Source: Deferribacterales bacterium (GTDB taxonomy: Bacteria; Chrysiogenota; Deferribacteres; Deferribacterales; Geovibrionaceae). Taken from it: a stretch of 30,872 nt of DNA. The notes below the pieces were generated by a model. It searched no databases. It had not been told where the DNA came from and saw only the letters and a program-made list of their open reading frames with translations. This document shows positions 1 to 30,872 of the stretch, piece by piece. The stretch spans positions 1 to 30,872 of the forward strand of contig JBFWJG010000032.1 of assembly GCA_050253335.1 (NCBI GenBank), given 5' to 3'. Position 1 is the first letter of the stretch. Every line of letters starts with the position of its first letter. The position numbers and the translations under genes are program-made.

Positions 1-9
1 TTTGCCCAT
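1..9 (-). CDS. 5' end (M-G-K) of a gene that runs off the window edge; product unknown
   Basis: Minus strand reads AAGGAG (23-18), then ATG GGC AAA at 9-1. Confidence 0.55.
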
Positions 10-33
10 CTCTATATCTCCTTGTTTTATATC

Positions 34-125
34 GGCGAACCTACGTCCTGTGGTTCGCCTGAAACCGCTCGCGCCGTGGTAAACACGGCTTCGCTCCGCA
101 CGGCGCAAGTCCTTCCATGGACTTG
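34..125 (-). repeat. Dispersed GGA-hairpin repeat, copy 1 (short form)
   Basis: 42-nt core (66-107) identical to 9227-9268; flanked on the minus strand by hairpins CAAGTCC-ATGGAA-GGACTTG and GGCGAACC-AC-AGGAC-GT-a-GGTTCGCC. Confidence 0.9.
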
Positions 126-240
126 TTTAAGCAGCGGTGAGAATGCTATTTCAAGATACATAAGAATAAAACCTGAATGAACAAATGTAAAGGATAATGT
201 TTGGTTTTGCTTAAATTTGTTTAGCGATGTTGGAACCCGT

Positions 241-1110
241 TTATTTATCCTCAAACACTTCGCATTCAGGCTCGGCGTTGAAATAAAGTCCCAGTATTCC
301 GGTGAATTTGGGGTTTGCCTCGAACAGTCCGAGGGTGAGCGCTATTTCAGTCTGGTTATTAAACGGTGTTGATTTCAGGTATGAAACCACGCAGCTGCGC
401 ACAGGCTCAGTGGATGCGGCAAGCTCCGTGAGGAAACATTCGGGGCTGCGGATCAGCGTGAGGGCGAGGGCGGAGTAATATCTGTCCAGCGCGTCCTCCT
501 CAAGGGGAAGGCGGGAGATTTTCAGGAAGTTCTTTACCTGTGCCCTGTTTTTGCAGAGGAAGACTTCGGAATAATACTGTGAGTACGCGGTTTCCGTTTC
601 AGCGGGTGCGAGGCGTGCGAAGTTGTCAAAAACGAAGGCGAAGTCAAACCTGCCTGTGACTTTTTCATCAAACTGACACAGTGGCGAGGCATCGTATATC
701 TCTGCAAGTGCGGCATATTTTTCTGCTGTGAGGTAGCCTGCGAGCTTTTCATCGAAAGAGTCGTCCTCGTTCTCGGAGTTGGTCAGGCGGAATATCACGC
801 ATGCTTGAACATCGTCCTGCGCGGCGGAAAGCTCCGCCATGAAGACATCGGGGCATTTCTTAAAATTTGTGCGAAACGCATCTGCGTATATATTCCCCTC
901 CTCATAGCCGTAAATAACCCTTGAAAGAGCGAAAAAGCCCTTAACGGAAGCTTTTGAGGAGCAGTTGACCGCATTTTTATCAAAGAAGATCCCAAGCTCC
1001 TCCGCAGTGACGGAAGAAGCGGAAGGGTAGAGCGCTTCAAACGGATTCTTCTCCACGGCGGAAACGGCAAAGGCAAACATACAAAACAAAAAAACGGCAG
1101 AAAAGCGCAT
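241..1110 (-). CDS. Hypothetical secreted protein, two internally repeated ~130-aa Cys-containing domains
   Basis: 289-aa ORF directly downstream of cysK; signal peptide MRFSAVFLFCMFAFAVSA; visible internal repeat. Confidence 0.75.
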   Translation of the reverse strand: MRFSAVFLFCMFAFAVSAVEKNPFEALYPSASSVTAEELGIFFDKNAVNCSSKASVKGFFALSRVIYGYEEGNIYADAFRTNFKKCPDVFMAELSAAQDDVQACVIFRLTNSENEDDSFDEKLAGYLTAEKYAALAEIYDASPLCQFDEKVTGRFDFAFVFDNFARLAPAETETAYSQYYSEVFLCKNRAQVKNFLKISRLPLEEDALDRYYSALALTLIRSPECFLTELAASTEPVRSCVVSYLKSTPFNNQTEIALTLGLFEANPKFTGILGLYFNAEPECEVFEDK

Positions 1111-1117
1111 ACGGTTC

Positions 1118-2056
1118 CTAAAATATATTCGCGGACAGATACCTTTCCCCTGAATCGGGCAGGATTATGACGATTGTTTTCCCCTTAAGTCCAAGCTCCT
1201 TAGCTGCGGCATCCGCCGCCCAGACAGCGGCGCCTGATGAGATTCCGGCGAGGATGCCCTCTTCCCCGGCAAGTCTTTTTGTCCATTCATAGGCGGCGTC
1301 ATCCGGCACAGCGACCATTTTATCAATAAGGCTCACATCCAGAGTCTTGGGGATGAAGCCCGCACCGATCCCCTGAATCTTGTGGGGGCCCGGAACCATC
1401 GGCCTGCCCGCCATAAACTGGCTGATAACCGGACTGCCCGCAGGCTCAACACCCACAGCGAGCACATCCTTCTTTTTATCCAGCTTGAGGTACTGGGCAA
1501 TGCCTGTGATTGTTCCGCCTGTGCCAATGCCTGATACTATCACATCCACCTGACCGTCAGTATCGTTCCATATCTCTACGCCTGTTGTTCTGCGGTGGAC
1601 TGCGGGGTTTGCTGGGTTTTCAAACTGCTGGGGGAGGTAGTATCTGTCCGGCTCTTTCCGCGCCATTTCCACAGCTTTGTCCACGGCGCCTTTCATGCCA
1701 AGGCTTCCGTCCGTGAGTATGCACTCCGCCCCGAAGGCGTTCATCAGCATTCTGCGTTCCGCGCTCATGTTGTCGGGCATGATCAGGGCAACTTTTATCC
1801 CCATCGCCGCCCCGGCGTAGGCAAGACCTATACCTGTGTTGCCGCTGGTGGGTTCTATTACCGTCATCCCTTTTTTAAGCGTCCCCTTTTCCAGAGCATC
1901 CCAGAGGAGAGCGGCGCCTATTCTGCATTTCACGGAATAAGCGGGGTTGCGCCCTTCTATCTTGACCAGAAAAGTATTGTCCGCCGCGCATATTTTGTTA
2001 AGCTTCACAAGCGGCGTACCGCCTATGGAAGCGGGGTTGTTTTCGAACACTCTCAT
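1118..2056 (-). CDS. cysK: Cysteine synthase A (O-acetylserine sulfhydrylase)
   Basis: IGGTPLVKL, PLP-lysine motif NPAYSVKCR, EPTSGNTGIG, GIGTGGT, HKIQGIG, PDSGERYLS; start placed at ATG 2056 behind AAGGAG (2068-2063). Confidence 0.96.
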   Translation of the reverse strand: MRVFENNPASIGGTPLVKLNKICAADNTFLVKIEGRNPAYSVKCRIGAALLWDALEKGTLKKGMTVIEPTSGNTGIGLAYAGAAMGIKVALIMPDNMSAERRMLMNAFGAECILTDGSLGMKGAVDKAVEMARKEPDRYYLPQQFENPANPAVHRRTTGVEIWNDTDGQVDVIVSGIGTGGTITGIAQYLKLDKKKDVLAVGVEPAGSPVISQFMAGRPMVPGPHKIQGIGAGFIPKTLDVSLIDKMVAVPDDAAYEWTKRLAGEEGILAGISSGAAVWAADAAAKELGLKGKTIVIILPDSGERYLSANIF

Positions 2057-2212
2057 CGGTGACTCCTTCATGGTTCATTGACATTAGGAACTGAATTATT
2101 TATTTTGCATCCAAACGGGGGAAATGAAAAGTTTTACTTTACCTTTCCTCATTCGATAATAAACTTGCAAAGAAAAATAAAATTTTATTTCATCTGTCCG
2201 GAGGATTGAAAA

Positions 2213-3145
2213 ATGTCAGGCAAAGTTCATTCAATAAATATCAGCGAGAAGAAAGGAGTGCAGAAAACACCCGTAAACTCCGTTGAGATGAAAAACGATT
2301 TCGGCATAACAACCGATGCCCACGCAGGCAAATGGCACAGACAGGTAAGCTTCCTTGCTCAGGAAAGTATTGATAAAATGGTGGCAAAGGGTCTCAAAGT
2401 CAAAGGGGGCGACTTCGCGGAAAACATCACCACGATCGGCGTTGATCTCGTGAGCATGAAAGTGGGCGAAAGGCTCCGCATAAACAATGTCGAGTTCGTT
2501 ATCTCCCAACTCGGCAAGCTCTGCCATAACAGATGCGCAATTTATCACGCAGCGGGCGACTGCGTTATGCCCCGTGAAGGGATATTCGGCATCGTAAAAG
2601 GGAACGGAACGGTAACCCTCGGCGATACCGCGGAAAAACTGCCGAAGGAGAGCATCACCGTTGCCGTTGTGACTCTCAGCGATAAGGGGAGCAAGGGCGA
2701 ACGCACGGATGAGACAGGCCCCGCCATCATCGAAATGGTGAAAAAGGAGCTCAACCCCTCCTTCACCCGCCTTGAGCTTATCCCTGACGAGGTTGACCAG
2801 CTTAAAAACATAATAAAATATCTCATAGATATTCAGGGGTTTGACCTTGTGATAACCAACGGCTCCACAGGCCTCTCACCCCGTGACATAGCGCCGGACG
2901 CCACTCTGGAGATGATAGAGAAGCGTCTGCCCGGCTTCGAGGAAGCCATGCGCATGGAAAGTTTCAGAAAGACTCCCCACGCTCTTTTATCAAGAGCGGT
3001 CTGCGGAACCAGAAACGGGAGTATAATATTAAATGTGCCGGGAAGCCCTAAAGGAGCCCTTGAGAATCTTGAGGTCGTTATAAAGGCTCTTCCCCACGCC
3101 ATAAAAAAACTTCAGGGGGATCCTGCTGACTGCGCGGCAAAATAA
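2213..3145 (+). CDS. MOSC-domain / MogA-MoaB molybdopterin adenylyltransferase fusion
   Basis: N-terminal MOSC motifs (DAHAGKWHRQVS, GDFAENITT, CHNRCAI..GDCVMPREG); C-terminal MogA motifs (VTLSD, DETGP, GSTGLSPRD, NVPGSP); SD GGAGG. Confidence 0.9.
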   Translation: MSGKVHSINISEKKGVQKTPVNSVEMKNDFGITTDAHAGKWHRQVSFLAQESIDKMVAKGLKVKGGDFAENITTIGVDLVSMKVGERLRINNVEFVISQLGKLCHNRCAIYHAAGDCVMPREGIFGIVKGNGTVTLGDTAEKLPKESITVAVVTLSDKGSKGERTDETGPAIIEMVKKELNPSFTRLELIPDEVDQLKNIIKYLIDIQGFDLVITNGSTGLSPRDIAPDATLEMIEKRLPGFEEAMRMESFRKTPHALLSRAVCGTRNGSIILNVPGSPKGALENLEVVIKALPHAIKKLQGDPADCAAK

Positions 3146-3761
3146 CGGACTTTACATAGCGCTGGACGGAATAGACGGCTGCGGAAAGAGCACCCACTGC
3201 ATTAAGCTTGCCGAGCACTTCGGGGCTTTGGGACGCAAGGTGCTCCTCACCCGTGAACCGGGCGGAACCGAAATCGGAGCCGAACTGAGAGCCAGACTTC
3301 TTTCCAGCAAATACGAGCTTGAGCCCGAATCGGAGATGATGCTCTTCTTCGTGGACAGGTTGGAGCACCTCACTAAGAAGGTTATCCCCGCGCTCAATGA
3401 GGGGATGGTGGTGATAAGCGACCGCTTCACAGCCTCCACCTTCGCCTATCAGGTCTTCGGGCGGGGCATACCGGAAAGCGTGTACACATCTCTGGAGCGC
3501 ATAGCCCTCAAGGTTGTGCCCGATGCGGCGGTTATAATCGATAATGAGCCTATAGCATGCATAACAAGGGCAAAGGCGCGCCTTATTGAAGACGGCAAAG
3601 AGGAGTCCGAAGGCAAGTTCGAACAGCTTCCATATGAATTTTTCCGTAATGTGCGCAGCGGCTTTCTCACCTTCGCGGAGAAAAACAGCTACGTCAGCGT
3701 GGTAGACGGCCTGGGAACAGTTGAGGAAGTCTTCTCCCGCGTACTCAGCAGCATAAAATGA
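3126..3761 (+). CDS. tmk: Thymidylate kinase; true start is upstream of the ORF-track call, probably CTG
   Basis: In-frame YIALDGIDGCGKST P-loop lies upstream of 3228; TREPGGT, ISDRF..STFAYQ; precedes holB; start position uncertain. Confidence 0.9.
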   Translation: MTARQNNGLYIALDGIDGCGKSTHCIKLAEHFGALGRKVLLTREPGGTEIGAELRARLLSSKYELEPESEMMLFFVDRLEHLTKKVIPALNEGMVVISDRFTASTFAYQVFGRGIPESVYTSLERIALKVVPDAAVIIDNEPIACITRAKARLIEDGKEESEGKFEQLPYEFFRNVRSGFLTFAEKNSYVSVVDGLGTVEEVFSRVLSSIK

Positions 3762-4633
3762 GATACATAGGCCATGAAAGGGAAAGGGAGATATTCTCCA
3801 AGGCCCTGAAATCGGAAAAGCTTGTACATGCATATATTTTCAGCGGGAAAGAGAGCTGCGGAAAAAAGCTCCTCGCCCGCGAGATTGCCCGTTCGCTCTT
3901 CTGCGGATGCGGACTGTTTGAGGAATCCGCCTCACGCCACTCAGCACAGGTTGACGCGCTGAACCATCCTGATCTCCACATATTCGAAGATGATTCCATC
4001 CCCATAGAAAAAGTGCGCAGAATGTCGGAAACCGCATTCATGAGCCCGCATTCGGCAAGCCACAAGATCTTCATAATAGACAACGCCCACAACATGCGCA
4101 CCGAAGCCTCCAACGCATTCCTAAAAACCCTTGAGGAACCGGGGGAGAACACTGTGTTTTTCCTCATAACCGACAAATACGACCGCCTTCTGCCCACGAT
4201 ACGCTCAAGGTGCGTTCACATAGAGTTCTCACGCCTCAGCGACAGTGAGGTGGTGCAAATAATCAGAAAGATCCGCCCCGATGCTGCAAATTATGATGCC
4301 GCGGTGAAGCTTGCCGCGGGCTCCGTGGCGCAGGCTCTTTATTTTCTGGACAACAACGCCTCCGAAAAATGGATGCTTTTTGAGGATCTCAGCGGCGAAA
4401 AACTGTACAAGCGTCTGGAAAGTCTGAAAGAAAAAGATGATATAAGAATTTTCTCCTCCGTTCTTTACGGCTTCATTCTGGAAAAATACAGAAGTACGGG
4501 AGATCCCGTTCTGCTGGAGTTTTCAAACTATTTGCTGGATATTTTGCAGAGGCTTAACTATAATGTTAATCTTGACATTTTCAGGTTTGACCTGTTCACG
4601 AAAATAACAGAGGTTCTAATTGAAAGAGATTGA
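3758..4633 (+). CDS. holB: DNA polymerase III delta' subunit
   Basis: HAYIFSG, NHPDLH, ASNAFLKTLEEP, LLPTIRSRC; tmk-holB synteny. Confidence 0.93.
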   Translation: MRYIGHEREREIFSKALKSEKLVHAYIFSGKESCGKKLLAREIARSLFCGCGLFEESASRHSAQVDALNHPDLHIFEDDSIPIEKVRRMSETAFMSPHSASHKIFIIDNAHNMRTEASNAFLKTLEEPGENTVFFLITDKYDRLLPTIRSRCVHIEFSRLSDSEVVQIIRKIRPDAANYDAAVKLAAGSVAQALYFLDNNASEKWMLFEDLSGEKLYKRLESLKEKDDIRIFSSVLYGFILEKYRSTGDPVLLEFSNYLLDILQRLNYNVNLDIFRFDLFTKITEVLIERD

Positions 4634-5342
4634 AGTTACCGGAGTGGCGTTTAAGCCCGCCGGAAAAATATATGACTTTTTATCCTGCGGGATAGAAGCT
4701 AAGCATGGCGAACACGTTGTAGTGGAAACAGAAAAAGGCGAAGATATCGCCGCTGTTATCCTGTCCCCCCGTCCGATGATTATCAAGAACATGGACGAGA
4801 TGAAGAAGGTTATCCGCAAGGCAACCGAGGAAGACTACGCCAGACGCGCCAAAAACATTGAAGAGGAACCCGCCGCGTTTGCCGAGTGCAAGGAGCTTGT
4901 GGTGAAGCACAACCTCGACATGAAGCTGCTCAAGGCGGAATACACTCTGGACAGAAGCAAGCTCACCTTCTTCTTCACCTCAGACGGCAGGGTGGATTTC
5001 CGTGCCCTTGTGCGCGATCTCGCCCGTGTTTTCCGCACCCGTATCGAAATGCGTCAGGTGGGCGTCAGGGACGCGACCAAGATGCTCGGCGGTTTCGGAC
5101 TCTGCGGAAAGGAGTTCTGCTGCTCCACTTTTTTAAGAAAATTCGACAACATCTCCATAAAAATGGCGAAAGACCAGAACCTTATCCTCAACCCCACCAA
5201 AATTTCAGGGGTATGCGGAAGGCTGATGTGCTGCCTGCTCTATGAAAAAGAATCCTACTCCGGCATCATAGACGAAAACGGCAACACGGCAAAAGTCGAG
5301 TTCACACTGGGCAGGGCGGAAGACGAAGGAGGAAACATATGA
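4620..5342 (+). CDS. PSP1-domain (RicT/YaaT-like) Fe-S protein
   Basis: RVDFRALVRDLA..FRTRIEMRQVG, CGKEFCC, KISGVCGRLMCCL; TTG start overlapping holB. Confidence 0.9.
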   Translation: MKEIEVTGVAFKPAGKIYDFLSCGIEAKHGEHVVVETEKGEDIAAVILSPRPMIIKNMDEMKKVIRKATEEDYARRAKNIEEEPAAFAECKELVVKHNLDMKLLKAEYTLDRSKLTFFFTSDGRVDFRALVRDLARVFRTRIEMRQVGVRDATKMLGGFGLCGKEFCCSTFLRKFDNISIKMAKDQNLILNPTKISGVCGRLMCCLLYEKESYSGIIDENGNTAKVEFTLGRAEDEGGNI

Positions 5343-7282
5343 CAAAACAGCCTTTTTATATCACAACACCGATTTACTACGTAAATGACGTGCCCCACAT
5401 AGGCCACGCATATACGACGGTTGCGTGTGATGCTGTTTCCCGCTTCAAACGCCTCACAGGACACGAGGTCTTCTTCCTCACCGGAACCGACGAACACGGC
5501 CAGAAGATTGAACAGGCCGCTGAGAAAAAAGGCATAACCCCAAAAGAACTCGCCGACGGCGTGGTTCAGCGCTTCGCCGGACTCTGGGAAAAGCTCAATA
5601 TCTCCAATGACGGCTTCATCCGCACAACGGATCAGCTTCATAAAGACTCAGTGCAGAAGCTCTTTAAAAAAATGCAGGAAAACGGCGACATCTACCTCGG
5701 CCACTATGAAGGCTGGTACTGCACCCCCTGCGAAACCTACTGGACAGAGACCCAGCTTCTGGACGGAAACTGCTGCCCTTCCTGCGGCAGATCCACGGAA
5801 AAACTCAAGGAACCCAGCTACTTCTTCCGCATGAGCAAATACGGGGACACTCTCCTGAAGCATATTCAGGACAACCCCGACTTCATAAAGCCCGAATCCA
5901 GACGCAACGAGATTATATCATTCATCAGAGAAGGGCTTAAAGACCTCTCCGTGAGCCGCATGTCATTCAAATGGGGCATACCCGTGCCGAATGATCCCGC
6001 GCATGTCATCTATGTGTGGATCGACGCCCTCACCAACTATATAAGCGCCCTCGGCTACAAGGACGACGCTGAAAACTTCAGCAAATTCTGGCCTGCCTCA
6101 TACCATGTTGTGGGCAAGGATATTCTCCGCTTCCACACCGTTTACTGGCCTACAATGCTCATGAGCGCGGGTCTCCCCCTGCCGAAAAGTGTTTTCGCCC
6201 ACGGCTGGTGGACTGTCGAAGGGCAGAAGATGTCCAAATCCCTCGGCAACGCCATTGACCCATACTGGCTGGCGGACACCTTCGGAGTGGATGCCATCAG
6301 GTATTTCCTCCTCCGTGAGGTTCCCTTCGGACTGGACGGCGACTTCTCTTTCAAAGCGCTTATCCACCGCATAAACGGCGATCTGGCAAACGATCTGGGC
6401 AACCTGCTTAACCGTACCCTCGGAATGCTTACCCGCTACTTCGGCGGTGTTCTCCCTGAGTATAAGGTGAGCGACCCCCTTGATGAAGCAATGGACGCAA
6501 AGATAGACTCTGTTTTTGCCGATGTTGAGAAGCATCTTGACACCCTCGCTTTCAATAAAGCGCTGATCAGCCTCTGGGAACTGGTGAGCGCCTTCAACAA
6601 ATACATTGACGACACCGCACCATGGGCTCTCGCAAAAGACGAGGCGCACAAGGACAGGCTTGGTTCCGTTCTCTATAAAATCCTTGACGGTGCAAGGCTC
6701 ATAGCCACGCTCATTTCCCCTTTCATGCCCGAAACGGCAGGAAGTATGCGCACTCAGCTCGGGCTTGAGCCTGAAATAACCCCCGCACCTGTTGAAGAAC
6801 TCAAAAAAAGAGGCGGGCTTAAAGCAGGAACGCTTCTTGACAAAGCTGTGCAGCTTTTCCCCAGAATAGACGAAAAAGAGATGCTGGAAAACATACAGAA
6901 GACCCGCACCCCAGAAACCAAGAAAGAAGAAACGGCAAAACCTGAGGCCATATCAGTCGCCATTGAGTTTGCTGATTTTCAGAAAGTGGCTCTCAAAGCC
7001 GGCAAAATCCTTGACGCTGAAAAGGTTGAGAAAAGCGAAAAGCTCCTCAGGCTGAAAGTTTCCCTCGGCGAAAACAGCGAGAGAACCATAGTTGCGGGGA
7101 TAGCCAAAAGCTATGCGCCGGAGGATCTCAAAGACAAAACAGTCGCCGTGGTGGCAAACCTCAAGCCCGCAAAGCTCATGGGAATCACATCCGAAGGGAT
7201 GGTTCTCGCGGCGTTTGACGGAGAGCATCACCATGTGCTGATTCTTCCTGACGGCATAGCGGCGGGAACACCAATTAAATAA
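5339..7282 (+). CDS. metG: Methionyl-tRNA synthetase with C-terminal tRNA-binding domain
   Basis: YITTPIYY..PHIGH, KMSKS, zinc knuckles CTPC/CPSC, C-terminal OB fold (ANLKPAKLMG..SEGM). Confidence 0.98.
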   Translation: MTKQPFYITTPIYYVNDVPHIGHAYTTVACDAVSRFKRLTGHEVFFLTGTDEHGQKIEQAAEKKGITPKELADGVVQRFAGLWEKLNISNDGFIRTTDQLHKDSVQKLFKKMQENGDIYLGHYEGWYCTPCETYWTETQLLDGNCCPSCGRSTEKLKEPSYFFRMSKYGDTLLKHIQDNPDFIKPESRRNEIISFIREGLKDLSVSRMSFKWGIPVPNDPAHVIYVWIDALTNYISALGYKDDAENFSKFWPASYHVVGKDILRFHTVYWPTMLMSAGLPLPKSVFAHGWWTVEGQKMSKSLGNAIDPYWLADTFGVDAIRYFLLREVPFGLDGDFSFKALIHRINGDLANDLGNLLNRTLGMLTRYFGGVLPEYKVSDPLDEAMDAKIDSVFADVEKHLDTLAFNKALISLWELVSAFNKYIDDTAPWALAKDEAHKDRLGSVLYKILDGARLIATLISPFMPETAGSMRTQLGLEPEITPAPVEELKKRGGLKAGTLLDKAVQLFPRIDEKEMLENIQKTRTPETKKEETAKPEAISVAIEFADFQKVALKAGKILDAEKVEKSEKLLRLKVSLGENSERTIVAGIAKSYAPEDLKDKTVAVVANLKPAKLMGITSEGMVLAAFDGEHHHVLILPDGIAAGTPIK

Positions 7283-7294
7283 TGACCCATTGCG

Positions 7295-7327
7295 GAACGG
7301 CCGCCTTTAGCTCTGTGCGGCCGCTTC
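7295..7327 (+). terminator. GC-rich hairpin after metG; possible terminator or stabiliser
   Basis: GAA-CGGCCGC...GCGGCCG-C-TTC inverted repeat; poor U-tract. Confidence 0.35.
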
Positions 7328-7354
7328 TGACGATGATACTATTTATCAACAGCA

Positions 7355-7383
7355 TTGACACAGACATATAAATAAAATAATCT
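7355..7383 (+). promoter_or_regulatory. Putative sigma70 promoter for tatD
   Basis: TTGACA-17 bp-TAATCT. Confidence 0.45.
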
Positions 7384-7450
7384 GTTCTTCGGCCTTGATC
7401 TTTGCAGGGCCGGTATACATTTTAAACAAAAATACAGGAACAGATTACAC

Positions 7451-8290
7451 ATGATTTCAAAAAAAGATACGCCCGAACACAGGGCATTTCTCGATAAATT
7501 AGCCGGACTGGATAGCTTTTTTACGGACTCCCACGCCCACATACATATGCAGCCTCTCTCTGACGAGCCTGAGGCTGTTCTGGAGCGGGCGGCAGAGCAT
7601 AAAATCGGACGCATTGTCACCATCGGGATTGACATCGAAGACAGCGTCCGTGCCGTTCAGTTCGCGGCGAAATATGAAAGCGTGTATGCCTCCGTCGGCG
7701 TACACCCCCACGACACAAGCGGCTTTCCCGCTGACGGAACGGACAGGCTGAGAGAACTTTTAAAATCGCCCAAGGTCATAGCACTGGGCGAAATAGGGCT
7801 GGACTTTTACTACGACCACTCGCCGAGGGAAACACAGGAAAAGTGCTTCGCCTCCCTCCTCGGACTCGCGAATGAAACGGGAATGCCCGTTATTATACAC
7901 AACAGAGACTCAACCGCCCGCCTCATTGAAATATTGGAGGCGGAACTGCCCGTCAGGGAAAAGAGCGGCATAATCCACTGCTTCAGCGGAGATACTGATC
8001 TCCTGCGGTATGCGCTGGATAAAGGGTTTTATATTTCTTACGCGGGGGTGATCACATACCCCAAATCGGAAGAACTGCGCAGAACCCTTGAGTTTGTGCC
8101 GAGGGACAGACTGCTGATCGAAACCGATGCCCCTTATCTTACGCCCGCACCCTACAGAGGCAGAACAAATGAGCCCGCCTATACGGCATACACAGCGGAA
8201 ACAGTTGCCGCTGAGCTGGGGATGAGCCTTATGGAAACGGCTGAGCTTCTGGAAAGCAACTTTCAGTCACTGTTTGGGGACAGGTTATGA
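7451..8290 (+). CDS. tatD: TatD-family metal-dependent nuclease
   Basis: DSHAH, VGVHPH, LGEIGLD, IHNR, IHCFSG, LIETDAPYL; follows metG. Confidence 0.93.
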   Translation: MISKKDTPEHRAFLDKLAGLDSFFTDSHAHIHMQPLSDEPEAVLERAAEHKIGRIVTIGIDIEDSVRAVQFAAKYESVYASVGVHPHDTSGFPADGTDRLRELLKSPKVIALGEIGLDFYYDHSPRETQEKCFASLLGLANETGMPVIIHNRDSTARLIEILEAELPVREKSGIIHCFSGDTDLLRYALDKGFYISYAGVITYPKSEELRRTLEFVPRDRLLIETDAPYLTPAPYRGRTNEPAYTAYTAETVAAELGMSLMETAELLESNFQSLFGDRL

Positions 8291-8649
8291 AAAAGAGAAT
8301 TTTGATTGTGGAGGACAACAGGTACGAGCGCGAAGGCCTCGCATCTCTCCTCAGCGAGCAGAACTACGAAGTGGAAACAGTGGAAAACGGGCGCTTCGCC
8401 CTTGATAAGCTCCATGAGGATGAGTTTGACCTTGTGGTGACTGACCTTATGATGCCCGCGACAGACGGGCTCCAGTTTCTCCACAAGCTCAGAAACAACG
8501 GAAGCAGCGTTCCCGTTCTCGTGATAACCGGAAACCAGAACATGGAGAACATGCTGTCCGCCTATCAGCTCGGAGCGCTGGATGTCATCTACAAGCCCTT
8601 CCAGTTCGGAGAGCTGATGGATGTTATCAAAAGAGTAATTCCGGCCTGA
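8287..8649 (+). CDS. Single-domain response regulator (receiver)
   Basis: ILIVED, phospho-Asp in VVTDLMMP, ITG, KPF. Confidence 0.92.
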   Translation: MKKRILIVEDNRYEREGLASLLSEQNYEVETVENGRFALDKLHEDEFDLVVTDLMMPATDGLQFLHKLRNNGSSVPVLVITGNQNMENMLSAYQLGALDVIYKPFQFGELMDVIKRVIPA

Positions 8650-8726
8650 ATTGACCTTTCTTAACTGACTTTCAGGGTATATAATAGATTTATCATAATA
8701 ATTTATTACATACACGGAGGACAGTG

Positions 8727-9176
8727 ATGATAAAGATTAAAAAAATACTTTACCCCACGGATTTTTCCGAACCTTCAAAAATCGCCCTTGAATATGCCGC
8801 TGAACTCGCAAAGCAGTTCGGAGCGGAGCTTGAGATACTTCATGTTATGTTTGACGAAACTCAGGTGGTCTCCTTCTACCTGCCTCAGGTGACTATGCAG
8901 TCTCTCTCAACCGATATAGAAACAGGCTCCGCAAAACAGCTTGATGAGTTCATCAAGAGCCAGCCCGTGCTTAAAGGCGTCAACTACACTACGAAGCTGA
9001 TCAAAGGCACGCCGTTTATCGAAATAACCAAACACGCGAAAGACACAGCCGCGGATATGATAGTAATCGGCACACACGGCAGAACAGGGCTTGATCATGT
9101 TCTTTTCGGGTCGACTGCTGAAAAGGTAGTCCGTAAAGCACCCTGCCCTGTGTTTACTGTACGGCCTGAAAAGTAA
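8727..9176 (+). CDS. Universal stress protein (Usp family)
   Basis: KKILYPTDFS, IVIGTHGRTG..LFGSTAEKVVRKAPCPV; SD GGAGG; start ATG 8727 or GTG 8724. Confidence 0.94.
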   Translation: MIKIKKILYPTDFSEPSKIALEYAAELAKQFGAELEILHVMFDETQVVSFYLPQVTMQSLSTDIETGSAKQLDEFIKSQPVLKGVNYTTKLIKGTPFIEITKHAKDTAADMIVIGTHGRTGLDHVLFGSTAEKVVRKAPCPVFTVRPEK

Positions 9177-9195
9177 GGAAGGTTAATCAGCCCTA

Positions 9196-9286
9196 CAATC
9201 AGAACATCCTGTCTGATTGCAAGGCACGCTCGCGCCGTGGTAAACACGGCTTCGCTCCGCACGGCGCAGTCCCATCCATGGGACTG
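9196..9286 (-). repeat. Dispersed GGA-hairpin repeat, copy 2 (short form)
   Basis: Core identical to copy 1; minus-strand hairpins CAGTCCC-ATGGAT-GGGACTG and CAATCAG-AC-AGGAT-GT-t-CTGATTG. Confidence 0.9.
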
Positions 9287-9291
9287 TGGTT

Positions 9292-9347
9292 GAAAAAGTA
9301 GTCCGCAAGGCGCCATGCCCGTGTTTACGGTGAGACCTGAGAAGTAA
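9292..9347 (+). pseudogene. Orphan second copy of the usp 3' end (EKVVRKAPC[P]VFTVRPEK*)
   Basis: Aligns to 9120-9176 with 10 substitutions, all synonymous, plus a 1-nt deletion. Confidence 0.88.
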
Positions 9348-9367
9348 GGGAAAACTGCCTATATTAA

Positions 9368-9450
9368 AGAGATTCTTCGCTGACGCTCAGAATGACGAAG
9401 CCGCAGTCAAACGCAGTAAGTCATTCTGAGGCCTTGGCCGAAGAATCTCT
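9368..9450. repeat. Inverted pair of REP-like palindromes (GTCATTCTGAG..GAAGAATCTC family); probable bidirectional terminator between convergent genes
   Basis: AGAGATTCTTCG..CTCAGAATGAC (9368-9396) faces GTCATTCTGAG..CGAAGAATCTCT (9420-9450); relatives at 21248 and 21493. Confidence 0.85.
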
Positions 9451-9464
9451 CTGTATGATAATAC

Positions 9465-10067
9465 CTAGTGAGCCTGCTCTATCTCCGCCGAATCCAGAAT
9501 CCTTTCCGTGAATTCCTCAAGCCTGTCATCATTTCCGTCAAAACTCACGGCAATATGACGGAGAAGCTTCCCGCCGGAAACGCTCAGAGCCTCAACCCTT
9601 ATCTTCCGCCCTCCGGCATCCGCAGTGCCTGAAAGCCGCCAGCCTGAATAGCCGCTGATCTTCTCCGGCTTAATTTCATACTCAAAAGAGGACGCCGCGC
9701 CAGAACCCTTTATCTTGTTAACCAGATCCTGAGAGAAGGCCTCGCCGTTCAGCTCCTGTTCTGTCTCAATCGAAAGCACTGTGAACCCGAATGTTCCGAG
9801 GGAAAACTGCCACACATCCTGAGCAGCGGCGTTGTCCGCTATCACTGCCGCTTGAGAGAGATCCCTCATTTTATCAGGGGCAAGTATCTTCACGCCTGTT
9901 CTGCCCACTTCCCGTTTTTCCCAGTTCTGTTCCAGAACCACGCCGGTTATTCCCTTTTCCGCCTTGGCCGACTTTTTGTAATATTTAAATGCCGCGGTTC
10001 CCGCGAATACGGCAAGAACCACCGCCGCTGCGATAACCACTGTTTTGATCATTCCGTTCAAAATCAT
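9465..10067 (-). CDS. Hypothetical membrane-anchored exported protein
   Basis: 200-aa ORF, N-terminal hydrophobic helix, SD GGAGGG; possibly a PsbP/DcrB-like fold (weak inference). Confidence 0.7.
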   Translation of the reverse strand: MILNGMIKTVVIAAAVVLAVFAGTAAFKYYKKSAKAEKGITGVVLEQNWEKREVGRTGVKILAPDKMRDLSQAAVIADNAAAQDVWQFSLGTFGFTVLSIETEQELNGEAFSQDLVNKIKGSGAASSFEYEIKPEKISGYSGWRLSGTADAGGRKIRVEALSVSGGKLLRHIAVSFDGNDDRLEEFTERILDSAEIEQAH

Positions 10068-10136
10068 CCCTCCGGTTTTAAACTGTATTTTTTTAAATTA
10101 TCAGACAAAAGACAAGCGACCAAGCAAAACATTCCA

Positions 10137-10166
10137 TTGACTAAGCAATAAAAACGGATGTAATAT
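10137..10166 (+). promoter_or_regulatory. Putative promoter of the SAM riboswitch leader
   Basis: TTGACT-18 bp-TAATAT just upstream of the aptamer. Confidence 0.5.
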
Positions 10167-10179
10167 TGCAAACTTTATA

Positions 10180-10274
10180 CTTATCAAGAGTGGTGGAGGG
10201 ACAGGCCCGTTGAAACCACAGCAACCGCCCTTTGAGGAAAGGTGCTAATTCCTGCCCTGAATGGGGGAGATAAG
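10180..10274 (+). ncRNA. SAM-I (S-box) riboswitch aptamer
   Basis: P1 CTTATC/GATAAG, AAGAG..GGAGGGACAGGCCC..GAAACC..GCAACC, GGTGCTAATTCC; upstream of metY-metX. Confidence 0.96.
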
Positions 10275-10296
10275 AACCGTTAAGAACAGCTCTAAC

Positions 10297-10328
10297 GCCT
10301 CTTTCCCTCAGGGATAGAGGCTTTTTTT
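10297..10328 (+). terminator. Intrinsic terminator of the SAM-I expression platform
   Basis: GCCTCT-T-TCCC-TCA-GGGA-T-AGAGGC followed by T7, before the metY SD. Confidence 0.88.
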
Positions 10329-10346
10329 ATATTCAGGAGGCAAACT

Positions 10347-11633
10347 ATGAGCAGGCACCGCATCGAAACAATAGCAGTCCACGGCGGACAGACACCTGAC
10401 CCGGTTACGGGAGCCAGAGCCGTTCCCATATATCAGACAACCGCATACAAGTTCCGTGATGCGGATCATGCAGCAAAGCTGTTTGACCTTGAGGAGGCAG
10501 GCTACATCTACACCCGCCTGAACAACCCCACCGTCGAGGTGCTGGAAAACAGGATTGCCATGCTTGAGGGGGGAACAGGAGCCGTTGCCGCTTCTTCCGG
10601 CCAGTTTGCCGAGTTCATGGTTTTCTCCACCATAGCAGAAGCCGGAGACGAAATAATCACCACCAACAGGCTTTACGGCGGAACAAACAACCTTTTCTTT
10701 CACACTTTCAAAAAGATGGGGATCACCTTCCGCCCATTTGACCAGAATAATCCGGAGGAGATCAAAGGGCTTATAAATGAAAAAACCAAGGCGGTTTACC
10801 TTGAGACAGTGGCTAACCCCGGAAACGACATAGCAGACTTTGAGGCGATAGCCGCAATAGCCCATGAAAACGGCCTGCCCCTCGTTATAGACAATACATA
10901 CCCGACACCCTTCCTCTGCCGTCCCAAGGAGTTCGGAGCGGATGTGGTTATCCACTCCGTAACCAAGTTCCTCGGCGGACACGGAAACTCAATGGGCGGC
11001 ATAGCCGTTGACCTCGGCACGTTCGACTGGGCAAAGAGCGGGCGCTTTCCCTCATTCACCACCCCTGATCCCAGCTACCACGGCATGGTGTATTCTGAGC
11101 GCTTCGGCAACATGGCTCTTGCGGTCAAGATGCGGGTGCAGACAATGCGGGACATAGGCGGCTGCATGAGCCCCATGAACGCCTTTCTCCTTCTTCAGGG
11201 GCTGGAGACTCTGCATGTGCGCATGGAGAGGCATGTGGAAAATGCCCGCAAGCTCGCCGCCTATTTACAGAAAAGCGACATGGTGGACTGGGTGAACTTC
11301 CCTGAACTTGAAGGAAACCCCAACTGCGAAAGAGCCAAAAAATATATGCCCAAAGGAACAGGGGCAATGCTCAGCTTCGGCATCAAGGGCGGTCTGAAAG
11401 CAGGCAGAGCCTTCATAGAGGGCGTTGAGCTTGCCACCCACCTCACCAATCTGGGCGACACCAGAACTCTGGTCACTCACCCCGCAAGCACAACTCACCG
11501 CCAGCTTAATGCGGAGCAGAAGGCGAAAGCGGGCATAACGGACGGGCTTATCCGCCTCTCCGTGGGCATAGAGCACATAGACGACATAACAGCCGATATG
11601 GAACAGGCATTCGCGAAAGCTAAGAAGGCATAA
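10347..11633 (+). CDS. metY: O-acetylhomoserine sulfhydrylase
   Basis: AVPIYQT, YIYTRLNNPT, PLP-lysine HSVTKFLGGHG, NLGDTRTLVTHPASTTH, IRLSVGIE. Confidence 0.94.
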   Translation: MSRHRIETIAVHGGQTPDPVTGARAVPIYQTTAYKFRDADHAAKLFDLEEAGYIYTRLNNPTVEVLENRIAMLEGGTGAVAASSGQFAEFMVFSTIAEAGDEIITTNRLYGGTNNLFFHTFKKMGITFRPFDQNNPEEIKGLINEKTKAVYLETVANPGNDIADFEAIAAIAHENGLPLVIDNTYPTPFLCRPKEFGADVVIHSVTKFLGGHGNSMGGIAVDLGTFDWAKSGRFPSFTTPDPSYHGMVYSERFGNMALAVKMRVQTMRDIGGCMSPMNAFLLLQGLETLHVRMERHVENARKLAAYLQKSDMVDWVNFPELEGNPNCERAKKYMPKGTGAMLSFGIKGGLKAGRAFIEGVELATHLTNLGDTRTLVTHPASTTHRQLNAEQKAKAGITDGLIRLSVGIEHIDDITADMEQAFAKAKKA

Positions 11634-11636
11634 TAT

Positions 11637-12752
11637 ATGGAAAACTCAGCAGGCATAGTAAAACCGCAGTATGTAACCTTCAGGGATGACTTCTCCTTTG
11701 AAAGCGGCAGGGTGCTTTCATCCGTCACCTGCTGTTACGAGACATACGGCAGGCTTAATGACGATAAATCCAACGCGATCCTGATCTGCCACGCCCTGAC
11801 GGGAAGCGCCCACGCAGCAGGCTTCCACAGGGCGGATGATCAGAAGCCCGGCTGGTGGGACTCGATGATCGGCCCCGGAAAAACTTTCGACACAAACAAA
11901 TACTTTGTCATCTGTTCCAACTTCCTCGGAAGCTGTTTCGGAACCACAGGCCCCTCTTCCATCGACCCCTCCACAGGCAGGAGATACGGCATAAGCTTTC
12001 CCGTGGCGTCAGTGAAGGACATGGTGAAACTCCAGAAAAGGCTCATAGACCATCTGGGCATAGAGAAGCTTATGGCTGTTGCCGGAGGCTCAATGGGCGG
12101 TATGCAGGTTCTGGAATGGGGCGCGACTTTCCCGGACATGATGAAAACCCTGATCCCCATTGCCACAACCCACGCCATAACCCCCATGGCGATAGCCTTC
12201 AACAGCATCGCCCGCTTCTCCATCACCAAAGACCCCAGATGGAACAAAGGGGACTACTACGAAGGGGAGTTCCCCGTGGACGGACTGGCGATAGCGCGGA
12301 TGGCAGGGCACATCACCTACCTTTCCGATCCGGCGTTTAATGATAAGTTCGGGCGCAGGTACTCCGCATTTGAAGGCTTTTACGATTTTAACGGCTTCTT
12401 TGAAGTGGAGAACTATCTCCGCTACAACGGATATAAGTTTACCGAATTTTTCGACGCCAACACGTACCTTTATGTGCTGAAAGCAATGGATATTTTCGAT
12501 CTTTCATACGGCCGCGGTTCGCTGGCGGACGCTGTTGAGCTCATAAAAGCGGACACACTGCTTATCTCCGTTTCATCGGATTTCCTTTTCCCGCCGTATC
12601 TTACTGAGGAAATTTATGATATAATGAAGCATCAGGGCAAAAAGGCCTTCTGGTATAACATACAATCCAACTACGGGCATGACGCCTTCCTCCTTGAATT
12701 TGAAGAGCTGGACAGGCTGATAAGGGAATTTTTTGCTGACAGAGGACTGTAA
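11637..12752 (+). CDS. metX: Homoserine O-acetyltransferase
   Basis: CHALTG, GWWD..IGPGK, nucleophile motif GGSMGG, YGHDAFL. Confidence 0.95.
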   Translation: MENSAGIVKPQYVTFRDDFSFESGRVLSSVTCCYETYGRLNDDKSNAILICHALTGSAHAAGFHRADDQKPGWWDSMIGPGKTFDTNKYFVICSNFLGSCFGTTGPSSIDPSTGRRYGISFPVASVKDMVKLQKRLIDHLGIEKLMAVAGGSMGGMQVLEWGATFPDMMKTLIPIATTHAITPMAIAFNSIARFSITKDPRWNKGDYYEGEFPVDGLAIARMAGHITYLSDPAFNDKFGRRYSAFEGFYDFNGFFEVENYLRYNGYKFTEFFDANTYLYVLKAMDIFDLSYGRGSLADAVELIKADTLLISVSSDFLFPPYLTEEIYDIMKHQGKKAFWYNIQSNYGHDAFLLEFEELDRLIREFFADRGL

Positions 12753-13466
12753 ATGGGATTCAACGAAGCTGCGTTCAACTACTACATAAGCTCCGATCAC
12801 ATCAAGGGTGACGACCTTGATATGATAAGAAAAAACTTCAAAAACAAAGAATTTGAATGCCTGCTTGATGTGGCCACAGGCGCAGGGCACTGCGCGGCGG
12901 CTGTTCCTGCCCGGAAACGCTTCACCCTTGACCCCAGTATGCCGATGCTGAAAACCGCCAGAGACAAATTCGGCCTCAGCCTGCCCGTGTGCGCCGTTGC
13001 GGAGAGTCTCCCCTTCACAGACAACACCTTTGACATAATCACCTGCCGCATAGCCATGCACCATTTCAGAAATCCGCATTCATTCTTCCGTGAGGCAAAA
13101 AGAGTTCTGCGTCCTCTGGGCTGGATGATTGTGATCGACAATGTTGTGGATGTTGAGGACTCATACCTCAATGTAATAGAATACATAAGAGACAACACGC
13201 ACATACGCAGCTACACTCTGGAAGAGATTCTCGGTTTCGCAGGGGAGGATTTCCGCCTGATAGACTACAGCTGCATATTCAAGAAGCATGATTTCCCCGA
13301 ATGGGCAGGAAGGCTCGCTGAAGGGCCGGAGGCGGTGGAGAGAATCGAAAACGCCTTTAAGGAACTGCCGGATAGTATACAGAAAGAGCTGGAAGTTGAA
13401 AAAACCTACGGCAAAATCTCCGCATATACGGATAAGAAAGGTTTTTTCGTTTTCAGGTCAGTGTGA
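12753..13466 (+). CDS. Class I SAM-dependent methyltransferase (UbiE/YafE-like)
   Basis: LDVATGAGH, AESLPF.DNTFD, CRIAMHHF, RVLRP.G; abuts the metX stop. Confidence 0.88.
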   Translation: MGFNEAAFNYYISSDHIKGDDLDMIRKNFKNKEFECLLDVATGAGHCAAAVPARKRFTLDPSMPMLKTARDKFGLSLPVCAVAESLPFTDNTFDIITCRIAMHHFRNPHSFFREAKRVLRPLGWMIVIDNVVDVEDSYLNVIEYIRDNTHIRSYTLEEILGFAGEDFRLIDYSCIFKKHDFPEWAGRLAEGPEAVERIENAFKELPDSIQKELEVEKTYGKISAYTDKKGFFVFRSV

Positions 13467-13478
13467 TAAGGTTCGCCG

Positions 13479-15272
13479 GTGTTTAAATTCAGGCTGAAGG
13501 AATTCAATCTGCCCGTCATAGGCAGATGGTTCATACTGGGCTCCCTTGTGGGCATTGTGGCCGGTCTGGGTGCAATCCTCTTCTTCCTCCTGCTTCAGGG
13601 CTGTTCCTACATTTTTCTTGACTATATCGGCGGCATGAGAGTTGAGGAAACAGCGGGGGAACCGGCCTTCTTTGGCCATGCCGCAACCCCTTTCAACAGA
13701 TGGATTGTCCTTTTTCTTCCCGCTCTGGGCGGACTGATCAGCGGTTTTCTTGTTTATAAGTTCGCACCGGAAGCCGAAGGGCACGGAACAGACGCGGCAA
13801 TCAAGGCTATTCACCACAAAAACGGCTATATAAAGTGGAATGTTCCCGTCATAAAAACCATCGCAAGCTCCATAACCATAGGTACAGGAGGCTCCGGAGG
13901 ACGTGAAGGCCCCATAGCGCAGATAGGCGCAGGCTTCGGCTCATTCCTCGGGCGCGTGATGAACCTGACTGACAGGGAAAAACGCATCCTCACCGCCGCA
14001 GGAATGGGCGCGGGCGTGGGCGCTATATTCCGTTCCCCTCTTGCGGGAGCAATTTTCGCCGCGGAAGTGCTCTACAGCAGTTCGGACATGGAGTTTGAGG
14101 TTCTTCTGCCCTCTACAATAACCTCAATAATCGCTTACTCAATTTTCTGCTCGTTCTTCGGCTGGGATCCCCTGTTTGCGACTCCGGGCTTCCGGTTTGA
14201 CAGCCCGCTGGAACTGGCCGGATATACCGTTCTCGGCTTCGCCTGCGCTTTCTTCGGCTGGCTGTATGTCAACACCTTCTACAGGATTCACGACTTCTTT
14301 AAGGCGATGAAGCTTTCCCCCTATCTCAAACCCGCTCTCGGCGGTCTGCTCACGGGGATAATCGGCTTTTGGCTGCCGGAGGCGATAGGCGGCGGATACG
14401 CCAATATAGAACTTGCCATGAATGTTCATTTAAGCATTCTTTTCCTGTTCGTACTTATATTCGCCAAGATACTGACAACATCATTCAGCATAGGCAGCGG
14501 CGGTAGCGCAGGCATATTCGGGCCTTCAATGGTGATCGGGGCTTCCGTCGGCGGGTTTATCGGCCTGGCGCTTAACATGACCGTTCCCGCCATTGCCCCC
14601 GAGCCTGGAGCATATGTTGTTGTGGGGATGGCGGGCTTTTTCGCTGGGATAGCAAGCGCCCCTCTCTCCACAATAATCATGGTGAGCGAAATGACAGGAA
14701 ACTACCACCTGCTTGTTCCCTCCATGTGGGTGAGCACGCTTACCTTCCTTCTGCTCCGCAGAACCACAATGTACCGCAGTCAGGTCGAATTCCGCAGTGA
14801 TTCACCAATACACAAAGGCGAGTTCTTCCTTCAGGTTCTTCAGGACATCAGGGTAAAGGACATCATGCGTCCCGACCCGATCGTCATCAGAGAGGATATG
14901 AAGTTCAGCGAAATAGTCCACTTCATATCCGCCACCAAGCACAACAACTTCCCCGTTGTGAGGGAAAACGGCGAGCTTGTGGGCGTTCTCCTGTTTGAGG
15001 AAATACGGGAGTTCGTGTTTGAGGAAGGGCTGGAGAGCATCGTAGTTGCCGGCGAGGTCTGCGAGAAGGACATACCGGTGATCAAGCCCTCCCATAATCT
15101 GGCGGATGCAATAGAGATGATAGGCTTCAAGAATATTGAACTTCTCCCCGTGGTTGACACCGACAAGGACAATATCCTCATCGGCATCATTACCCGCAGG
15201 GACATCATATCCACATACAACAAGGTGCTCCGCAAGCGCAAATCAGAGAACGAGATGGAGGCGGACTTCTAG
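13479..15272 (+). CDS. ClC-family chloride channel/antiporter with two CBS domains
   Basis: GHGTD, GGSGGREGP (gating Glu), GGSAGIFGP, many TM helices, C-terminal CBS pair. Confidence 0.94.
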   Translation: MFKFRLKEFNLPVIGRWFILGSLVGIVAGLGAILFFLLLQGCSYIFLDYIGGMRVEETAGEPAFFGHAATPFNRWIVLFLPALGGLISGFLVYKFAPEAEGHGTDAAIKAIHHKNGYIKWNVPVIKTIASSITIGTGGSGGREGPIAQIGAGFGSFLGRVMNLTDREKRILTAAGMGAGVGAIFRSPLAGAIFAAEVLYSSSDMEFEVLLPSTITSIIAYSIFCSFFGWDPLFATPGFRFDSPLELAGYTVLGFACAFFGWLYVNTFYRIHDFFKAMKLSPYLKPALGGLLTGIIGFWLPEAIGGGYANIELAMNVHLSILFLFVLIFAKILTTSFSIGSGGSAGIFGPSMVIGASVGGFIGLALNMTVPAIAPEPGAYVVVGMAGFFAGIASAPLSTIIMVSEMTGNYHLLVPSMWVSTLTFLLLRRTTMYRSQVEFRSDSPIHKGEFFLQVLQDIRVKDIMRPDPIVIREDMKFSEIVHFISATKHNNFPVVRENGELVGVLLFEEIREFVFEEGLESIVVAGEVCEKDIPVIKPSHNLADAIEMIGFKNIELLPVVDTDKDNILIGIITRRDIISTYNKVLRKRKSENEMEADF

Positions 15273-15583
15273 CCCGCTATCTTCAGCCCCGCTATCCCCG
15301 CCGCAATCAGCAGAACGGATAAACCCCTGACAAGGGTGAGCAGCTCGCCCATAAAAATCACCCCGCAGATGAAAATGCCCGTTGCCCCTATCCCTGTCCA
15401 GACGGCATAAGCCGTGCCCATGGGGAGAGTCTTCATTGAATATGACAGAAGGTAAAAGCTTACGAACATTGCGGCGATTGTGATAACTGACGGAAGCGGT
15501 TTTGAAAAGCCCTGACTGTATTTAAGCCCCAGAGCCCAGATGATTTCGAATAGTCCTGCGATGAAAAGGAGAGTCCACGCCAT
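15269..15583 (-). CDS. gdx: SMR-family guanidinium exporter Gdx (SugE)
   Basis: MAW..L.IAGLFEIIWA.GLKYSQGF, LPMGTAYAVWTGIG; guanidine riboswitch upstream. Confidence 0.92.
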   Translation of the reverse strand: MAWTLLFIAGLFEIIWALGLKYSQGFSKPLPSVITIAAMFVSFYLLSYSMKTLPMGTAYAVWTGIGATGIFICGVIFMGELLTLVRGLSVLLIAAGIAGLKIAG

Positions 15584-15605
15584 TTTAAGCCTCGTTTAAA
15601 AAAAC

Positions 15606-15648
15606 GGGGCCGTCCCCTGATGTAACCGAGAGGTGAGGCCGTCCTCAC
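15606..15648 (-). ncRNA. Guanidine-II (mini-ykkC) riboswitch
   Basis: Two ACGR-loop hairpins on the minus strand, GTGAGG-ACGG-CCTCAC and GGGG-ACGG-CCCC, 15-nt linker, just upstream of the gdx SD. Confidence 0.9.
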
Positions 15649-15701
15649 ATCGACAGATTTTAAGATCAGGTTTTTATACACCAAAGTCAAGCGGAAACAG
15701 A

Positions 15702-15740
15702 GCAACTTTTAGTTGCATTAAGTCGCACAGCGTCTATATT
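15702..15740 (+). promoter_or_regulatory. Putative TA promoter with overlapping palindromic operator
   Basis: GCAACT-TTT-AGTTGC (15702-15716) overlaps TTGCAT-16 bp-TATATT. Confidence 0.5.
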
Positions 15741-15757
15741 TACTCCAGAGGTGCAGT

Positions 15758-15985
15758 ATGTCTCAGGCTGTCAAAATAAGTGATGAAATAATAAAGAGTG
15801 CAAAAATACACGCCAAGGCAGAGAACAGGTCATTATCCGCACAGATAGAGTTCTGGGCAAAAATGGGGAAAGCCGCTGAGCAGAATCCTGATATGCCGTT
15901 TTCGATGATCAAGGCAATAATGCTTGCCAGAGAAGAGGCAGAGCAGTCGGGCTGTGAACCGTATATCTTCGGAGAAGGAGCTTGA
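15758..15985 (+). CDS. ParD-like type II antitoxin
   Basis: VKISDE..A...A....RS...QIEFWA..GK.AE.NPD.P pattern; overlaps the toxin start. Confidence 0.85.
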   Translation: MSQAVKISDEIIKSAKIHAKAENRSLSAQIEFWAKMGKAAEQNPDMPFSMIKAIMLAREEAEQSGCEPYIFGEGA

Positions 15986-16257
15986 GGCAGATATTTCAGT
16001 CACCTGCCTTCGCGAGGCAGAAAAAGAAACTGACAAAAAAGCAAATAACTGCTCTGGATGAAGAGGTACGGAAGCTTGCCGCATCTCCTGATTCCGGTGA
16101 GCAGAAAAAGGGGGATCTGGCAGGAATTTATGTTTACAAGTACAGACTGACAAACCAGCTTTATCTCATAGCCTACGAATTTGACGACAATAATCTGAGG
16201 CTTATTTTCATTGCTCCGCACGAAAACTTCTACAGAGACCTCAAAAACAGCCTTTAG
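15982..16257 (+). CDS. RelE/ParE-like type II toxin
   Basis: P.SGEQKKGDLAGIYVYKY, HENFYRDLK; 91 aa, basic; TTG start. Confidence 0.85.
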   Translation: MRQIFQSPAFARQKKKLTKKQITALDEEVRKLAASPDSGEQKKGDLAGIYVYKYRLTNQLYLIAYEFDDNNLRLIFIAPHENFYRDLKNSL

Positions 16258-17165
16258 CCTATTTTTTTCGCTATCTCTCCGAAAAACCCCGCCTCGTCAT
16301 TGAGCGCTATATCGATTTCGGCATATGCATATTTATATCTGCGGTCTTCGGGTATTTTCACAAAGTCCTTCTGGGTGGTTATTATCATATCAAGCTTATA
16401 GTGCTCGGCTATGTTTTCCAGCTTGTCCAGAGTTCCGCAGCAGTAGTGCATATGATCTGGGAACTGTCTGTTCTTCACGATGTTTACGCCGTTTTCATAG
16501 AGAAAGGCAAAAAATCTGCCGCCGCCTGCTATGCCCGAAAAGCCGAGGCATTTTTTCCCCGCCATGTCATCGGCAGAGAGGAGCGAACCGTCCGCAGTCC
16601 TTATGCCCCTGAACTCTATGTGACTGAAAAAAACAGGCTTGTCCTTCACCAGCGGCACAACGTTGCTCGGCACTTCGGTATTGTCTGCTCTGGTGAAAAC
16701 TATGATGTCCGCCCTACGTATCCCTTTCGGAAACTCCCGCAGATAGCCGAAGGGAAAAGGAAGCCCTGTTGAAATGGGCTTTCTGTGATCCAGCAGGAGA
16801 ATGTCCAGATCCCTATGCATCCTTTTATGCTGAAAGCCGTCGTCCAGTATGAACAGATCCGGCCTGAAATGCTCCATAGCGTATGCGGCGCTGTCTGCCC
16901 TCTCCTTTCCGGTGATGACGATCGCCCCTTTGCAGTTCTGGGCTATCATATAAGGCTCATCCGCAGCCAGCGGCGGTTCTATGAGTATATTCTCCCCGTC
17001 GGAGATTACATTTGTTTCAAGCCCTATCTTCCCCTTGTACCCTCTGGAAAGCACGCAGACCTTTTTCCCCTGACCGAGGAAATAGTTGGTAAGCCTGATG
17101 GTGAAGGGGGTTTTGCCTGTGCCGCCGAGGGATATGTTCCCGACGGAGATAACTTTAGGAGTCAC
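16254..17165 (-). CDS. lpxK: Tetraacyldisaccharide 4'-kinase
   Basis: VISVGNI..GGTGKTP, LSRGY, DEP, LDDGFQH, FPDH, TTQKD.VK. Confidence 0.96.
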   Translation of the reverse strand: MTPKVISVGNISLGGTGKTPFTIRLTNYFLGQGKKVCVLSRGYKGKIGLETNVISDGENILIEPPLAADEPYMIAQNCKGAIVITGKERADSAAYAMEHFRPDLFILDDGFQHKRMHRDLDILLLDHRKPISTGLPFPFGYLREFPKGIRRADIIVFTRADNTEVPSNVVPLVKDKPVFFSHIEFRGIRTADGSLLSADDMAGKKCLGFSGIAGGGRFFAFLYENGVNIVKNRQFPDHMHYCCGTLDKLENIAEHYKLDMIITTQKDFVKIPEDRRYKYAYAEIDIALNDEAGFFGEIAKKIG

Positions 17166-17919
17166 GATTTTTCATCTCCAGTTCCCAGAGGAAAACATAT
17201 TTGAGAAATACATAAAGAAGGCTGCTGAATGCGGCGAGAAATCCCCGGAACCCGTCCAGAAAGCCCAGACGGAGTATATATTTTTTCAGAAATGCCCCGA
17301 GAGGGCTGAAGAAAAGCTTAAAGAAAGACATCTTTCGCCCTTTTTTCCTGTATTCCCCTGCGGAAAGACGGGCATATTTAATCAGCCTGTGCATGTGGTC
17401 TTCTATGTCCTTATATGAAAAATGCTGAAGCTCGCCCTCAAGCCTGCCTGTATCGCCTTCAATATGGAGATACTCGTGCACATCACCGCCGCGCCATTCG
17501 GGTTTTGCGGAGGCTTTCACAAGACGGAGCCTGCGGTCGGGCTGCCATGAAAAACGGAGAAACTTTCCCGCATAGAAAGTGCGCCTGCTGAGAACATATC
17601 CGCTGAAAGCCCCGCTGAGCACTGCGCCCACTATTGAATGACGGAGAGTCTCGTCCGGAACCTCGTCACAGTCAAGTGAGAGTATCCACGGCTGGGTGCA
17701 TTTTTCCAGAGCGGAGTTTTTCTGCTTTTCGAAGCCTTTCCAGTCTTCACTGTAGACCTTTGCACCGAACTTTTCCGCTATCTGAACGGTTTTGTCCGCT
17801 GAGTGCGAATCCACAACTATTATCTCTGATGCTATATCTGCAACGCTTTTCAGCGTTCTCTCCATGTTCGCTTCTTCATTAAAGGAAATAAAGCAGACGG
17901 AAAGAGGAAGCTTAGCCAT
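17155..17919 (-). CDS. GT2 glycosyltransferase (WaaE/KdtX-like, LPS core)
   Basis: NEE, IVVDS.S.D.T, W.GF..QKN, LDCDE, GFLDG.RG. Confidence 0.9.
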
Positions 17920-18901
17920 TCTCCTTTGTTCCCCCGTTTTTGTTTATGGTATTCCTGAAAAATTCTATTGTCTGCCTGAGCCCTTCATAGATGCTGACCA
18001 CAGGCCGCCAGCCGAGAAGCCTTTCCGCTTTTGTGATGTCGGGGCATCTTCTCTTGGGGTCGTCCTGCGGGAGCTCCTTTCGCACAACTTCGGACTTTGA
18101 GCCGAGAAAGCCTATTATGAGCCTTGCGAAGTCCTCCACTGCGTATTCGTCAGTGTTGCCGAGGTTTATTATCTCTCCGTTCAGTCCGTCCTGCACCGCT
18201 GTGCGGTATATCCCTTCAATAAGGTCTGAGATATAGCAGAAACTGCGTGTCTGGCTGCCGTCGCCGTAAACGGTCACAGGCTCGCCCTTGAGCGCCTGAT
18301 AAGCGAAGTTCGGTATTATCCTGCCGTCATTCAGCCTCATCCTCGGGCCGTAGGTGTTGAATATGCGCACTATACGGACATCAACGCCGTGAGTGCGGTG
18401 ATATGACATTGTCATGGCTTCGGAAAATCTCTTAGCCTCATCATAGACTGAGCGAACGCCCACAGGGTTCACATTGCCCCAGTAAGTTTCAGGCTGGGGA
18501 TGGATCTCCGGATCCCCGTAGACCTCGGATGTTGAGGCGAAAACATATCTCGCCCCCTTTTCCTTGGCCATTCCGAGGGTATGCATTGTCCCCACGGAAT
18601 CCACCTTGAGGGTCTGGATCGGGAAATTGAGGTAATCCACCGGACTTGCCGGACAAGCGAAGTGCAGAATCAGATCAACACTGCCCTCAACATGTATATA
18701 GTTTGTGACGTTATATTTAATGAACCGGAAACAGTCATTCCCCAGATGGTGGGATATGTTGTTCATGGAGCCTGTTATAAGGTTGTCCATGCCGATAACC
18801 TTCCACCCTTCCGCCAGAAAGCGGTCGCAGAGGTGACTTCCGATGAATCCGGCCGCACCGGTTATCAGAACTGTTTTCCGTTTATCTGCCGATGCTGTAA
18901 T
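17912..18901 (-). CDS. UDP-glucuronate decarboxylase (UDP-xylose synthase family SDR); start upstream of the ORF-track call, probably ATT
   Basis: In-frame [17 protein letters not shown] upstream of 18790; [49 protein letters not shown]. Confidence 0.9.
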
Positions 18902-20189
18902 ATTCCACCCCGTGTTCCTTCATCTTCTGAGGATCAAAAGCGTTTCTGCCGTCGATGACAAGCGGCAGCTTCATTATTTTTTTAAGCTTGGCCGCGTCAG
19001 CCTCAACAAACTCCTTCCACTCTGTAACGAGAAGAACGGCGTCCGCGCCGTCTGCCGCCGCGTACATATCTTCATAATATTTTATCTGCCCGTCTTCGGG
19101 AAAAAGTCTTGAGAAGTTCTCAACCGCCTTCGGATCGCAGAGACGGAGCTTAGCCCCTTGAGCGGCGAGTTCACGCACTATATCTATTGCGGGCGCTTCC
19201 CTTATATCGTCCGTGTTGGGTTTGAAGGCAAGTCCCCACACGCAGATTTCCTTGTCTTTTGTTATCCAGAGAAGGTCCTCCACCTTGGCGAGATATTTTG
19301 TTCTTCTGGCGGCGTTTATGAAGTCTGCCTCCTCAAGGAGAGAGAAGTCCACTCCGTTTTCTTCGGCCATATTGATGAAAGCTTTGATGTCCTTAGGGAA
19401 ACAGCTTCCTCCGTAACCAAGACCCGCATTCAGGAAAGCCCTGCCTATGCGCTTGTCATAGCCCATTCCTTCCGCCACGAGTTCAATATCAGCACCGACT
19501 TTTTCGCAGAGATCCGCAACCATATTTATGTATGAAATTTTAAGGGCAAGAAATGAGTTTGAAGCATGCTTTATGAGCTCCGCCGCCGCAGGGGTGGTTA
19601 TCAGCAGGGGGAAACCCCTGTCCGTGAACGGCTTGTACAGCTCTCTGAATATAGCTTCCGCCCTTTCGCTCTCCACTCCGGCAACTACCCTGTCAGGATT
19701 GGTGAAATCATAAAGCGCAGAGCCCTCACGGAGAAATTCGGGGTTTGACGCCACATCAAAAGTCACATGGGGGTTGGCATATCTTCTCAGTGTCATCTTC
19801 ACTCTTCTGTGGGTGTTGACGGGAACTGTGGATTTTTCGATAATCAGTTTATAGCCGTCCGCAACTTCGGCTATCTGCCTTGCCGCCTCCTCAACCTGAG
19901 AAAGATCAGCCTTGCCCGTGTCGCTCTGTGGTGTTCCAACGCAGAGGAAAACCGCTTCGGCGAACTTTGCCCCTTCTTCTATGCTGTCTGTAAAACGTAT
20001 ATTTCCCGAGGCAATATTTTTTTTAAGAACTTCCGTAAGCCCCGGCTCATAAATGGGCGATTCGCCTTTTTTAAGCGTTGCAAGCTTTGAAGAAACTTTC
20101 TCAACACACATCACTTCGTTGCCGGTGTCAGCCAGACACGCAGCAGTCACAAGACCGACATAGCCCGCGCCGATTACAGTAAGCTTCAT
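18882..20189 (-). CDS. ugd: UDP-glucose 6-dehydrogenase
   Basis: [21 protein letters not shown], catalytic [26 protein letters not shown]. Confidence 0.96.
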
Positions 20190-20236
20190 CTTTTATCACC
20201 TTTTAAAGTAAAATATTTCCCGAACTGAATAACCGG

Positions 20237-20265
20237 ACTTTACCCGCAGGCGGGATAAGTGTCAA
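20237..20265 (-). promoter_or_regulatory. Sigma70 promoter of the ugd-uxs-GT2-lpxK operon with palindromic spacer
   Basis: TTGACA-17 bp (CTTATCCCGCCTGCGGG)-TAAAGT on the minus strand. Confidence 0.6.
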
Positions 20266-20371
20266 TTTATAAAAAAGTGAGAATTACCTGCCGGAACGGC
20301 TGACGGGGCACAGTATAAGCGCCCTTGAAATGTTCCGCCATGTATTTATATTATATCCGAAGGAGATAGCC

Positions 20372-21208
20372 ATGAAACTACGCACCATAAGAGAAACAGT
20401 GACGGGCAGAGCCTCCGTTGACGGGGCGGGAGTGCACCTCAACCGTGTGCTGAGCAGAAGAAACGCGGAGAAGTTCGACCCCTTTCTCCTTCTGGACGCC
20501 TTCGATTCCACAAATCCGGCGGACTACATCAAAGGCTTCCCCATGCACCCCCACAGAGGGATTGAGACTGTGACTTATCTTATAGAAGGGGAGATCGAGC
20601 ATCAGGACAGTCTGGGAAACAAAGGAGTAATCACCTCCGGCGCCTGTCAGTGGATGACCGCCGGAAGCGGCATACTCCATCAGGAAATGCCTCAGCCCTC
20701 CCCTCGGATGCTCGGCCTTCAGCTTTGGGTGAACCTAGCCGCAAAAAAGAAAATGACCGAACCCGCCTACAGGGACATAACGCCTGATCTGGTGACAAAA
20801 GTTGAGGACGAAACGGCGGCCGTTGCGATTGTTGCGGGTGAATATAAAGGATACCACGGCGGAATGACGGGGGAGCACCTTCCGGTGACTTTCCTTGATG
20901 TTACGCTGAAACCCGGGCAGACATGGACTTACACTACGCCTGCGGATGAGAATCTCTTCGCATATATTATGCAGGGGGAATGCAGCTTCGCGGACTCCGC
21001 TCCCTCAAGCGCAAAACAGGCGGTTCTCTTCACCGAAGGGGACACATTCAGGGCATATTCAGAAAAAGACGCAAGGTTCATCCTTGTGCACGGACACCCC
21101 CTTAATGAGCCCATCGCATGGGGAGGCCCCATTGTCATGAACACGGATGAGGAACTTAAACTCGCCTTTGACGAGCTTGACAGAGGCACGTTCATCAAAA
21201 ACCGCTAG
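20372..21208 (+). CDS. Pirin-family protein
   Basis: DPFLLLD, GFPMHPHRGIETVTY, HQDSLG, QWMTAGSGILHQE, GLQLWVNL, GPIVMNT; SD AAGGAG. Confidence 0.95.
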   Translation: MKLRTIRETVTGRASVDGAGVHLNRVLSRRNAEKFDPFLLLDAFDSTNPADYIKGFPMHPHRGIETVTYLIEGEIEHQDSLGNKGVITSGACQWMTAGSGILHQEMPQPSPRMLGLQLWVNLAAKKKMTEPAYRDITPDLVTKVEDETAAVAIVAGEYKGYHGGMTGEHLPVTFLDVTLKPGQTWTYTTPADENLFAYIMQGECSFADSAPSSAKQAVLFTEGDTFRAYSEKDARFILVHGHPLNEPIAWGGPIVMNTDEELKLAFDELDRGTFIKNR

Positions 21209-21247
21209 GCATCAATCCTCAAAACGGTGAAGGAACTAAACCTGCAC

Positions 21248-21274
21248 GGGATTCTTCGCTGCGCTCAGAATGAC
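21248..21274. repeat. REP-like palindrome (GATTCTTCGCTGCGCTCAGAATGAC)
   Basis: Near-identical to 9369-9396. Confidence 0.85.
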
Positions 21275-21279
21275 GCAGG

Positions 21280-21750
21280 CAGCTCCATGGACGGAGTTGC
21301 GCCGTGCGTGATTCAGGCACTCAGGCACAGGGATGTGCCCGTGGAGTGCGTACCGGAGCGAATGCGAGGAACGCAAGCGCAACCAGAGCAGCAAGCAGTT
21401 TTACTGCGCAGGCTGTGAGTGAGAAGAAACTGCAGGACGCAGGTTTCTGCTCACTATGGCAAGATAGATGTTCTCTTTTCTGTGGTAAGACAGAGATTGC
21501 TTCACCCCTGCGGAGTTCGCAATGACGTATACAACTCCATGGACGGAGTTGCGCCGTGAGTGATTCAGGCACTCAGGCACAGGGATGTGCCCGTGGAGCG
21601 CGTACCGCAGCGAACGCGAGGAACGCAAGCGCAACCAGAGCAGCAAGCAGTTTTACTGCGCAGGCTGTGAGTGAGAAGAAACTGCAGGACGCAGGTTTCT
21701 GCGAACTATGGCAAGACAGATGTACCCTTTTCTGCGGCAAGACGGATTGA
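21280..21750 (+). repeat. Two tandem units (period 252 bp) of the long-form GGA-hairpin repeat, each with a ~45-nt codon-like tail
   Basis: 21283-21450 vs 21535-21702 differ at only 4 positions; each unit has hairpin loops ATGGAC, AGGGAT and AGGAC. Confidence 0.92.
21493..21526. repeat. REP-like palindrome variant (GAGATTGCTTC..CGCAATGAC) between the tandem units
   Basis: Same GAGATT...AATGAC termini as the 9368 and 21248 elements. Confidence 0.7.
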
Positions 21751-21752
21751 TC

Positions 21753-21781
21753 TTGACTTTCCATTTTAATCTATATAAGAT
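21753..21781 (+). promoter_or_regulatory. Putative sigma70 promoter of the yceD-rpmF-plsX-fab operon
   Basis: TTGACT-17 bp-TAAGAT. Confidence 0.6.
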
Positions 21782-21892
21782 TTTCCCTCATTTTGACCGC
21801 TTGAAGTCTGCCCTGTTGACAGATGCCGGAAAGCGGTTAAAAATCAAGGGCAGAAGCCCCTGTACGCACAGTTTGCACAAAGGTTTAAGGCA

Positions 21893-22381
21893 TTGAAAAT
21901 CATACTGGAAGACATCGAAAGCACAGGTTTGGAAATTAAGGATGAGAGAAGTTTCGCCTTTGAGGGCGGAAATTTTGAGTCCGTTGTTTTCAGCGGCCGC
22001 ATATTCCCCGTCGGGGACACCAAGACGGAATTCTACCTTGACGGCAGAATAAGCGCACGGGTTACCATGCCCTGCGACAGGTGCCTTGAGGAAATCCGCC
22101 TTGAACTTGCCGGTGATGTGGGTGTCAGGATAGTCAGAGCAGAAAGTGAAAGCCTCCCCGAAGAGATCGAACTTGGGGACGAGGACGCTTCAGCCTATCT
22201 CATAGAAGGCGCGGAGCTTGACACTGACGAAATAACCGAGGCGGAGGCGCTGTTGCTTCTCCCCATGAAGGTTACATGCGCTGAGCCCTGCGGAAGCGAG
22301 CTGATAAAGGGCGAAGACGAAGAAACAGAGAAAGAACGCGATCCCCGCTGGGACGCTCTTGATAAACTTAAAAACAACTGA
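21893..22381 (+). CDS. yceD: YceD/DUF177 family protein
   Basis: CDRCL, L.LPMK..C...C, DPRWDAL; upstream of rpmF; TTG start. Confidence 0.9.
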   Translation: MKIILEDIESTGLEIKDERSFAFEGGNFESVVFSGRIFPVGDTKTEFYLDGRISARVTMPCDRCLEEIRLELAGDVGVRIVRAESESLPEEIELGDEDASAYLIEGAELDTDEITEAEALLLLPMKVTCAEPCGSELIKGEDEETEKERDPRWDALDKLKNN

Positions 22382-22430
22382 CGCCTCCCCGCTCCGGCGG
22401 TGAATGCGCAAAATATTAAGGAGTACTGTA

Positions 22431-22613
22431 ATGGGTGTACCCAAGAAGAAGACCACACGTCGCAAAAAAGGTCACAGAAGAAGCCACCACCACGCAACGG
22501 CGCATTCCTTCGGAAAATGCGAAAACTGCGGTGAGCTTAAACTTCCTCACAGAGTTTGCCCTTCCTGCGGATATTACAAAAAAGTGCAGGTAATCAAGAC
22601 GGCTGAAATCTGA
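22431..22613 (+). CDS. rpmF: 50S ribosomal protein bL32 (Zn-ribbon form)
   Basis: MGVPKKKT, CENCG..KLPHRVCPSCGYY; SD AAGGAG. Confidence 0.97.
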   Translation: MGVPKKKTTRRKKGHRRSHHHATAHSFGKCENCGELKLPHRVCPSCGYYKKVQVIKTAEI

Positions 22614-22614
22614 C

Positions 22615-23697
22615 ATGAGGATTGTGGTTGATGCCATGGGCGGCGACCACGCCCCGGAGGAGATAGTAAAAGGAGCCGTTGCCGCCTGCAACGAATACGG
22701 AGCAGACATACTCCTTGTGGGCAGGGAAGAGCTTATCAAAAAAGAGCTCGACTCATGCGGCAGGTTCCCCTCCTCTAAAATCGAAATTGACCATGCTGAA
22801 GATGTTGTCGCCATGGACGATTCCCCCTCCATGATTGTGCGCGGGAAAAGGAATTCCTCCATACACGCAGGTCTCAGGCATGTTAAAAACGGAGATGCGG
22901 ACGCGTTTTTCAGCGCGGGCAATACAGGTGCGGTCATGGCTGTGGCCATCATGGTTCTGCGCACCCTGCCCGGCATTGACAGGCCGGCCATAGGCGCTGT
23001 TCTCCCCAATATAAAGGGGCACACAGTGATGCTTGATGTCGGCGCCAATGTTGACTGCAAACCGCTGAACTACTTCCAGTTCGCTATCATGGGCAGTGTC
23101 TATGCCCAGATAGTTCTCGGACTCTCCAAACCCTCCATCGGCCTCCTCAGCATAGGGGAGGAGGATGTCAAGGGAAACGAGACAACCAAATCCGTTCATA
23201 CCCTCCTGCGCTCAGTGGGAAATGCAATCAACTTTTACGGCAATGTTGAAGGAAAGGATCTTTTCAGGGGAACCACCGATGTGGTTGTCTGTGACGGTTT
23301 CTCCGGAAATGTTGCTCTCAAGGTTGCCGAATCCGCCGGATGGTACATATCCAAAATGCTCAAGGAAGAGATAACAAGCTCCTTCTGGGCAAAAGCCGGA
23401 GCCCTCATGGCGAGAAAAGCCCTTATGAGAGTGAAGGAAAGAGCGGACTACACAGAATACGGCGGCGCTCCTCTTCTCGGTGTCGAGGGCGTATGTATAA
23501 TAGGACACGGAAGCTCAAACGCAAATGCCGTGAAAAACGGTATAAGAGTAGCGAAAGAGCTCGCCGAGCATGACCTCAACAGAGTGATCCAGCAGAAGCT
23601 GGCTGATTCCATCGGGGTTTTAGAAGTTGACAAAGATGTGTCTTTTTTGGATAATATCATCGGCAAATTCAAGAAAAAAAACCCGCAGGCTGAGTAA
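22615..23697 (+). CDS. plsX: Phosphate acyltransferase
   Basis: VDAMGGDHAP, SAGNTGA, GIDRPA, LDVGAN, CDGF.GNV.LK, YGGAPLLG, GHGSS. Confidence 0.97.
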   Translation: MRIVVDAMGGDHAPEEIVKGAVAACNEYGADILLVGREELIKKELDSCGRFPSSKIEIDHAEDVVAMDDSPSMIVRGKRNSSIHAGLRHVKNGDADAFFSAGNTGAVMAVAIMVLRTLPGIDRPAIGAVLPNIKGHTVMLDVGANVDCKPLNYFQFAIMGSVYAQIVLGLSKPSIGLLSIGEEDVKGNETTKSVHTLLRSVGNAINFYGNVEGKDLFRGTTDVVVCDGFSGNVALKVAESAGWYISKMLKEEITSSFWAKAGALMARKALMRVKERADYTEYGGAPLLGVEGVCIIGHGSSNANAVKNGIRVAKELAEHDLNRVIQQKLADSIGVLEVDKDVSFLDNIIGKFKKKNPQAE

Positions 23698-23722
23698 AAT
23701 CAGCCTGCCTGCGGTGGTATAG

Positions 23723-24700
23723 ATGAATATATATTCAAGATTCCTGGGAACCGGCTCCTGTTTTCCGCCGGATGTTATGACCAACCATGATTTTGAAAAA
23801 TTTCTGGAAACTTCCGATGAATGGATAACCAGCCGCACCGGAATCAAAGAGCGCAGAATAGCCAAAACCATGACCTGCGGGGAAATGGCATACGGCGCTG
23901 CGGTGAATGCTCTGGATATGGCGGGTGTAAAAGCGGAAGAAATTGACGGAATAATAGTCGCCTCGCTCACGCCGGATACCACAATGCCCTCCACAGCGTG
24001 CAATGTTCAGAAAATGCTCGGTGTCAGAGGCTGTTTCGCCTTCGACCTCACAGCCGCATGTTCAGGCTTCATATACGCAGTCAACATAGCCAACGGGCTG
24101 ATACGCTCCGGCGCGGCCAAAAAGCTCCTTATTATAGGGGCGGAAAGGCTCACCGCAGGGCTTGACTGGTCAGACAGAAGCACATGCATCCTCTTCGGCG
24201 ACGGAGCAGGCGCGGCAGTGATAGGCGCTGACACCACCCCCGGAATCCGCAGCATACACGCATACGCAGACGGAAGCTTCGGCAACCTGCTTACGCTGGA
24301 TTCACTGGGTTCCACATTCCTTGCAGAAAGAAAAGAGCGAAACATAGAAGATCACCTGCTCCACATGAGCGGAAACGAAATATTCAAAATAGCCGTGCGC
24401 GCCATGTCTGACGCGGCGGACGCGGCTGTTCTCTCAAGCGGGCTCACCTATGAGGACATAGACTTCCTTATCCCCCATCAGGCGAACCTGCGCATTATTG
24501 ACGCCACGGCAAAAAGGCTGAAACTTCCGCCCGAAAAAGTTGTCATCAACCTTGATAAATACGGCAACACCTCTGCCGCAACCATCCCCACCGCATTTGA
24601 CGGAGTCGTGAGAAACGGCACTCTCAAAAGAGGCATGAACATTGCCTGCGCCGCTTTCGGCGGCGGTCTCACTTGGGGCAGCATGGTTTTCACTTTCTAA
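23723..24700 (+). CDS. fabH: 3-oxoacyl-ACP synthase III
   Basis: TSDEWI..RTGI, AACSGF, FGDGAGA, PHQAN.RI, GNTSAA, FGGGLTWG. Confidence 0.97.
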   Translation: MNIYSRFLGTGSCFPPDVMTNHDFEKFLETSDEWITSRTGIKERRIAKTMTCGEMAYGAAVNALDMAGVKAEEIDGIIVASLTPDTTMPSTACNVQKMLGVRGCFAFDLTAACSGFIYAVNIANGLIRSGAAKKLLIIGAERLTAGLDWSDRSTCILFGDGAGAAVIGADTTPGIRSIHAYADGSFGNLLTLDSLGSTFLAERKERNIEDHLLHMSGNEIFKIAVRAMSDAADAAVLSSGLTYEDIDFLIPHQANLRIIDATAKRLKLPPEKVVINLDKYGNTSAATIPTAFDGVVRNGTLKRGMNIACAAFGGGLTWGSMVFTF

Positions 24701-24726
24701 TAACGAAAATACGGACGGTAAAAAAC

Positions 24727-25644
24727 ATGGCAAAAACCGCAGTGGTTTTCCCCGGTCAGGGCTCTCAGTTTGCCGGAATGGGGAAAGATTTTTACGACAG
24801 ATACGAAGAAGTCCGCAGAATTTTTGACAAGGCTGACGAAGTGCTCGGCTACAGCCTCACTTCCATTATGTTCAGCGGACCGGAAGAGGAACTCAAACTC
24901 ACCTCCAACACCCAGCCCGCCCTGCTCACCATGAGCATAGGCATATGGGAGGCGGTTAAGAATAAAATAAAAGCTGATTATTTCGCGGGGCATTCCCTCG
25001 GCGAATACTCAGCCCTTGTGGCGGCTGGCGGCATAAGTTTTGAAGACGCGGTTCTCGCCGTGCACAACAGAGGCAAGTTCATGCAGGAGGCCGTTCCCGT
25101 GGGTACAGGGGCAATGGCAGCCGTCATGGGTGCTGATGATTCCGTTATAGCCGATGTATGCAAATCATGCAGCAAACCTGGTTCCGTTGTGGAACCCGCC
25201 AACTTCAACTGCCCCGGGCAGACTGTGGTGGCAGGGAATGCCGATGCGGTAAACCTCTTCTGCGAAAAAATAAAAGAAGCCGGAGCAAAAAGAGCGATTC
25301 TCCTTCCGGTGAGCGCGCCCTTCCATTGCAGTCTGATGAAGCCTGCGGCGGATAAGATGGCCGCATATCTTAAAAATATTAAAATAAACGACCTCCACAC
25401 CCCTGTTTTCAACAACGTCAACGCGGAGATTGAAACAGACGCGGAAACAGTGTACAACTCGCTGGTTAAGCAGGTGGCAAGCCCTGTTCTCTGGACAAAA
25501 TCCGTTGAAAACATGGCATCGGCCGGAGTTAATGCTATAATAGAAGTCGGCGCGGGCAAAGTCCTCACCGGCCTTGTGAAGAAGATCAATAAAGAAATTG
25601 AAGTCAGAAACATCGGAACCCTCGGAGACGAGGACGGAATATAG
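24727..25644 (+). CDS. fabD: Malonyl-CoA:ACP transacylase
   Basis: FPGQGSQ, NTQPA, GHSLGEY, VSAPFHC; ATG at 24727. Confidence 0.97.
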   Translation: MAKTAVVFPGQGSQFAGMGKDFYDRYEEVRRIFDKADEVLGYSLTSIMFSGPEEELKLTSNTQPALLTMSIGIWEAVKNKIKADYFAGHSLGEYSALVAAGGISFEDAVLAVHNRGKFMQEAVPVGTGAMAAVMGADDSVIADVCKSCSKPGSVVEPANFNCPGQTVVAGNADAVNLFCEKIKEAGAKRAILLPVSAPFHCSLMKPAADKMAAYLKNIKINDLHTPVFNNVNAEIETDAETVYNSLVKQVASPVLWTKSVENMASAGVNAIIEVGAGKVLTGLVKKINKEIEVRNIGTLGDEDGI

Positions 25645-25650
25645 CCTATA

Positions 25651-25687
25651 CAACCCCATGGAAGGGGTTGCGCCGTGCGGAGCGAAG
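25651..25687 (+). repeat. Dispersed GGA-hairpin repeat, copy 5 (truncated)
   Basis: CAACCCC-ATGGAA-GGGGTTG followed by CGCCGTGCGGAGCGAAG, as in copies 1 and 2. Confidence 0.85.
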
Positions 25688-25752
25688 ACTATAAACTTTT
25701 GTACTAGGGAATAGTATGTACCGTTTCCGAATAGAGTCAGGGAGTCAACAGT

Positions 25753-26496
25753 ATGCTTAAAGATAAAATCGCGCTTATAACAGGAGCATCCAGAGGCATA
25801 GGCAGAGACATAGCTATTGCGTTTGCCGCTCAGGGTGCATATGTTGCTGTCAACTACTCCTCCAGCCCCGCAAAGGCGGAAGAGGTCGTGAAGGCGATAA
25901 CTAACGCGGGCGGCCGTGCTTTTGCCGTTAAGGCGAATGTTGCGGACGAGGAAGAGGTTAAGGCGATGTTTGACAAGGTGGAGGAAGTAACAGGCTCCAC
26001 GGTTGACATACTTATAAATAACGCGGGCATAACTAAAGACGGCCTTCTCATGAGGATGAAAACCGAAGACTGGCAGACAGTTATGGACGTTAACCTTAAA
26101 AGTGCTTTCCTCTGCACACGTTTTGCAGTAAAAGGCATGATGAAAAAGCGCTACGGCAAGATAATAAACGTATCAAGCATAGTGGGCTTTATGGGCAACG
26201 CCGGTCAGGCGAACTATGTGGCGAGCAAGGCAGGGCTTATCGGCCTCACCAAAACCGCCGCTCTGGAGTTTGCCTCCAGAGGCATAAGAGTAAACGCGAT
26301 AGCGCCCGGATTCATAACGACTGATATGACCGACGGACTCAGCGAAGAGATTCAGCAGAAGATGATCTCCATGATCCCTCTGGCCGCTTTCGGCTCAGGG
26401 AAGGATGTGGCGGATACGGCATTGTTTCTCGCTGGTTCCGGCTCGGACTATATAACAGGACAGACCATTCATGTTAACGGCGGAATGTACATATAA
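25753..26496 (+). CDS. fabG: 3-oxoacyl-ACP reductase
   Basis: TGASRGIG, NNAGITKD, GQANYVASK, APGFI.TDMT, TGQTIHVNGGM. Confidence 0.97.
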   Translation: MLKDKIALITGASRGIGRDIAIAFAAQGAYVAVNYSSSPAKAEEVVKAITNAGGRAFAVKANVADEEEVKAMFDKVEEVTGSTVDILINNAGITKDGLLMRMKTEDWQTVMDVNLKSAFLCTRFAVKGMMKKRYGKIINVSSIVGFMGNAGQANYVASKAGLIGLTKTAALEFASRGIRVNAIAPGFITTDMTDGLSEEIQQKMISMIPLAAFGSGKDVADTALFLAGSGSDYITGQTIHVNGGMYI

Positions 26497-26538
26497 ACAC
26501 CGCCTTAAAAAAAGAAAGAAACTCCAGGAGGATTTTGA

Positions 26539-26769
26539 ATGGATATCGCAGCAAAAGTAAAAGACATTATCGTTAAACAGCTTAACGTTGACGAAGCAGA
26601 CGTGAAACCCGAAGCTTCCTTCATCGATGACCTCGATGCAGACTCTCTTGACACAGTTGAGCTCATCATGGCTTTCGAAGAAGAATTCGACCTTGAAATT
26701 CCCGATGAGGAAGCAGAGAAAATCAAAACTGTCGGCGACGCCATCAGCTACATCGAATCTGCTCAGTAA
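26539..26769 (+). CDS. acpP: Acyl carrier protein
   Basis: [27 protein letters not shown]. Confidence 0.98.
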
Positions 26770-26783
26770 TTAAGCAAGAATAC

Positions 26784-26820
26784 GCACTTCCCGCAGAATC
26801 AAAGCTGCGGGCAGTGTTTC
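26784..26820 (+). terminator. Hairpin after acpP; partial terminator or mRNA stabiliser
   Basis: GCACT-T-CCCGCAG...CTGCGGG-C-AGTGT with a short T run. Confidence 0.5.
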
Positions 26821-26865
26821 CACACAACACAAAAAAACAAGAGTAACCACATACAGGAGGAACCT

Positions 26866-28104
26866 GTGAAAAGAAGGGTTGTTATCACCGGAATCGGTCT
26901 TGTGACACCGGTAGGAGTCGGAAACGACGAAAACTGGACAAACCTCATAGCCGGTAAAAGCGGAATCGGGTATATCACCAAGTTTGATACTTCCGAATTT
27001 CCGGTCAAAATTGCCGGTGAAGTAAAAGACTTCAATCCCGAAGAGCTTGTCGATAAAAAAGATATCAAAAGATATGACGAGTTCATAGTTTTCGCACTTG
27101 CCGCAGCAGAAATAGCGTTCAGGGATTCAGGCATGAACCTTGAAACCATCGATAAAGAACGCTTCGGCGTTATCATAGGTTCCGGCATCGGCGGCTTCAA
27201 ATCAACAGAAGACACAAAAGCGGCTTACATAGCGGGCGGAATCAAAAAGATCTCCCCCTTCTTCATCCCCGCTTCCATCATAAACATGGGCAGCGGAGCC
27301 GTTTCCATACGCTACGGACTTAAAGGCCCCAACCTTAGCATAGTCACCGCATGCGCCACGGGAACACACGCCATAGGCGACGCGTTTAAAATCATTGCGC
27401 GCGGCGACGCTGACTGCATGGTGGCCGGCGGAGCGGAAGCGTCCATAACCGAACTCGCGGTGGGCGGCTTCTCCAACATGAAAGCCCTCGCTAAAAGGAA
27501 CGAGGAACCCGAAAAAGCCAGCAGACCCTTTGACAAAGACAGAAACGGCTTTGTAATGGGCGAAGGCTCCGGCATACTCATACTCGAAGAGCTTGAACAC
27601 GCGAAAGCCCGCGGCGCGAAAATCTACGCCGAAGTTGTCGGCTACGGCCTCACAGGGGACGCATACCACATGACAGCCCCCGACGAATCCGGTGACGGCG
27701 CAATGAGAACAATGAGAATGGCAATCAAGGATGCGGGCATCAGCCCCGAAGAAGTGGACTACATCAACGCCCACGGAACATCCACTCCATATAACGACGC
27801 CATCGAAACAAGGGCAATCAAAGGAGTTTTCGGCGAACATGCGGCAAAACTCAAAGTGAGCTCCACAAAATCGATGACAGGTCATCTCCTCGGTGCTGCA
27901 GGAAGCGTTGAGGGAGCGATCCTTGCCCTTTCCATCAAAAACGGCATGGTTCCCCCCACAATCAACCTCGACACGCCCGACCCCGACTGCGACCTTGACT
28001 ACGTACCCAACAAGGCCGAAAAACTCGACATACGCTACGGCCTCAGCAACTCTTTCGGCTTCGGAGGCACAAACGCAACCATTCTGCTGAAAAAGTATGA
28101 GTAG
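26866..28104 (+). CDS. fabF: 3-oxoacyl-ACP synthase II
   Basis: RRVVITG.G, TACATG, RPFD..R.GFVMGEG, NAHGTST, KSMTGHLLGAAG, NSFGFGGTN; GTG start. Confidence 0.97.
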   Translation: MKRRVVITGIGLVTPVGVGNDENWTNLIAGKSGIGYITKFDTSEFPVKIAGEVKDFNPEELVDKKDIKRYDEFIVFALAAAEIAFRDSGMNLETIDKERFGVIIGSGIGGFKSTEDTKAAYIAGGIKKISPFFIPASIINMGSGAVSIRYGLKGPNLSIVTACATGTHAIGDAFKIIARGDADCMVAGGAEASITELAVGGFSNMKALAKRNEEPEKASRPFDKDRNGFVMGEGSGILILEELEHAKARGAKIYAEVVGYGLTGDAYHMTAPDESGDGAMRTMRMAIKDAGISPEEVDYINAHGTSTPYNDAIETRAIKGVFGEHAAKLKVSSTKSMTGHLLGAAGSVEGAILALSIKNGMVPPTINLDTPDPDCDLDYVPNKAEKLDIRYGLSNSFGFGGTNATILLKKYE

Positions 28105-28804
28105 CCACGGCGAACATATCAAATACGAAAACCTTGAGAGACTCCTGTCGTATCACTTCGCGAACAGGAGTCTCCTTCTTGAAGCTCTCACTCACCGCTC
28201 TTATTCCCATGAAAAAAGATCGAAAACCAACTACGAGCGTCTGGAATTCCTCGGCGATGCGGTTCTACAGCTTGTCATAACCGAATATCTCCTCGAAAAA
28301 TACAGGGATTACGATGAGGGAACCCTCTCAAAACTCAGGGGCTACTTCGTCAGTGAAGGCTTCCTGAGCATCATAGCCCATGAAATCGGCCTCGGCAGGT
28401 TTGTTCTCCTCGGCAAAGGGGAGAAGGCGTCAGGCGGAATGTTCAAGGATTCCCTGCTCTGCGATATATTCGAATCCCTGGTTGCGGCGATTTACCGTGA
28501 CGGCGGATATGAAGCGGCAAGACGGACGATAATCCATCTATTCGGCAAGCGCATTGACGAGGACATCTCCACAAACAGCTTCATAGACTCCAAAAGCGAG
28601 CTCCAGAAGCTCACCCAGAAGGTTTACGGTGTTCTGCCCGAATACACCGTGCTCAAAGAGGTGGGGCCGGAGCATAACAAAACCTTCGTGGTGGAGCTTA
28701 CCATTGAGGGAATCCTCCACGAAACAGGCGAAGGCAAAAGCAAAAAAAGCGCCGAAAAAGTCGCCGCCACCAAGGCACTGAACCGCCTTGCACACGTCTC
28801 ATAA
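28097..28804 (+). CDS. rnc: Ribonuclease III
   Basis: ALTHRS, ERLEFLGDAVL, D.FE...AAIY.D, dsRBD (KSELQ, GPEH, G.SKK.AE). Confidence 0.97.
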   Translation: MSSHGEHIKYENLERLLSYHFANRSLLLEALTHRSYSHEKRSKTNYERLEFLGDAVLQLVITEYLLEKYRDYDEGTLSKLRGYFVSEGFLSIIAHEIGLGRFVLLGKGEKASGGMFKDSLLCDIFESLVAAIYRDGGYEAARRTIIHLFGKRIDEDISTNSFIDSKSELQKLTQKVYGVLPEYTVLKEVGPEHNKTFVVELTIEGILHETGEGKSKKSAEKVAATKALNRLAHVS

Positions 28805-29825
28805 AAAAATCCTCCCTGTCTTCATCCCCTTTGCGGGATGCCGTAACAGGTGTGTCTACTGCAATCAGCATAAAATAACCGGAACGGGCGGCAGCGGTCT
28901 CATTGAAAACGCGTCCCGCCAGATCGAAGAATACCTCACATACTCAGATACATGGGACGAGCTTGCCTTTTACGGCGGCAGTTTTACCTGCCTTCCGGAA
29001 AAAGACAGAACATCCCTTTACTCCATGGCGCACTCAAAAGGTTTCCGCACTCTCCGTTTTTCCACAAGTCCCGACTGTGTGGGGAAAGATGTTCTGGACG
29101 AGGCGGAATCATGGGGGGTGCGCACAGTTGAGCTTGGCGTTCAGTCGCTCTCGGATGAGGTTCTGCGGCTGAATAAACGCCCCTATGACTCTGAAGAGTG
29201 CATTCAGGCGGTCAGGGCAGTTCAGGAACGGTTCATCACAGGCGTGCAGATGATGACGGGGATGTACGGCGAGACGGCAGAGGATGTTATCCGCACCGCG
29301 GACGCTCTAGCCGCCGTGAAGCCCGCATACGCCCGCATCTACCCCACGGTTGTTCTGGCGGATACCGAGCTTGCGGATTTATTTTCATCAGGCGGATACA
29401 CTCCCCCCGAACCCGCAGAGATGCTTCTCCGCACGGCGTATGCATACGCCGCCCTCACTTCCGCAGGAACAAATGTCATCCGCACAGGCCTGCAATATAC
29501 GGACAGTCTTGAAAATTCCATAAAAGGCGGATTTTACCATCCGGCGTTCGGGGATATTGTAAAAACGCTTATAATACTGATATACTTACATAATCACGGT
29601 GAAATACGCGCAGGCGGAACGGAGATACAGAAACTCTGCGGCTACAAGGCGCTTGCAAGAAAACATTTCCCTGATAAAATCATTACCGACGAAGGTTCAT
29701 CAGCGGATTTCCGTGAGATCTGCATGAAGGCAAAGGAGAATATTTTTGAGAATAACGGCAGGAACCCTGAAAGGAATGCAGCTTCATACGCCGAAGAACT
29801 CATCCGTCAGACCCACGACGGATAA
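28788..29825 (+). CDS. Radical SAM protein (Elp3/YhcC-like, no KAT domain)
   Basis: PVFIP..GCRNRCVYCNQ..ITG, AFYGGSFT, VELGVQS, RIYPT.V...T.L, YHPAFG. Confidence 0.9.
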   Translation: MHTSHKKILPVFIPFAGCRNRCVYCNQHKITGTGGSGLIENASRQIEEYLTYSDTWDELAFYGGSFTCLPEKDRTSLYSMAHSKGFRTLRFSTSPDCVGKDVLDEAESWGVRTVELGVQSLSDEVLRLNKRPYDSEECIQAVRAVQERFITGVQMMTGMYGETAEDVIRTADALAAVKPAYARIYPTVVLADTELADLFSSGGYTPPEPAEMLLRTAYAYAALTSAGTNVIRTGLQYTDSLENSIKGGFYHPAFGDIVKTLIILIYLHNHGEIRAGGTEIQKLCGYKALARKHFPDKIITDEGSSADFREICMKAKENIFENNGRNPERNAASYAEELIRQTHDG

Positions 29826-30279
29826 GGTAAGGCAGGCTGTCTTCTCTTCCCTCTTTGACGAAACCGAAGGGGCGGAAGTGCTTGATCTCTGCGCCGGGAC
29901 GGGTGCTTTCGGCTTCGAAGCCCTCAGCAGAGGCGCCGCGTCCGCAGTTCTCATTGACCTTTCAACGGACATTATCAAAAAAAACGCCCTCGCCCTCAGC
30001 CTGAACCCGCGCATAATCAAAGGCGATATCAGAAAAGAGATTCCAAGGCTTAATAAAGCCTTTGACATAATATTCATAGACCCCCCATACGGCCTTTTCG
30101 ACCCGCAGGAAATAATGAGCCTGATACACGAAAACGGCATACTGAAGCCTGATGGAACACTTATCTTTGAGGAAAGCACCCGCACTGCTTTCCCTGCGGA
30201 GCCTGAGCACTTCAAGGTTCTGAAGGAAAAGAAGTACGGTGAAACAGCAATATACTACTTAAAACGGATGCAGATATGA
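29746..30279 (+). CDS. rsmD: 16S rRNA m2G966 methyltransferase
   Basis: MRITAG..KG, RPTTDKVR, LDLCAGTG..G.EALSRGA, FIDPPY, KKYG; SD AAGGAG plus TTG. Confidence 0.94.
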   Translation: MRITAGTLKGMQLHTPKNSSVRPTTDKVRQAVFSSLFDETEGAEVLDLCAGTGAFGFEALSRGAASAVLIDLSTDIIKKNALALSLNPRIIKGDIRKEIPRLNKAFDIIFIDPPYGLFDPQEIMSLIHENGILKPDGTLIFEESTRTAFPAEPEHFKVLKEKKYGETAIYYLKRMQI

Positions 30280-30785
30280 AAAGAGCAGTTTATCCCGGAA
30301 CCTTTGACCCAATGACTATGGGGCATCTTGACATTCTCAAAAGAAGCTCCATGCTTTTCGACGAGGTCATACTCGCCGTTGCGAAAAGCGAAAAGAAAAG
30401 CACCCTCTTCTCCGTTGAGGAAAGAACGGATATGGCAAGAACCGCCACTCAGGACATCAAGAACATTCGTGTCGTCCCCTTCTCCTGCCTTCTGGTAAAT
30501 TTCATGCAGAGAATGGACAGCCAGATAGTTATCAGAGGCCTGCGCGCCGTTTCCGACTACGAATATGAGCTCCAGCTCGCCCTGATGAACCGCAAGCTCG
30601 ATCCGAAGCTGGACACAGTTTTTCTCATGCCTTCCCAGCAGTTTATATTCCTCAGCTCCAGCATGGTGCGCGAGATAGCAAGCCTCGGCGGGGATGTATC
30701 CAAGTTTGTCCCTCCCGTTGTTTATGAAAAGATGGTGAAAAAGCTCGGCTACCCGCCGGAGAACCCCTGCGAAGCTCAGAACTAA
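30276..30785 (+). CDS. coaD: Phosphopantetheine adenylyltransferase
   Basis: YPGTFDP.T.GH, IRGLRAVSD.EYE, LSSS.VRE. Confidence 0.97.
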   Translation: MKRAVYPGTFDPMTMGHLDILKRSSMLFDEVILAVAKSEKKSTLFSVEERTDMARTATQDIKNIRVVPFSCLLVNFMQRMDSQIVIRGLRAVSDYEYELQLALMNRKLDPKLDTVFLMPSQQFIFLSSSMVREIASLGGDVSKFVPPVVYEKMVKKLGYPPENPCEAQN

Positions 30786-30872
30786 GGTTTTCCGCCTGTT
30801 GTACGATTGATAAACAGTACGACTGACCCGAAAAGGACTAATTATTTGATTTTGCCGTTATTTGGTGTTAGT

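Follow-up and report, generated by a model that had tools for sequence, protein, structure and literature searches.

A genus-expanded three-hairpin repeat with CsrA-type GGA loops and a recurrent GA joint in Deferribacterales

The window analysed here is one whole contig (30 872 nt, C32) of a Deferribacterales draft genome (G000; 2.58 Mb in 142 contigs), which was compared with three congeners, G027, G028 and the complete genome G029. It carries five full, chimeric or partial copies of an intergenic repeat, which are listed in Table 1 together with the adjoining features. The earlier note, written from the letters of the window, had described these five as a dispersed family with 11 hairpins displaying GGA in the loop. 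All 11 C-A(N)GGAN-G hairpins were found at the places and with the stems that it had given, and the pattern of an opening hairpin followed by CGCCGTG was recovered five times in the window and in none of 100 shuffles.

Table 1. Copies of the element and neighbouring features in the window (P1 to P3, hairpins in 5′ to 3′ order on the GGA strand)
Feature	Position	Strand	Remarks
leuC start region	7–24	−	Shine–Dalgarno AAGGAG 23–18, ATG 9–7
Copy 1, full type-A element	19–127	−	Model R1, 101.7 bits; opening hairpin plus CGCCGTG at 99–119
Copy 1, P3 hairpin	34–59	−	AGGAC pentaloop, single 3′ bulge
Copy 1, conserved core and P2 hairpin	66–105	−	P2 loop without GGA; covariation
Copy 1, P1 hairpin	106–125	−	ATGGAA hexaloop, C-G closure
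Putative Usp-family gene, last 58 nt plus 2 nt	9119–9178	.	Abuts tail of copy 2; 49 of 60 columns match 9291–9349
Copy 2, full type-A element	9179–9288	−	P1 9267–9286, P3 9190–9225; convergent genes either side; model R1, 112.6 bits (member of its training set); opening hairpin plus CGCCGTG at 9260–9280
Decayed direct repeat of the putative Usp-family gene end	9291–9349	.	Far side of copy 2; also in G027
CGTC-type palindromic repeat pair	9371–9447	.	Separate family; adjoins copy 2
CGTC-type repeat	21249–21274	−	Directly ahead of copy 3
Copy 3, type-A P1 joined to type-B element	21279–21465	+	P1 21279–21300, hairpin 21324–21339, P3 21425–21448; opening hairpin plus CGCCGTG at 21286–21306
CGTC-type repeat	21495–21526		Ahead of copy 4
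Copy 4, tandem duplicate of copy 3	21532–21712	+	P1 21532–21551, hairpin 21576–21591, P3 21677–21700; opening hairpin plus CGCCGTG at 21538–21558
Copy 5, 5′ fragment	25651–25687	+	P1 and half core, directly behind fabD stop; opening hairpin plus CGCCGTG at 25657–25677

Copy 1 lies ahead of leuC, a gene identified from the overlapping contig C42 and the G029 orthologue, and its last hairpin ends just before the Shine–Dalgarno sequence, as had been claimed. The break between C32 and C42 at this locus probably conceals a collapsed array. The GA of this Shine–Dalgarno (positions 20–19) falls 25–26 nt past the P3 loop, which is the register of the duplication joints described below. The leuC Shine–Dalgarno is identical in congeners without the element, and in G027 and G029 a different repeat occupies the site. 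The gene end beside copy 2, whose similarity to the Usp family lies below the cut-off, meets the tail of that copy ∼28 nt past the P3 loop. Copies 3 and 4 form a 237-nt repeat with 91% identity; they had been taken for longer versions of the element, and the additional hairpin is indeed present, but they are chimeras of the opening hairpin with a type-B subfamily. Copy 5 likewise possesses P1 but is only a 5′ fragment, and at the same site G029 carries a complete element, behind which the fabD end is duplicated. The CGTC-type repeats share 26 of the 67 element-bearing intergenic regions of G000. An Rfam scan of the window returned SAM and guanidine-II riboswitches only, a scan of positions 1–400 at E ≤ 10 gave nothing relevant, and no terminator-like site was found at copy 1.

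The type-A element has a rigid geometry and is composed of P1 (7 bp, mostly with a hexaloop), a 3-bp mini-hairpin CGC(CGT)GCG, a tandem-GA stem bearing P2, the hairpin P3 and a tail of 10–12 nt. P2, which measures 17 nt in 396 of 427 copies, is carried on a 2-bp stem with tandem G-A pairs; P3 comprises ∼13 bp with a 3′ bulge and is preceded by TGTA or TGTG in 368 of 427. The core with P2 separates P1 from P3 by ∼40 nt, and neither the consensus nor the folds contain a closing basal stem. Among 427 distinct copies we counted 120 versions of the P1 stem, 58 of P2 and 194 of P3, and orthologous sites carry different versions: the stems vary freely and the GGA is constant. Pairing holds in 98.4% of the cells of alignment A1, and two-sided changes affect 14 of its 18 pairs and 26 of the 31 pairs of alignment A2; these figures are upper estimates because the rows were chosen for intact, diverse hairpins. 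The ends of both alignments are not complementary. On the GGA strand, G-U outnumbers A-C by 54:19 in P2 and P3, counted over copies that are not independent, and in 65 of 80 copies this strand has the more stable fold. The G-U excess and the stability fix the strand as the GGA strand and fit RNA and single-stranded DNA alike. The statement that variant pairs are G-U wobbles on this strand holds as an excess, but A-C pairs also occur.

The family is real but far larger than the five copies first described. Allowing at most one mismatch, the core pattern occurs 125 times in G000, 127 times in G027, 91 times in G028 and 284 times in G029; two sister-genus genomes contain three copies each, and the pattern is absent from the other 62 of the 68 genomes of the phylum. 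A covariance model (R1) built from 19 copies matched 29 of the 68 genomes, namely 16 of 16 in the same taxonomic family and 13 of 21 in family f7; at most 56 candidates were scored per genome, and weak matches outside the genus count as candidates only. A looser catalogue, which covers 2.4 of the 3.0 Mb of G029 and 0.4 Mb of G027, holds 473 cores (140 in G000, 237 in G029, 21 in G027 and 75 in related loci) at 249 loci, of which 133 are head-to-tail arrays. By the gene calls of an in-house script none of the 473 lies inside a gene. The 3′ core of the type-B subfamily has 18 matches in G000, one of them by chance. Matches come from Deferribacterales records. Viral contigs gave 64 hits to the 15-base core motif, all without hairpin context, and none to the pattern of P1 plus core, a BLAST search of plasmids and phages found no match, and a metagenome scan, in which we looked at 80 of at least 121 loci, yielded true copies in a single assembly. 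A literature search directed at the element family rather than at GA joints, and mostly outside subscription journals, found no paper on it. The element is real, structured and uncatalogued: a genus-expanded, non-coding three-hairpin repeat of ∼110 bases.

Between genes transcribed in tandem the GGA strand is predominantly the mRNA strand, in 37 of 45 cases in G000, 50 of 64 in G029, 12 of 16 in G027 and 23 of 26 at related loci. The pooled ratio of sense to antisense is 122:29. The earlier note had every copy co-oriented with, and downstream of, a gene; this is true of all five in the window but genome-wide it is a bias and not a rule (37 sense and 8 antisense in G000), and about one-fifth of the tandem-pair regions hold antisense copies. 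With the G029 replichores set by GC skew, sense exceeded antisense by 38:10 where the gene pair is on the leading strand and by 12:4 where it is on the lagging strand (Fisher p = 0.74), and therefore gene direction dominates orientation. In convergent regions the GGA strand coincides with the leading strand in 21 of 31 cases in G029 (p = 0.07) and in 7 of 15 in G000 (a contig-level estimate); an effect of replication on orientation is at most weak. The proposal of a spreading, structured and strand-biased element is thereby borne out, the GGA strand following gene direction independently of replichore. Element regions between divergent genes are rare (11 of 247), and both strands are represented in a single one of 246 occupied regions.

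Many copies sit tightly against gene borders. Behind a sense gene, 49 of 141 first copies begin within 12 nt of the stop codon, 15 of them at a distance of exactly 0. Ahead of a sense gene, 41 of 125 last copies have the start codon 32–42 nt past the P3 loop. In 26 of these 41 Shine–Dalgarno-abutting copies the first GA, usually that of the Shine–Dalgarno itself, lies at 25–27 nt, and in 39 of them an upstream duplicate above the null expectation is absent. Since this is nearly the register of the duplication joint, the placement at the Shine–Dalgarno may be a by-product of GA joining. The layout that had been called classic for translational repression in copy 1 is thus common, but it may stem from the mode of insertion. 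The genes behind 18 such copies in G029, among them secE, lexA, cmk, folD, purD, dnaG and a release factor gene, share no pathway. At 75 orthologous regions G000, G029 or both carry a full copy: both genomes have it at 39, the second genome shows a trace at 15, and it is empty at 21.

The outer loops share a code. A(N)GGAN was present in 286 of 339 P1 loops and in 300 of 328 P3 loops, and GGA in none of 427 P2 loops. Across 157 distinct P1 hairpins with intact stems the positions read C (155), A (153), a variable N, G (146), G (150), A (155), a variable X and G (154). According to the accessible part of PMC4005645, RsmE binds best to an ANGGAX hexaloop on a C-G pair, N being dispensable and N and X free; the loop code of the element equals this RsmE/CsrA rule, and the assignment to the CsrA/RsmA type made in the earlier note is supported. 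The intergenic regions of G000 contain 267 C-A(N)GGAN-G hairpins compared with 0–30 for eight control trinucleotides, and the loop GGA is predicted to be unpaired at 0.97–1.0. Both csrA and fliW, whose presence the note had left to be confirmed, exist in G000, where csrA stands behind fliW and a flagellin-type gene. The encoded CsrA has L4, R6, R44 and N55, which we take to be the functional residues. All 29 genomes matched by the model possess csrA and none of the eight csrA-negative genomes was matched (p = 0.017, kinship ignored). The gene is present in 60 of the 68 genomes of the phylum, 31 of them without a model match, and therefore its presence does not explain the expansion of the element. 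Pieces of the element were also found in four metatranscriptome assemblies of relatives ∼90–99% alike, which come from one study and consist of unstranded contigs with small shares; a high summed depth on repeat bins is expected because many copies collapse. Judged by their loops, transcribed copies would likely bind CsrA at the two outer hairpins.

Such binding could have been selected by the host, as the earlier note proposed: copies in 3′ and intercistronic UTRs would titrate CsrA as a distributed sponge and serve as a portable module of translational control, in which a CsrA dimer would bridge the P3 loop and the ribosome-binding site at Shine–Dalgarno-abutting copies. The excess of intergenic GGA hairpins with unpaired GGA, the fliW–csrA pair, the sense bias, the start codon 32–42 nt past the loop in 41 of 125 last copies, the restriction of model matches to csrA-positive genomes and the 39 regions filled in both G000 and G029 all agree with this proposal. 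So does copy 1, where ∼24 nt lie between the loop GGA and the Shine–Dalgarno GGA, near the 21 nt of the Campylobacter jejuni flaA leader (PMC4894983, in the part available). However, sense copies showed no better loop conservation than antisense ones, the loops being intact in 65 of 71 antisense and 290 of 330 sense copies (p = 0.54). Sites turn over, as seen in the 21 regions that are full in one genome and empty in the other and in the leuC copy missing from G027 and G029; the genes behind Shine–Dalgarno-abutting copies are miscellaneous; and copy number among csrA-positive relatives ranges from 0–3 to 284, next to the 31 csrA-positive genomes with no match at all. We therefore regard selection of the copies as a sponge or repression module as doubtful. 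It seems that loop integrity is maintained chiefly through the ability of intact copies to spread or convert others, and less through host selection on each copy.

How the copies spread is indicated by duplications of the flanking DNA. Among the 209 first-in-array copies whose P3 loop could be recognised, 103 have a direct repeat between the tail and the upstream flank, against 0 of 286 controls with swapped tails. Dropping 41 cases in which the upstream side is an older copy of the element left 62 at 49 independent sites. These duplications are 16–87 nt long and mostly consist of gene ends. Their 3′ joint lies 20–30 nt past the P3 loop in 40 of the 49 (median 24), and the sequence bias of the tail ends near position 25, where the joints fall; the upstream partner is variable and lies 16–113 nt ahead of the core. 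For the 42 joints at 17–30 nt we analysed the start of the shared stretch: GA opens it (offset 0–2) in 28 (chance 0.22, p = 5.5e-10), 19 stretches beginning exactly with GA, 5 one base earlier and 4 two bases earlier, and therefore these 28 hold little microhomology beyond GA. The G of the joint GA is located at 24–25 in 18 of the 28; in the remaining 14 joints the shared stretch does not open with GA. The upstream stop codon is included in 33 of the 42 duplications, and 27 extend through P1. Duplicates differ at 37 of 2353 nt, a comparison in which the method favours well-matched stretches, and the genomes are 78–96% identical; the duplicates are therefore younger than the species splits and arose separately and recently in all four lineages.

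Arrays display the same dinucleotide. Among 48 distinct short array spacers 5 have their joint precisely at the P1-loop GA, and type-B arrays do likewise. Only 23 of 101 arrays have a spacer behind the last copy, so that most arrays are local duplications of host flank plus element. A few single copies resemble insertions that produced a long target duplication; single copies with a direct repeat and no element remnant were found at an ilvN-ilvC-type site, at a site on contig C43, at locus L040 and at copy 2 of the window. A universal target duplication was rejected, since most Shine–Dalgarno-abutting copies have none.

The reading that we favour, tentatively and with a probability of roughly 0.45, is a single-strand cut-and-join on the GGA strand, exposed mostly as the non-template strand in transcription. 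The GGA strand would fold while single-stranded, mostly as the displaced strand of transcribed DNA, be nicked at the tail GA ∼10–12 nt behind the last hairpin, and the nicked end would be joined to another GA site. Joining to an upstream GA, whether in a gene end or in the first loop of the element, would build tandem arrays of host flank plus element, much as BIMEs are amplified in the TnpA-REP model; joining at any other GA, such as that of a Shine–Dalgarno sequence, would create a new copy. The stems may then be reshuffled by unequal recombination and by conversion via the conserved core. At the right end of IS608 the hairpin spacing is ∼10 nt. The preference for cut-and-join draws on two precedents, each taken from the accessible part of its source: TnpA-REP cleaves BIME single strands at CT, in some cases a long way from its hairpin, and amplification has been modelled as nick, extension, second cut and strand transfer, with one unit added each time (PMC3333891), and at IS200/IS605 ends the cut site is set by a nearby hairpin (PMC6006769). 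Under the TnpA-REP model each joint carries a dinucleotide and the linker varies, which is what we found here with GA.

On the best reading the element is non-autonomous. The Y1 transposase family PF01797 was found in none of the four genus genomes, and five matches within the taxonomic family were, by eye, not flanked by the element. Reverse transcriptase (PF00078) was found in one of the four and is absent from G000, G027 and the complete G029. A search for Y2 enzymes (PF04986) gave 0 of 16 genomes, with the control genomes equally silent. Small GIY-YIG and DUF559 genes were rejected as partners, being tied to other repeat families; in relatives the small GIY-YIG genes are flanked by CGTC repeats, and G000, G028 and G029 lack them. 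Genes bracketed by GGA hairpins (five in G000, six in G029) were housekeeping or uncharacterised host-like genes by eye, none of them mobile-looking. A Pfam search at E ≤ 1e-14 of 54 of the 198 neighbouring G029 proteins returned no transposase, 18 of the 54 having no family. The suggestion in the earlier note that an HUH/RAYT-type enzyme recognises the hairpins as single-stranded DNA is matched by the junctions, but no RAYT/Y1 gene was found in the four genus genomes.

Several points count against cut-and-join: no Y1 transposase turned up in the four genus genomes, nor any mobile-looking gene bracketed by copies in G000 or G029, even though every one of the four lineages has recent duplications; 14 of 42 joints do not open with GA; 39 of 41 Shine–Dalgarno-abutting copies have no upstream duplicate above the null; a tail that ends in GA would yield GA microhomology under slippage too; and the sense bias suits a role of RNA as well as one of R-loops.

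A more far-reaching combination of these elements can be formulated, which we consider unlikely. A transposase-free element, copied by a host enzyme through joining of its 3′ end at GA and landing by preference directly behind stop codons and on the GA of Shine–Dalgarno sequences, would install high-affinity CsrA sites ∼24 nt upstream of the ribosome-binding sites of dozens of genes together with 250–350 sponge sites. The flagellar FliW-CsrA switch would in this way be rewired into a genome-wide regulon in one genus, and TD-2 and TwoAYGGAY would belong to the same class.

Only a shade less credible, and improbable too, is that no dedicated enzyme takes part. The folded nascent strand would slip back after P3 and re-prime at a microhomology of 2–4 nt, by replication slippage or a template switch, while gene conversion via the core would spread and repair copies. 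No transposase or reverse transcriptase is common to the genus, the arrays are local and head-to-tail with a spacer so seldom behind the last copy, and orthologous sites bear different stem versions, all as slippage would have it. Against this, the shared sequence is mostly just GA and its register is narrow, and slippage leaves the arrival at new sites and the coincidence of the joint with the natural 3′ end of the element unexplained. The loops themselves might serve a mobilising or other DNA-binding protein by putting an unpaired GA on show, with the match to CsrA incidental. This is quite improbable: the joints at the P1-loop GA in type-A and type-B arrays and the intactness of loops whatever their orientation would suit it, but the optional N, the free X, the invariant flanking A and the closing C-G pair reproduce the RsmE rule in detail, and the family is so far confined to csrA-positive genomes. 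Least credible is an RNA-mediated, SINE-like copying in which a transcript, possibly chaperoned by CsrA, would be reverse-transcribed from a nick at GA, so that the 3′ joint would be fixed and the target duplication long and variable; this fits the fixed 3′ end with its variable 5′ partner, the sense bias, the excess of G-U over A-C and the few single copies with a true direct repeat, but is opposed by the absence of PF00078 from three genus genomes and by the 27 of 42 duplications that extend through P1 and therefore look like local duplications of an existing copy.

The idea of a CsrA sponge made of twin-GGA repeats is already in print for TwoAYGGAY. What is new here is the fixed GA joint of host-DNA duplications in genomes without a recognisable transposase, a signature that combines a fixed 3′ GA joint, variable upstream partners and dozens of recent events with the lack of a Y1 transposase and, mostly, of a reverse transcriptase. 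Should a host enzyme be responsible, gene ends would be duplicated and repeats seeded by a route not yet described. Provided that CsrA does bind, hundreds of sites in a bacterium with FliW-type CsrA would have been delivered by a repeat, and regulon rewiring by a mobile element would be testable on the leuC leader, in which the copy is present or absent depending on the congener.

Several known systems resemble the element in part. A non-autonomous derivative of IS200/IS605 was rejected, given that flank duplications are common and orientation follows genes on both replichores, as was a TIR-type MITE, given that the ends are not complementary and the duplications 16–87 nt long. REP/BIME sequences mobilised by TnpA-REP (RAYT) share with the element intergenic hairpin repeats, locus-specific tandem arrays and variable linkers, as far as described in the accessible parts of PMC3333891 and PMC6006769; they are likewise rare between divergent genes, a dinucleotide cut-and-join adding one unit has been proposed for them, and joints at a dinucleotide are common to both, although cleavage in our element is putative (GA in 28 of 42 joints). 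The element differs in joining at GA instead of CT, in lacking a GTAG guide and an inverted REP pair, in its 110 nt with three hairpins, and in a genus without a Y1 gene. NTS/CGTC repeats combine a hairpin repeat with a small site-specific ssDNA nuclease, the GIY-YIG protein Ssn (parts of PMC11893778 and PMC3733652); they are a separate family, and GIY-YIG genes are not bracketed by the element. The BRE of Betaproteobacteria are also intergenic, ∼90 bp long, arranged in variable tandem arrays and not oriented by replication, but they have at most 29 copies, and the accessible description in PMC3110155, by which alone they are set apart, mentions neither GGA loops nor gene-end duplication. The literature compared also includes PMC2718517, in part.

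With CsrB, RsmY, RsmZ and the C. jejuni flaA leader the element has A(N)GGAX loops in common, with hexaloops and pentaloops mixed (parts of PMC4005645 and PMC4894983), and for the FliW-type system the available section of PMC4894983 describes that an mRNA can titrate CsrA. Whereas a CsrB-type sRNA is one stand-alone gene, the element would offer two putative binding loops per unit in hundreds of units in or behind mRNAs.

Judged by architecture and loops, the element is akin to the twin-GGA repeats of the TD-2 and TwoAYGGAY kind, although an Rfam search reached neither of these described families at its cut-off. TwoAYGGAY (RF01731), listed in a table of PMC2864571, scored at best 22.4 bits (cut-off 43), and the locus with that score is no full copy. 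In the parts of the sources available, its two GGA loops have been proposed as Csr/Rsm sites bound by CsrA (PMC4333381), and a preprint describes strong copy-number variation with a suggested mobile-element-like spread, 100–200-nt repeats and REP arrays at a fixed downstream position, and a link between mobility and regulation stated as unresolved (bioRxiv 10.64898/2026.09.22.753630). The fixed downstream position of repeats recurs in our element with its joints past the P3 loop. TwoAYGGAY, however, has its two GGA hairpins side by side on a shared basal stem and forms divergent doublets, whereas the element has no basal stem and forms head-to-tail arrays with hardly ever both strands in one region; upstream arrays of 5–6-mers were not noticed in it. 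The closest architecture is that of TD-2 (RF03162), which also has three serial hairpins: the outer loops of its Rfam consensus are AUGGAU and ACGGAU and its middle hairpin is flanked by GA-type bases, both as in the element. A G000 copy aligned over all 98 positions of the TD-2 model, with a best score of 33.8 bits below the cut-off of 48.7, and the copies of the window gave no match to it at E ≤ 1. The accessible part of PMC1950547 describes TD-2 as a dispersed repeat with 36 copies, restricted to Treponema denticola and with no function described, and mentions neither CsrA for TD-2 nor GA joints. Our element, at home in Deferribacterales and thus in another phylum, differs from TD-2 in its linker sequence, the bulged P3 and the common AGGAN pentaloops, and is present in 3–8 times more copies.

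Besides the main form of the GGA element (type A), the genome from which the window comes contains a type-B subfamily, in which the core differs from that of type A and the outer GGA hairpins and the tail are the same. Type-B copies are in part arranged in arrays, and those of contigs C41, C45 and C121 also have their joints at the first-loop GA. Copies of the GGA element lie within 250 nt of the contig end at 17 of 284 contig ends in this genome. The leuC site, which holds copy 1, is at such a break: window positions 1-152 overlap the end of contig C42, and on C42 an element tail precedes the first hairpin. Because of this overlap and order, the leuC site probably is a two-copy array that was collapsed at the assembly break.

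In the leuC leader of two congener genomes (G027 and G029) the position of copy 1 is taken by a repeat of a fourth family of AT-rich hairpins, which was seen again at further sites, where it adjoins GGA copies or replaces them. A third family, composed of G/C-run hairpins, forms long arrays surrounding DUF559 genes in both congeners (loci L115 and L116). Repeats of this family are present in the genome of the window, and no match to DUF559 was obtained there.

Repeat and riboswitch features (G000, genome of the window; C, its contigs; L, loci of relatives)
Feature	Location	Strand	Score (bits)	Cut-off (bits)
Type-B GGA element	G000: C8, C15, C21, C23, C32, C41, C45, C47, C50, C121
CGTC-type palindromic repeats	window 9371-9447, 21249-21274, 21495-21526; L106, L111, L112, L113
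AT-rich hairpin repeat (fourth family)	L071:3590-3900, L083:11400-11710
SAM-I riboswitch	window 10178-10276	+	88.3	44.4
Guanidine-II riboswitch	window 15605-15648	-	36.2	32

The genes upstream of copy 1 (241-1080, -) and copy 2 (9465-10061, -) belong to no family in Pfam or NCBIfam. Elsewhere, a gene of UPF0102, a predicted endonuclease family (L085:13795-14130, -), is located directly upstream of a GGA-element array, and the array spacer duplicates the end of this gene. Single copies also adjoin RNase T-like, TatD and bifunctional-nuclease genes (one adjacency each); all four associations are probably due to chance. An ORF at window 29784-30279 (+), missing from the gene calls used, gives the impression of a methyltransferase as judged from its sequence. 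The SAM-I riboswitch is followed by an operon beginning at 10347, and the Guanidine-II riboswitch sits upstream of a 104-aa ORF (15269-15583).

The separate CGTC-type palindromic repeats yielded 121 matches in a regex search of the window's genome. In relatives, such repeats flank GIY-YIG genes of 95-105 aa; no small GIY-YIG gene of this type was found in the genome of the window. At L113, from a sister genus, a diverged GGA-hairpin element is located upstream of the GIY-YIG gene, with a duplicated end of the upstream gene on its flank. The layout of the repeat-flanked small GIY-YIG genes of relatives is the same as that of the Ssn single-strand nucleases (PMC11893778).
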